Of a stretch of 64,000 bases of DNA, positions 1 to 64,000 are shown one piece after another. Source of the stretch: an uncultured Clostridium sp. Lineage in GTDB: Bacteria; Bacillota; Clostridia; TANB77; CAG-508. Under the pieces are notes generated by a model. It was not told the origin of the DNA. It did no database searches and saw nothing but the letters and a program-made list of their open reading frames with translations. Each line of letters begins with the position of its first letter. Position 1 is the first letter of the stretch. Made by a program: the position numbers and the translations under genes. The stretch lies in assembly GCA_947426525.1 (NCBI GenBank), contig CANEEJ010000003.1, forward strand, positions 8,241 to 72,240, written 5' to 3'.

Positions 1-829
1 CATTATATCTTCGGTTCATTCTTACTAATGTTTCGTTACATCCACTTTGTAAAGATAAATGAAAATGATGGCATATTTTTTCTAATTTCACTAGTCTTTT
101 TACGAATTCTTCTGTTATTAGAAGTGGTTCAATGGAGCCTAATCGAATTCTTTCAATTCCTTTTATTTGATTAATTTCTTCTAGCAAATCGATTAGTCTA
201 TATTCTTCTTTAAAGTCTTTTCCATAAGAAGCTATGTGAATTCCTGTGATAACGACTTCTTTGATGCCTTTTTGCGAGATTTTTTCTATTTCTTCTATAA
301 CATTTTCTGGTCTTCTACTTCTTACTCTTCCTCTCGCATATGGAATAATACAATAAGAACAAAATCTGTCACATCCGTCTTGCACTTTTATGACTGCTCT
401 TGTTTTTTCAGTATAGGTTGTTTCTCCTAATTCCACATATTCTTTTTGATGCATAACATCTTGTATTTCAATTGGTTTGTGTCTTTCTTTCCTATATTTT
501 TCAATAATTTGTACAATTTCCTTTTTTTCATTGTTTCCTACTGCTAAATCAATTTCTTCTATTTTTTCTATTTCTTCTTTCGCTACTTGTACATAACATC
601 CACAAGCAACTACTATAGCTTCTTTATTTTGCTCTTTCACCCTTCTTAACATTTGCCTAGATTTTCTATCTGATATATTAGTGACAGTACATGTATTTAC
701 AATATAAATATCTGCTTTTTCTGTTTCTTCTACTATTTTATAGTCTTCTTGCATAAATTTTTGAATCATGCTATTAGTTTCATATTGATTCACTTTACAT
801 CCAAGTGTGATAAATGCTACTTTTTTCAT
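1..829 (-). CDS. mtaB: MiaB/MtaB-family radical-SAM tRNA methylthiotransferase, N-terminal ~276 aa (3' end runs off the window)
   Basis: Absent from the ORF track because it is open at the window edge. Reverse translation from ATG at 829 gives MKKVAFITLGCKVNQYE... with the radical-SAM motif VQDGCDRFCSYCIIPYARG. Confidence 0.75.
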   Translation of the reverse strand, partial: MKKVAFITLGCKVNQYETNSMIQKFMQEDYKIVEETEKADIYIVNTCTVTNISDRKSRQMLRRVKEQNKEAIVVACGCYVQVAKEEIEKIEEIDLAVGNNEKKEIVQIIEKYRKERHKPIEIQDVMHQKEYVELGETTYTEKTRAVIKVQDGCDRFCSYCIIPYARGRVRSRRPENVIEEIEKISQKGIKEVVITGIHIASYGKDFKEEYRLIDLLEEINQIKGIERIRLGSIEPLLITEEFVKRLVKLEKICHHFHLSLQSGCNETLVRMNRRYN

Positions 830-929
830 TTTTTATACCTTTCTTCTATTTTCTAGAAAAGGACACCTTATAAAGATGCCCTTTTCATTTTTTTGCTTCT
901 CTTATTTTTAATTTAAGATATGTCCCCAA

Positions 930-947
930 TTGCTCCAAAAGGAGCAA
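930..947 (-). terminator. Short hairpin TTGCTCC-AAAA-GGAGCAA just downstream of the mreB stop, flanked by GGGAC words
   Basis: 7-bp inverted repeat seen directly in the sequence. There is no clear T-run, so it is weak as an intrinsic terminator. Confidence 0.35.
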
Positions 948-959
948 AAAGAAACGTCC

Positions 960-2007
<1,048 letters not shown>

Positions 2008-2140
2008 TTACAATTATATTACAACCTTTCCAATTTATCAAGGCTTTTCATTGAATTTTTTATTTTTTTGTATTATAATATTAATTGTTAATGGTCAATC
2101 TAGGACAGGCACAACTTGACCATTCATAGAGGAGGTATTT

Positions 2141-2608
2141 ATGAGCCATTTTCAATTTCTTTCAAAAAGTGAAAATGATACAAAAAATTTTGCCAAACAA
2201 CTTGCTTCTGTTTTAAAAAAACAAGATGTAATCGTTCTTACTGGCGACTTAGGGTCTGGCAAAACAAAATTTGCAGAAGGTATCTTGAGTTATTGGGGGT
2301 TAGAGAATGAAATTTCTAGTCCTACATTTACTATTGTAAATGAGTATCAAAAAAATGATGTTAATATCTATCATTTTGATGTTTATCGTTTAGAAGATTC
2401 TTCTGAATTTTACGAAATTGGTGGAGAAGAATATTTTGAAAATGGTATTTGCCTAATTGAATGGGGCGAATTAATCGAAGATGCTTTGCCAAAAGATTAT
2501 CTCCACATTACTTTTTCCAAAGATATTTCCAATGAAACAATTCGCGTTTTAAATATAGATACTAATTTAAAGAAATGGGAGGATTATTTTGAAAATATTA
2601 AGTATTGA
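2141..2608 (+). CDS. tsaE: tRNA t6A37 biosynthesis ATPase TsaE
   Basis: 155 aa with P-loop GDLGSGKTKF and a typical TsaE/YjeE layout, immediately upstream of tsaB. Confidence 0.85.
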   Translation: MSHFQFLSKSENDTKNFAKQLASVLKKQDVIVLTGDLGSGKTKFAEGILSYWGLENEISSPTFTIVNEYQKNDVNIYHFDVYRLEDSSEFYEIGGEEYFENGICLIEWGELIEDALPKDYLHITFSKDISNETIRVLNIDTNLKKWEDYFENIKY

Positions 2609-3708
2609 TACAGCCAGCAACGTTTGTGGTGTTTCTATTTTAGAAAATACAAATTTAATTTGTCAATTAGATCAAAACACAGGAAGGACACACTCTGAAA
2701 ATTTAATGCCAATGATTGAACAAGCTTTTAATCAATCCAATTTATCTTTAAACGATATTGATTTACTCGTTTGTGATAAAGGACCTGGTTCTTTTACTGG
2801 TATTCGTATTGGAATTGCCACTATAAAAGCTTTTCATGACAGTTTAGAAATTCCTTGTGTTGGTGTTAATTCTTTACAAGCTCTTGCCTATTCTATAAAA
2901 GAAAATGGTTACATTGTTAGTATTTTAGATTGTAAAAATGATAATTGCTACTTTGCTTTATACGAATTAAAAGATAGTAAATACTTAGAAATTATTGCTC
3001 CCCGCGCAGATACTATTGAGAGTGCCTTAAGGTTATGCCAAGAAAAAATTATGGTTAACACTTCTATTACTTTTGTCGGAGATGGTTCTGTTATATTTCA
3101 AGAACCAATTAGCCATACCTTTAAAAATTGTATTTTTGCCACACCAGAAAACAATCTTTTAAATTCTTACTATGTTGCTTTAGCTGGACTTCATAGATTT
3201 CAAGAAATAAAGTCTGAAGATATCTTACCTTTGTATTTAAAAAAGCCACAAGCACAAAGACAACTAGAAGAAAAATTTAAAGGCACTGAAATCTCTCCTA
3301 TGACTTTAGCAGACTTAGAAGAAATCTCGTCTATTTTAATTTCTGATTTTGACGAATTTTGGTCTTATGATTTGTTAAAAAGTGAATTAAATGCTGAAAA
3401 TTCGGATTACCTAATTGCTAAGTTTAATCAAAAAATTGTTGGATTTGCTGGTATAAAAAATATGGTTGACCAAGCTGATATTATGAATATTGTAGTAAAA
3501 AAAGACTTCCGAAATCAGGGTATTGCTACTCAACTACTAAAAAATCTAATCCTTTTAGCAAAAGAAAAAAATCAAACTACAATTATGCTAGAAGTAATGG
3601 AAGAAAATTATCCTGCCATTCATTTATATAAAAAATTCCGGTTTTAAACAAATTGGTATTCGAAAAAATTATTATCAAGATAAAAATGCACTCATTATGA
3701 AAAAATAA
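2589..3708 (+). CDS. tsaB: TsaB fused in one ORF to a RimI-type GNAT acetyltransferase; the C-terminus is restored by a +1 shift at in-frame CGG (3639..3641)
   Basis: N-terminus MKILSIDTASNVCGVSILEN is TsaB-like. The C-terminal half (QNKIVGFAGI...RNQGIATQLL) is GNAT-like. The 0-frame reads TTC CGG TTT TAA, while skipping the C gives GFKQIGIRKNYYQDKNALIMKK*, a typical RimI ending. Confidence 0.8.
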
Positions 3709-3720
3709 AACAGTGAGGAG

Positions 3721-3753
3721 TGAGACGGTTAGGGACAGGTCTTGACTGTCTCA
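3721..3753 (+). repeat. Family-A REP/terminator-like element TGAGACGGTTAGGGACAGGTCTTGACTGTCTCA followed by a T-run
   Basis: 33-nt element with 8-bp terminal pairing (TGAGACGG/CTGTCTCA). Near-identical copies lie at 3802, 50150 and 58834. Confidence 0.8.
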
Positions 3754-3801
3754 TTTTTTATTTTTAATTTTCAATTAATTGAAATGTTTTTATAAAAAAA
3801 A

Positions 3802-3834
3802 TGAGACAGTCAAGACCTGTCCCCAACCGTCTCA
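3802..3834 (-). repeat. Family-A element, inverted copy; with 3721..3753 it forms a large inverted repeat between convergent rimI and obg
   Basis: The sequence TGAGACAGTCAAGACCTGTCCCCAACCGTCTCA is the reverse complement of the 3721 copy with 1 mismatch. Confidence 0.8.
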
Positions 3835-3841
3835 AAAGATT

Positions 3842-5146
<1,305 letters not shown>

Positions 5147-5172
5147 TTATTCTTTCTTATTTATCTTCTTAT

Positions 5173-5212
5173 AAACCGATGTTTTTTGACCCCGTCCCAA
5201 AAAACATCAGTC
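5173..5212 (-). repeat. Family-B hairpin element (14-bp stem ACYGATGTTTTTTG / CAAAAAACATCGGT, loop GGGACGGGGT) overlapping the trpS stop codon
   Basis: Inverted repeat read directly from the sequence. A ~90% identical copy in the opposite orientation lies at 44025..44064. Confidence 0.75.
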
Positions 5213-6217
5213 AAAATAATCTAATTTCATCGCTTGTTTTACTTTTTTCATAGTTTGTTTTGCTACTTCTTGTGCTTTTTGAGTTCCTTCCATTAGGATT
5301 TTATCGACTTCTTCTGGATGTGCTTCGTAATATTCTCTTTTTTCTCTAATTGGTCGCAATTCTTCTATAATGTTTTTGGCTAATTGTTTTTTACATGCTA
5401 CACATCCTCTTTTTCCTGCTTTGCATTCTTCGCATACTGTTTTTATCTCTTCTTGACTACTAAATAAGTTGTGATAATATGCTACCATACATATATCAGG
5501 ATTTCCTAAATCGTCTTTTTTTATACGATTTGGGTCTGTTACTGCACTCATTACTTTTTTAGTGATTTCTTCTTCGCTGTCTGATAAGTAAATAGCATTT
5601 CCTAATGATTTTCCCATTTTTTCATTTCCATCTAACCCTTTAATTCTTTTTTGATTGGATAGAACTGCTTCTGGTTCTATCAATACTTCGCCATAAATAC
5701 TATTGAATTTTCTTACAATTTCTCTACATTGTTCGATTAATGGTAATTGATCTTCTCCTACTGGTATGTATTTTCCTTCAAATGCCGTGATATCTGCTGC
5801 TTGACTTACTGGATATCCTAAAAAACCATAAGTTACACTTTCTCCAAAAATTTCTCTTTTTTGTGCAATTTCTGTTTTTACAGTTGGATTTCTTTCTAAT
5901 CTTGCTATGGTTACTAGATTGGAGTAAAATACTGTTAATTCTGCTACTTCTGGTATCATAGATTGAATATAAATTGTTGTTTTTTTCGGGTCAATTCCAA
6001 CAGATAAATAGTCAATTGCTACTTCTCTTACATTTTTTCTTACTTTTTCTGGATTATTAAAATTGTCAGTTAATGCTTGTACATCAGCAATTAAAATATA
6101 AGGATCATATTCTCCACTATTTTGTAGCTCTACTCTTTTTTTCAAAGAACCGAAATAATGACCAATATGTAATTTTCCAGTTGGTCTATCTCCTGTTAGA
6201 ATTCTTTTTTTCTCCAT
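5207..6217 (-). CDS. trpS: Tryptophan--tRNA ligase
   Basis: 336 aa with class-I HIGH (GKLHIGHY) and KMSKS-like (KMGKS) motifs. Confidence 0.95.
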   Translation of the reverse strand: MEKKRILTGDRPTGKLHIGHYFGSLKKRVELQNSGEYDPYILIADVQALTDNFNNPEKVRKNVREVAIDYLSVGIDPKKTTIYIQSMIPEVAELTVFYSNLVTIARLERNPTVKTEIAQKREIFGESVTYGFLGYPVSQAADITAFEGKYIPVGEDQLPLIEQCREIVRKFNSIYGEVLIEPEAVLSNQKRIKGLDGNEKMGKSLGNAIYLSDSEEEITKKVMSAVTDPNRIKKDDLGNPDICMVAYYHNLFSSQEEIKTVCEECKAGKRGCVACKKQLAKNIIEELRPIREKREYYEAHPEEVDKILMEGTQKAQEVAKQTMKKVKQAMKLDYFD

Positions 6218-6434
6218 TCTTTTTTCTCTCCTTTTTCTTAACCGTTTTTTCTATGCTTTCTATTTTACCACATTTTTCCGTTTTTGTATATACTAAATCA
6301 TAGAAAAAGTTGATATATAAAATATATCAACCTACTTTTAGTATTTTTTCTTCTAATTCTTCTTGTGTATCTTCTAATTTACTAATTCTATATTCATGCT
6401 CTTTATTCTGTATATTTATTTTTCTTATATCTTT

Positions 6435-6647
6435 TTACATCTCTATTAAGGTGTTTTGAAATTTTTCGTCTCTTCTTTCTTGCATAATTACGATTTGTTG
6501 TAATTCTTCTGCTATTTCTCTACTTTGTTGACTTATTTTACTATCTAGCTCTTCTCGTAATTCTTGTTTCATATCTTGCATCTCTTCATGTAATTCAACT
6601 TTTACTCCTCTAACTTCTTCAAGAATAGTCTGTAAAATATTTTCCAT
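6435..6647 (-). CDS. Hypothetical coiled-coil protein (~70 aa from the ATG preceded by GGAGGTG)
   Basis: ORF 6435..6713; the internal start MENILQ... has a strong RBS. The composition is charged and heptad-like. Confidence 0.45.
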   Translation of the reverse strand: MENILQTILEEVRGVKVELHEEMQDMKQELREELDSKISQQSREIAEELQQIVIMQERRDEKFQNTLIEM

Positions 6648-6761
6648 CTTTTCTCTCACCTCCATTGAAGAGATTATACAAAAAAAGAGATAGCTTGTCA
6701 ATTTATAAAACAATCTTTACCTATTGATTAACCAGCTATTTCTCACTTATTTTTACTTTTT

Positions 6762-7394
6762 CTACATTTCTTTTACTTTTTCTTGTGTTTTTCTTTCTTT
6801 AAAATTTTCACAAATTTCTTCTAATCTTCTTAGTTCTTCTCTTGGATAATCTTCTCTATTTTTAGCACGACTTAATTTAGCTTGCAAAAATTTATCATAA
6901 TATTCAATTGGCTCATTTTCTTCTAAATAATTCAATTGTAATACTGTTTTATACACTTCTTGTGTCCATTTATGTGGTGGCTCTTGACTTGTTATATAAT
7001 TTTGATAAGCATAAATATATTCAAATTCCTTTGTGCAAAAAATTCCTCTTTTAAATTTTTGAAATATCCCTCGTTCATCTAATTGTTTTACTTTATTAAA
7101 AACTTGTTGTTTAATTCGTTCCCTTTCTTCTTGCGTAATTTCATTCTTATAGTTTCCTGGCTCTTTTATTAAATCCACAAATTTGTATATTTGTTCCCAA
7201 TTTCTACTTGTTTTTTCAATTAAGTTTCTAAATTTTTCTTTTATGGTTGGTTGGTCTGCGTCATTTGGAATATTTAAATATTTTATATTTAAGTCGTGAT
7301 TGGTATAGAAAATAATTCCTTCTAATAATACTTCTCTATTTTCTAGTCCATAGAAAAAATATCTTTTAAAAAGTTTCTCATTGAAATTTTCCAT
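6762..7394 (-). CDS. Hypothetical protein (210 aa)
   Basis: Long ORF in backbone composition with no recognisable motif. Confidence 0.5.
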   Translation of the reverse strand: MENFNEKLFKRYFFYGLENREVLLEGIIFYTNHDLNIKYLNIPNDADQPTIKEKFRNLIEKTSRNWEQIYKFVDLIKEPGNYKNEITQEERERIKQQVFNKVKQLDERGIFQKFKRGIFCTKEFEYIYAYQNYITSQEPPHKWTQEVYKTVLQLNYLEENEPIEYYDKFLQAKLSRAKNREDYPREELRRLEEICENFKERKTQEKVKEM

Positions 7395-7411
7395 TTACTA
7401 TCAACTTCCCT

Positions 7412-8353
7412 TTACTCTCCATCTACATTTATTTTTTTATCAATAATATATTGAGGTCTATTTCTAGTTTCATCATAGATTCTAGCAATATACTCTGAAA
7501 TAATCCATATAGATAATAGTTGTACTCCGCTAAATAGAGTAATGGCAATCATAATAGATGTCCATCCTGGCGTTAAATTATTTAATTTAAATATATAAGA
7601 AATTAAGGAATAAACCAAAATTCCTATTGACAAAATGATTGTTAAAAATCCTAGTCCTCCTATGATTTTTAATGGTTTTGTTGAAAAACTTATAATTCCA
7701 TCTGATGCTAATTTTAACATTTTCTTTAATGGATATTTTGTTTTTCCTGCATATCTTTCTTGTCTTTCATATTCATATGGTGTTTGTTTAAATCCTACCC
7801 AACTAAATAAACCTCTTAAGAATTTATTATGCTCTGGCATGCTATTTACAACATCTACTACTTTTCTGTCTACTAATCTAAAATCTCCTGTATCTTTTGG
7901 AATTTCCACATCAGATAGACTATTTAATGTTTTATAAAACATTTTAGCTGTTAATAATTTAAAAGCTGATTCCCCTTTTCTTGTTTTTCTTTTTCCATAA
8001 ATGATTTCATTTCCTTCTTCCCAGTATTTTAACATATCTGGTATTAGTTCTGGTGGATCTTGAAGATCTGCATCAATGATTACTACTGCATCTCCAGTAA
8101 CTTCTTTAATTCCTGCTGTTACAGCTGCTTGATGCCCAAAATTTCTTGAAAAAGATATAATCTTTACATTTCTATCTTCTTCCGCTATTTTCTCTAAAAT
8201 TTCTAATGTTTTATCTTTGCTTCCATCATTTACAAAAATAATTTCATATTCATAATTTTCTATATTTTTTAATATTCCTACTACACGATTATAACATTCT
8301 TGTGCTACTTCTTCTTCATAATACATTGGTATAACAAGTGATATCTTTTTCAT
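7412..8353 (-). CDS. GT2 polyprenyl-phosphate glycosyltransferase (GtrB/CsbB/ArnC-like) with 2 C-terminal TM helices
   Basis: Motifs VIPMYYEE, FVNDGSKD, IIDADLQDPPE and DFRLVDRKVV, followed by two hydrophobic helices. Confidence 0.85.
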   Translation of the reverse strand: MKKISLVIPMYYEEEVAQECYNRVVGILKNIENYEYEIIFVNDGSKDKTLEILEKIAEEDRNVKIISFSRNFGHQAAVTAGIKEVTGDAVVIIDADLQDPPELIPDMLKYWEEGNEIIYGKRKTRKGESAFKLLTAKMFYKTLNSLSDVEIPKDTGDFRLVDRKVVDVVNSMPEHNKFLRGLFSWVGFKQTPYEYERQERYAGKTKYPLKKMLKLASDGIISFSTKPLKIIGGLGFLTIILSIGILVYSLISYIFKLNNLTPGWTSIMIAITLFSGVQLLSIWIISEYIARIYDETRNRPQYIIDKKINVDGE

Positions 8354-8355
8354 TT

Positions 8356-8847
8356 TTACTTCCTTCTCTCTTTTCTTTTTCTAAATACAATTAATTTGCT
8401 AAAAATATAATTTACAATAACTACCATTATTTGTGTTACTATTTTTGCTACTATGTCGTTTATATTCATCACTTTTACCATAATAGCAAAAGTTCCTACA
8501 TCACATAAAATTCCAGACAATATTCTAGCTGCAAAAAAAGATATACATTCTATAATTAATGCTTTTTTGGTATTGGTTTTACTGTCAAATACAAATAACT
8601 TATTGGTTATATAAGCAAATAAAACCGAACAAAACCATGCAAACGCACTACTTAATACTTCCTCTATTCCTAACATTTTGGTAAATACGAAATAAGAGAA
8701 AAAGTTAACAATTGTTGTTAACCCTCCAAATACTAAATAATTGATTATTTCTCTATATTGAAGATATAATCCTTGGATTGTTTTCAAATTGATATCTTTA
8801 ATCTTTAATTGATTCCATTTAATTTTTTCTACTTCTTGCTTTTCCAT
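8356..8847 (-). CDS. GtrA-family membrane protein (putative lipid-linked sugar flippase component)
   Basis: 163 aa with 4 TM helices and the pattern FGGLTTIVNF...; it sits next to the GtrB-like gene. Confidence 0.7.
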   Translation of the reverse strand: MEKQEVEKIKWNQLKIKDINLKTIQGLYLQYREIINYLVFGGLTTIVNFFSYFVFTKMLGIEEVLSSAFAWFCSVLFAYITNKLFVFDSKTNTKKALIIECISFFAARILSGILCDVGTFAIMVKVMNINDIVAKIVTQIMVVIVNYIFSKLIVFRKRKERRK

Positions 8848-8859
8848 TCTTCTTTTCCT

Positions 8860-9801
8860 CTATATATCAAATAATTCTCCTAATGGTCTTTCTTCATTAA
8901 TACGTTGAATTGTCTCTGCAAATAATGGTGCTATCGATAATACCGTTAAATTGTCAATTCTTTTTTCTTCTGGTACTGGAACCGTATTGGTTACTACCAT
9001 TTCTTTAATACCTGAATTTTTAATTCTTTCAATTGCTGGACCTGATAAAATCCCATGTGTTCCACCAGCATAAATATTTTTAGCACCAAATTTTTGTAAT
9101 ACTCTTACTGTTTCCATCATAGAACCTGCTGTTGCAATTTCATCATCAAATATAACAGCATTTTTATCTTTTACGTCTCCAATAATTGTTCCTGCAATTG
9201 CTCTGTCGTCATTGGCATCTCTTCTTTTATCTACTAAAGCAATTGGGCAATTAAAAAATTCAGAATATTTATAAGCTTTTTTTGAACTTCCTGCATCAGT
9301 TGCTACAATTACCATATCTTCTAAATTCTTTTCTTTGAAATATTCTTCTAATAAATATTCTGCTGTTAGTCTATCACAATTAATATTAAAATATGCTTGT
9401 ATTGCTGGATTGTGTAAATCACATGTAATCACTCTTGTGGCTCCTGCTGCTTCTAAAAGTTGTGCCATTAATTTAGCAGTAATTGGTATACGTGGTTGAT
9501 CCTTTTTATCTGACCTAGAATATGGAAAATAAGGAATTACTACATTGATATTTTTAGCAGATGCTCTTTTAATAGCATCTATGGTTATTAACAGTTCCAT
9601 AATTCTTTCATTAACTGGTGGTTGGCATGTTTGTACTACATACACGTCCTTTTGTCTTACTGTTTCCATTATTTGCACAAAATTATTATCATTGGAAAAT
9701 TTTTGGTGTTTAACTTTTCCCATTTCTATTCCTAAGCAGTCACAAATTTCCTTTGTAAATTCTTCTGCTGTTGGACAAGCAAATATCTTAATATTATTCA
9801 T
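8860..9801 (-). CDS. prs: Ribose-phosphate pyrophosphokinase
   Basis: 313 aa with DLHNPAIQAYF and the PRPP-binding loop VIFDDEIATAGSM. Confidence 0.9.
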   Translation of the reverse strand: MNNIKIFACPTAEEFTKEICDCLGIEMGKVKHQKFSNDNNFVQIMETVRQKDVYVVQTCQPPVNERIMELLITIDAIKRASAKNINVVIPYFPYSRSDKKDQPRIPITAKLMAQLLEAAGATRVITCDLHNPAIQAYFNINCDRLTAEYLLEEYFKEKNLEDMVIVATDAGSSKKAYKYSEFFNCPIALVDKRRDANDDRAIAGTIIGDVKDKNAVIFDDEIATAGSMMETVRVLQKFGAKNIYAGGTHGILSGPAIERIKNSGIKEMVVTNTVPVPEEKRIDNLTVLSIAPLFAETIQRINEERPLGELFDI

Positions 9802-9826
9802 TTCTTTCTACCTCTCTTTTTCTATT

Positions 9827-10600
9827 TTATAATTCTTCTGCAAAACCTTTTTGTAGTTTCTTAAAAATAAAGTATCCTACTATTGTTAGTACAATTGAAA
9901 TGATTGCTAGTAATCCTAATGCTTTTAGATTTGGCATTTGTTGATAATAAAAAATATCTCGATAAGCATTAATTAAATGTGTCATTGGATTTAGTTGCAT
10001 TACAACTTGTAAATTAGCTGGCAATTGCTCTAATTTGTAAACAATTGGTGTTCCATAAAAAGCTGCCATTAACACAACGCCTATGATATGCTCTAAATCT
10101 CTAAAATATACCGTAATGGAAGATACAATAAAAGATATTCCTAGTAACAACACATATTGTATTAGAAGAATAACTGGATATAATACAATATATTTTGTAA
10201 TGCCAAGTCCTGCAAATAATACAAAAGCTAATATAATAATAGTTGAGATAACAAAGTTAACAGCTCCACTTGTTACTACTGATATTGGTAATATTTCTCT
10301 TGGGAAATATACTTTTTTAATAATATCTCCATTTCCTATAATCGTAAACGCTGACTGGGTTATTGCTGTTGTAAAGTATGTCCATGGTATCAACGCAACA
10401 CAGATATAAATATGATAAGTTGGGTCGCCTCCTGCTAATAAAGCTCCAAATATAACAGCATATACTGCTAATTGTAATAATGGATTTAAAAATGACCACA
10501 TTACACCTAAAATTGAATTCTTATATCTTCCCCTTATTTCCTTTTTTACATTTGTTTTTAATAATTCTCGATATTGATAAATTTTTTGAAATATATTCAT
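9827..10600 (-). CDS. ABC-2 type polysaccharide/teichoic-acid export permease (TagG/Wzm-like)
   Basis: 257 aa with 6 TM helices and an ABC-2 N-terminal pattern (LKTNVKKEIRGRYKNSILGVMWSFLNP). Confidence 0.8.
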   Translation of the reverse strand: MNIFQKIYQYRELLKTNVKKEIRGRYKNSILGVMWSFLNPLLQLAVYAVIFGALLAGGDPTYHIYICVALIPWTYFTTAITQSAFTIIGNGDIIKKVYFPREILPISVVTSGAVNFVISTIIILAFVLFAGLGITKYIVLYPVILLIQYVLLLGISFIVSSITVYFRDLEHIIGVVLMAAFYGTPIVYKLEQLPANLQVVMQLNPMTHLINAYRDIFYYQQMPNLKALGLLAIISIVLTIVGYFIFKKLQKGFAEEL

Positions 10601-10615
10601 GTTTCTTCTCCTTAC

Positions 10616-11362
10616 TTATGTTGTTACTTTTAGATATTCATCTACTACTTCTTTTGTATTTCCATCCATTCTTACTTTTCCTTCATAAAGCCAAACTGCT
10701 CTATCACATAGATTTTTTACAGATTCCATACTATGAGTAACAAATACCATTGTTTTTCCTTCTTTTTTTAGCTCTCTCATTTTGTTAAAACATTTTTCTT
10801 GAAAATGTTGATCCCCTACTGATAAAATCTCATCAATTAATAGAATTTCTGCATCTACATTGATGGCTACTGAAAAAGCTAAACGCATATACATTCCAGA
10901 TGAATACGTTCTTACTGGGTTATCAATAAAATCTTTTAATTCTGAAAATTCAATAATTTGGTCTAATCTTTCATCTATTTCCTTTTTGGTTAATCCAAAA
11001 ATAGAAGAATTAAAATAGATATTTTCTCTACCAGAAAAATCTGGATGGAAACCTGCCCCTAATTCCAATAAAGAGGTTAATTTTCCTTTTGTTTCAATGG
11101 TTCCTTTATTGGGAAAAATAATTTGTGTCATTAATTTTAATAAAGTTGATTTTCCACTTCCATTTACCCCTATTAAGGCTACTGTCTCCCCTTTTTTTAT
11201 ATCTAAATTAATATCATTTAAAACTTCTCTTTTTTCTCTTCTTTTATTTCTTGCAAAAAATAGCATTCTTTCTTTTAAAGTATTTGCTCTATCATAATAA
11301 ATATTAAAATTTTTATAGACATGGTCTACTTTAATTGCAATATCATTATCTGTTTCTTTCAT
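10616..11362 (-). CDS. ABC exporter ATP-binding protein (TagH/Wzt-like)
   Basis: Walker A GVNGSGKST, signature YSSGMYMRLAF and Walker B ILLIDE. Confidence 0.85.
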   Translation of the reverse strand: MKETDNDIAIKVDHVYKNFNIYYDRANTLKERMLFFARNKRREKREVLNDINLDIKKGETVALIGVNGSGKSTLLKLMTQIIFPNKGTIETKGKLTSLLELGAGFHPDFSGRENIYFNSSIFGLTKKEIDERLDQIIEFSELKDFIDNPVRTYSSGMYMRLAFSVAINVDAEILLIDEILSVGDQHFQEKCFNKMRELKKEGKTMVFVTHSMESVKNLCDRAVWLYEGKVRMDGNTKEVVDEYLKVTT

Positions 11363-11466
11363 CTTTCTACTCCTTTACTTTTATGTATGTTGATTATATC
11401 TATTTTTTCTTTTATTGTCAATTCTAAAACTTTAATTTTATTCAAATAGAAAGAAAAGTTCAGCTC

Positions 11467-14400
11467 TTACAGAGCTAAACTCTCTTCTTTCTTTTGTTTA
11501 TCTTCTATTTGCTCTATTTTTTCTTCTGTTTCTTCTATTGGTTCTTCGGTTTTTTCTTCAATTTCTTGTCTATCTGTTACTGTATTTTCTTGCACCTCTG
11601 GTTCTGTTTTTTTGTTTTCCTCTATCGGTTCTACTTTTTTTGTTTGCATTCTAATAGCCTTCTTTTGTATTATAATGTTATTTCCCTCTATTCTCACTTT
11701 GTTTCCATTGGTACAAATTCCTACTTCTCCTTGTTTACTCATCTTAGCAACTTGTGTCTTATTTTTATCAGAAGCTATATTTTTGTTTCCTGTTAATTTT
11801 ACTTCTATATAATATTTCTTACTTGTATCTAGATTTTCAATATTTTTATCAAAGTAATATTCAATTCCTCTTTCATGTCCTACATACATTGTTGTTTCAA
11901 AACTTCCATCCGTTGCTTTTAATTTCATTTGTGGTATTGCACTTGGTGTTCTACATTCATTTCCTACCCATTCTGCTATATAAATATGTCCACTTATGTA
12001 GTTCTCTCCTTTTCCATTTTGGATGATGTTCATTTGATACAACTCTGTATTAATATTTCCATAGTATTTGTTGTCTTTTATTATAATGTTATTTCCCTCT
12101 ATTCTGACTTTGTTTCCATTGGTACAAATTCCTACTTCTCCTTGTTTACTCATCTTAGCAACTTGTGTCTTATTTTTATCAGAAGCTATATTTTTGTTTC
12201 CTGTTAATTTTACTTCTATATAATATTTCTTACTTGTATCTAGATTTTCAATATTTTTATCAAAGTAATATTCAATTCCTCTTTCATGTCCTACATACAT
12301 TGTTGTTTCAAAACTTCCATCCGTTGCTTTTAATTTCATTTGTGGTATTGCACTTGGTGTTCTACATTCATTTCCTACCCATTCTGCTATATAAATATGT
12401 CCACTTATGTAGTTCTCTCCTTTTCCATTTTGGATGATGTTCATTTGATACAACTCTGTATTAACATTTCCATAGTATAAGGTTTTATCAATTATTTTAA
12501 TTTTGTTATTTTGGATTTGTATTTTAAATTGATTTCCTTTTTCCAAGATTTGATTTTTTATTTTTACCTGTTGTGTTTTTTGTTTTGATACATTATTTTC
12601 ATTGCTTAATTCGGCTTCTATATAATATTCTTTGTTAACATTCAAATCATCTATCTTTTTATCAAAGTAATATTTAATAGATCCTTCATATCCAACATAC
12701 ATATTAGTTTCAAAGCTTCCATCTGTTGCTTTTAATTTAATTTTTGGTATCATATTTGGTGTTTTACATTCATTGTTAATATATTCTCCAATATACATAT
12801 ACCCACTAATAAAATGACTGTTTCCACTTTGAATTAGACTGATGCTTTCTAACTCAGTATTAATATTTGCTTCATAATTTAAAATGATTTTATTTTCTCT
12901 TACATTTACGGTAAAGCATTTAAATTTACCAACTTCTTGATTTGCTATCTTTATTTGCTGCTTTTTATTGTTTCCTTTATTCTCTTCTGTTGTTAATTCT
13001 GCTTCTAAATAATATTTTTTCGTTAAGTCTAAATTTTCTATTATTTTATCAAAATAATATTTGCATTGTCCTTCATATCCTACATACATTGTTGTTGCAA
13101 ATTTTCCATCTGTTGATTTCAACCATATTCTTGGCATTGACTTTGGTGTACTTCCATTTTGGTTAATATATTCTACAATATGTACAAATCCCGCTAAGTA
13201 AGTTTCTCCGTTTCCATTTTGAACTAGTTGTATTTTCTCTAATTCTGTATTGATATTTCCAACATATTGTCCAATTGAAAATACAATTTTATTATTAATT
13301 ACTTTTACTGTTCTTCCTTTATAATTTGTCTTAATTGTTTGATTTGGAATATAAATTGTTTGTCTTTTTTTACTTTCTTGCTCTATATTTTTATCTGATG
13401 TCAATCTTGCTTCAATATAATATTCTTTATTCATATCGATATCATCAATTACCTTATCAAAATAATATTTGATACCTTCTTCATATCCTACATACATTGT
13501 TTTATTTACACTTCCATCCGTTGACTTTAAAGTCAATTGTGGTATTCCTCTTGGTGTTCTACAATCATCTCCTACCCACTCTGCAATGTAAACATAGCCA
13601 TTGATATAATTTTTATTATTTTGATAACTTACATCAATGTTAATTAATTCTGTATTAATGGTTCCTCTATATTCCTCTGTTGGTCTTAATGCTGGTTGTG
13701 ATGGCATCTTTTCATATAATGGAATGGTAAATTCAAAAGAGCTATTTAAAATTCCATTATCTTTGTATGCCTTATACATTGTCATTCCTTCATTATTAGC
13801 TGCCATTACATTTTGCATATATTGATGTCCATATAGTGCATTCTTGTTTACTACATTGAATTTTTGGAAATATAAAGTAGTTTGTCCCACATTAATGTAT
13901 TTTTCTTTGATGAACTTAGTTCCTCCAATAATAGATTTCTCTGGTGTTGTCCATCCATTTTCATAGGCTGTCTTAGCTCCTGCTAAATAACCTTGTGGTC
14001 CATTTCCACTTACATTTATATTGTATAAGTTATATACTTTTACCCTTTCTCCACTCTCTGTTGTATAAATATAGCCATTCATAATTCCATTGCCACTTGC
14101 TCCTTGTTCTTGTTTTAGCCTAGAAACAATGTGAAATGGACTTACAGAATGTGTTTTAGCCGCTTGCATAATAGCATCTATGTAAGATTCTTGATTTAGA
14201 AAAGTATTTTTGGTCATTACTTTTATAGCATTTCTATCCCCTACTGATGAAGATAAATCTTGAAATTGAAATACATAATCCTCTGTTAGGCTATTTCTTG
14301 GATCCATCATATAGGCAATTGCTTCTTTGGAAGCACAACGCCATTCCCCACTCACATCATAAGGTTTATGTGGTCCGCAGATGGAACAAATCCATGAATA

Positions 14401-14691
14401 AGGATAGGTTTGTGGCACTAAATTACTAGGACTTCCTCCATGTCCTGTATATTCTCCCTTTATCACTTCATCCCATGTTAAGCCTGTATATAATACATTA
14501 AATTTCCAATTAGGATTTCGAGCTTGCATAGCTTTAATTGCATCCTTTACGCCAGGATAAGCTCCCTCGTTTATTCCATTTATATTAGAGCTAATATTTG
14601 CTGCTTCTACCTTGGTTGCAATCATTCCTATTGCAATCATTATCACAAACACAACTATACTCAATAAAATTCTTTTTCTCATTTGTTTCAC
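11467..14691 (-). CDS. Secreted GH73-type N-acetylglucosaminidase carrying ~6 copies of a ~135-aa repeat module
   Basis: Signal peptide, then a glucosaminidase region (FHIVSRLKQEQGASGNG), then repeats of the type NINTEL..IQNGKGENYISG.IYIAEWVG.ECRTPS..P..KLKATDGS.ET.MYVG.E.GI.YYFDK. Confidence 0.8.
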   Translation of the reverse strand: MKQMRKRILLSIVVFVIMIAIGMIATKVEAANISSNINGINEGAYPGVKDAIKAMQARNPNWKFNVLYTGLTWDEVIKGEYTGHGGSPSNLVPQTYPYSWICSICGPHKPYDVSGEWRCASKEAIAYMMDPRNSLTEDYVFQFQDLSSSVGDRNAIKVMTKNTFLNQESYIDAIMQAAKTHSVSPFHIVSRLKQEQGASGNGIMNGYIYTTESGERVKVYNLYNINVSGNGPQGYLAGAKTAYENGWTTPEKSIIGGTKFIKEKYINVGQTTLYFQKFNVVNKNALYGHQYMQNVMAANNEGMTMYKAYKDNGILNSSFEFTIPLYEKMPSQPALRPTEEYRGTINTELINIDVSYQNNKNYINGYVYIAEWVGDDCRTPRGIPQLTLKSTDGSVNKTMYVGYEEGIKYYFDKVIDDIDMNKEYYIEARLTSDKNIEQESKKRQTIYIPNQTIKTNYKGRTVKVINNKIVFSIGQYVGNINTELEKIQLVQNGNGETYLAGFVHIVEYINQNGSTPKSMPRIWLKSTDGKFATTMYVGYEGQCKYYFDKIIENLDLTKKYYLEAELTTEENKGNNKKQQIKIANQEVGKFKCFTVNVRENKIILNYEANINTELESISLIQSGNSHFISGYMYIGEYINNECKTPNMIPKIKLKATDGSFETNMYVGYEGSIKYYFDKKIDDLNVNKEYYIEAELSNENNVSKQKTQQVKIKNQILEKGNQFKIQIQNNKIKIIDKTLYYGNVNTELYQMNIIQNGKGENYISGHIYIAEWVGNECRTPSAIPQMKLKATDGSFETTMYVGHERGIEYYFDKNIENLDTSKKYYIEVKLTGNKNIASDKNKTQVAKMSKQGEVGICTNGNKVRIEGNNIIIKDNKYYGNINTELYQMNIIQNGKGENYISGHIYIAEWVGNECRTPSAIPQMKLKATDGSFETTMYVGHERGIEYYFDKNIENLDTSKKYYIEVKLTGNKNIASDKNKTQVAKMSKQGEVGICTNGNKVRIEGNNIIIQKKAIRMQTKKVEPIEENKKTEPEVQENTVTDRQEIEEKTEEPIEETEEKIEQIEDKQKKEESLAL
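11669..12490. repeat. Near-perfect tandem duplication, 2 x 411 bp (137 codons), inside the glucosaminidase gene
   Basis: Shadow ORFs 11754..12026 and 12165..12437 translate identically. Copy offset is 411 bp, and I saw about 2 mismatches across ~400 bp. Confidence 0.9.
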
Positions 14692-14794
14692 CTCTCCATG
14701 TAAGTATATAATAAAATAAAGCTTTTTTCAACATTTTTCGACCTTTTCCATCTAGGAAATTTTTTACAAAAAAAGAGAGAATTTCTTCTCTCTT

Positions 14795-17641
14795 CTATGC
14801 ATCCTCTTGGCTTGCTTCTTCTATCTGTTTTTTGGGCTCTTTTATGGTTGTTTCTTCTTGTCCTTCTAATGATTTTTCTTCTTTTTCTTGTTTTGTTTGG
14901 ATTGGTTGTTGTGTTTTTTGTATTACGATATGGTTGTTTGCTATTAATACTCTATTTCCATTCGTACAAATTCCAACTGATTGGTTCTTTATTCCTACAA
15001 TTTGTGTTTTATCTTCTAATTTAGATAGATTTTTTGGACTTGTTAATTCTACTTCTATGTAGTATTGTTTATTGCTATCTAATCCATCTATCATTTTATC
15101 AAAATAGTATTTAATCGAACCTTCATATCCGACATACATGTCAGTTTCATAACTTCCATCAGTTGCCTTTAATTTTATTTTTGGTAGTGTACTTGGCGTT
15201 CTACATTCTCTTCCTACCCATTCTGCTATATACATATATCCACTAATATAATTTTGTCCCTTACTATTTTGAATAACTTTCATATTAATAAATTCTGTAT
15301 TTGCCTTACCATAATATAAGCTTAAATCTTTTATTGTTATATTACTATTTTTCATTTGTATTTCAATTGCATTTGCTTTTCGAATTGTTTTATTTGGTAA
15401 TCTAACTTGTTGTGTTTTATATTCTGATACATTTTTAGAATTTGTTAATTCCGCTTCGATATAATATTGTTTATTTTTATCTAAGCTTTCTACATTTTTA
15501 TCAAAATAATATTTAATGGAACCTTCATATCCCACATACATGTTAGTTTCATAGCTTCCATCGGTTGCCTTTAATTTTATTTTTGGTAATGTACTTGGTG
15601 TTCTACATTCTTTTCCTACCCATTCTGCTATATATATGTATCCGCTAATATAATTTTGTCCCTTACTGTTTTGAATGATATTCATATCAATAAATTCTGT
15701 ATTGATAACTCCTTCATATAAGCTTAAATCTTTTATCGTAATATTATCATTTTCTATTTTGACTTGTATTTGGTTTGTTCCTTGCATCGTTTTATCAGGT
15801 AATTTAACCTTTTGGATTTTATGATTAGATGAATTTTTAGCATTAACTATTTCCACTTCTATCTCATATTTCTTTTTATTATCTAATCCATCTATCATTT
15901 TATCAAAATAGTATTCTGTACCATTTTCTTCGCTGCTGTATATTGTTGTTTCATAACTTCCATCGGTTGCTTTTAATCGGATAATTGGTTTTGTACTTGG
16001 TTTTCTTTCATATTTTCTATCTACCCATTCTACGATGTTCATTCTTCCGCTAATATAATTTTGTCCTTTTCCATTTTGAATAATTTGAATGTTGTTTAAT
16101 TTTGTCTTAGTTTCTGCTTCAAACCTAAATCCAATTTGGCTTTCTTTTGCTTCTACTGTAATGCCACTAAATCTTCCTATTTCCTTATTTTCAATTATGA
16201 CTTTTTCCACTTTGTTTGTTGAAATATTTTCTTCTGTCATAAGTTTTGCCTCTAAGTAATAATCTTTTGATAAATCGATGTATTCTATCATTTTATCAAA
16301 ATAATATTCTGTATTTTCTTCATATCCTAAATACATTTTCGTAGAAAATTTACCATCTGTAGATTTTAACCATATCTCTGGCATTGATTTTGGTGTTTTG
16401 ATAACTCCGTTTCTTACTTCTCCTATGTTTACAAATCCTGAAATGTAATTTTCTCCTTTTGCATTTTGTATTAATTTTATTTCCTTTAAGCTTGTTTGTA
16501 TATCACCTTTATATTCTCCTTCTGAAAATATAATTTTGTTATTAATTACTTTTAATGTTCTTTCTTTGTAATTTTGTTTTATCGTTTGATTTGGAATGCG
16601 AATGATTTGTTTCTTCTTACTAGCTGAAGCAACATTATTCTTTCCTACTAATTGAGCTTCTATGTAATATTCCTTATCCATATCTAATCCATCAATTGTT
16701 TTATCAAAATAGTATTTGATACCACCTTCGTATCCTACATACATTTCTTTTGCTACTTTTCCATCTGTTGACCTTAAGGTTAATTTAGGGGTTTCACTTG
16801 GCGTTCTACATTCATTTCCTACCCATTCTGCTATATAAACATACCCATTTATATAATTGGTTCCCTTATTTGTTTTTGTAAAATCAATATTGATTAGTTC
16901 TGTATTAATATTTCCTTCATATTCTCTTCTAAATAATTCTTTATTCGCAATAATAGCATTTGCATCTGCTTGTGCCATTTTAGTTAGCATAGCATCATTT
17001 AAATAATGTTCTCTGTCATATGGATTATTAATAAAAGCGTGTTCAATTAATACGCCTGGAATTCCATAATGCATTGGGCAACTAATAATACCATAATAGT
17101 CTGCAATGGTTCCATCTTCATACACATCATAATCTGCTCCCTTCCTTGTTTTTGGTGTATAGGAATAAGATGGAACTCCCACTCGATTTAAATTTTTTAA
17201 TATATTAACACCTAATATATTAGAATATTCATAATATCTTTTCTTGGTTTTGTTATGCGTTATATATACTTCTGCTCCTGATAATCTATTCGAAGATTCA
17301 TTGGAGTTAATGTGAAAACTAACTAATAAATCTGCATTATTATCTTTTGCTCGGTCAGCTCTTTCTTGTCTTCCTAAAGTTTCATCCTCTCGTTTGGTTA
17401 ATATTCCTGTTATTCCTGGTGTTCTATCTAATATTTCTTTTACTCTAGTGGCAATTTTCCAAGTTAGGTCTTTTTCTATCAGTCCTCCACCAGCTGCTCC
17501 TGTCTCTGTTCCACCATGACCAGGATCCAACATAACAACAATGTCATTAACAGCCTTTACTTTACTTGGTATTAACGTAATGCTTACTAATGCTGTCATA
17601 GTTAATACCATTTTTAATAATCTTTTGTTCATGAAACTCAT
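14795..17641 (-). CDS. Secreted N-acetylmuramoyl-L-alanine amidase (Amidase_3) with 6 copies of the same ~135-aa repeat module
   Basis: Signal peptide, then MLDPGHGG...LLVSFHINS...AEVYI, then repeats homologous to those of 11467..14691. Confidence 0.85.
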   Translation of the reverse strand: MSFMNKRLLKMVLTMTALVSITLIPSKVKAVNDIVVMLDPGHGGTETGAAGGGLIEKDLTWKIATRVKEILDRTPGITGILTKREDETLGRQERADRAKDNNADLLVSFHINSNESSNRLSGAEVYITHNKTKKRYYEYSNILGVNILKNLNRVGVPSYSYTPKTRKGADYDVYEDGTIADYYGIISCPMHYGIPGVLIEHAFINNPYDREHYLNDAMLTKMAQADANAIIANKELFRREYEGNINTELINIDFTKTNKGTNYINGYVYIAEWVGNECRTPSETPKLTLRSTDGKVAKEMYVGYEGGIKYYFDKTIDGLDMDKEYYIEAQLVGKNNVASASKKKQIIRIPNQTIKQNYKERTLKVINNKIIFSEGEYKGDIQTSLKEIKLIQNAKGENYISGFVNIGEVRNGVIKTPKSMPEIWLKSTDGKFSTKMYLGYEENTEYYFDKMIEYIDLSKDYYLEAKLMTEENISTNKVEKVIIENKEIGRFSGITVEAKESQIGFRFEAETKTKLNNIQIIQNGKGQNYISGRMNIVEWVDRKYERKPSTKPIIRLKATDGSYETTIYSSEENGTEYYFDKMIDGLDNKKKYEIEVEIVNAKNSSNHKIQKVKLPDKTMQGTNQIQVKIENDNITIKDLSLYEGVINTEFIDMNIIQNSKGQNYISGYIYIAEWVGKECRTPSTLPKIKLKATDGSYETNMYVGYEGSIKYYFDKNVESLDKNKQYYIEAELTNSKNVSEYKTQQVRLPNKTIRKANAIEIQMKNSNITIKDLSLYYGKANTEFINMKVIQNSKGQNYISGYMYIAEWVGRECRTPSTLPKIKLKATDGSYETDMYVGYEGSIKYYFDKMIDGLDSNKQYYIEVELTSPKNLSKLEDKTQIVGIKNQSVGICTNGNRVLIANNHIVIQKTQQPIQTKQEKEEKSLEGQEETTIKEPKKQIEEASQEDA

Positions 17642-17731
17642 CCCTTTCTTCCAAAAATATTATAGCATTTTTTCATAGAAAAAGGCAATAAATTTTTCTG
17701 GAACTTATTGCCTAATTAGCTACATAATATT

Positions 17732-18616
17732 TTAAATTTTAAAATTTTTCTTACTCATTAAAATTCCTGGTACGAAAAGTAACCAATAAAGTACTTTATT
17801 GCCAACATTTTTTATTGACTTGCTTTTATATTGTTTCGTTAAATAACTAAATAATATATAATGTTTGACAACATATAACCTTTTGGAAAATTTTACTCCC
17901 TTAAAATCTTTCGCTAATATCTCTTTAAAATACTCATAATAGCCATAAGGATTTTCTTTGAATTGTTTCGCAATGTTTTGTGTATAACCATCTTCTTTAT
18001 ATTCACATATCATAATTGGTTCGTTAATACAAATCATTTGATAGGCCTCATCCATTTTGTGGTACATTCTTGCTTCTGTTACAAATCTTTCGTTGTTTTC
18101 TAATTTATGACAATATTGTTTTCGTATTTCTCGATAAAACGCAATCGCTTTTTCTCCTGTTTCCCCCTCTTTAAAATATAAATCAAACATGGTTGTTTTT
18201 TCTTTTTTAAATTGTTCTCCCATATTTTGATTGTGTTGGTCATATTTTAAGAAACATAAGCCATAAATATCTTTCTCCTGTTTGTATTTGTTATATTCTT
18301 TTTGTATGATTTCAAAAGCCTCTTTTGTAAAATAATCATCTGAATCACAATCAATAATTAGGTCTCCTGTTGCTTTTTCTACTAACTTATTAATCGCTAC
18401 CATTTTTCCTTGGTTTTCTTGTTGCTCATATTTTATTTCTATTTTACCTTCTTTTATAAAGCCTTCTACTACTTTTTCTGTATAATCGGTTGAGCCATCA
18501 TCCATAATAAGCCATTCTATTTTTCCTCCATACTTACTATTTTCTATTAGACTTTGATATAAGTTATTTAATAATGTAGCACGATTATAAGTTGGGGTTA
18601 ATATACTTATTTTCAT
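17732..18616 (-). CDS. GT2 glycosyltransferase
   Basis: Motifs ILTPTYNR, MDDGSTD and CDSDD. Confidence 0.8.
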   Translation of the reverse strand: MKISILTPTYNRATLLNNLYQSLIENSKYGGKIEWLIMDDGSTDYTEKVVEGFIKEGKIEIKYEQQENQGKMVAINKLVEKATGDLIIDCDSDDYFTKEAFEIIQKEYNKYKQEKDIYGLCFLKYDQHNQNMGEQFKKEKTTMFDLYFKEGETGEKAIAFYREIRKQYCHKLENNERFVTEARMYHKMDEAYQMICINEPIMICEYKEDGYTQNIAKQFKENPYGYYEYFKEILAKDFKGVKFSKRLYVVKHYILFSYLTKQYKSKSIKNVGNKVLYWLLFVPGILMSKKNFKI

Positions 18617-18617
18617 C

Positions 18618-19728
18618 TTATTCTCCTATCACTTGTTTTACTTGTTCTATTATTGTATCATTGTTGTATTCAAGTTTTTTTGTCTCTTTTTTCTTTTTTA
18701 TATTTTGATTGCTAATTAATTCTTTTACTCCTTCATAAATTCCTTTTTCTGAATTTTTTACTATTTTACTATTTGAATATCCTTTTACTGCTTCTCTAGC
18801 TGCTGTATCTGTTATGATAATCGGTTTATTTAAAATCTTTGCTTCTTCTAAAACCATACCATATCCTTCAAACTCAGAAAATAACCCAAAATAGTCTGCT
18901 TGTTTTACATAAGGATAAGGATTTTCTTTTTTTCCTAATAACGTAAATGTATCTTCTACTCGATATTCTTTTATTTGTTTCTCTAATTTTTCTTTTTCTG
19001 GACCATCGCCCACTACATAAATATGATGTTTTAATCCTTCTTGTAGCAATTGACTATGAACCTTTAGCAGACGATCTATCGCTTTTTGTGGTACAAGTCT
19101 TGCAACCGTAACTATGTTAATTTCGTCTTTCGCATATATACTTTGCTTTATTTCTTCTGCTTTTTGTAAAATACTTTCCTTTTCTAGATAATTATAGATA
19201 ACCTTTTTTTCATTTTGAATGTTTGGATAGGTTTCTTGAAAATTTTTCAAATTTTCCTTACTAACAAATACTAAAGTCTTATATTTTGAATAAACTTTTT
19301 TATCTACGATTTTCTTTATTTTAGCTTTAATTCCTTTTCCAAACACAAGAGAAATATCGTTATGAATCCATACTACTTTTTTTGTCTTTTCATTTTTAAC
19401 CATAAACAACCTTGTAATAGGTCCTTCTAAAAAGGCTATCTCAACATCATAATCTTTTTTGATTTTATTATGATAAATACTTCTTTTTAAGAATAACACT
19501 TTTAAAGACATCCCAAATTTCTGTATCTTAGATAATTCAGTATAAGTTTTATCACATAAACTTTTTAATTTTATTTTTGGAGATAATTGACTTTCTAGTT
19601 CACCTTTTGCATAAATGGTAAAGATGGTAATATCATATTGTTCACATAGTCTATTAGCGAGGTCTACCAATACTCTTTCTGCTCCTCCGAAGTGTTAAAC
19701 TGGTTATTCCAAATAGAATTTTTTTCAT
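18618..19728 (-). CDS. GT4 glycosyltransferase; the N-terminus is restored by a +1 shift at in-frame CGG (19689..19687)
   Basis: ATG at 19728 gives MKKILFGITSLTL, then CTT CGG AGG. Skipping the C gives GGAERVLVDLANRL, which joins ORF 18618..19670 and forms the classic GT4 N-terminal GGAERV motif. The joined product is 369 aa. Confidence 0.85.
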
Positions 19729-21138
19729 TTAGGTTCCTTCTTTCTTTTTTAGGAATGTTATTTTATTAACTAGTAATGTATTTAAAACAATAATCATCAT
19801 CATATTAGAAGAATTAAAAAAGGTATATCCTGCAAAAAAGGATAAAGCAAACGTAAATCCAGTGCCTAACCAATACATCATATATTCTGCATCTATTTTA
19901 TTTCTATTTTTTATCATAAAATAGGCACCATATATAAAAAGTGCTACAAATGGCATGAAATACAAAATAAATCCTACTACGCCAAAGTCTAATAAAAAGG
20001 CTGGTATTTCCATTTCTAATATTAATTCTCTAAAATTTAATACATGTCCATTTCCTAACAAAATATAAATTGGATTATGCTGATTTTTTATTAAAACTAC
20101 ATTGTAAATTAGTTGTTGCATACGTTGGTCATTATTTTTAATTTTCCATTGATTTGCTACATGATACAAATCTACAATTGATTGTTTTTGTGCTTCCCCC
20201 ATATATCCGTCTTCTAATGTATTATCATCTATTTTCTCTTTTATTTCTAAAATGCTTCCTGTTACATGTGCCTCTTGTTGCTGATTAGTATCTACAATGT
20301 CTTTTTCAATTTCTTGTAAATGCTTTCTTCTTTGTAATGTAGTAGACCCAACTGTAACCACAACAACACCAACAGCCACTATTGCTAGTAGTCCTCCTAT
20401 CACTACTTTTTTATTAATTTTTCCCTTTTGCTTTAAGGTAATCACAACTTCTACTATTATATATAATAAAATTACTAAAATAAATCCTAATAAACCAACT
20501 CTTGTTCCTAATAGGGTAGTCAAAAAGATACCCTCTAATAAAATGATAGGAATTGCAATTCTTCTATATTTTTTGTCTTTGCAATATTTGATAATTATAA
20601 ACAAAGATAAAATTAGAATAGAACCCAAGCTGTTTCCAGATTCGAACCATCCTTTATATCCCATTCCTTCAATATAAGTACTAGAAGATGTTTTAGTTAA
20701 AATTGCTACAAAAATAGATACGATATAAATACTATTAGCAATTAATACACTTTTTGATAATTTTTCTATCCCTTCTTCGTCTTTAAATACCATAAGATAT
20801 AAAACCAGGTTTAATATCATATAAGAATAATTTATTAAATATTGTGCTTCATGTGTTACCCCACTATAACTACTTCCTGTTATTAGGCTTTTAACTATTA
20901 CCAAATGTAGTATTGCATAAATAAAGTATACTGTCCCTATGGCAATGGTATATAATTTAAATTTTCTATCTTTCTTAAAAAACAAATAAACAATCATAAT
21001 CGTAGGTATAATTGGTCTTAAGAAAGTAGAGGGTGATAGATTGGTATGAAAAGCATTGCGAAATAAAAAACTCATCATATCCAATATAGGACATAGTATA
21101 ATAAAGATACCTAATACATTTTTTTCTATTTTTTTCAT
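19729..21138 (-). CDS. Polytopic membrane protein, O-antigen polymerase/ligase (Wzy-like) family
   Basis: 469 aa with ~10 TM helices and a large loop, located in a glycan locus. Confidence 0.6.
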   Translation of the reverse strand: MKKIEKNVLGIFIILCPILDMMSFLFRNAFHTNLSPSTFLRPIIPTIMIVYLFFKKDRKFKLYTIAIGTVYFIYAILHLVIVKSLITGSSYSGVTHEAQYLINYSYMILNLVLYLMVFKDEEGIEKLSKSVLIANSIYIVSIFVAILTKTSSSTYIEGMGYKGWFESGNSLGSILILSLFIIIKYCKDKKYRRIAIPIILLEGIFLTTLLGTRVGLLGFILVILLYIIVEVVITLKQKGKINKKVVIGGLLAIVAVGVVVVTVGSTTLQRRKHLQEIEKDIVDTNQQQEAHVTGSILEIKEKIDDNTLEDGYMGEAQKQSIVDLYHVANQWKIKNNDQRMQQLIYNVVLIKNQHNPIYILLGNGHVLNFRELILEMEIPAFLLDFGVVGFILYFMPFVALFIYGAYFMIKNRNKIDAEYMMYWLGTGFTFALSFFAGYTFFNSSNMMMIIVLNTLLVNKITFLKKKEGT

Positions 21139-22091
21139 TTCATTCTCCTAAATAACTGTGCATAAATGGGATAAGTCCATTTATTAATTGTTTTCATATA
21201 CAAATTTTTTCTGTTTCTTTGTTGTAATATCTTATTCTTCTTCCAATTTGGAAAGTTTTGATTTACTTTGTTCCAGGTCTCTTTTAACAATCTTTTTCTT
21301 ATCTTATTATCTTTAATTTTTACCATTCTTAAAAAAGAACTGCAAAAAGCATATCTGGTATATAGGTATTCTAATTCTGTCTGATATGTTTCATAAATCT
21401 CTTTTTCTTGGTAGTGTTTTATGACATGCTCTAACACTTCAAAAATTTCTTTGGTTCTTTCATTTTGCGAATTTGAAATAGACCCTTCTCTTTGAATGTA
21501 ATGAACACATGGCTCTTTTAAGAAAGATACTTTTTCTAAATACGGAATTAGTTTATAAGTAAATTCTACATCTTCATAACGATATCCTTTGGGGAATGTT
21601 ATTTTCTCTTTTTCTAAAATTTCTCTTTTGATTAATTTGTTCCAAGCCACTACTCTTACCTTTTGAAGCATTTCTTTCTTCCCTTGGTATATCTCCCCTA
21701 TGTCTTCTTTTTGCTTATCTGGATATTCCCAATAAAAATCGCATTCCACCATGTCGCTATTTTCTTTTTTGGCTAGTTCATACATTTTTTGATACATATC
21801 TTTTTCTACATAATCGTCAGAATCCAAAAAAGCGATGTATTCTCCTTTGGCATATGGTATTCCATAATTTCTAGCATCGGATAATCCACCGTTTTCTTTC
21901 TCTAAATATACAATTTTATCCGAAAATTGTTCTAGCATTTTTTGTACAATCTCTTTTGACTGATCTGTTGATCCGTCATTTACGACAATGATTTCTATTT
22001 CTTTTAAAGTTTGATTAACTAATGTTTTTAAGCACCTTTCTACATATAACTCTACATTGTAAACTGGTACAATTACACTTACTTTTGGCAT
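21135..22091 (-). CDS. GT2 glycosyltransferase (318 aa)
   Basis: Motifs VIVPVYNVE, VNDGSTD and LDSDDY. Confidence 0.85.
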   Translation of the reverse strand: MPKVSVIVPVYNVELYVERCLKTLVNQTLKEIEIIVVNDGSTDQSKEIVQKMLEQFSDKIVYLEKENGGLSDARNYGIPYAKGEYIAFLDSDDYVEKDMYQKMYELAKKENSDMVECDFYWEYPDKQKEDIGEIYQGKKEMLQKVRVVAWNKLIKREILEKEKITFPKGYRYEDVEFTYKLIPYLEKVSFLKEPCVHYIQREGSISNSQNERTKEIFEVLEHVIKHYQEKEIYETYQTELEYLYTRYAFCSSFLRMVKIKDNKIRKRLLKETWNKVNQNFPNWKKNKILQQRNRKNLYMKTINKWTYPIYAQLFRRMK

Positions 22092-22095
22092 ATTT

Positions 22096-23059
22096 CTACC
22101 TCATTTTTAAATATAATTTGATATTTATGTATAATATTATTCTTTTTATTCCTTGTTTCAAATTGTATGGTTTTATATTTTTATACATTTTTCTTTGTTT
22201 GATTTTTTTGATATATTGTCCGTAGTTCTTTTTCTTTTAATGTTTTTGCTTTTAATATAATAGCATTGGTATAATATCTTTTTATTAATTCTTTTGTCTT
22301 TTGACTAACAGAATATTTTTCGATAACTTCTATCATATTATCATAATGTTCTATTAAGTCATTTGCTTTTTTTATTTCTTTTTCATAACTAACATCTCTT
22401 GTAATACTTTGTTCTGTTTGCAAATAATAATAGCCATATTCTTCTGTTGACACAAAGCTTTGAGCTTTTACCATAACAAGTGATGTTAAACCAAAATCTT
22501 CATGATAGGTTCCCTTTTTATATTGAAAATGATTTTGAAGAAAGAACTCTGTTTTGTATAAATAAATGCAAGCTGGGTCTAAGTATCTATCTTGTGTACA
22601 TAGTTTTTCAAATCCTTGCTCCCCTGTACATTTTTCAAATACTGGTCCTTCTATTTTTTCAAGTACTTTATCTTCTTTATCTACCATCTTCATTTTAAAC
22701 TTTATTAAGTCTATTTTTTGTTCCATGTATTTTTCTAAATTCGCATATAAATCTTTGGCAATATAATCATCTGAATCTACAAAAGAAATGTATTCTCCTG
22801 TTACATAAGGAAGAGCAAAATTCCTAGCATCTGATAACCCTCCATTTTCTTTTTTTAGGTATTGAATTGTTACTTTTGGATGCTCTTCCTTATATTTTTT
22901 TATCACTTCTTCTGACTTGTCTGTTGATCCATCATTTACTACTATAATTTCTAAATCTTGCATCGTTTGCTTTGCAATTGAATCTAAACATTTTTCTATA
23001 TATTTTTCTGTATTATATACAGGAACAATTACACTTACTTTTGGCATATAATTCCTCAC
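22096..23059 (-). CDS. GT2 glycosyltransferase; in-frame CGG at 22222..22220. The 0-frame stops at 22181 (292 aa), while a +1 shift gives 320 aa ending at 22096
   Basis: Motifs VIVPVYNTE, VNDGSTD and VDSDDY. CTA CGG ACA matches the CGG-A pattern. The +1 frame stays open for 41 codons in AT-rich DNA, ends at the next gene's RBS, and matches the paralog length (318 aa). Confidence 0.7.
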
Positions 23060-23065
23060 TATTTT

Positions 23066-24625
23066 CTAATATTCTTCTGATAATCTTACTAAAATTTTAT
23101 TATCCACTAATGTAATACAATCCTCTTTTGGCCATATTTCCATTTGATGCTCTTCTGCATATTTCTTTGCTTCTTCGAACTCTTGTATCGTTGGTCCTGT
23201 AAATCTTTGTCCTAAAATATTTAAAAATACAGTAGCTCTTTGATTTACTCCCCATATTTCTTCATAGTCAAATTCAAAGAAAGATTTCCCAATTACTTCA
23301 CTTTTTTGATATAAGTTTTTTAACTTATCTGGTGTATGTCTTCCAATAAAAATAATTTTATATTCTTGGTTAACATCATACCATTCTTTTTCTTCAATTC
23401 TGTCAATAAGTCTATAAGCAAATGCTTTGTCATTTTCATAAACCACATCAACTGAATAGAATAAATTGGCACAAGTATAACTTTGTATATATACAATAAT
23501 ACATGCTAATAATAGCATAATGTTTTTAGCTATTTTTAATTTATTTTTATTTGCTAAAAATACAACTACCAACATCATAACAAAACCGATTACAAAAGAA
23601 TAGTTAAATTGTGTTCTTTTTAATTGGTCTACCCCTGTTATTATCATAATATAGAATGGTGCCATTACTAGGCCTACAAAAGCAAGGATTACTCCCACTT
23701 TCATTTTTTTCTTTTTTACTAAATACACCATAGCTATTATCATGCTGATAACTGATAAAGCATAACCATAATGATAGAAAATTCCCTCTCCATTCCATAC
23801 TGGTTTTATACAATTCCAAATATTAAGTAAGCATTGCCCTATACTATCTTTTAACCATGCTGATTGTAAGTAACTTCCATTGTTTTCTCCTGTTACTTTA
23901 GATACAACAAAATAGATAATAGCTCCTGCAACAAATATTCCTATTTGTTGGAATAAGAATTTCCAATTGTTATCATTTTCTTTTAATACTTTTAACAAAT
24001 AGCAAGCTACTACTGTTACAATATATAATAATGGTATAGATTGATAAATTCCAAAGCTAAAAGCAATTAGAAATATACTTATACTAAAATAAACTATTTT
24101 TTTAACTTTATTGGTTATTTCCATAGCTCGATTGATAAATAGTAAAGCTACTGGTATCATTAAAATCCCAATGGCTACTCCTACATTTTGTATGATAAAG
24201 TTGTAGTGTTCTGCAAATATAGGATTACTAATAAATATAATAGGAAATATGAATTGATATTTTATAAAAGTTTCCTTGTATTTATCTGGCATATAAGTAT
24301 AAAATAAGTAATTAAAAGTAATTGCATATCCTATCATTGTAATTACTGTTAAGTAATTAGATGCAAATATTGGTAAGGCTCCCATTTGTAGGACTTGATT
24401 TAATAAAACAAGTCCCCATCTATTTAAACTAAGCCACCAATCCCAATTAGAACTGTTTTGTATGTTATTAATATATAGTTCGGTATCGATTGAAAAGCTT
24501 CCACTTATTAGTCTTTGTCCAAAAGCAAATAATGCTACTAAAACAATGATTATAATGGAGTATTTTGATTTTTTGATAAATTCTATTAAATTGTTTTCTT
24601 TATTTTTTTCCATTTTTCTTTCCAT
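23066..24625 (-). CDS. Large polytopic membrane protein, putative GT-C/GtrII-like extracytoplasmic glycosyltransferase
   Basis: 519 aa with ~11 TM helices and a soluble C-terminal domain. It shares the locus with GtrB-like and GtrA-like genes. Confidence 0.5.
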   Translation of the reverse strand: MERKMEKNKENNLIEFIKKSKYSIIIIVLVALFAFGQRLISGSFSIDTELYINNIQNSSNWDWWLSLNRWGLVLLNQVLQMGALPIFASNYLTVITMIGYAITFNYLFYTYMPDKYKETFIKYQFIFPIIFISNPIFAEHYNFIIQNVGVAIGILMIPVALLFINRAMEITNKVKKIVYFSISIFLIAFSFGIYQSIPLLYIVTVVACYLLKVLKENDNNWKFLFQQIGIFVAGAIIYFVVSKVTGENNGSYLQSAWLKDSIGQCLLNIWNCIKPVWNGEGIFYHYGYALSVISMIIAMVYLVKKKKMKVGVILAFVGLVMAPFYIMIITGVDQLKRTQFNYSFVIGFVMMLVVVFLANKNKLKIAKNIMLLLACIIVYIQSYTCANLFYSVDVVYENDKAFAYRLIDRIEEKEWYDVNQEYKIIFIGRHTPDKLKNLYQKSEVIGKSFFEFDYEEIWGVNQRATVFLNILGQRFTGPTIQEFEEAKKYAEEHQMEIWPKEDCITLVDNKILVRLSEEY

Positions 24626-24890
24626 TCCCCTTTATTTTTTCCCTTAGCTTCCACCAACGAGAATTTTTGATTTGTTCTAATTCTTGTTGGTGTTGTTCCA
24701 TTTTTCTAACCACTTCTTGGAATTCTTCTTTGTAGTATTTTTCTTCTTCACAATGTTTTTGTATACTCTTTGTTAATTCCTCTATTCTTCTATCTTTTAA
24801 ATTATTTACATATTCATATTCTAATCTTATTCCTTCTGATTTTATAGTTAAATTGTCAATTTGTTTTTTCATTATTTTTGTTTCATCCAT
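24600..24890 (-). CDS. Hypothetical coiled-coil protein (96 aa)
   Basis: ORF in operon context with a charged, heptad-like sequence. Confidence 0.4.
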   Translation of the reverse strand: MDETKIMKKQIDNLTIKSEGIRLEYEYVNNLKDRRIEELTKSIQKHCEEEKYYKEEFQEVVRKMEQHQQELEQIKNSRWWKLREKIKGNGKKNGKK

Positions 24891-24891
24891 A

Positions 24892-25917
24892 TTATACCTT
24901 CGCTCCTTTTTGCAATTCTATCTTTTCTATAAAATCTTCTATATGTGCTTCCTCTGGTGTCATTTTTCTTGTGTGCCAATTTAAATTAGAATCCCAATAT
25001 CCTTCACATTCTCTTGTTCCTGGTCCATAACAGTAACTTATTTCATTTATTACAATTTCATCCCCATCATACATAAAATCATAAGCCATGCTTTGAAAAT
25101 TACATTTTTTTGATACTTCAAATGCTATTTTTACTGCTTCTATAGGTATTTTAGTAATATCATAGTCTTTTTTTCCACTTCCAGATGCACGAAAATCGTT
25201 TTCCCTATTATATCGTATAAATCCAAAACATCTGTCACCAATTACTACAATTCTTATATCATATTCATTGTTTGGTAAAAACTTTTGAAAATAAACATAA
25301 TCTTTTTGCATCATATAGTACCATGGTGGTGTAGGATATTCTCCATTTTTTATGTATCTAATTCCTTCTTTTAATCTTTCTTTTTTAGTCTTATTTTCTT
25401 CAAACTCATTTATAGTATAAGGAAATACGCCCTTTTTGAACATTTTTTCTACTATGTTTTTAGCTTCTGTTTGATTATTTATTTTTATTACATTAGCTGA
25501 ACCAGCTCCTACTGACAATTTAAAAACTAATGGATATTCTGCTGTTTTTATGAAATTCATTGCTTCCTCATAATCATAGAATACCCAAGATGGTATACTT
25601 GGTGCATCAATTGATTTTAATAAATAGTGTTGTGCTACTTTTTCATCATAATGCCAACAGCTATTTAAATCAGGAAATATTGGAATATTTAAATTTAATT
25701 GTATATTAGACAATATTTTAGGTGCCACAATTTTATCAAATGGATAATGGAACCAATGCCACATCACTCCATCACAATCTTTTACTTGGCTCATAATATC
25801 TGTATCATAAAAGTTTAATTTTTTTACTTCTATATCTTTTTTGCTTAATAATTTTTCCCATTCATATGCCCAACTATATTCTGGCATTCCCTCAATATAA
25901 TGAATTCCTATTTTCAT
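24892..25917 (-). CDS. ATP-grasp domain protein
   Basis: 341 aa with YPLVFKLSVGAGSANV... and a C-terminal E/N-rich ATP-grasp pattern (VINEISYCYG). Confidence 0.6.
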   Translation of the reverse strand: MKIGIHYIEGMPEYSWAYEWEKLLSKKDIEVKKLNFYDTDIMSQVKDCDGVMWHWFHYPFDKIVAPKILSNIQLNLNIPIFPDLNSCWHYDEKVAQHYLLKSIDAPSIPSWVFYDYEEAMNFIKTAEYPLVFKLSVGAGSANVIKINNQTEAKNIVEKMFKKGVFPYTINEFEENKTKKERLKEGIRYIKNGEYPTPPWYYMMQKDYVYFQKFLPNNEYDIRIVVIGDRCFGFIRYNRENDFRASGSGKKDYDITKIPIEAVKIAFEVSKKCNFQSMAYDFMYDGDEIVINEISYCYGPGTRECEGYWDSNLNWHTRKMTPEEAHIEDFIEKIELQKGAKV

Positions 25918-25941
25918 TTATTTCTTCCTCCAATAGTCCTA

Positions 25942-26994
25942 CTATTTCCTATTTTTATACTCTCTTTTTTTTAAATTTGTTTCAAAAAAATCTTTAAATT
26001 GTTTAGCTATTACATCATAACTATATTTTTCTATTTCCTTTAAATTTTCTTCTGATAATTCTTTAAACATTTTTGGATTGCTTATTAATTTTTTGATTTT
26101 TTCTTTTACATTTTCGATTGTTCTTTCGTTTACTATAAATTCTGCTTGTTTTTCTCCTAGTACTTCTTCTACAAACCCAACATTTGTAGAAATAATAGGA
26201 ACACCACAACACATAGCTTCTAATATTGTATTAGGTCCTCCTTCTTCTTTTGAGGTACATACATATAAATCGATTTTATTATAGAATTCTTTCATTTCTT
26301 CTATTGGCGTAAACTTAATACTTCTGTCTGCTAATTCTAGTTGAATATCATACCCTTCTTCTTTTAGTTGTTGTATTGCTGGAATTAATATGGTATCTAC
26401 CCCTTTTATATCTTCTCCATGTCCTTTTCCATCCCAGTCTCCCCATTTGCTGTTTCCACTCCATCCAATTACTAAAGTTCTATTTTCCATCTTACTAAAT
26501 CTTTCTAGATTTTTGGGTTGAAATAATTGTGTATTTGCGCCTCCTCGTATCACTCCATAAGGCTTTCTACAATCTAATTCATTATAAATTTTCAATAGTT
26601 TTTGTGACATTACATAATAGTCATCTACAAAATTTAATGTCTTTTTACTGTTCTCTATATTCTCTTCATCTAACAAAGCATGATCTGGAACACATGTGGT
26701 TTTTACAATTTGACTAAGTTTTTCTTCTATAAATGTTTGTGCATCTATTTGATTTCTTTTAAAAACAACATTTTCGTTTGATAAAGAAAATAGCAAACCT
26801 CTCCAAAAGAAATGAACTAAGTCACAATCTTGAACCAACAAAGCAACCTGCAATACATTATCTTGTAATGCTGTTGTTGCTGGGATGATTTTAAATTCAA
26901 AATCTTCTGCCAATCTTTCTTCAATAAATTTCGCTCTATTGTAAAATGCCCAGTTATCCGTATCTACAATTAATGCTATTTTAGGTTTTCTCAT
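25942..26994 (-). CDS. GT4/GT1-family glycosyltransferase
   Basis: EX7E region EEGGPNTILEAMCCGVPIISTNVG. Confidence 0.8.
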   Translation of the reverse strand: MRKPKIALIVDTDNWAFYNRAKFIEERLAEDFEFKIIPATTALQDNVLQVALLVQDCDLVHFFWRGLLFSLSNENVVFKRNQIDAQTFIEEKLSQIVKTTCVPDHALLDEENIENSKKTLNFVDDYYVMSQKLLKIYNELDCRKPYGVIRGGANTQLFQPKNLERFSKMENRTLVIGWSGNSKWGDWDGKGHGEDIKGVDTILIPAIQQLKEEGYDIQLELADRSIKFTPIEEMKEFYNKIDLYVCTSKEEGGPNTILEAMCCGVPIISTNVGFVEEVLGEKQAEFIVNERTIENVKEKIKKLISNPKMFKELSEENLKEIEKYSYDVIAKQFKDFFETNLKKREYKNRK

Positions 26995-27008
26995 ACCTTT
27001 CCTCTTTT

Positions 27009-28154
27009 CTATCCTTTTATAAATTCTTCCACTAATTTTTCACATTTTATATCAAATTCTTTTTTCCAAGTTTGATATAATTCCATAATTTCTTCCTTAT
27101 GCTCCAATACTTGCATAATTTTATCTTTAATATAGTTAGCATCATCTTCTTTTTCTAGAATAACATATTCTCCTAATTTCGTACCTACAAAATAATCATT
27201 GTTATTTCCTAGTAAACATGGTACTCCCATTTCAAAACTCTCTAGTGGGAACATTGGTGCATTTTCTGTGAAAGTTGGATAAATGTTAATATCATTTTTC
27301 TGTATTCTTTTCATTAATTCTTCATTTGGAATATAGTCATCAATACTAGTTGTTTCTAAATTTAATATTTCGGTAAATTTTTTTGCTCCTTCATTTATAG
27401 GAACTACATCTGCTACTGCATTTGGTACTAATTTCATACTACTAAGTGCGGTGTATATATTTTTTAATTCTCTTGTATCAGCATTGTAAATTCCTATTTT
27501 TGTTTTTTCGTTTTTATTTTTTGCTATTTTCCCAGCATTTTCCTTATATACATTATTTTGTAAATAATAAGATTTAAATCCTACTTTTTTATAGAATTCA
27601 TACATCGTGCTTCTTACAAATGCAAAACAATCAATTTTACCTTGTTTATATAATTGCATAACTTCTTTGTTTAAATTCCAAGTAAAATCCGAAAAATATT
27701 CATAACAGTTTCCATGCCAAATTACTTTGGTTTGGATTTCATTCTTTTTCTTTTTTATCTCTGCAATCGTTTCTGTCCATCCATCACAAATTTGGCTAAA
27801 TATAACTGATTTTATATTGTTCTGCACAATTTCTTTTGTTATTTTTTGAATGTCTTTTTTATCATACATATGCTCTAATGGTACATTATTTTTAAATAAT
27901 CCTTTTGTAGAAGCTGCTACTCCAAGCCACGTTGGATTATAGAACACAATATAATCTTCGTCTTTGTATTGTCTTATTATCTCTATTGCTTCTTGTACTC
28001 TTTGGCTATATTTCTTATTTTGTTCTTTTACTTCTTTGCTATGTGTCATTTTATATTTGGCTGTACTTAAAATATGGTATGACTTGCGTAAAACTTTATA
28101 AGGAAAACTATCTTTTTTTATAAAACTTTTAAAAAAATTCTTAATTTTTTGCAA
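27009..28154 (-). CDS. GT1/GT4-like glycosyltransferase, paralog of 28169..29140
   Basis: C-terminal FPLESFEMGVPCLLGNNNDYF resembles the GT-B nucleotide-sugar binding region. The shared architecture with the neighbouring gene is visible in the translations. Confidence 0.55.
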   Translation of the reverse strand: MQKIKNFFKSFIKKDSFPYKVLRKSYHILSTAKYKMTHSKEVKEQNKKYSQRVQEAIEIIRQYKDEDYIVFYNPTWLGVAASTKGLFKNNVPLEHMYDKKDIQKITKEIVQNNIKSVIFSQICDGWTETIAEIKKKKNEIQTKVIWHGNCYEYFSDFTWNLNKEVMQLYKQGKIDCFAFVRSTMYEFYKKVGFKSYYLQNNVYKENAGKIAKNKNEKTKIGIYNADTRELKNIYTALSSMKLVPNAVADVVPINEGAKKFTEILNLETTSIDDYIPNEELMKRIQKNDINIYPTFTENAPMFPLESFEMGVPCLLGNNNDYFVGTKLGEYVILEKEDDANYIKDKIMQVLEHKEEIMELYQTWKKEFDIKCEKLVEEFIKG

Positions 28155-28168
28155 TGTTCTCTCTCCTT

Positions 28169-29140
28169 TTATTGGTTAATAAAGTCTTCTAAAGACTTCT
28201 GTGCTTTTTGATTATATTTTTCTTTCCATTCTTGGTATAATTTTTGTATTTTTTCTCTATTTTCAAGAATGATTTTAACCATTTTAGCATTTATAATCGC
28301 ATTATCTTCTGCTTTAGTAACAAGATAGGTTTCTAATTCTTCTTTCTCTTCAAAAAAGTCTGAATTGTTTCCAATTAAGCAAGGAATTCCTAGCTCCATA
28401 CTGATGAAGAAAATAGGATGTACATATTCTGTAAAAGATGTTGCTACCATTACATCGTTTTTACTTACTTGGTTGATAATATATTTTTCTTCTATTTTTT
28501 CAATTTTATCTGGTGTATTAGAGATTTCCATTGTATTTAAGAAATCTCCCATCCTTTCATCTAAATTATTATAATTCAAATTACAATTTTCCATAAATTT
28601 GGCAATACATAATTGATTAAATATATTTTTATCCCAAGTATAGTTTAATGGATAAATTCCTAAATCTATTTTTTCATTTTTTTCTTTTATTTTTACTTTT
28701 TGTTTTTCTTCTAATGTATAGTTCTCTCTTAGATGAGAACATGTATAGCCTAAGTTTTTATAAGTTTCATATTGACTTTTTCTTAAGAAAGCAATATTTT
28801 CTATTACTCCTTTTTTTGATAGCTCTAATAATTTAAAGAAGTTTTCTCTTTCATATTCATAATACAAAAGACTATCTTGTGTATTACAAATTACTTTTAT
28901 TTTTAAGTTTGGATATTTTTCTTTTATATCTTTTATTAACTTGTCCCATCCAATTTCCAAGCCAGAAAAAATAATTTGTTCTATTCCTTCTTCTATATAT
29001 TTTTCGATTATTTTTCGATTGTTATTATAATCGAAATCTGTCCATCCTAAATTAATTGCTTGTGTATTTTTAAACATATTTGTAATGCATATATTATCTT
29101 CTGGCTTCTTATCACCATATAATAAGACATATTTCTTCAT
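28169..29140 (-). CDS. GT1/GT4-like glycosyltransferase, paralog of 27009..28154
   Basis: C-terminal HPIFFISMELGIPCLIGNNSDFF, and both paralogs share the ending Q.WK..(Y/F)..K....L(E/V)(D/E)FI. Confidence 0.55.
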   Translation of the reverse strand: MKKYVLLYGDKKPEDNICITNMFKNTQAINLGWTDFDYNNNRKIIEKYIEEGIEQIIFSGLEIGWDKLIKDIKEKYPNLKIKVICNTQDSLLYYEYERENFFKLLELSKKGVIENIAFLRKSQYETYKNLGYTCSHLRENYTLEEKQKVKIKEKNEKIDLGIYPLNYTWDKNIFNQLCIAKFMENCNLNYNNLDERMGDFLNTMEISNTPDKIEKIEEKYIINQVSKNDVMVATSFTEYVHPIFFISMELGIPCLIGNNSDFFEEKEELETYLVTKAEDNAIINAKMVKIILENREKIQKLYQEWKEKYNQKAQKSLEDFINQ

Positions 29141-29144
29141 AAAT

Positions 29145-31046
29145 TTATCCCTTTCCTAAAATCTTCCTTATGATTGCTTTTCCATTTAATAAAGTATTCA
29201 TATATTCAATATCATTATGCACAATAAAAGCTTCTTTCCACATCTCATTTCTTAACATATTTCTACATTTGAAAATATTTAATTTTTCCATGGTAGATAA
29301 TTTATCATCTTTTTCTACATATTCTGCTGTTCCAAAGGTGTCATTAAACACCATGCTATAATAAGCTTCTATTAATTCTTTACTTGGGTTTGTTTTTGTT
29401 TTTCTAATTAAGTCATATACATAAGCTTTGGTTTCCCTTGCTTCATATGGGTGATATTTCATATAATCATTTATTATTTCTGCTCCTGCAAACATTCCTT
29501 CTTGTAATGGCATAATGTATTTTTTTACAATTTCCATTTCTTCTGTTTTCGCTTTTCTAATGGCTTCTCCTTGCTTGTACTCAATTACACTTGCTGTTCC
29601 AGGATTGTAAATCCACTCTAATAAAGTAATCATATTAGCTACTTCATTATCTCTTATGTTTTTGTCATCAATAAAGCTTATCTTTTTCGTATTTTGTGGT
29701 TGTAAATTATAAAAATCATATAATGTTAAGTAATATCCTTCTATTTGTTTATTGGTAAATATATGTGCTAAATTATCTTGAATGGTTCCTCTCCAGCCAA
29801 TATCAACTACAAACATTGGCTCTTCGTTGTTTGTAACTCCTTTTTTCTTTTCAAAATATTCTAATAATTCTTCTCTTTTTCTTTTTAATTCTTTGTTTAC
29901 TTTTTCTGTAAATTCTTTATCTGCACATAGTCTTTGCACTCTAATATCAAACCATGGTTCTACAATATCTTCTTCTGGTTTGATATCATATTTTCCCATA
30001 AATTCTTTATAAGGTTTAATATCGATTGCTAAGGTTTTAAATAATGTTTTCATGCTTTGTACTCTATATTGTGACCATAAACGTAGTAATTCTGAAATCG
30101 AAAATTCCTCTAAAGATGCTGAAAATGTTGCCATTCTGCTAACTTCTATGGTATCACAATCTGGTACTGGTACACCAAAAGGATTGTTTTTCTTAATTAA
30201 TTCATGTATTTTTATAAAGGTTTCTCCTTCTCTTGTACAGTAATATACTTTTGGTATTTTATTTTTAATCGCATATTCTACGATACTATAACCAAAAAAG
30301 TATAGTAGTGGTGCTAAGTCTACTCCACTATTAAATAGTTTGTTTTCTTTTTTTAAGCATGCTAAATCAAACTCAAATTTTCTTCCTTTTTCTGGAACAA
30401 AATTAAAGTCTGTTTTCGTTGTTTTTATCGTTTCTATTCCTAAGCTATTTGCCATTTCTATATCAGAGAATTGATTGTCTCCTACATGAATGTGTTCTTT
30501 TGGTGTAATTCCTATTTCTTCTTCTGCTTTTTTGAATAAGTTTCCCGTTCTTTTATTTAATAAGTAATCTGCTGAACTATATATTTTTTCTATTTTTATT
30601 GGCAAATTCAAAGAATCTAATAGCTCTTTTAAAGCTTCTGCTCCCATATAAAAATCAGAGATACAATATTTTTTTAAATCCTTATATTTTTCAAAAATTG
30701 GTAAAATTTCTGGATTAATAAAGATAGCTCTTTTTTCTTGTTCTATCTCTTCTTTTAATAGTTCGTCTGCTATGTCTCCTATTTCTTCTTTCATAATTTC
30801 TTTTTGTAATTTTTTAAATACTTCTATAATCTGACATTCATCATCGTGTCCCTTTTCTTTATTTTGTTTGCATTCTTCTGCTTCTATTTCATCTCTTAGT
30901 TTTAATATTTCATAAATATCTTTATATTTTTCTTTTAATTTTTCTTCATATTTTAATACTATGTATTTAGCTGTATGTAGTTTTATTTCTTCTGGATGAC
31001 ATTTTCTTTTTATAATCGTATCCCAAATATCAAAGCTTATAATCAT
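29145..31046 (-). CDS. HAD-superfamily domain protein with a large uncharacterised C-terminal domain
   Basis: MIISFDIWDTIIKR contains the HAD DxD motif, and HVGDNQFSDI is also present. The start was chosen at the ATG with an AAAGGA RBS (31046) rather than the ORF-track start at 31091. Confidence 0.6.
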   Translation of the reverse strand: MIISFDIWDTIIKRKCHPEEIKLHTAKYIVLKYEEKLKEKYKDIYEILKLRDEIEAEECKQNKEKGHDDECQIIEVFKKLQKEIMKEEIGDIADELLKEEIEQEKRAIFINPEILPIFEKYKDLKKYCISDFYMGAEALKELLDSLNLPIKIEKIYSSADYLLNKRTGNLFKKAEEEIGITPKEHIHVGDNQFSDIEMANSLGIETIKTTKTDFNFVPEKGRKFEFDLACLKKENKLFNSGVDLAPLLYFFGYSIVEYAIKNKIPKVYYCTREGETFIKIHELIKKNNPFGVPVPDCDTIEVSRMATFSASLEEFSISELLRLWSQYRVQSMKTLFKTLAIDIKPYKEFMGKYDIKPEEDIVEPWFDIRVQRLCADKEFTEKVNKELKRKREELLEYFEKKKGVTNNEEPMFVVDIGWRGTIQDNLAHIFTNKQIEGYYLTLYDFYNLQPQNTKKISFIDDKNIRDNEVANMITLLEWIYNPGTASVIEYKQGEAIRKAKTEEMEIVKKYIMPLQEGMFAGAEIINDYMKYHPYEARETKAYVYDLIRKTKTNPSKELIEAYYSMVFNDTFGTAEYVEKDDKLSTMEKLNIFKCRNMLRNEMWKEAFIVHNDIEYMNTLLNGKAIIRKILGKG

Positions 31047-31166
31047 TTTTCTACATCCTTTCTTTTTCTTTTTTCTTCCCCATTCTATCATTTATTCACT
31101 GTATAATCAAGCTTTCTAGCAAAATAAAAGAGTTAATCTTTCAAAAGATTAACTCTTTGTTTAATT

Positions 31167-32672
31167 TTATTTATATTGATTATCAATTTCTTTTAAAATA
31201 ACATCATGTGCTCCACCTTCAACAATACTAATATCGGAAACTAATGTTAATCTTGCCTTTTCATGGAATTCTGGAATAGTAATACATCCACAGTTACACA
31301 TAGTTGATTTTATTTTAGCAACTGTAATTGCTAAATTATCTTTTAATCTACCAGCATAAGGGATATAAGAGTCAACTCCTTCTTCAAAAGAAAGTTTTTT
31401 AGCTCCTCCCATGTCATATCTTTGCCAATTTCTAGCTCTATTAGAACCTTCTCCCCAATATTCTTTTACAAAAGCATTTCCCTTTTTGATTACTCTTGTT
31501 GGGCTCTCGTCAAATCTTGCAAAATATCTTCCCATCATTACAAAATCTGCTCCTAAAGCTAATGCTATGGTAATATGATAATCATGTACAATTCCACCAT
31601 CAATACATAATGGAATATAAATTCCTGTTTCTTCAAAATATTCATCACGAGCTTTTGCTACATCAATTAGAGCTGAGGCATTTCCACGTCCAATCCCTTT
31701 TGTTTCACGAGTGATACAAATAGAACCTCCTCCTACTCCTATTTTAATAAAGTCTGCTCCTGCTTTGGCTAAGTACATAAATCCTTCTCTATCTACTACG
31801 TTTCCTGCTCCTATTTTTACATCGTCTCCATATTTTTCTCTTACAAAGTCAATGGTATTTTTTTGCCAAATAGAGTATCCATCAGAAGAATCCATACAAA
31901 TCATGTCTACTCCTGCTTCTACTAAAGCTGGTATTCTTTCTTCATAATCTCTTGTATTAATTCCAGCCCCTACAATATATCTCTTATTTTCGTCCAATAA
32001 AGAATTTGGGTTATTTTTTCTTTCTTCGTAATCTCTTCTAAATACTAAATATTTTAGTCTTTCTTCTTCATCTAAGATTGGCAAACATGCAATTTTGTTC
32101 TCCCAAATGATGTCATTTGCTTCTGATAGACTAATTCCTTCATGCGCCCATACTACATTTTCTTTTGGTGTCATGAATTTATCAATTGGTTCGTCAAAAT
32201 TGTCTCTTGATATTCTATAATCTTTGTCTGTTACTAGTCCTATAAATTTTCCTCTTGCTGTTCCGTCATCTGTAATAATAACAGTAGAATGTCCTGTCTC
32301 TTCAATTAAATCAATTACTTCTCTTAATGATGTTCCTGTTTTTACGTTAGAATCACTTACTACAAATCCTGCTTTGTGTTTTTTAACATGTCTTACCATT
32401 CTTGCTTGTGATTCGATGGATTGAGATCCATAAATGAAGGCTACTCCTCCTTCTCTTGCTAATGCAATTCCCATCTCTTCTCCTGATACCGCTTGCATAA
32501 TGGCTGATACCATTGGTACATTAGCATAGTATTTTGCTTCTTCTCCTTTTTTGTATTTTACTAACGGTGTTCTTAATGATACATTGTTTGGTATACATCT
32601 TTCATCCGTTAAATTTGGTAATAGTAAGTACTCGTTAAATGTTCTTGAAATATCTTCTACGATTTTTGCCAT
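31167..32672 (-). CDS. guaB: IMP dehydrogenase
   Basis: 501 aa with a CBS pair, catalytic loop [12 protein letters not shown], and GADFVMMG. Confidence 0.9.
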
Positions 32673-32828
32673 TTTTAATCCCTTTCCTTTCTCTTTTCTA
32701 TTCTTCCATTATACAACAATTTTCTGCACTTGTAAACATTTTCTATTCAAGTTTGACTTTTTGCTGACAAATTTCCATACAAAAAAGAATACTATTTCTA
32801 GTACTCTTCTCTTTTATAAAAAACATAA

Positions 32829-33089
32829 TTATTGTTCTACTGGATAAACACTTACTTGTTTTTTATCTCTACCTTTTCTTTCAAATTTTACAGTTCCATC
32901 TACTAATGCATATAAAGTATCATCACTACCTTTTCCAACATTAGTTCCTGGATGCATTTTGGTTCCTCTTTGTCTTACTAGAATGTTTCCTGCTAAAACA
33001 AATTGACCATCAGCTCTTTTGACACCAAGACGTTTAGATTCACTCTCTCTACCGTTATGGCTGCTACCTTGACCTTTCTTATGAGCCAT
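32829..33089 (-). CDS. rpmA: 50S ribosomal protein L27 (no N-terminal propeptide)
   Basis: [24 protein letters not shown]..., with a strong RBS directly upstream of this ATG. Confidence 0.95.
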
Positions 33090-33171
33090 GCTTTTTCACT
33101 CCTTTCGGTTTTCTATTTCGTTTATGTTCGTTCGATTTTATTTCTAAAATTCTGTTTGAAACTTAATTAAT

Positions 33172-33540
33172 TTAAGCTTCTACTTTTTCAGCAGCTTCTT
33201 TTTTTGCTGTTGTTGCTGCTTTTTTAGCAGCTGTTTTAATAGCAGTAATTTCTACTTTTGTGTATGGTTGTCTATGTCCTTGTTTTCTTCTATAGTTCTT
33301 TTTAGGTTTCATTTTGAAAACAATGATTTTTTTCGCTTTACCATGAGAAACTACTTTTCCTTCTACTTTGATACCTTTCACATAAGGATTTCCAACTTGT
33401 ACTTTTCCTTCTTCAGATACTAAAATTACTTTGTCAAATGTAATTTTTTTACCTTCCTCTGCATCTAATTTTTCAAAAAATACAACATCTCCTTCTGCTA
33501 CTTTGTATTGTTTTCCACAGCTTTCAATGATTGCGTACAT
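33172..33540 (-). CDS. rplU: 50S ribosomal protein L21 with a Lys/Ala-rich C-terminal tail
   Basis: [25 protein letters not shown]... Confidence 0.95.
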
Positions 33541-33659
33541 TTAAAATGCACCTCCCTTATTTGTATACTCGCTAATCCTTATTTTTCAGGCAATTAACTT
33601 TTAGTTAATATTTAGGTGCCTTGACTAAGCGGATTACAGTTATCAATTTTAACATATTC

Positions 33660-34238
33660 TTAGTCTTTTGTCAATTGTTTTTTCAAATTTTCTAAGGCTC
33701 TTTTTCTGTGACTTATGCTGTTTTTTTCTTCTTGTGAGATTTCTGCATAAGTTTTTCCATTTTCTAATTCGAAAATCGGGTCAAATCCGAATCCTCTTTC
33801 TCCTCTTGGTTGTTGGGCTATTCTTCCTTCTATTTCGCCTTTTCCCACTATAAATTCCCCATTTTCACAATAGGTAACTACACATTTTACTCTTGCTTTT
33901 CGTTCTTCGCCATTTAATTCTTTCATTTTTTCTAAGATTGCTTCATTTTTTTGTTCGTTGGTTGCTCCTTCTCCCAAAAATCTTGCAGTATATACGCCTG
34001 GCCATCCATCAAAAGCATCAATGCATAGTCCACTATCATCTGCTATGCATGGCATATTAATTGCTTTTGCTATTTCTTCTGCTTTTTTCTTTGAATTCCC
34101 TTCAAAGGTTTCTTGGTCTTCTTCTACTTCTATTTCACAGCCTATGTCTTTTAGGGTTACTAACTCATAGTCTGTTAGGATTTCTTTTATTTCTTTTATT
34201 TTTCCTGGATTGTTGGTTGCTACTACTATTTTTTTCAT
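33660..34238 (-). CDS. rdgB: dITP/XTP pyrophosphatase (RdgB/HAM1 family)
   Basis: Motifs VVATNNPGKIKEI and GFGFDPIF. Confidence 0.9.
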   Translation of the reverse strand: MKKIVVATNNPGKIKEIKEILTDYELVTLKDIGCEIEVEEDQETFEGNSKKKAEEIAKAINMPCIADDSGLCIDAFDGWPGVYTARFLGEGATNEQKNEAILEKMKELNGEERKARVKCVVTYCENGEFIVGKGEIEGRIAQQPRGERGFGFDPIFELENGKTYAEISQEEKNSISHRKRALENLKKQLTKD

Positions 34239-34333
34239 TTTCTCTCTCCTTTTTCTTTTTGATTATAGTTGATATTTTGATAATTTTCAAGTAGCTACTA
34301 AAAGATTATGAGGTGGCAATGCCACCCCACTTT

Positions 34334-34633
34334 TCATTCTTTTGGAAAATACAGACAAACCAGGCATTTTTCTTTATACTTGGTAATTAATAAAGCTTCT
34401 TTTCCAGGGTGAAAATCATTCTTAAACTGAATCTCCTCACCATTTTGAATAAGCATTGTACCTTTTTTCCCCCATGCGTCTGCAATATCAAAAGTATTTA
34501 CTGTGCTAGATTCTACGTAAACGCCGATGTTTAGCCTTTCAACATTCTTTTGAAGCCAAACCCGGTTTTGGTATTCAATACTCTTGTTTCTTGCATCGTC
34601 TAATACTTTGATTACCCATGTTGTTTGATTCAT
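34334..34633 (-). CDS. Hypothetical protein (99 aa), island
   Basis: ORF with foreign composition and an in-frame CGG at 34564. Confidence 0.5.
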   Translation of the reverse strand: MNQTTWVIKVLDDARNKSIEYQNRVWLQKNVERLNIGVYVESSTVNTFDIADAWGKKGTMLIQNGEEIQFKNDFHPGKEALLITKYKEKCLVCLYFPKE

Positions 34634-34781
34634 AAGAACACCTCCAAATTTTTTATAACCTTATTATAACTAATTTTATGTCAATTGTCAACCATCTTAC
34701 GTATTTCAAAACATTCTCAATTATTAAAAGTGCTTAGAAACTTCCAAGCACTCTTTCTTTTTGAGCTTAACTGATAAAAAG

Positions 34782-35426
34782 TCACATATAGAAATCATTA
34801 ATTTTCGAACTCAATGACTTCATAAATTTCATAATTCGTTCCCTTTCTTTTCTGTCATCTTCTTCAAAAGCACCTGCTTCTTCAGCCTTTTGGAGTGCTT
34901 TATCAAAATCGGCATGTAGGGATTCTTTTAATTTTTCGAAATCAATTTCTTTCTTGCAGCGCCATTCTTCAAACTTTTCTTTTGCCCATTCTTCACATAC
35001 TTTTACATAACAAGGACCCATATAATATGAATATTGAAGTTGTTTTTCAGTATTATTGGTAGTCGCTTCTATCACAGCCTTTAAATATTTCTCTCGTATT
35101 TCTATTATTCTTTCATCTTCTATCGTCTGTAAAGAATGATAACAAGAGCAAACGGCTTGTTTGTCTGTCGGTTTTCCTCTAGAACCATATTCTTTTTTTA
35201 GTTCCAGATTGGCAAAACAATTTAAAATAATTGTTTTTATAACGTTCGCCTCCCATTCTGGAAAGTCCTTCTGATTGCATACTCGAACTAACTCAGTTGC
35301 TGGTGCAATCCAATCGTAGTCAGATTTGCTATCTTCTAACACCCGATTATACAATTGCCTTGCTGTTAGTAAATGGATTTTACCATTCCATGCTTTGACT
35401 GCATACCTTTTTTCAAATAAACTCAT
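34782..35426 (-). CDS. Hypothetical protein (214 aa), island
   Basis: ORF with an in-frame CGG at 35345, several Cys residues and an acidic C-terminus. Confidence 0.5.
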   Translation of the reverse strand: MSLFEKRYAVKAWNGKIHLLTARQLYNRVLEDSKSDYDWIAPATELVRVCNQKDFPEWEANVIKTIILNCFANLELKKEYGSRGKPTDKQAVCSCYHSLQTIEDERIIEIREKYLKAVIEATTNNTEKQLQYSYYMGPCYVKVCEEWAKEKFEEWRCKKEIDFEKLKESLHADFDKALQKAEEAGAFEEDDRKERERIMKFMKSLSSKINDFYM

Positions 35427-35640
35427 TTTTTTCTCCTTTCTTGGCTGTTTACTGGTTCTATAAGATAAAACTAAGGAGTAAGTTTTCCTTACTCAATAGA
35501 GATTTAAGGAAATAAGTAATAGAAAAAGCAATTACTTATGTATTGGTATTATACTATTATTTTACATAATTTTCAAGTACTTAATAAAAAAAGCTTTTGC
35601 CATGTGCTATAAATAGCACATGGCATTGATAGTTTTGTAG

Positions 35641-37269
35641 TTATTTCGATAGCAATATTAATTTTGTTTGTTCACATAGTTCTCCTGAAAAGCATACCAT
35701 CTTTCTTTTTTGTGGATTTAGAATGATAGATAGAAAATCGCCAAATTGTTTCACAAAATCTTTGTGATTTTCTGTATCATGAATACTAAATCGAATTTCG
35801 GTATCTCCTGGATGACTATGAGCAAAACCTAAAAATTGAACCAATCCATATTCATCTCGATACACTTCATCTGACCTTGATGTATTCTCGTTTATAATGG
35901 AAACTTCGTCCATTATTTGTTTTATGCAAAAATCATCCATCGTTGCCATATTTCCAGCTCGATTATACAAAATAGTAGGAAATACATACTTAACTAGAAA
36001 AATATCTCCTAATTTGTTTCCCACTAATGCTGTTTGCTGTTCATATAAGTTAATAGGATGATGTTCTCCATAATGAAAACTGCCATGTAATTCTTTGGTT
36101 GCTTGTGGTGTAAAGATGACGGTTTTATCTGCTTCTCCTTTTGCTGGTTCCACAGTATAATGCTGCATTTTTCCATTTTTTTCAACCAACTGCTTTATGA
36201 TTGTTTCATAAGTTACTTCTTCTACTTTCTTCTGGCTGGCTTCTTTTTGGAAAATTTGCTTGTAACAAAATTGTGGTGTTTTTGTTTCGAAATCAAAAGT
36301 ATGAAAGCTATCTCCTTTACAATGCTTCCAATACTCACAGTTTTCACACTGTTTTGCTTTGGTTCGATTTGGGTTTCTATAAAACTCAAATTTTTTTTTC
36401 CAAACCTTGCAAAAATCATCTTTTAAAACATTACCTTGGATTAATTCTTTTCTTCTTGGAATATTCGGGCAGCCAAAGATATCTCCATTTGATAAGACTG
36501 ATGCTACTTGAATCCCTGTGTAACACTTAAATTTCTTTCCGGTTGGGTCTAATGTATTTTCCGTATTACCAAAATAATGTGTACAACTCCATATCACAGG
36601 AAGTGGTGAATTCAAATGTCTTTTCATAAAATCAAAAAGAAAGTAATAATCTTCTTGATTTAGCATTAAATTTGCATTTTCTTTGGCTCTACCAATTGGA
36701 TCAATTCCACTAATTCGAAGTGAATCAATTCCTAAATTGCTTAAAAACCGATATACTTCTGGCAACTCTAAAATATTGTTTTTGGTTGCAATGAAAGTAA
36801 CTTGGATATGTTCCACAAAATTGCTACTTTTAAGTTTTTCGATAGCAGTAACGATTTTATCAAAAGAACCTGGCACATGCCGAAATTCCTCATGAGTTTT
36901 TTTCATGCCATCTAAACTAATCGTAATGGTTGACATGTTTGTTTCTTTCATTTTCTTAATTACATCATCTGTAATTAACATGCCATTTGTTACCAGTCCC
37001 CACTTAAAGCCTAGCCTATTAGCATATCCTGTTATTTCAAACAGGTCTTTCCTCATAAGTGGCTCGCCACCTGTAATGTTTAGCATAATAGCTTTTGTTC
37101 CAAAATTTTTAGCCACATTATCTAACACTTTTTTGAAAGTATCTGGTGATAATTCGTCCTTCTTTCTAGCCGTGCACCTGCTACCACAGTGGTCGCAGAG
37201 TGCATTGCATCGGCTAGTTACTTCAAAAAAGAGCGTATGCAACGGATAATTACTACTTATGTTTTCCAT
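35641..37269 (-). CDS. Radical-SAM/SPASM(twitch)-type enzyme fused to a C-terminal JAB/MPN+ metallopeptidase domain
   Basis: CNALCDHC (CxxxCxxC), GGEPL and a Cys-rich auxiliary-cluster region (CENCEYWKHC). The C-terminal domain has YEQQTALVG ... HSHPGDTEIRFSIHD, a JAMM-like E...HxH...S..D motif. Confidence 0.75.
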   Translation of the reverse strand: MENISSNYPLHTLFFEVTSRCNALCDHCGSRCTARKKDELSPDTFKKVLDNVAKNFGTKAIMLNITGGEPLMRKDLFEITGYANRLGFKWGLVTNGMLITDDVIKKMKETNMSTITISLDGMKKTHEEFRHVPGSFDKIVTAIEKLKSSNFVEHIQVTFIATKNNILELPEVYRFLSNLGIDSLRISGIDPIGRAKENANLMLNQEDYYFLFDFMKRHLNSPLPVIWSCTHYFGNTENTLDPTGKKFKCYTGIQVASVLSNGDIFGCPNIPRRKELIQGNVLKDDFCKVWKKKFEFYRNPNRTKAKQCENCEYWKHCKGDSFHTFDFETKTPQFCYKQIFQKEASQKKVEEVTYETIIKQLVEKNGKMQHYTVEPAKGEADKTVIFTPQATKELHGSFHYGEHHPINLYEQQTALVGNKLGDIFLVKYVFPTILYNRAGNMATMDDFCIKQIMDEVSIINENTSRSDEVYRDEYGLVQFLGFAHSHPGDTEIRFSIHDTENHKDFVKQFGDFLSIILNPQKRKMVCFSGELCEQTKLILLSK

Positions 37270-37287
37270 ATGCTGCTCTCCTTTCGC

Positions 37288-37725
37288 TTACGTTAAATCA
37301 ATGGAACCTGTTGTTATCGTACTATCTTCCTCAGTATACTTTTCAGCCTGGTTAATCGCCTCTTCCACGCTTCTTGCCATAGGACAACCATATAAACATC
37401 TCATAGAGTAAATATCATCATATATAACCTCTCTTGTAAATGGTTCTGGCTCTCCTTTTCGGATGTAAATTAGGCTGTTATCTTTGATACCTAATTCCTC
37501 TATTGAGCGATACTCATCTGTACAGATTTCTCTTAGCTCCTGCTTATTGTCATTTTCTAAGTATACTTTAGTGGTAACATAAGTACTTTGATACGACGAG
37601 ATATGTCCTAAGTCCCGAAGCTGTGCTTTCAATTCTACTTCATTGATACCTGCTAAAATATTTACTCGTGTATATTTCCTCCGATCAAAAGTCACATATA
37701 CTGGTATTGTTTTTCTTGTTGCCAT
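37288..37725 (-). CDS. Small ubiquitin-like (beta-grasp-like) protein 1 with a 60-aa C-terminal extension containing CLYGC
   Basis: 145 aa, paralogous to 38000..38344. The segment YRSIEELGIKDNSLIYIRKG resembles the ubiquitin C-terminal strand and tail. Confidence 0.55.
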   Translation of the reverse strand: MATRKTIPVYVTFDRRKYTRVNILAGINEVELKAQLRDLGHISSYQSTYVTTKVYLENDNKQELREICTDEYRSIEELGIKDNSLIYIRKGEPEPFTREVIYDDIYSMRCLYGCPMARSVEEAINQAEKYTEEDSTITTGSIDLT

Positions 37726-37880
37726 AATGATACTCCTTTCCTATTGGATTTAATGTTTTATTGCTATTAAAAACTACCCTCCTTTTTGAGTTTTACTAGA
37801 TAAGTAATAACTCTTTTTACGAAATTCATTTGTTATGAATTTTATGTAACCATTTTATATGTTTTTAGTGCTTTTGTCAA
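37726..37880 (-). promoter_or_regulatory. Promoter (TTGACA-17-TAAAAT, 37880..37852) plus ~125-nt structured 5' leader, duplicated copy 1
   Basis: Consensus -35 and -10 boxes. The leader has hairpins AAATTCAT/ATGAATTT and GAGTT..AACTC. About 72 nt are ~99% identical to the copy at 38345..38499. Confidence 0.6.
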
Positions 37881-37957
37881 TATTTTTCCCCTTTCATATA
37901 TATACCTCCACTACGGACTTTCACCGATTAGTTAAACAACATGCCTGTCGTACTATA

Positions 37958-37990
37958 AAAACCGATGAATTATAAAAAATCATCGGTTTC
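37958..37990 (-). terminator. Intrinsic terminator after Ubl gene 2 (AAACCGATGA / TCATCGGTTT plus T-run)
   Basis: 10-bp stem, AT-rich loop and a T-run on the minus strand. Confidence 0.65.
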
Positions 37991-37999
37991 AGTCATTAT

Positions 38000-38344
38000 T
38001 TAATCAAGTTTTACAAACACTGTTTTATAGGTTCTTTTTTTCCACATTGGTGTTGTTCCTATTCCTCTAGCATAAATTACACTGTTGGGCATAATTTCCC
38101 ATTCTTTTATAGAACGATAGTCATAGTTACTAATTTCTTTTTGTCCACCTTCTGTATTGTAATATAGTTTTACGGTAGGTGACTTTGAAATATACCCTGC
38201 TTCTTCAAGCATACTTCTTAATTGCATGCCATTTACATCCACTGATATTTCTATGGGACCATATTTTTTCCCATTAGCCATTACATATAGTGGAATACAA
38301 TATACTCCATTTTTGTTTTTCCGTGCAAAATACGCTTTTGCCAT
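38000..38344 (-). CDS. Small ubiquitin-like (beta-grasp-like) protein 2
   Basis: 114 aa, ~30% identical to 37288..37725 (IPLYV, LRSMLEEAGYIS, YRSIKEWEI, NSVIYARGIG). In-frame CGG at 38323. Confidence 0.55.
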   Translation of the reverse strand: MAKAYFARKNKNGVYCIPLYVMANGKKYGPIEISVDVNGMQLRSMLEEAGYISKSPTVKLYYNTEGGQKEISNYDYRSIKEWEIMPNSVIYARGIGTTPMWKKRTYKTVFVKLD

Positions 38345-38499
38345 AATGATACTCCTTTCATTTTTGAATTAATGTTTTGTTGTTACAAAAAACTATCCTT
38401 CTTTTTGAGTTTTACTAGATAAGTAATGACTCTTTTTACGAAATTCATTTGTTATGAATTTTATGTAACTATTATATATACTTTTGAAGATATTGTCAA
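38345..38499 (-). promoter_or_regulatory. Promoter (TTGACA-17-TATAAT, 38499..38471) plus conserved 5' leader, duplicated copy 2
   Basis: Same architecture and near-identical leader core as 37726..37880. Confidence 0.6.
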
Positions 38500-38621
38500 T
38501 CTTTTTATTTAGAAATCAAATTCTCAAAAATGCGTTGCAGTAAAAAAATAAATATGCTACACTATGTATATCGTAAACACAGTGTTATTTATACTAAAAA
38601 TTATAATTTTATGGAGGACTA

Positions 38622-39990
38622 ATGATGAATGATATAAAAAACAAATTAACAAATAAAAGTCGGTATAACGCTTATAGCACTTGTAATTACAATTATTATT
38701 CTAATAATTCTTGCAGGAATCTCTATCTATATGTTATTTGGACAAAATGGGCTAATCTCTAAGTCAAGTACTGCTTCCATAGAACAGAAAAAAGCAGAAT
38801 ATTTTGAGGAAATACAAATAGAAATAGCAGATGAGCAAATAGAAAGATATGAAAAATACAAAGATACTTCATTTATAACAAGCCTATCGATTAGATTATC
38901 ACCCAAAAATAAAACTTGGATAGCTTCCTCCTTAAAATGTGCTGAAGAAAATGGTGGTTTTGAAGAAAAACCTAATGATTATGAAAACAATATATTACTA
39001 ATAACAACAAAAGAAGATTATGAAATAGTAATAGATATAGAAAACAATAAATTAATAGCCTCAATAAGAGAGGATAGTTATAGAAAAGCAAGAAAACAAT
39101 ATACTGTCACATATGATGCAAATTCGGGATTTGGAACTGTTGAATCCCAACAAACAAAACAAGGATTTAATATCATATTAAGAGAAAACGCATTTTTAAA
39201 AGATGATTTTTCATTTGTTGGATGGTCTAAAAATAAAGATGCTATTGATGGAGATGAAGAAATATATTCTGCAGGAAGTAGTATAATAATAGAAAATGAT
39301 ATAATCTTATATGCCATATGGAAAAAAGAAACATATACAATAGAATTTAATGAAAATGGCGGAATGGGAACAATGGCCCCAATAAAAGTTGCTAAAGGAT
39401 TAAGTACAAAATTAACGCAAAATACATTTTCAAGAATAGATTATAATTTCAAAGAATGGAATACCCAAGCTGATGAGAGCGGAGAAAATTATAAGGATGG
39501 TGAAATACTAATTCCTTCTATAGATATGACTTTATTTGCAATATGGGAACCTAAGATATATCAATGGAAAAAATATAAAGTACTTACCAAAACAGTTTAT
39601 ACAAGTTCAGAACTTAGTGGTACATCTATGAGAATTTCTAGTGGTAGCTTTGATTGCTATTCTAATTATACATTTTCAGAAACATCTGGATATGTAATGA
39701 CTGACTATATTGGACGTTATGTAGTTGATACTACAACAGATTTAGACAAATATATAGGAAGTTATGCATTTTTTTCATATGCACAGTACAGTAACTGCTT
39801 ATGGAAAGTTATAAGTGTTGAATCTAATAGATTGAGATTTCAATTAATGGCTTCGCAATCTTCTAGTAGTAAAACAGAAGAAGAATTTGTTGAAATTGTA
39901 GAAACTAATTCAAGAAACTTTTATGTAGAGAACCAAGTATATTATGAAAATTCAAATAGATATAAATACAAATATATTGGAGAAAAATAA
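38622..39990 (+). CDS. Pilin-like N-terminal anchor protein with two Listeria-Bacteroides (Flg_new) repeats; a +1 shift at in-frame CGG (38661..38663) joins the start to ORF 38731..39990
   Basis: GGAGGA RBS, then ATG...MMNDIKNKLTNKS and AGT CGG TAT. Skipping the C gives GITLIALVITIIILIILAGISIYMLFGQNGLISK, a typical prepilin-like hydrophobic N-terminus. Repeats YTVTYDANSGFG...GWSKN and YTIEFNENGGMG...FKEWNT follow. Confidence 0.8.
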
Positions 39991-40055
39991 TAATACATTG
40001 ATGTCTACACAAAATTTTAAAATATAGAAAATTCTCTTTCATTAGCTAAGAAAAA

Positions 40056-40080
40056 GGAGTAGTAGCTTTGCTATTACTCC
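40056..40080. terminator. Bidirectional hairpin GGAGTAGTAGC-TTT-GCTATTACTCC between convergent genes
   Basis: 11-bp stem with 1 mismatch, flanked by A-run and T-run. Confidence 0.55.
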
Positions 40081-40781
40081 TTTTCCATCCATTCATTCAT
40101 AAATTTTATTTCTTTTCCATCTTTAGTTACTGCAATTAAAACATCGCTAGAATTAGTTTTTATATCAACTACATTTTCTAAGTCTTTAATTTTTCCATTT
40201 ACTTTAAATGTTGAAGGTACCGTATACTTGTTATTAATTATCATTTCTATTGGTTGGATATATTCAACAGTTCCATCTTCCATTATAAAAAAGGTTATAG
40301 GATTTACACCTGTTCCATAATTTCCTTGATACATTTTGTTTATTTTACTGGATAATCCAGTTACTGTACAATTTTTTGAAGTAATATTCACATTGGTACC
40401 ACCAATAATAGTTCTTAACTCACTTTCATTGATAGCTAATTTCACTTCATTATTTGAATATAATGTAATCGTATAACCTAGGCCTGTTAATATTTGTTTT
40501 TCAGTTACTGCTGTAATATTCGACTTATTTTCTTCTGTTCTTTCATTATCTAATTTAGTATTATTGTTGGTATCTGTTATTTTATTAATTTTTTCTTGTA
40601 AGTTATCCATTGAATTTTCTAATTTTGCAACCTGATTATTTAATTCGCTTACTTTTTCTGTTGCCTTTGTTTTGTCATCATTTAATTTAAAAATGAAATA
40701 CCCCATAACACATATAACAATAATTGCAAGAATTAAGAAAAACGTTGATAAACTTATTTTTATAACTTTCTTTTCTTCCAT
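40074..40781 (-). CDS. Membrane-anchored hypothetical protein (N-terminal TM, coiled coil)
   Basis: 235 aa; one TM helix (FFLILAIIVICVMGYFIF) followed by a coiled-coil region. Confidence 0.5.
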   Translation of the reverse strand: MEEKKVIKISLSTFFLILAIIVICVMGYFIFKLNDDKTKATEKVSELNNQVAKLENSMDNLQEKINKITDTNNNTKLDNERTEENKSNITAVTEKQILTGLGYTITLYSNNEVKLAINESELRTIIGGTNVNITSKNCTVTGLSSKINKMYQGNYGTGVNPITFFIMEDGTVEYIQPIEMIINNKYTVPSTFKVNGKIKDLENVVDIKTNSSDVLIAVTKDGKEIKFMNEWMEKE

Positions 40782-40859
40782 ACTTTTCTCTCCTTTTTCT
40801 TTTGTATTACTTTTTGCAAATTTATGATATCATATTCGTTTTTATTTGACAATATTTTG

Positions 40860-42014
40860 TTATAAAAACTTCTTATTTTCTAATTTTATATCAATGTTTA
40901 TAACAATCGTAGAAACTATTGATAAGATAAATATCACATAAAATACATTTTCTCCAACAAATCCTGCTATAAAAGCTAATAATGCAAATACTAAAACCTC
41001 TGTAAAGCATAAACTCATTTGTCCAACTGCAGATAACAATTCATTATCTTCTTTTGATTCTTTAATAATATTTTGAATTGATGTCTGTATTGAAGTTTCA
41101 TAAACCTTTGAAACATTATCGCTAACTGCTTTATTTATAGATATTATAAATTTATCTTTTACAAATAGATATATTAGTGTAATACTAGATTTTATTATTG
41201 TAACTAAATTATTTGATTTTTTTATGTCTTTATCAGTATATTTTCCTATTAAAATAATCGTTATAACTTGAAATAATAATGATACTATAGTAACTACTGA
41301 AAATGTTTTAAAGTCTTGTAATAATAAGTATAAATACAAAGGAACAAATTGCCTTTCTATTATATGATTCGTTCTTAGTGCATATATAATCTTATATTTG
41401 TTCTTACTATGTATTAAGTATTTTATACTAGATTTGAAAACACTTGATTTTTTTTCTGGTTTGTAATCTATTTTTAATATTGCAAGATATTGTAATAAAA
41501 AGAAAACGGTAAGCACAACAAATAAAATTAATGTTTTATTACTTATTACTCCCCAAGCTACTAAACAACTTGCTAAAACGGTTCCTAATATTTTACTTAT
41601 ACTATAGAAACTATTAAATCTCCCTCTATGCTTACTTTCTACATATTTACTAGATAATGCATCTGACGATGGATTAGATAGACCATTTAAGCCCATTACT
41701 ATTACAAATATAATAATATTTGCTGATAAATTTTGATTTACTAATATAAAATACGCATATATAATATTAAATAAATTTGAAATTAGTATACATTTTGCTA
41801 TTCCTATTTTACTTGATATTGTTACAAATGCTGGTGTTATTAGTCCCATAATAAGAAATCTTATACCATATATTAATAATATTAGATATATGGGCAATCC
41901 CGCTTTATAAAGCATAACTGTTCCAAATGTTTCACTTAAAGCGTTTGCAAAATTATAAAAAAATATACTTAAATACATATATTTATACTCTTTTTTGTAA
42001 AAATATTCCTTCAT
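40860..42014 (-). CDS. Polytopic membrane transporter, MFS-like
   Basis: 384 aa with ~12 hydrophobic helices. No diagnostic motif was confirmed. Confidence 0.5.
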   Translation of the reverse strand: MKEYFYKKEYKYMYLSIFFYNFANALSETFGTVMLYKAGLPIYLILLIYGIRFLIMGLITPAFVTISSKIGIAKCILISNLFNIIYAYFILVNQNLSANIIIFVIVMGLNGLSNPSSDALSSKYVESKHRGRFNSFYSISKILGTVLASCLVAWGVISNKTLILFVVLTVFFLLQYLAILKIDYKPEKKSSVFKSSIKYLIHSKNKYKIIYALRTNHIIERQFVPLYLYLLLQDFKTFSVVTIVSLLFQVITIILIGKYTDKDIKKSNNLVTIIKSSITLIYLFVKDKFIISINKAVSDNVSKVYETSIQTSIQNIIKESKEDNELLSAVGQMSLCFTEVLVFALLAFIAGFVGENVFYVIFILSIVSTIVINIDIKLENKKFL

Positions 42015-42163
42015 TTATTACTCCTAATACTCTTTTAAAATTTTTTATACATTGTATCATTATTTTAATCACAATTCAAATTTGTTAGACATCCAGAAAA
42101 TCAAACAAAATTCAGATAAAAAAATAGACTTATCAAAAGCTCTAAAAGTCTTGATAAGTCTAT

Positions 42164-42251
42164 TGGTGCAGATGGCCGGAATCGAACCGGCACGGTTTAT
42201 TCAACCGCAGGATTTTAAGTCCTGTGCGTCTACCAGTTCCGCCACATCTGC
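42164..42251 (-). tRNA. tRNA-Leu (anticodon UAA), class II with long variable arm, CCA encoded
   Basis: Reverse complement GCAGATGTGGCGGAACTGGTAGACGCACAGGACTTAAAATCCTGCGGTTGAATAAACCGTGCCGGTTCGATTCCGGCCATCTGCACCA folds as a cloverleaf. Anticodon loop is CTTAAAA and the T-loop is GGTTCGATTCC. Confidence 0.9.
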
Positions 42252-42289
42252 ATAAATATTGAACTGGCTATCGATTAACGACAATTGAT

Positions 42290-42318
42290 ATTATAATATG
42301 ACGTATTGTTTTTGTCAA
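42290..42318 (-). promoter_or_regulatory. Consensus sigma-70-type promoter TTGACA-17-TATAAT driving tRNA-Leu
   Basis: Perfect hexamers with a 17-nt spacer, ~35 nt upstream of the tRNA 5' end. Confidence 0.65.
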
Positions 42319-42413
42319 TACATTTATCAAAATTTTTAAAAATAATTTAAAATCCAGTCAAGTTTTGCTTTTCAAGTATACTCGTCTGTCTTCCCTGACT
42401 GGACTTTTGATTA

Positions 42414-54128: not shown

Positions 54129-54170
54129 TTGGGACGGTTCTTTTCCGACATTCATGTCGGTTTTGGGACA
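54129..54170. repeat. Partial family-C palindrome in the dnaE 5' region
   Basis: TTGGGACGGTTCTTTTCCGACAT-TC-ATGTCGG...; the left arm matches 47382..47405 and the right arm is truncated. Confidence 0.6.
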
Positions 54171-54250
54171 CATCTTCTCTTTTCCTGCTTTTTTCTTCGT
54201 TATTATATCACTTTTTTTTCAAAAGTTCTACTCTTTTTATTATGATAACC

Positions 54251-54278
54251 AAGAAAAAACCTTGTCCTTCGACAAGGT
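54251..54278 (-). terminator. Intrinsic terminator (ACCTTGTC-CTTC-GACAAGGT plus T-run on the minus strand) after orphan ORF 54307..54603
   Basis: 8-bp GC-containing stem, followed on the minus strand by TTTTTCTT. Confidence 0.65.
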
Positions 54279-54306
54279 CTTTTCTTGAAAACTTATTTTG
54301 TTTCGC

Positions 54307-54603
54307 CTAGCTTGTAAGCTCACTCTCCCAAAATGCTCTTATGACAAGCAGTGCATATGCATCTACTCTCAATCGATAGCTTTCTTCTTTGAACTCTCTA
54401 TCTTCCTCATAGAGTAACTTGAGGTAGCATTTCCCGTCTTCTTCCTGCTCTTCGTAAAAGATTTTGTCTACATCTTGAGACATCATTCTTAATTCATGCA
54501 GATTCTTTTCCTCTTCTTCTAAAACCTTCATGATTGCCAGGAATTTTCTCCGGTTTGTTTTTACCTCTTTGCCGTCTTTTTCCAGCTTAATATAAGTTTT
54601 CAT
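54307..54603 (-). CDS. Orphan small protein (98 aa) in a GC-richer insert
   Basis: AGGAGG RBS and an in-frame CGG at 54552. An 11-bp hairpin (ATTTCGGAGGC/GCCTCCGAAAT, 54629..54660) lies in its 5' region. Confidence 0.5.
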   Translation of the reverse strand: MKTYIKLEKDGKEVKTNRRKFLAIMKVLEEEEKNLHELRMMSQDVDKIFYEEQEEDGKCYLKLLYEEDREFKEESYRLRVDAYALLVIRAFWESELTS

Positions 54604-54794
54604 TTTTCGTCCTCCTACTTTTTATTTATTTCGGAGGCAACAGTGAATAGCCTCCGAAATTTTCCGGAAGGCATATTACCTTCTTTATTTTCTATTATAC
54701 CATATCAGTTTACATATTGCAAATTTTAGACAAAACTATTGTATTCTTTTCATTTTATGGATATAATTTATTAGAAAGAAAGGGGTGAAATTTT

Positions 54795-55460
54795 ATGAGT
54801 GAAGATATAAGTGTTCAAAATAAACTATTTGGAAAAACATTCTTTTGGATGTTCTTAGGGCTTTTAGGGTCAGGAATTATCGCTTGGTATACGTATGCTT
54901 CTGGTTTATTTATGGATATTTTATTAGGTGATTATTTTGACATTTTGTTAATTGTTGAATTATTAGTAGTTTTAGCTTTTAGCCTTTTGTTTAAAAAACT
55001 ACCACCTTTACTTGTTGGCATCTTATATTTTGTCTATTCTATGATAAATGGAGTTACACTATCTGTTATCTTTGTTGTTTTTGAATTAAGCTCTATTACT
55101 TATTTATTTGCTATTTCTGCTATTATATTTGCAGTTTTAGGTATTATAGGATATATGACAAATAAAGACTTAACATCCTGGGGACCTTATTTATCAGTCT
55201 TTTTAATAGCTGGTATTCTTCTTAGCATTGTTAATGTTTTTATCTTAAAAAATACTACTTTTGAACTTATCTTAGATTGGCTAATTTTAGCTCTATTCTT
55301 TGGTATTACAATTTATGATATTAATAAGATGAAGCTTTTACAAGAAGAACCTTCCATTGATACTAATAAAATTCACATTTATTGTGCTATGCAATTATAC
55401 TTAGATTTTATTAATATTTTCTTACGAGTTCTTTCTATTTTTGGAAAGAGAAAAAATTAG
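54795..55460 (+). CDS. BAX inhibitor-1/YccA-family membrane protein
   Basis: 221 aa with 7 TM helices and the typical C-terminal pattern (YCAMQLYLDFINIFLRVL). Confidence 0.75.
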   Translation: MSEDISVQNKLFGKTFFWMFLGLLGSGIIAWYTYASGLFMDILLGDYFDILLIVELLVVLAFSLLFKKLPPLLVGILYFVYSMINGVTLSVIFVVFELSSITYLFAISAIIFAVLGIIGYMTNKDLTSWGPYLSVFLIAGILLSIVNVFILKNTTFELILDWLILALFFGITIYDINKMKLLQEEPSIDTNKIHIYCAMQLYLDFINIFLRVLSIFGKRKN

Positions 55461-55512
55461 AAAACAAAAAAGTCATTCTTTCTTACGATTGAATGACTTT
55501 TTTGTTCTAGAA

Positions 55513-55821
55513 TTAAATCAATTTCGCCAACAAGTTGCATAATTCTGGGTTTCCTTTTATTATCCAACTAGGGCCAACTTTTCCTTTTGGAATTTTTTCC
55601 GAGAATAATAAAATTTCTCCATTTTCTACTTTTACTTTTCTTTCTGTAATGATGTAATTCAATACCATCATTGCCTCTCCTCTTTGTTTTGGATCTGTAA
55701 AGCTTTCCATTTCGTTAATAAAATTCTCTAATTCGCCCCGTTTGTACTTAATTTTTGGTTTTCCTTCGACTACAATTTGGGCAGAAATAGCCCATTTGAG
55801 CTCTTTGTTTAATTCTAACAT
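55513..55821 (-). CDS. Orphan hypothetical protein (102 aa)
   Basis: GGAGG RBS and an in-frame CGG at 55740; composition somewhat GC-richer than the backbone. Confidence 0.5.
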   Translation of the reverse strand: MLELNKELKWAISAQIVVEGKPKIKYKRGELENFINEMESFTDPKQRGEAMMVLNYIITERKVKVENGEILLFSEKIPKGKVGPSWIIKGNPELCNLLAKLI

Positions 55822-55924
55822 ATTCTACCTCCATTAGCCTCTATATCTAGAAGCATCCCCCATTTTTTTCATACTTATTATTATAGCACATTATGTTCTT
55901 TTTTTCAACATTTTCTAGTAAAAT

Positions 55925-55953
55925 TTGACAACAATTCTTCTTTTCGCTATAAT
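55925..55953 (+). promoter_or_regulatory. Consensus promoter TTGACA-17-TATAAT upstream of the thioesterase gene
   Basis: Perfect hexamers with a 17-nt spacer, 25 nt upstream of ATG 55978. Confidence 0.65.
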
Positions 55954-55977
55954 ACTTTTTTGAAAGGAAGCGATTGC

Positions 55978-56391
55978 ATGGAATTTACTTTTGAAAGAAG
56001 AATTAATTATTATGAAACCGATCGAATGGGAGTTGTTCATCACTCCAATTATATTCGTTTTTTGGAGGAAGCTAGATGTCAAATGTTGGATGCCAATGGC
56101 ATGCCTTATTCCTCTTTTGAAGAACAGGATGTTATGATACCAGTTCTTGGTGTTAATTGTCATTATAAACAACATGTTACTTTTGATGATATTATTGTAA
56201 TTAAGCCTTTTGTAAAAGATTTTAATGGCGTTCGTTTAACAATGGGTTACGAAATAATCAATAAAAAAACAGGTGGTTTAGTTTTAACGGGTGAAACAAA
56301 ACACTGTTTTACTGATATGCACTTAAAACCAATTCGTTTGCAAAAACAGATTCCTGATTTTTATGAAAAATTTATAAAATTAAAATCATAG
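55978..56391 (+). CDS. Acyl-CoA thioesterase, 4HBT/YbgC family
   Basis: MEFTFERRINYYETDRMGVVHHSNYIRFLEEAR is a hot-dog fold signature. Confidence 0.8.
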   Translation: MEFTFERRINYYETDRMGVVHHSNYIRFLEEARCQMLDANGMPYSSFEEQDVMIPVLGVNCHYKQHVTFDDIIVIKPFVKDFNGVRLTMGYEIINKKTGGLVLTGETKHCFTDMHLKPIRLQKQIPDFYEKFIKLKS

Positions 56392-56403
56392 AAAAATGCA
56401 AAA

Positions 56404-56432
56404 TTGCCAAAAAGGACCGTCCCTTTTGGCAA
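56404..56432. terminator. Bidirectional terminator hairpin TTGCCAAAA-[GGACCGTCCC]-TTTTGGCAA with a GGGACGG word in the loop
   Basis: 9-bp stem with T-runs on both strands, between convergent genes. Confidence 0.7.
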
Positions 56433-56439
56433 TTTTTAT

Positions 56440-56988
56440 TTAGAAATATCTTTTTAATAAACCTTCAAATCCTCTTCCATGTCTTGCTTCATCTTTGCAC
56501 ATTTCATGTACAGTGTCATGGATTGCGTCATATCCTAATTCTTTTGCTCTTGTTGCTAATTCTTTTTTTCCTTTGCAAGCTCCGCATTCTGCTTCTGCTC
56601 TTAAAGATACGTTTTTCTTTGTATCTGGATATACGATTTCTCCTAATAATTCTGCAAATTTAGCAGCATGTTCTGCTTCTTCCCAAGCATATCTTTTGAA
56701 AGCTTCCGCTATTTCTGGATATCCTTCTCTATCTGCTTGACGGCTCATAGCTAGGTACATTCCTACTTCTGTGCATTCTCCCATAAAGTTGTCTTTTAAT
56801 CCTTTTACTACTTCTTCATCTAATCCTTTTGCTACTCCAATTACGTGTTCATCAACATATTCATTAGCACCTTGTTCTTGTGCCTTTTCTTCAAACATTT
56901 CTTTTCCTACTCCACATTGTGGACATCTTTCTGGTGCTTCTTCTCCAAAGTGGATATAACCACATACTTTACATACATATGCTTTCAT
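56440..56988 (-). CDS. Reverse rubrerythrin (N-terminal rubredoxin-like CxxC...CxxC plus ferritin-like diiron domain)
   Basis: [21 protein letters not shown] at the N-terminus, plus [13 protein letters not shown] and a second E..H motif. Confidence 0.8.
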
Positions 56989-57163
56989 ATTTTATTACCT
57001 CCTTTAATTATCTCTATTGATTATATAAATTTTTTAAGTTTTGTCAATCCTTTTCACAAAAAAATCATAAATCTTAAAAAATGACTTTTATTTTTTGTAT
57101 TTTTATGATACAATCTAGAAAGTTTTAAAAAGATTTGTCAAAAGATGAAAGGAAGGAAATTTT

Positions 57164-57445
57164 ATGGAGTTAAATAGATGTAGTAGATGTGGAAATTTTT
57201 ATGTAGCAGAAGGAAATGTCTGCCCTAAATGTAGTGCAAAAGATGGATTTGAATTTTCAACTTTTAAATCTTATGTACAAGAAAATGGTTTTGATGGTTC
57301 TTTAAATACCATTTCAAATGATACAGGAATTTCTGTTAAAAACTTAAATCGTTTTGTTGGTTACCCAGAATTCCAAAATTACCAAAAAGAATTAAACAGT
57401 ATTGAAGAATTAAAAAATGCAATTGGTGAACTTGGTAATAATTAA
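57164..57445 (+). CDS. Small zinc-ribbon protein (93 aa)
   Basis: CSRCGNFYVAEGNVCPKC motif. Any resemblance to YvyF-type proteins is only a guess. Confidence 0.5.
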   Translation: MELNRCSRCGNFYVAEGNVCPKCSAKDGFEFSTFKSYVQENGFDGSLNTISNDTGISVKNLNRFVGYPEFQNYQKELNSIEELKNAIGELGNN

Positions 57446-57470
57446 TTTCACTATGACTATGTTAAAATGA

Positions 57471-57587
57471 AAGTTTATTCTATTTTTTATGCAGTAACAA
57501 TTCGGGGGACCAGTAAGATTACAGTCTGTTATGTGAATTACAGACTGTTCGCAACTGGGAGTTACAAAGAAAAAATAGAATAAACTT
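57471..57587 (+). other. 117-nt rod-like nested inverted repeat (18-bp outer stem, inner stems GTAAC/GTTAC, CCAGT/ACTGG, ACAGTCTGT/ACAGACTGT) followed by a T-run, upstream of tyrS
   Basis: All stems were read directly from the sequence, and the interior is GC-richer than the surroundings. It could be a terminator of the upstream gene, a leader RNA or a MITE-like insert. Confidence 0.5.
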
Positions 57588-57621
57588 TTTAATAAATATA
57601 ACAATTGAAAGGTTGATAAAT

Positions 57622-58836
57622 ATGGAAAATGTCTTTAATATATTAGAAGAAAGAGGATACATTGAACAAATGACCCATCCACAAGAAATCAAAGAACTAT
57701 TTGGTAGGGAATCTGTTCCTTTTTATATTGGAATTGATCCAACAGCTGATAGTTTGCATGTTGGTCACTTTGTTTCTTTAATGGTTGCAAGTCACATGCA
57801 AAAATGTGGTCATAAACCAATTATCCTAGTTGGTGGTGGAACGGCAACCATTGGTGACCCTTCTGGAAAAACGGATATGAGGAAAATGCTTTCTCGTGAA
57901 GAACTAGACCACAATGTAGAATGTCTAAAAAAACAAATTGAAAAATTTGTTAGTTTTGAAGGAGAAAATAGTGCTATTATCGTTAACAACGCTGACTGGT
58001 TACTAGATTTAAAATTTGTTGATTTTGTTCGTGAAATTGGTAGTTTGTTCTCTGTTAATCGAATGCTTGCTGCTGAATGTTACAAACAAAGATTGGAAAC
58101 TGGTTTAACCTTTTTCGAAATGAGCTATATGTTAATGCAATCTTATGACTTCTTATATCTATATAACAAATATGGATGCAAACTTCAAATGGGTGGAAAC
58201 GACCAATGGTCTAACATCATAGGCGGTGTTGATTTAATTCGAAAAATTGGAAAAGACGATTCTTTTGGTTTAACCTTTAAACTATTAACTACCAAAGAAG
58301 GTAAAAAAATGGGTAAAACCGAAAAAGGTGCTTTATGGTTAGACCCCAAAAAAACATCTCCTTATGAATTTTATCAATATTGGAGAAATGTAGAAGATGG
58401 AAGTGTTGAAACTGTATTTAAAATGCTTACTTTCTTACCAATTGCACAAATAAAAGAATTATCATCTTACCAAGACCAAAGAATTAATGAATCTAAAAAA
58501 GTTTTAGCTTATGAAATTACCAAATTAGTTCATGGTGAAGAAGAAGCCAAAAAAGCAGAAGAAGCTTCTAATGCCCTATTTAGTGGACAAGGTAGCTTAG
58601 CTAATATGCCAACCGTAAAAGTAGAAAATACTGATATTTCTATTTTAGATGCTATTATTTTAACTAGTATCGCTCCTTCAAAAGGTCAAGCTAGAACATT
58701 AGTTACTCAAGGTGGCATTTCTTTGAATGATGAAAAAATTACAGATGTAAATTACATTCTTTCTGATAAAGATTTTGCAGATGGCTATGCTATCTTAAAA
58801 AAAGGAAAAAAAGTATTTTATAAATTAGAAAAATGA
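57622..58836 (+). CDS. tyrS: Tyrosine--tRNA ligase
   Basis: HIGH-type motif (SLHVGHF), KMSKS-type motif (KMGKT) and a C-terminal S4-like domain. Confidence 0.95.
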   Translation: MENVFNILEERGYIEQMTHPQEIKELFGRESVPFYIGIDPTADSLHVGHFVSLMVASHMQKCGHKPIILVGGGTATIGDPSGKTDMRKMLSREELDHNVECLKKQIEKFVSFEGENSAIIVNNADWLLDLKFVDFVREIGSLFSVNRMLAAECYKQRLETGLTFFEMSYMLMQSYDFLYLYNKYGCKLQMGGNDQWSNIIGGVDLIRKIGKDDSFGLTFKLLTTKEGKKMGKTEKGALWLDPKKTSPYEFYQYWRNVEDGSVETVFKMLTFLPIAQIKELSSYQDQRINESKKVLAYEITKLVHGEEEAKKAEEASNALFSGQGSLANMPTVKVENTDISILDAIILTSIAPSKGQARTLVTQGGISLNDEKITDVNYILSDKDFADGYAILKKGKKVFYKLEK

Positions 58837-58866
58837 GACGGTTGGGGACAGGTCTTAACTGTCTCA
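58834..58866 (+). repeat. Family-A REP/terminator-like element; its first 3 nt are the tyrS TGA stop
   Basis: Identical 33-mer to 50150..50182. Confidence 0.85.
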
Positions 58867-59154
58867 TTTGCTTTTTTCTACAATTTCTACTATGTCTGCA
58901 ATATACTCTCCAATCACAGGAATATTTAAAGTCACAATTTTTTGAAGTAAAATAACCAACATCGCTGTAATTATTGTAACGCCTATTCCAATTCCCACTC
59001 CCCTAGCAATTCCTGCTAGTAAGTTTCTTTTGATTATTTCTTTTTTATTTCCTAGTAAGTACGACCATTCTAAATAATTTCCCTCTTGTAACATATTACT
59101 TAAGTTTTCAATTGCTTTTTCTAATATCTTTATTTTTTTGTTTTTTATCCACAT
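58864..59154 (-). CDS. Small membrane protein (96 aa; DUF5665-like)
   Basis: One or two TM helices (GIARGVGIGIGVTIITAMLVILLQ). Confidence 0.5.
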   Translation of the reverse strand: MWIKNKKIKILEKAIENLSNMLQEGNYLEWSYLLGNKKEIIKRNLLAGIARGVGIGIGVTIITAMLVILLQKIVTLNIPVIGEYIADIVEIVEKSK

Positions 59155-59199
59155 ATAAAAAACCCACCTTTTTATTAGGGTGGATTTTTTTGTTTTATT

Positions 59200-62061
59200 T
59201 TATTCATTTACAACATTTGTGTTAGAAATCCATGTATTAGCATTTACATTTGTATTTGTTGTATTGGTTTGATTGGTTGTTTTTTCTAATTCTTCTTTTT
59301 TCTTATCTTCTTCCTCTTTTACCGTTTCTAATGAAGTAATTAATTCTTGCAATCTATTTAAGTCTTTTCCCATCATTTCCCAATCATTATTCTGGTTGGA
59401 TTGTGTTAAGTTTTTATTAGCTTTTATAATAGCTTCGATTAGTCCTTCGATGTCCTCTGTATTTTCTACTTCAATATCAACAGCATTGGTAGAAAGTAAT
59501 TTTTCTAATGCATTTGCTAGCGTATCTCCAATTGCTACTTTATTTCCAGAAGCAACAATTACTTTTTTAAGAATTGGTATTTCTGATTCGTTTAACATAG
59601 TTTGATAAATTGGCTCTACGTATAATAAAGTATTGTTGATTGGTACTACTATCATTTCTTTGGTTAATCTAGTTCCTGTTGTATTTAAAGCTTCTAATTC
59701 ACTTGCAATTACTTCATCTTCTTCAATTTGTTTGTCTAATTGCATTGGACCTACAATATTGCTATCTGCTGATAATTTATACAATTTTAATTGATTGTTT
59801 CCATTTTCAGCACTTCCTACTAAATAAGAAATAAGATTTTGCTTTTCATCTGGTGTATAGATTTGTACTAATCCAAATTGTTCCCCATTTGCTGTTTTTA
59901 CCATAGTGTAATATGGTTGCATGTAGGTTCCTGTTGCTTTGGTTGATTTAATACTATTATATTTTGCAATGTCCCATAAGTCGTCCGCACGATATAAAAC
60001 ATCTGGTTTTACATTGTGATATACTTTTAAAATTTCCGCTTGTACATTATACAAGAATTTAGGATATACGAAATGATCTGCTATGTCGTTTGGAATTTCT
60101 TCATCTAAATCTACAAATAAGGTGTCATAAATGTTTCTATATGCCATTGCAATTGGGTCTGTTCTGTCTGTTATGTAGTATGACATCGTTCCATCATAGC
60201 TGTCTACTATTACTTTAACTGAATTTCTAATATAGTTGATATTTTCTTTCATTCCGTCATGTTCAATTGATGTATATTGTGCATATGGATAACTGCTAGA
60301 CACTGTATAAGCATCAATTACCCATACTATTTTTCCTTCTTCTGTCACTACCGTATAAGGATTTTGGTCGTAAATTAAGTATGGCATTGCTTTTTTCGCT
60401 CTTGTTATAATGTCCCTATTAATCAATATCTTACTATCTCCTGTCATTTCTCCTGAGAATGCTAAGTTTAAATCCCCTTTTGTAATTCCTAAGATAAGTC
60501 TATCTAAAAAGTTCAATTGTAACCCTGCTTTTCCTGCATAAGCTGAAGTATAGTCTGTTCCATTTTCGTCTGTATAGTCATATTCTTGTTTGTTTTTTGC
60601 ATTGGTTGCAATCGTTTCTTTTGTCTCTAATCCAAAATACATACGTGGTTGTTTGATTTGTATTTTTTCATCTTTTCCAGACACTTCTTTTTGTATATAT
60701 TGTACATTTCCTGTTTCCGTACTTTCTGTTGCAGATGCTATAATTTCTCCCATTCCATGTGTATATTCATAAGTTTTATTGTTGTATGTTCTTCCTAGAT
60801 TTTTAATTTCTCTTGGGGCTACATATACTACTTGTTCTTTACCATTTACTTGATATTTTGCTAAATTTGCATTTCGGTAAGAAAAATATCCTGTTTCTGT
60901 TTGGCTATCTTCTAATGTTTTTAAAACTGCTTCTTGGCTTATAATTGGTATATTATTAATTACATTACTATTTTTTGCTACTTCTTCACTTGTTATGGTT
61001 CCTGTATTTTGTATATTAGTTTCATCAATATTGATATTATAGGCATTTTTAGTATTTTTAATATTTTCTGCTATATATTCTTTTTCTTTATCTAATTCAT
61101 TAAAACTTACAAATACTAAATCAAATACCATCATAACAATAAATAGTATTACTAAATATCCTGGAATGACTGCTAAATTCTTTAATACACGATTGGTGTT
61201 TCCTTCTTTGAAATATTTTAATGCACGGTAAGCAAATACTACAATAATGACAGCAAATATAGCATATCCCCATAATTTAATGGTTGTCTCTGTCATCCCT
61301 GCTCCTACAATATCAATGTCATCATTTACTGTTAGTAGTTTTCCAAATACCATATTTTGAGCATTCAATACAGTCATAATCGCAATTCCAATAATAACGA
61401 ATAATATGTTTCTTGTTAATTTTTTCATAAATAAACTTTGTTTTAACATTTTTCCGTCAATTCCATCAAAAAATCTGTTAAATACAATTACATAGTATAA
61501 TGCCATATAAATTGATAATCCTACGAATAAAACCGTAAAATATAAAGCAAATGCTTCGATTACTGGTTTTTGAAAAAAGTAATAGGCAATGTCTAAGTTA
61601 AAAATCGTATCTTGTATACCAAAAGAGGTACTATTGACAACTAACATGATTTTTTGCATTAGCACAGCTGATACTACAATACTTACAATAGCAGATATCA
61701 CTAAAGCTAATGATTTATTTAATAGCTTTGGCATTGGTTTGTTTTCTTTTTCAAAAAACTCTTTTAATCCTTTTTTAATTCCTCTATTGGTTAGATAGAT
61801 AATGAAATATAATATCACAAAATTAATTGCCATAATCACATATTTATAAATCATATTGGTATAAAAAATGTGAAGGTATTGCTCTCCTAATTCTTGATAT
61901 TCTAAATAGCTTCCTCTTAATTGAATGTAGCTAATTCCTGCAAATACTAGTACAAATAAGATAACCAGTATCATTCTTGTTTTACTTTTCTCCTTCTTAT
62001 TTCTTTTTCTCGTTTCTTTTGTGTTAGCTGTATCCATTATCGTTTCTTGTTTTTCTCCCAC
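59200..62061 (-). CDS. UPF0182-family large membrane protein
   Basis: 953 aa with ~7 N-terminal TM helices, a large extracytoplasmic domain and an acidic, Asn/Thr-rich tail. Confidence 0.7.
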   Translation of the reverse strand: MGEKQETIMDTANTKETRKRNKKEKSKTRMILVILFVLVFAGISYIQLRGSYLEYQELGEQYLHIFYTNMIYKYVIMAINFVILYFIIYLTNRGIKKGLKEFFEKENKPMPKLLNKSLALVISAIVSIVVSAVLMQKIMLVVNSTSFGIQDTIFNLDIAYYFFQKPVIEAFALYFTVLFVGLSIYMALYYVIVFNRFFDGIDGKMLKQSLFMKKLTRNILFVIIGIAIMTVLNAQNMVFGKLLTVNDDIDIVGAGMTETTIKLWGYAIFAVIIVVFAYRALKYFKEGNTNRVLKNLAVIPGYLVILFIVMMVFDLVFVSFNELDKEKEYIAENIKNTKNAYNINIDETNIQNTGTITSEEVAKNSNVINNIPIISQEAVLKTLEDSQTETGYFSYRNANLAKYQVNGKEQVVYVAPREIKNLGRTYNNKTYEYTHGMGEIIASATESTETGNVQYIQKEVSGKDEKIQIKQPRMYFGLETKETIATNAKNKQEYDYTDENGTDYTSAYAGKAGLQLNFLDRLILGITKGDLNLAFSGEMTGDSKILINRDIITRAKKAMPYLIYDQNPYTVVTEEGKIVWVIDAYTVSSSYPYAQYTSIEHDGMKENINYIRNSVKVIVDSYDGTMSYYITDRTDPIAMAYRNIYDTLFVDLDEEIPNDIADHFVYPKFLYNVQAEILKVYHNVKPDVLYRADDLWDIAKYNSIKSTKATGTYMQPYYTMVKTANGEQFGLVQIYTPDEKQNLISYLVGSAENGNNQLKLYKLSADSNIVGPMQLDKQIEEDEVIASELEALNTTGTRLTKEMIVVPINNTLLYVEPIYQTMLNESEIPILKKVIVASGNKVAIGDTLANALEKLLSTNAVDIEVENTEDIEGLIEAIIKANKNLTQSNQNNDWEMMGKDLNRLQELITSLETVKEEEDKKKEELEKTTNQTNTTNTNVNANTWISNTNVVNE

Positions 62062-62085
62062 AAAAATTTCCTCCTTTTTTTTCTA

Positions 62086-62991
62086 TTATATAATTGCTTT
62101 TACGAAATCACTAGAATTGAAGATTTCCATATCATCAATTTGCTCTCCTACACCTATAAATTTTACTGGAATTTTGTTTTCTTCTACAATTCCAATTACC
62201 ACTCCACCTTTGGCTGTTCCATCTAGTTTTGTCAATACTAAACCTGTTATATCTGCTTCTTCTTTAAACGCTTTTACTTGTGAAATAGCATTTTGCCCTG
62301 TTGTTCCATCAATTACTAGTAATACTTCTTTGTCCGCTTCCGGCATTTCTTTGTTAATCACTTTTTGAATTTTATTCAACTCGTCCATTAAATATTTCTT
62401 ATTATGCAATCTTCCTGCTGTATCTACCATTAAAATATCAGCATTTTTTTCTTTCGTTATTTTGATGGCATCATACACAACAGATGCAGGGTCTACTCCC
62501 TCTTCTCTTTTTACAATATCTGCTCCTGCTCGTTTGGCCCATATCTCCAATTGCTCTACTGCTGCTGCACGGAAGGTATCGGCTGCTGCTACTACTACTT
62601 TTTTTCCATCCTTAGCTAGTCGATTTGCCATTTTTCCAATTGATGTTGTTTTTCCAACTCCATTTACACCAACTACTAAAATAACAGATGGCTTTGTTTG
62701 CAAGTGTAAATTAATGTTTGTTATATCTAATATTTTTTGCATTTCTTCTCGTAAGGCTTGTTTTACTTCTTCTTCCTCTTGAATTTTTTCTTTTTTTAGT
62801 CGATTTCTTAAATTTCCTATTATTTTTATGGATGTATCCATTCCAATATCTGACATAATTAAGATTTCTTCTAATTCGTCTAAAAAGTCTTCATCGACCT
62901 TTTTAAAACTTTTGAATACGTTATTTATTTTTTCGTCAAATGAACTTTTTGTCTTGTTCATTCCTTGTTTTAACTTGTCAAAAAATCCCAT
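62086..62991 (-). CDS. ftsY: Signal recognition particle receptor FtsY
   Basis: NG domain motifs GVNGVGKTTSIGK, DTAGR and TKLDGTAKGG. Confidence 0.95.
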   Translation of the reverse strand: MGFFDKLKQGMNKTKSSFDEKINNVFKSFKKVDEDFLDELEEILIMSDIGMDTSIKIIGNLRNRLKKEKIQEEEEVKQALREEMQKILDITNINLHLQTKPSVILVVGVNGVGKTTSIGKMANRLAKDGKKVVVAAADTFRAAAVEQLEIWAKRAGADIVKREEGVDPASVVYDAIKITKEKNADILMVDTAGRLHNKKYLMDELNKIQKVINKEMPEADKEVLLVIDGTTGQNAISQVKAFKEEADITGLVLTKLDGTAKGGVVIGIVEENKIPVKFIGVGEQIDDMEIFNSSDFVKAII

Positions 62992-63162
62992 TTAAATTTC
63001 TCCTTATTGTTTTTTCTTAAATCGTTATCTATTGTAACACATATTGACTTTTTTTTCCATACTTTCTAACCAAATAATAAAATTTAGTTGTGTTTTTATG
63101 TGAACCGTGCTATAATATAACTGTTTCCTATAAAAAGAGTAAACATTGAAAGGAGAAAATTT

Positions 63163-63630
63163 ATGGTTGGAAAAATAGTAAGACTGGAAGGCATCTCTGG
63201 AAAAAGCGGTTTTGAAGTTCTTTATGGCTTTGACGATATGCCCACTACTCGGCACATCCCTGTAAAAGAGTTCTCTACATTTTTGGGTTCTATCTCTTTT
63301 GGAAATTTAAATCCAGATGTAAGTAGAACCTATATTAAAGGCGGACATATCATTACCGATAGGAAAGATGGCTTTAAAGACATTCTTATCTTTAACGATA
63401 ACTTATCCAAAGAAGATAACGAAAATTACCTGTTAGTCATAATTCCTTATGCTACCCAATTAATTAGTACTTCTAAAAAACTTGCAGGAAGATACTACTC
63501 TGAGGCAGTTTTGGAAATGTATCCTGGCGATACTGTTACAGTATCTAAATCACTTGCTAAAGAAGATCGGGAAGTTTTTATGGTTGTTCAGGCCGGAAAT
63601 GAACTTTTTTTGATTAAAAAAACTCGTTAA
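63163..63630 (+). CDS. Orphan hypothetical protein (155 aa) in a GC-richer segment
   Basis: AAAGGAG RBS and in-frame CGG codons at 63250 and 63568. Confidence 0.5.
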   Translation: MVGKIVRLEGISGKSGFEVLYGFDDMPTTRHIPVKEFSTFLGSISFGNLNPDVSRTYIKGGHIITDRKDGFKDILIFNDNLSKEDNENYLLVIIPYATQLISTSKKLAGRYYSEAVLEMYPGDTVTVSKSLAKEDREVFMVVQAGNELFLIKKTR

Positions 63631-63663
63631 GTTTACTCAAACTCTCTATTTTAAGAGAGTTCT

Positions 63664-63698
63664 AGAGAGTTCCAACAATGGAACTCTCTTATTTTATT
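63664..63698 (+). terminator. Intrinsic terminator AGAGAGTTCC-AACAAT-GGAACTCTCT plus T-run
   Basis: 10-bp stem followed by TTATTTTATTT. Confidence 0.7.
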
Positions 63699-63794
63699 TG
63701 ACATTTCCCCTAAAAAAATGTTACAATAGATAGCATAAAATTTGTTTTGTCACTAGTTGTTAAAATTTTTCATACTAGAAAAGGAGATGTTACT

Positions 63795-64000: not shown

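Follow-up and report, generated by a model that had tools for sequence, protein, structure and literature searches.

What does an enzyme that joins a radical-SAM/SPASM part to a JAMM peptidase do beside a small ubiquitin-like protein? The question arises from five open reading frames in the window (the whole 64-kb stretch of DNA analysed), which the original prediction read as a five-gene island with two ubiquitin-like substrates of one fused enzyme. All five are present, on the minus strand. Our analysis favours a smaller unit, probably a self-contained two-gene RiPP-like system of peptide or protein maturation, with radical-SAM modification and JAMM cleavage guided by a C-terminal tag. The enzyme has the following parts:

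35641..37269, minus strand: bifunctional enzyme, 542 aa (radical-SAM core, SPASM domain, linker, JAMM/MPN+ peptidase domain)
36745..37224, minus strand: radical-SAM core, residues 16-175 (Pfam PF04055, Radical_SAM, E=8.4e-22)
37186..37209, minus strand: CX3CX2C motif (CNALCDHC) with C21, C25 and C28, invariant in 29 homologues
36265..36585, minus strand: SPASM auxiliary-cluster region, residues 229-335 (Pfam PF13186, E=4e-5)
35644..36156, minus strand: JAMM/MPN+ metallopeptidase domain, residues 372-542 (profile, AF2, Foldseek)
36040..36042, minus strand: candidate catalytic Glu E410, in 'YEQQxALVG' (conservation)
35776..35820, minus strand: JAMM zinc/catalytic motif H484-S-H486-x8-S495-x2-D498, aligned to the AMSH-LP HTHP..S..D block

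Homologues form more than 100 full-length clusters (42-95% identity), none of which carries a functional name, and the catalytic residues are all invariant down to 43% identity. The SPASM match scores 24.1 bits against a gathering cut-off of 21.5. Seven cysteines are invariant in this region (C229, C249, C267, C308, C311, C317 and C335), and an invariant Ser321 ('GDS') takes the place of the fourth Cys in CX2CX5CX3C. The top solved-structure match is CteB (1.8e-15). Because this match starts past the first ~97 residues of CteB, the enzyme has no extra N-terminal domain; the alignment to CteB revealed no RRE-like N-terminal domain, and substrate recognition must therefore reside elsewhere.

Among curated models, the radical-SAM/SPASM part is matched best by TIGR04133, the uncharacterised NCBIfam hypothetical equivalog 'rSAM/SPASM protein of the rSAM/lipoprotein system' (full-length match, 5-338). 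As its 279 bits fall under the cut-off of 425, we place the enzyme in a sister clade of TIGR04133 rather than within it. Several precursors described below are predicted lipoproteins, a further likeness, whereas TIGR04133 proteins are ~350 aa long (model length) and lack a JAMM domain. The model TIGR04103, which we take to be the splicease-type family, gave 106 bits against a cut-off of 725, setting the enzyme apart from spliceases; the AhbD (162 bits), NirJ and MftC models each scored higher. By sequence, no characterised maturase is thus a specifically close match of the enzyme.

Searched by itself, the C-terminal domain stays under the Pfam Prok-JAB threshold (E=0.1). A 30-sequence domain profile matches solved JAMM proteases over the HxH..S..D block (AMSH-LP at 7.7e-5; Sst2, Rpn11-like and BRCC36), and within this set Prok-JAB matches 22/30 and JAB 9/30 sequences. 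All 50 of the 50 PDB matches listed by Foldseek for the AF2 model (pLDDT 93.7) are JAMM/MPN domains (best E=1.3e-8), including PfJAMM1 (5ld9, TMt 0.84), the Caldiarchaeum Rpn11 homologue with ubiquitin (6fnn) and a bacterial Ubl-DUB (8tyx). Neither the 29 full-length nor the 30 domain sequences show any substitution at E410, H484, H486, S495 or D498. The fusion originally read from motifs is therefore borne out by Pfam, residue conservation, profile and structure. This JAB subfamily is small and occurs chiefly as a radical-SAM fusion (16 cluster representatives at E<=1e-30 among 1.84 billion). Its domain is probably an active peptidase that acts on the same substrate as the radical-SAM domain.

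The candidate substrate is encoded directly upstream:

37288..37725, minus strand: precursor/substrate protein W145, 145 aa, with its stop codon 18 nt upstream of the enzyme start
37450..37725, minus strand: ubiquitin-like β-grasp domain of W145, residues 1-92 (AF2 and Foldseek)
37381..37395, minus strand: W145 tag core L111-Y-G-C-P115, proposed site of radical-SAM modification and/or JAMM cleavage
37291..37380, minus strand: 30-residue 'follower' tail after the tag, MARSVEEAINQAEKYTEEDSTITTGSIDLT, conserved in the Ubl class and predicted disordered (pLDDT about 50)

W145 has 128 homologue clusters, and in L003 and L009-L017 the gene directly before that of the enzyme is a homologue. The β-grasp fold proposed for the small proteins was recovered for residues 1-92, modelled by AF2 with ββα(α)βββ topology (pLDDT about 85). 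Nearly all Foldseek matches of this domain are ubiquitin-like β-grasp folds (Ubl, ubiquitin, UBX, SUMO and ISG15 domains; TMt 0.65-0.78, best 4.7e-5). Within the family, Gly91 after β5 is nearly invariant and E94-P95 invariant. The CLYGC motif already noticed in W145 corresponds to an LYGCP that is invariant across 36 family sequences, lies ~20 variable residues past the fold and is the sole YG[PC]P in a six-frame translation of the window.

This element extends far beyond W145. Substrates of the enzyme family carry the tag [LY]-Y-G-C-P followed by an 11-34-residue tail, and a same-strand adjacent ORF with [LYF]YGCP was present at 27 of the 28 genome loci carrying the fusion. At the 28th the tag reads LYGAP, and this single Cys-to-Ala case implies that the Cys is dispensable. 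The tag also adjoins the fusion enzyme in the window and in the metagenome loci L001, L003 and L006. Y, G, C and P occur in 48/48 collected precursors, a set chosen by the [LYF]YGCP pattern. Inside a given precursor class the tail sequence is conserved; its length is also constrained, being 16 residues in most short precursor peptides. The N-termini are hypervariable: lipoprotein signals, transmembrane or amphipathic helices, Zn-ribbon proteins and Ubl domains. Most precursors of the family are peptides of 50-100 aa that lack a Ubl domain and start with a signal, transmembrane or amphipathic segment, and no curated model recognises the precursors. The shared substrate element is hence the C-terminal tag, not the Ubl fold or 'IRKG' tail by which the original prediction had defined the substrates.

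The extent of the unit follows from its presence and absence in related genomes:

35592..37956, minus strand: whole cassette (promoter, leader, precursor gene, enzyme gene, terminator), ~2.37 kb (blastn)
37880-37852, minus strand: promoter-like site, TTGACA-17-TAAAAT
37726..37880, minus strand: promoter-like site and 5' leader; the conserved leader of ~125 nt has two hairpins and an invariant AAGGAGGGTAG..GTAACAA block
35598..35625, minus strand: intrinsic-terminator-like hairpin (12 pairs and a T-run), beginning 16 nt past the enzyme stop codon
38000..38344, minus strand: W114, 114 aa, Ubl-only paralogue of the W145 N-domain, without tag
34782..35426, minus strand: 214-aa gene, ORF confirmed
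34334..34633, minus strand: 99-aa gene, ORF confirmed

The cassette is a clean 2.37-kb presence/absence polymorphism. It is missing from a related strain (L090/L091) in which W114 and the 214-aa and 99-aa genes are retained; in blastn, L090 1426-1822 aligns with window 38359-37957 and L090 1818-4162 with window 35591-33263. Both junctions lie within terminator T-tracts ('TTTTTAT'). In L009 the module sits on the opposite side of the W114 homologue, compared with the window. Within ±4 kb of 32 loci there was no conserved partner besides precursor and enzyme, nor a conserved E1 or E2, whose absence had been noted from the window. W145 and the enzyme alone thus form a conserved, separately transcribed, insertable module, and the proposed five-gene island contracts to these two genes. 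Neighbouring genes are housekeeping genes (rdgB and rplU/rpmA in the window, pheST in L003).

W114 had been taken for a second ubiquitin-like substrate. The ~30% identity reported between the two small proteins was confirmed (32% over the N-domain, E=9e-15), and a W145-type promoter/leader also precedes W114 (38345-38499). W114, however, is tagless, has only two detected relatives and, in the related strain, is not accompanied by the enzyme. It is a neighbour specific to the lineage and lies outside the conserved unit, to which the two downstream genes do not belong either.

JAB-less sister enzymes, 45-52% identical in the radical-SAM part and likewise matched best by TIGR04133 (305-330 bits), help to locate the target. 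At 21/51 of their loci an adjacent protein carries [LVM]YG[PIVTSM]P, a 25-fold enrichment over other ORFs of the same loci. The motif is often repeated, with the ΦYGxP unit occurring two or three times within one partner protein, and its x is never Cys. Taken with the tag of the fusion precursors, this argues that Y-G-x-P is the clade-wide target. Two traits go with the JAB fusion: a motif near the terminus and, but for the one LYGAP case, the Cys.

XYG, including LYG in RasA, is a known target of radical-SAM spliceases, for which whole proteins can be substrates and several XYG sites can occur per precursor (PMC11414181, PMC11626197). The cassette resembles the tyramine spliceases and spliceotides (PlpX/PcpX/RhaX/RasX) in that Φ-Y-G is invariant here and repeated in the sister-clade partners. 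It differs in that neither a Y-protein nor a leader helix was identified for it, and spliceotide systems as described show no fused JAMM peptidase and no C-terminal follower, nor do they have the Cys or the extra invariant Pro (position +2 relative to Gly). With SPASM maturases that have separate peptidases (CteB/SCIFF ranthipeptides, MftC/MftE mycofactocin, PqqE/PqqF, SkfB) it shares the radical-SAM/SPASM architecture, a small co-oriented adjacent precursor gene and a presumed logic of modification followed by proteolysis. Unlike them, the enzyme has no RRE, recognition and modification would lie at the C-terminal end, folded proteins are among the presumed substrates, and the peptidase is fused and of JAMM type. 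A 2023 review does not name JAMM, JAB or MPN among RiPP proteases (PMC10885120). The literature searched contained no description of such a system, in agreement with the original view of the combination as uncharacterised, and the cassette looks like an undescribed variant of peptide or protein maturation.

In our proposed mechanism, the enzyme would recognise the C-terminal Φ-Tyr-Gly-Cys-Pro and 11-34-residue tail, borne in the window by a ubiquitin-fold protein. The radical-SAM/SPASM domain would then perform radical chemistry at the invariant Tyr-Gly, after which the fused JAMM zinc peptidase would cleave the precursor, most likely either taking off the follower tail by a cut at or close to Gly|Cys or releasing the N-terminal module. 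The Ubl domain of W145 would be one among interchangeable N-terminal modules, beside lipoprotein signals, transmembrane or amphipathic helices and Zn-ribbon proteins. Judging from this anatomy, the precursor is probably both modified and cleaved, presumably in that order; the tag is the probable site of action, and Tyr-Gly, rather than Cys, the probable radical target. For the chemistry itself, splicease-like tyramine excision at ΦYG to an α-keto-β-amino acid is a tentative candidate. A Tyr-centred cross-link (a three-residue Y-G-x cyclophane or a Tyr-Cys link) is equally tentative, and other chemistry, for example at the Gly Cα, accounts for the remainder. Of the three options originally offered, the evidence favours a RiPP-like pathway with a Ubl-fold leader.

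Several points count against this reading. The enzyme has no specifically close match among characterised maturases. Canonical JAMM enzymes cleave behind the terminal Gly-Gly of a Ubl, and P2 would here be Tyr, in a tag about 20 residues past the β-grasp. Radical-SAM enzymes are cytoplasmic, though some precursors bear export signals. The Cys of the tag is dispensable, as the one LYGAP case shows.

Alternatively, the JAMM domain could be an RRE surrogate that holds the tag and tail for the radical-SAM domain, with unlinked host proteases doing the cutting. Many MPN domains only bind, the fold matches of our JAMM model include CSN6 and Rpn8, the enzyme lacks an N-terminal RRE, and the tail is class-conserved and length-constrained as a binding epitope would be. 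We nevertheless consider this rather unlikely: binding-only MPN- domains usually lose the catalytic/zinc residues, all of which (E, HxH, S, D) are invariant here down to 43% identity, and the JAB-less sisters act on internal ΦYGxP sites without a JAMM domain, so docking by JAMM is not generally needed.

In RiPP precursors, conservation usually marks the recognition element and not the modified core, and the tag could therefore serve recognition only. LYGCP would then be a recognition or sorting signal, with the radical-SAM domain modifying the hypervariable N-terminal part and JAMM removing the follower. Up to six tandem precursor genes in L025, with near-identical tags and different N-terminal parts, resemble the 'one enzyme, many cores' arrangement of prochlorosin-type systems and fit this alternative. 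It seems improbable to us, as the N-terminal parts, from signal peptides to folded domains, share no consistent radical-SAM target residue, and a ΦYGxP present two or three times in one sister-clade protein is what a modification site looks like, rather than a lone docking signal.

Slightly more doubtful still is a system centred on the ubiquitin fold, in which W145 and W114 would be modifiers or sulfur carriers, JAMM would trim them to Gly, and the radical-SAM domain would replace E1/E2 or load sulfur or another group. As in known Ubl-JAMM pairs (CysO/Mec+, QbsE/QbsD, archaeal SAMP/JAMM1, Caldiarchaeum ubiquitin/Rpn11, Bil Ubl-DUB), a β-grasp gene adjoins a JAMM/MPN+ gene, and the C-terminal extension of W145 is potentially trimmable. 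The JAMM model resembles Ubl-processing enzymes (5ld9, 6fnn, 8tyx), and the conserved Gly91 and E94-P95 fit as well. The Gly-Cys junction recalls the GG-CF end of QbsE and the CysO-Cys adduct, both cleaved by JAMM enzymes. Yet the cassette has no GG terminus, no E1/E2 or other adenylating (ThiF/MoeB-like) gene is conserved nearby, and JAMM is here fused to a radical-SAM/SPASM enzyme for which the Ubl fold is optional, most of the family's precursors lacking it. The distance between fold and tag in W145, and a tagless W114 found without the enzyme, also speak against it.

An anti-phage defence or toxin module, another of the original options, is very improbable: the cassette is small, insertable and polymorphic, and PADLOC gave weak matches to prokaryotic viperin (pVip) models (E about 1e-22), but these reflect generic radical-SAM-core similarity and scored far under SPASM-maturase models, no defence genes adjoin, the contexts are housekeeping, and nuclease, toxin and sensor domains are absent. 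The hosts of the two-gene cassette are gut and rumen Clostridia.

All five minus-strand ORFs that the original prediction had placed at 34.3–38.5 kb are present exactly as described, and housekeeping genes lie beyond them (a Ham1/RdgB-type gene, L21, L27 and IMPDH). The features of this region are as follows.

34334..34633, minus strand: ORF, 99-aa protein
34782..35426, minus strand: ORF, 214-aa protein
35625-35598, minus strand: strong terminator-like hairpin after the enzyme gene
35641..37269, minus strand: ORF, enzyme (542 aa)
37288..37725, minus strand: ORF, W145 (145-aa tagged precursor protein)
37726-37885, minus strand: leader region
37880-37852, minus strand: promoter-like site before W145
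38000..38344, minus strand: ORF, W114 (paralogue of the W145 N-domain)
38345-38504, minus strand: leader region

The enzyme is a member of the radical-SAM superfamily by both its cluster motif and its core domain, which matched PF04055 above the Pfam threshold (78.5 bits against a cut-off of 29.5; E = 8e-22). The CX3CX2C motif, C21-x3-C25-x2-C28, is invariant in an alignment of 29 full-length homologues reaching down to 43% identity. A SPASM domain is probable (PF13186, 24.1 bits against a gathering cut-off of 21.5). Measured against the 7-Cys motif CX9-15GX4C ... CX2CX5CX3C ... C, the enzyme has C249-x12-G-x4-C267 and C308-x2-C311-x5-C317, plus C229 and C335, and these seven cysteines are invariant among the 29 homologues. 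In the CX2CX5CX3C block (residues 308-321, window ~36307-36348), the fourth Cys is replaced by an invariant Ser321 within a 'GDS' motif, and the resulting C-x2-C-x5-C-x3-S pattern points to an auxiliary cluster in which one coordination site may be open or filled by a non-Cys ligand (Asp/Ser). The whole-protein score for TIGR04133 (rSAM/lipoprotein-system rSAM) was 279.1 bits, below the curated cut-off of 425, and by this score the enzyme falls outside that family; TIGR03942 (anSME context) was not among the 25 models listed. The match to CteB begins past the first ~97 CteB residues, and this comparison revealed no RRE domain in the enzyme.

The C-terminal ~170 residues alone barely reach Pfam Prok-JAB (E = 0.1), and at 13-15 bits the enzyme misses the JAB/Prok-JAB gathering score of 25. 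Prok-JAB was matched by 22 of 30 domain sequences, only at E<1 (best 7.6e-4), and JAB by 9 of 30; judged by these scores, the domain is a divergent JAMM subfamily. When a profile of the 30 sequences was compared with solved structures, it matched AMSH-LP (7.7e-5), Sst2, an Rpn11 homologue and BRCC36 in an alignment spanning 'LGFAHSHP...S..D'. In an AlphaFold (AF2) model (pLDDT 93.7, pTM 0.90) the domain has the MPN fold: all 50 Foldseek PDB matches listed were JAMM/MPN domains (best E = 1.3e-8, TMt up to 0.84), including a Caldiarchaeum Rpn11 homologue with ubiquitin, BRCC36, CSN5/6, AMSH, a bacterial Ubl-deubiquitinase and Pyrococcus JAMM1 (TMt 0.84). Every residue of E410 ... H484-S-H486-x8-S495-x2-D498 is invariant across the 29 homologues, with an HxH-to-Ser spacer (x8) that is one residue longer than in the canonical E...HxH-x7-S-x2-D. 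In our reading of the alignment, 'YEQQxALVG' would occupy the position where the canonical catalytic Glu precedes β2. The catalytic signature is complete, and we predict the domain to be a peptidase. Together, the Pfam matches, the structural profile and the AF2/Foldseek results bear out the rSAM-JAB fusion that was originally proposed.

We searched the domain profile against 1.84 billion cluster representatives. Relaxing the threshold from E<=1e-30 through E<=1e-10 to E<=1e-3 raised the number of matching proteins from 16 through 49 to 235. The strong ones proved to be either C-terminal ends of rSAM fusions ~540 aa long or pieces of such fusions; ~200-aa matches that might have been stand-alone JAB proteins of the subfamily look like fusion fragments on short contigs. 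More than 100 full-length fusion clusters were found at 90% clustering, named at most 'radical SAM protein' in databases, and they come from human, ruminant and rabbit gut Clostridia and one archaeal MAG. A related JAB clade consists of 376-462-aa proteins whose JAMM domain is N-terminal (P0260, P0262, P0268, P0270, P0271, P0275 and P0278; E ~1e-27 to 1e-17 against the domain profile), with a long low-complexity tail after the JAMM domain in P0260. We found no description of the rSAM-JAMM architecture in the literature searched, in which LYGCP, YGCP and YGPP returned only noise and TIGR04133 and TIGR04134 were essentially absent. JAB, JAMM and MPN all go unmentioned in a 2023 review of RiPP proteases (PMC10885120).

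What unites the fusion loci is a short sequence near the C-terminus of the neighboring gene product. Our genome scan covered 28 loci with a full fusion, from Clostridia, Lachnospiraceae and Ruminococcaceae MAGs (gut, rumen) and one Methanocorpusculum MAG, and 52 loci with a ~360-aa relative without the JAMM domain (JAB-less). An adjacent same-strand ORF with [LYF]YGCP was present at 27/28 fusion loci and at none of the JAB-less loci; the 28th fusion locus (L036) carries the tag as LYGAP on a Zn-ribbon protein. At metagenomic fusion loci, the gene directly upstream invariably codes for a protein with (C)LYGCP and a short tail at its C-terminus, and the remainder of the protein varies. From 48 distinct precursors gathered by searching for the [LYF]YGCP pattern, we derived the tag consensus C-[LY]-Y-G-C-P-N-[SA]-K-K-[VA]-x-K-L-[QN]-L-x-[KR]-K-x-Y-[RK]; ΦYG is present in 49/49 precursors when the LYGAP protein is added to the pattern-selected set. 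The tail after Pro is 16 residues long in most short peptides and 11-34 overall. N-terminal to the tag, the precursors carry lipobox signals, TM helices, amphipathic helices, a Zn-ribbon plus domain or a Ubl domain. One to six precursor genes occur per locus, six of them in tandem at one locus. The upstream protein is of the W145 type in L003, whereas L001 has four 64-76-aa TM peptides and two Zn-ribbon proteins, and L006 a 57-aa TM peptide and a Zn-ribbon protein. No curated model recognizes the precursors. The Ubl fold had been taken as the defining substrate feature; the common element is instead the Φ-Y-G-C-P tag.

All 28 genome loci share a RiPP layout, in which one or more small co-oriented precursor genes with conserved and variable segments adjoin the maturase. 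Judged by this layout, the pair of W145 and enzyme conforms to the general definition of a RiPP-type pathway, and the RiPP-like option of the original prediction is upheld. An anSME-like C/S-x-P-x-R reading of the tag was rejected, as the register is wrong: the tag reads C-P-x-[SA]-[KNRQ], with Pro at +1 and not +2. Two precursor classes that are otherwise unrelated (precursors of L021-L032; W145 residues 90-95) both have a 'P-G-E' element ahead of the tag: in the short peptides, D-P-G-E 4-5 residues before YYGCP, and in the Ubl class, PGEPEP past the β-grasp. This may be a second recognition or cleavage site, or a coincidence. The Methanocorpusculum sp. MAG (L027, DALTWG010000001.1, 3483-5599) encodes a full-length fusion and two tagged precursors (…CLYGCPNPTELSGVTL… and …CLYGCPEPKELVSVSL…), reflecting either inter-domain transfer or a binning error. 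In L006 (3858-5271), two further proteins are encoded ahead of the precursors: a small additional radical-SAM protein of 247 aa (Fer4_12 + Radical_SAM), which we read as activase-like, and a 228-aa Cys-rich protein. Neither was seen at other loci.

The W145 family comprises 128 clusters, and its alignment divides the protein into four segments: a conserved N-domain, a variable linker, the invariant L-Y-G-C-P (111-115) and a conserved acidic tail. In the AF2 model, residues 1-92 fold as ββα(α)βββ (pLDDT ~85) and the tail is disordered. Almost all Foldseek matches of residues 1-92 were ubiquitin-like β-grasp domains (best 4.7e-5, TMt 0.65-0.78), among them TBCE Ubl, ubiquitin variants, UBX, SUMO and ISG15, and the fold originally predicted for the small protein therefore stands. 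The alignment contains no Gly-Gly directly after β5 in W145; past β5 there is a single conserved Gly91, then the invariant E94-P95 and the variable linker up to the tag. W114 was expected to be a second Ubl substrate, which we ruled out. It matches W145 in the N-domain only (32% identity, E = 9e-15), its β-grasp assignment being based on this homology alone, and there is neither a tag in W114 nor a decayed tag downstream of it. No relatives of W114 appeared in the metagenome scan, and the single other cluster found among 5.8 billion proteins lies at a locus (contigs L090, L091) without the enzyme.

Comparison with related loci reduces the proposed five-gene island to two genes, a ~2.37-kb insertable module of W145 and enzyme (the cassette). 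Promoter-like sites of their own precede W114, the 214-aa gene and the 99-aa gene. Among the fusion loci, homologues of W114 and the 214-aa protein occur only in L009, the closest relative, where the cassette is followed by ~1.1 kb of other DNA and then by the W114 homologue, and where the 99-aa gene is missing. The order in L090/L091 is DUF4097, W114-like, 215 aa, 99 aa, Ham1 and L21, and neither a precursor nor the enzyme is encoded among them. The 214-aa and 99-aa genes, whose products gave no informative domain matches and which were not found in more distant fusion loci, were excluded from the system based on their own promoter-like sites and their presence in L090 without the cassette. 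Blastn against L090 (1818-1822) placed the cassette breakpoints at window positions 37957/37956 and 35592/35591, both in terminator T-tracts ('TTTTTAT'). The cassette borders show no mobile-element signature: border homology amounts to a 7-nt T-rich microhomology within the terminator tails, and no transposase, integrase or recombinase gene was found. Presence or absence of the cassette is clean between near-identical strains with flanks 84-94% identical, and its position relative to the W114 homologue differs in two relatives. Beside W114, on the opposite strand, lies a 419-aa protein (38731-39990, plus strand) with Listeria-Bacteroides repeats (PF09479, E = 2e-21); GC and AT skew flip sign in the 38-40 kb bin of the window.

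The JAB-less relatives share 45-52% identity with the enzyme over residues 10-345 and score 305-330 bits against TIGR04133, again under the cut-off of 425. At 21/51 JAB-less loci, an adjacent, usually downstream protein contains [LVM]-Y-G-[PIVTSM]-P, often in two or three copies (e.g., FVYGIP...EVYGIP...KVYGIP), a 25-fold enrichment of ΦYGxP over other ORFs of these loci; x is never Cys. Because the motif is found beside JAB-less enzymes as well, Φ-Y-G-x-P is a clade-wide element; the near-C-terminal position goes with the JAB fusion, as does Cys at x, with one Ala exception. The JAB-less enzyme and its ΦYGxP protein are a putative enzyme-substrate pairing in their own right, previously uncharacterized. 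For the larger uncharacterized TIGR04133-like clade, the fusion family supplies a functional lead, namely ΦYGxP as the probable target. These enzymes (L035, L038-L088) occur in MAGs of Bacilli, Clostridia and Patescibacteria, and their partners are membrane or repeat proteins with one to three [LVM]YG[PIVT]P sites (e.g., L038 5024-5683, L045 4998-5357, L051 5048-5662). 'GDS' in place of the fourth SPASM Cys was also seen in the two JAB-less enzymes inspected, L038 and L045.

On balance, we favor a RiPP-like cassette in which the tag is bound directly, the rSAM/SPASM domain modifies Tyr-Gly and the JAMM domain hydrolyzes a peptide bond of the same substrate, a reading that we hold to be rather probable. 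Direct binding of the C-terminal tag would follow from the lack of an RRE domain. We infer that the radical chemistry centers on Tyr-Gly and that the tail, and perhaps Cys as well, is tied to the JAMM step; the LYGAP case argues against chemistry with a strict thiol need. JAMM enzymes cut after Gly, and Mec+ and QbsD cut Gly-Cys junctions. Candidate cut sites are Gly113|Cys114 and the conserved Gly91 past the β-grasp, in which case the Ubl domain would be a leader.

For the radical step, splicease-like tyramine excision at the tag and a Tyr-centered cross-link are candidates. Spliceases are documented to act at X-Y-G, LYG included, and their substrates comprise proteins as well as multi-site precursors (PMC11414181, PMC11626197). 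This X-Tyr-Gly site of spliceotide precursors is shared by all 49 tagged precursors and repeated in the partners of the JAB-less clade. The enzyme scored 106.6 bits (cut-off 725) against TIGR04103, which we take to be the PlpX-type splicease family, below its scores for AhbD, NirJ and MftC; being no closer to the presumed splicease model than to these three may speak against a specific splicease relationship. Less probably, the tag could serve for recognition only. Likewise, the JAMM domain might only dock the substrate, which has to be weighed against its invariant catalytic residues. A Ubl-conjugation or sulfur-carrier system would account for the β-grasp that W145 shares with Ubl modifiers and sulfur carriers, but W145 lacks their Gly-Gly end and linked E1/E2. 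As the original prediction had noted for the window, no E1-like (ThiF/MoeB/Uba) or E2 protein is present among the called genes of L001-L008, and within ±4 kb of 32 loci no neighbor besides the precursor families is shared, be it a transporter, a second peptidase or E1/E2. A defense module, another option raised originally, found little backing, as PADLOC gave no specific model: the rSAM core drew nothing but generic pVip matches, and the small proteins drew none.

A bolder and, in our estimate, unlikely extension is a new class of ribosomal peptide and protein maturation, with rSAM backbone/Tyr chemistry at a portable Φ-Y-G-C-P tag and the fused JAMM domain finishing the product. Tyramine excision yielding an α-keto-β-amino-acid warhead would be one example, and a genuine ubiquitin-fold domain would act as leader or cargo in the W145 branch. 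If true, radical-SAM RiPP chemistry and the prokaryotic Ubl/JAMM toolkit would be connected here for the first time, and the tag would be a ready-made protein-engineering handle. As predicted here, the system is an rSAM/SPASM peptide maturase with a JAMM peptidase fused to it and a tag at the C-terminus of its substrates; such a fused peptidase is without precedent in the literature searched. rSAM/SPASM maturases are a main source of new peptide chemistry, and this fusion family has no characterized member. Its apparent target is very short and sharply defined (Φ-Y-G-C-P plus a short tail), is found on peptides and folded proteins alike, and could serve as a portable modification or cleavage tag; a ubiquitin-fold domain seems to have been recruited where no E1/E2 exists. 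The system is of clear interest because its two genes allow direct testing.

The promoter and ~125-nt 5' leader of W145 and W114 are ~88% identical in DNA despite the 32% protein identity, and the leader also occurs in L009 (3380-3544) and ahead of the precursor genes of L003 and L012-L016. It is kept in 9/10 Ubl-type precursor genes from different genomes and has no Rfam match. A hairpin directly after the -10 box is supported by compensatory changes in 6/8 pairs. The region further contains another hairpin, a AAGGAGGGTAG...GTAACAA block that is invariant, and a second Shine-Dalgarno sequence. Its role may be that of an operator palindrome or of a cis-regulatory RNA.
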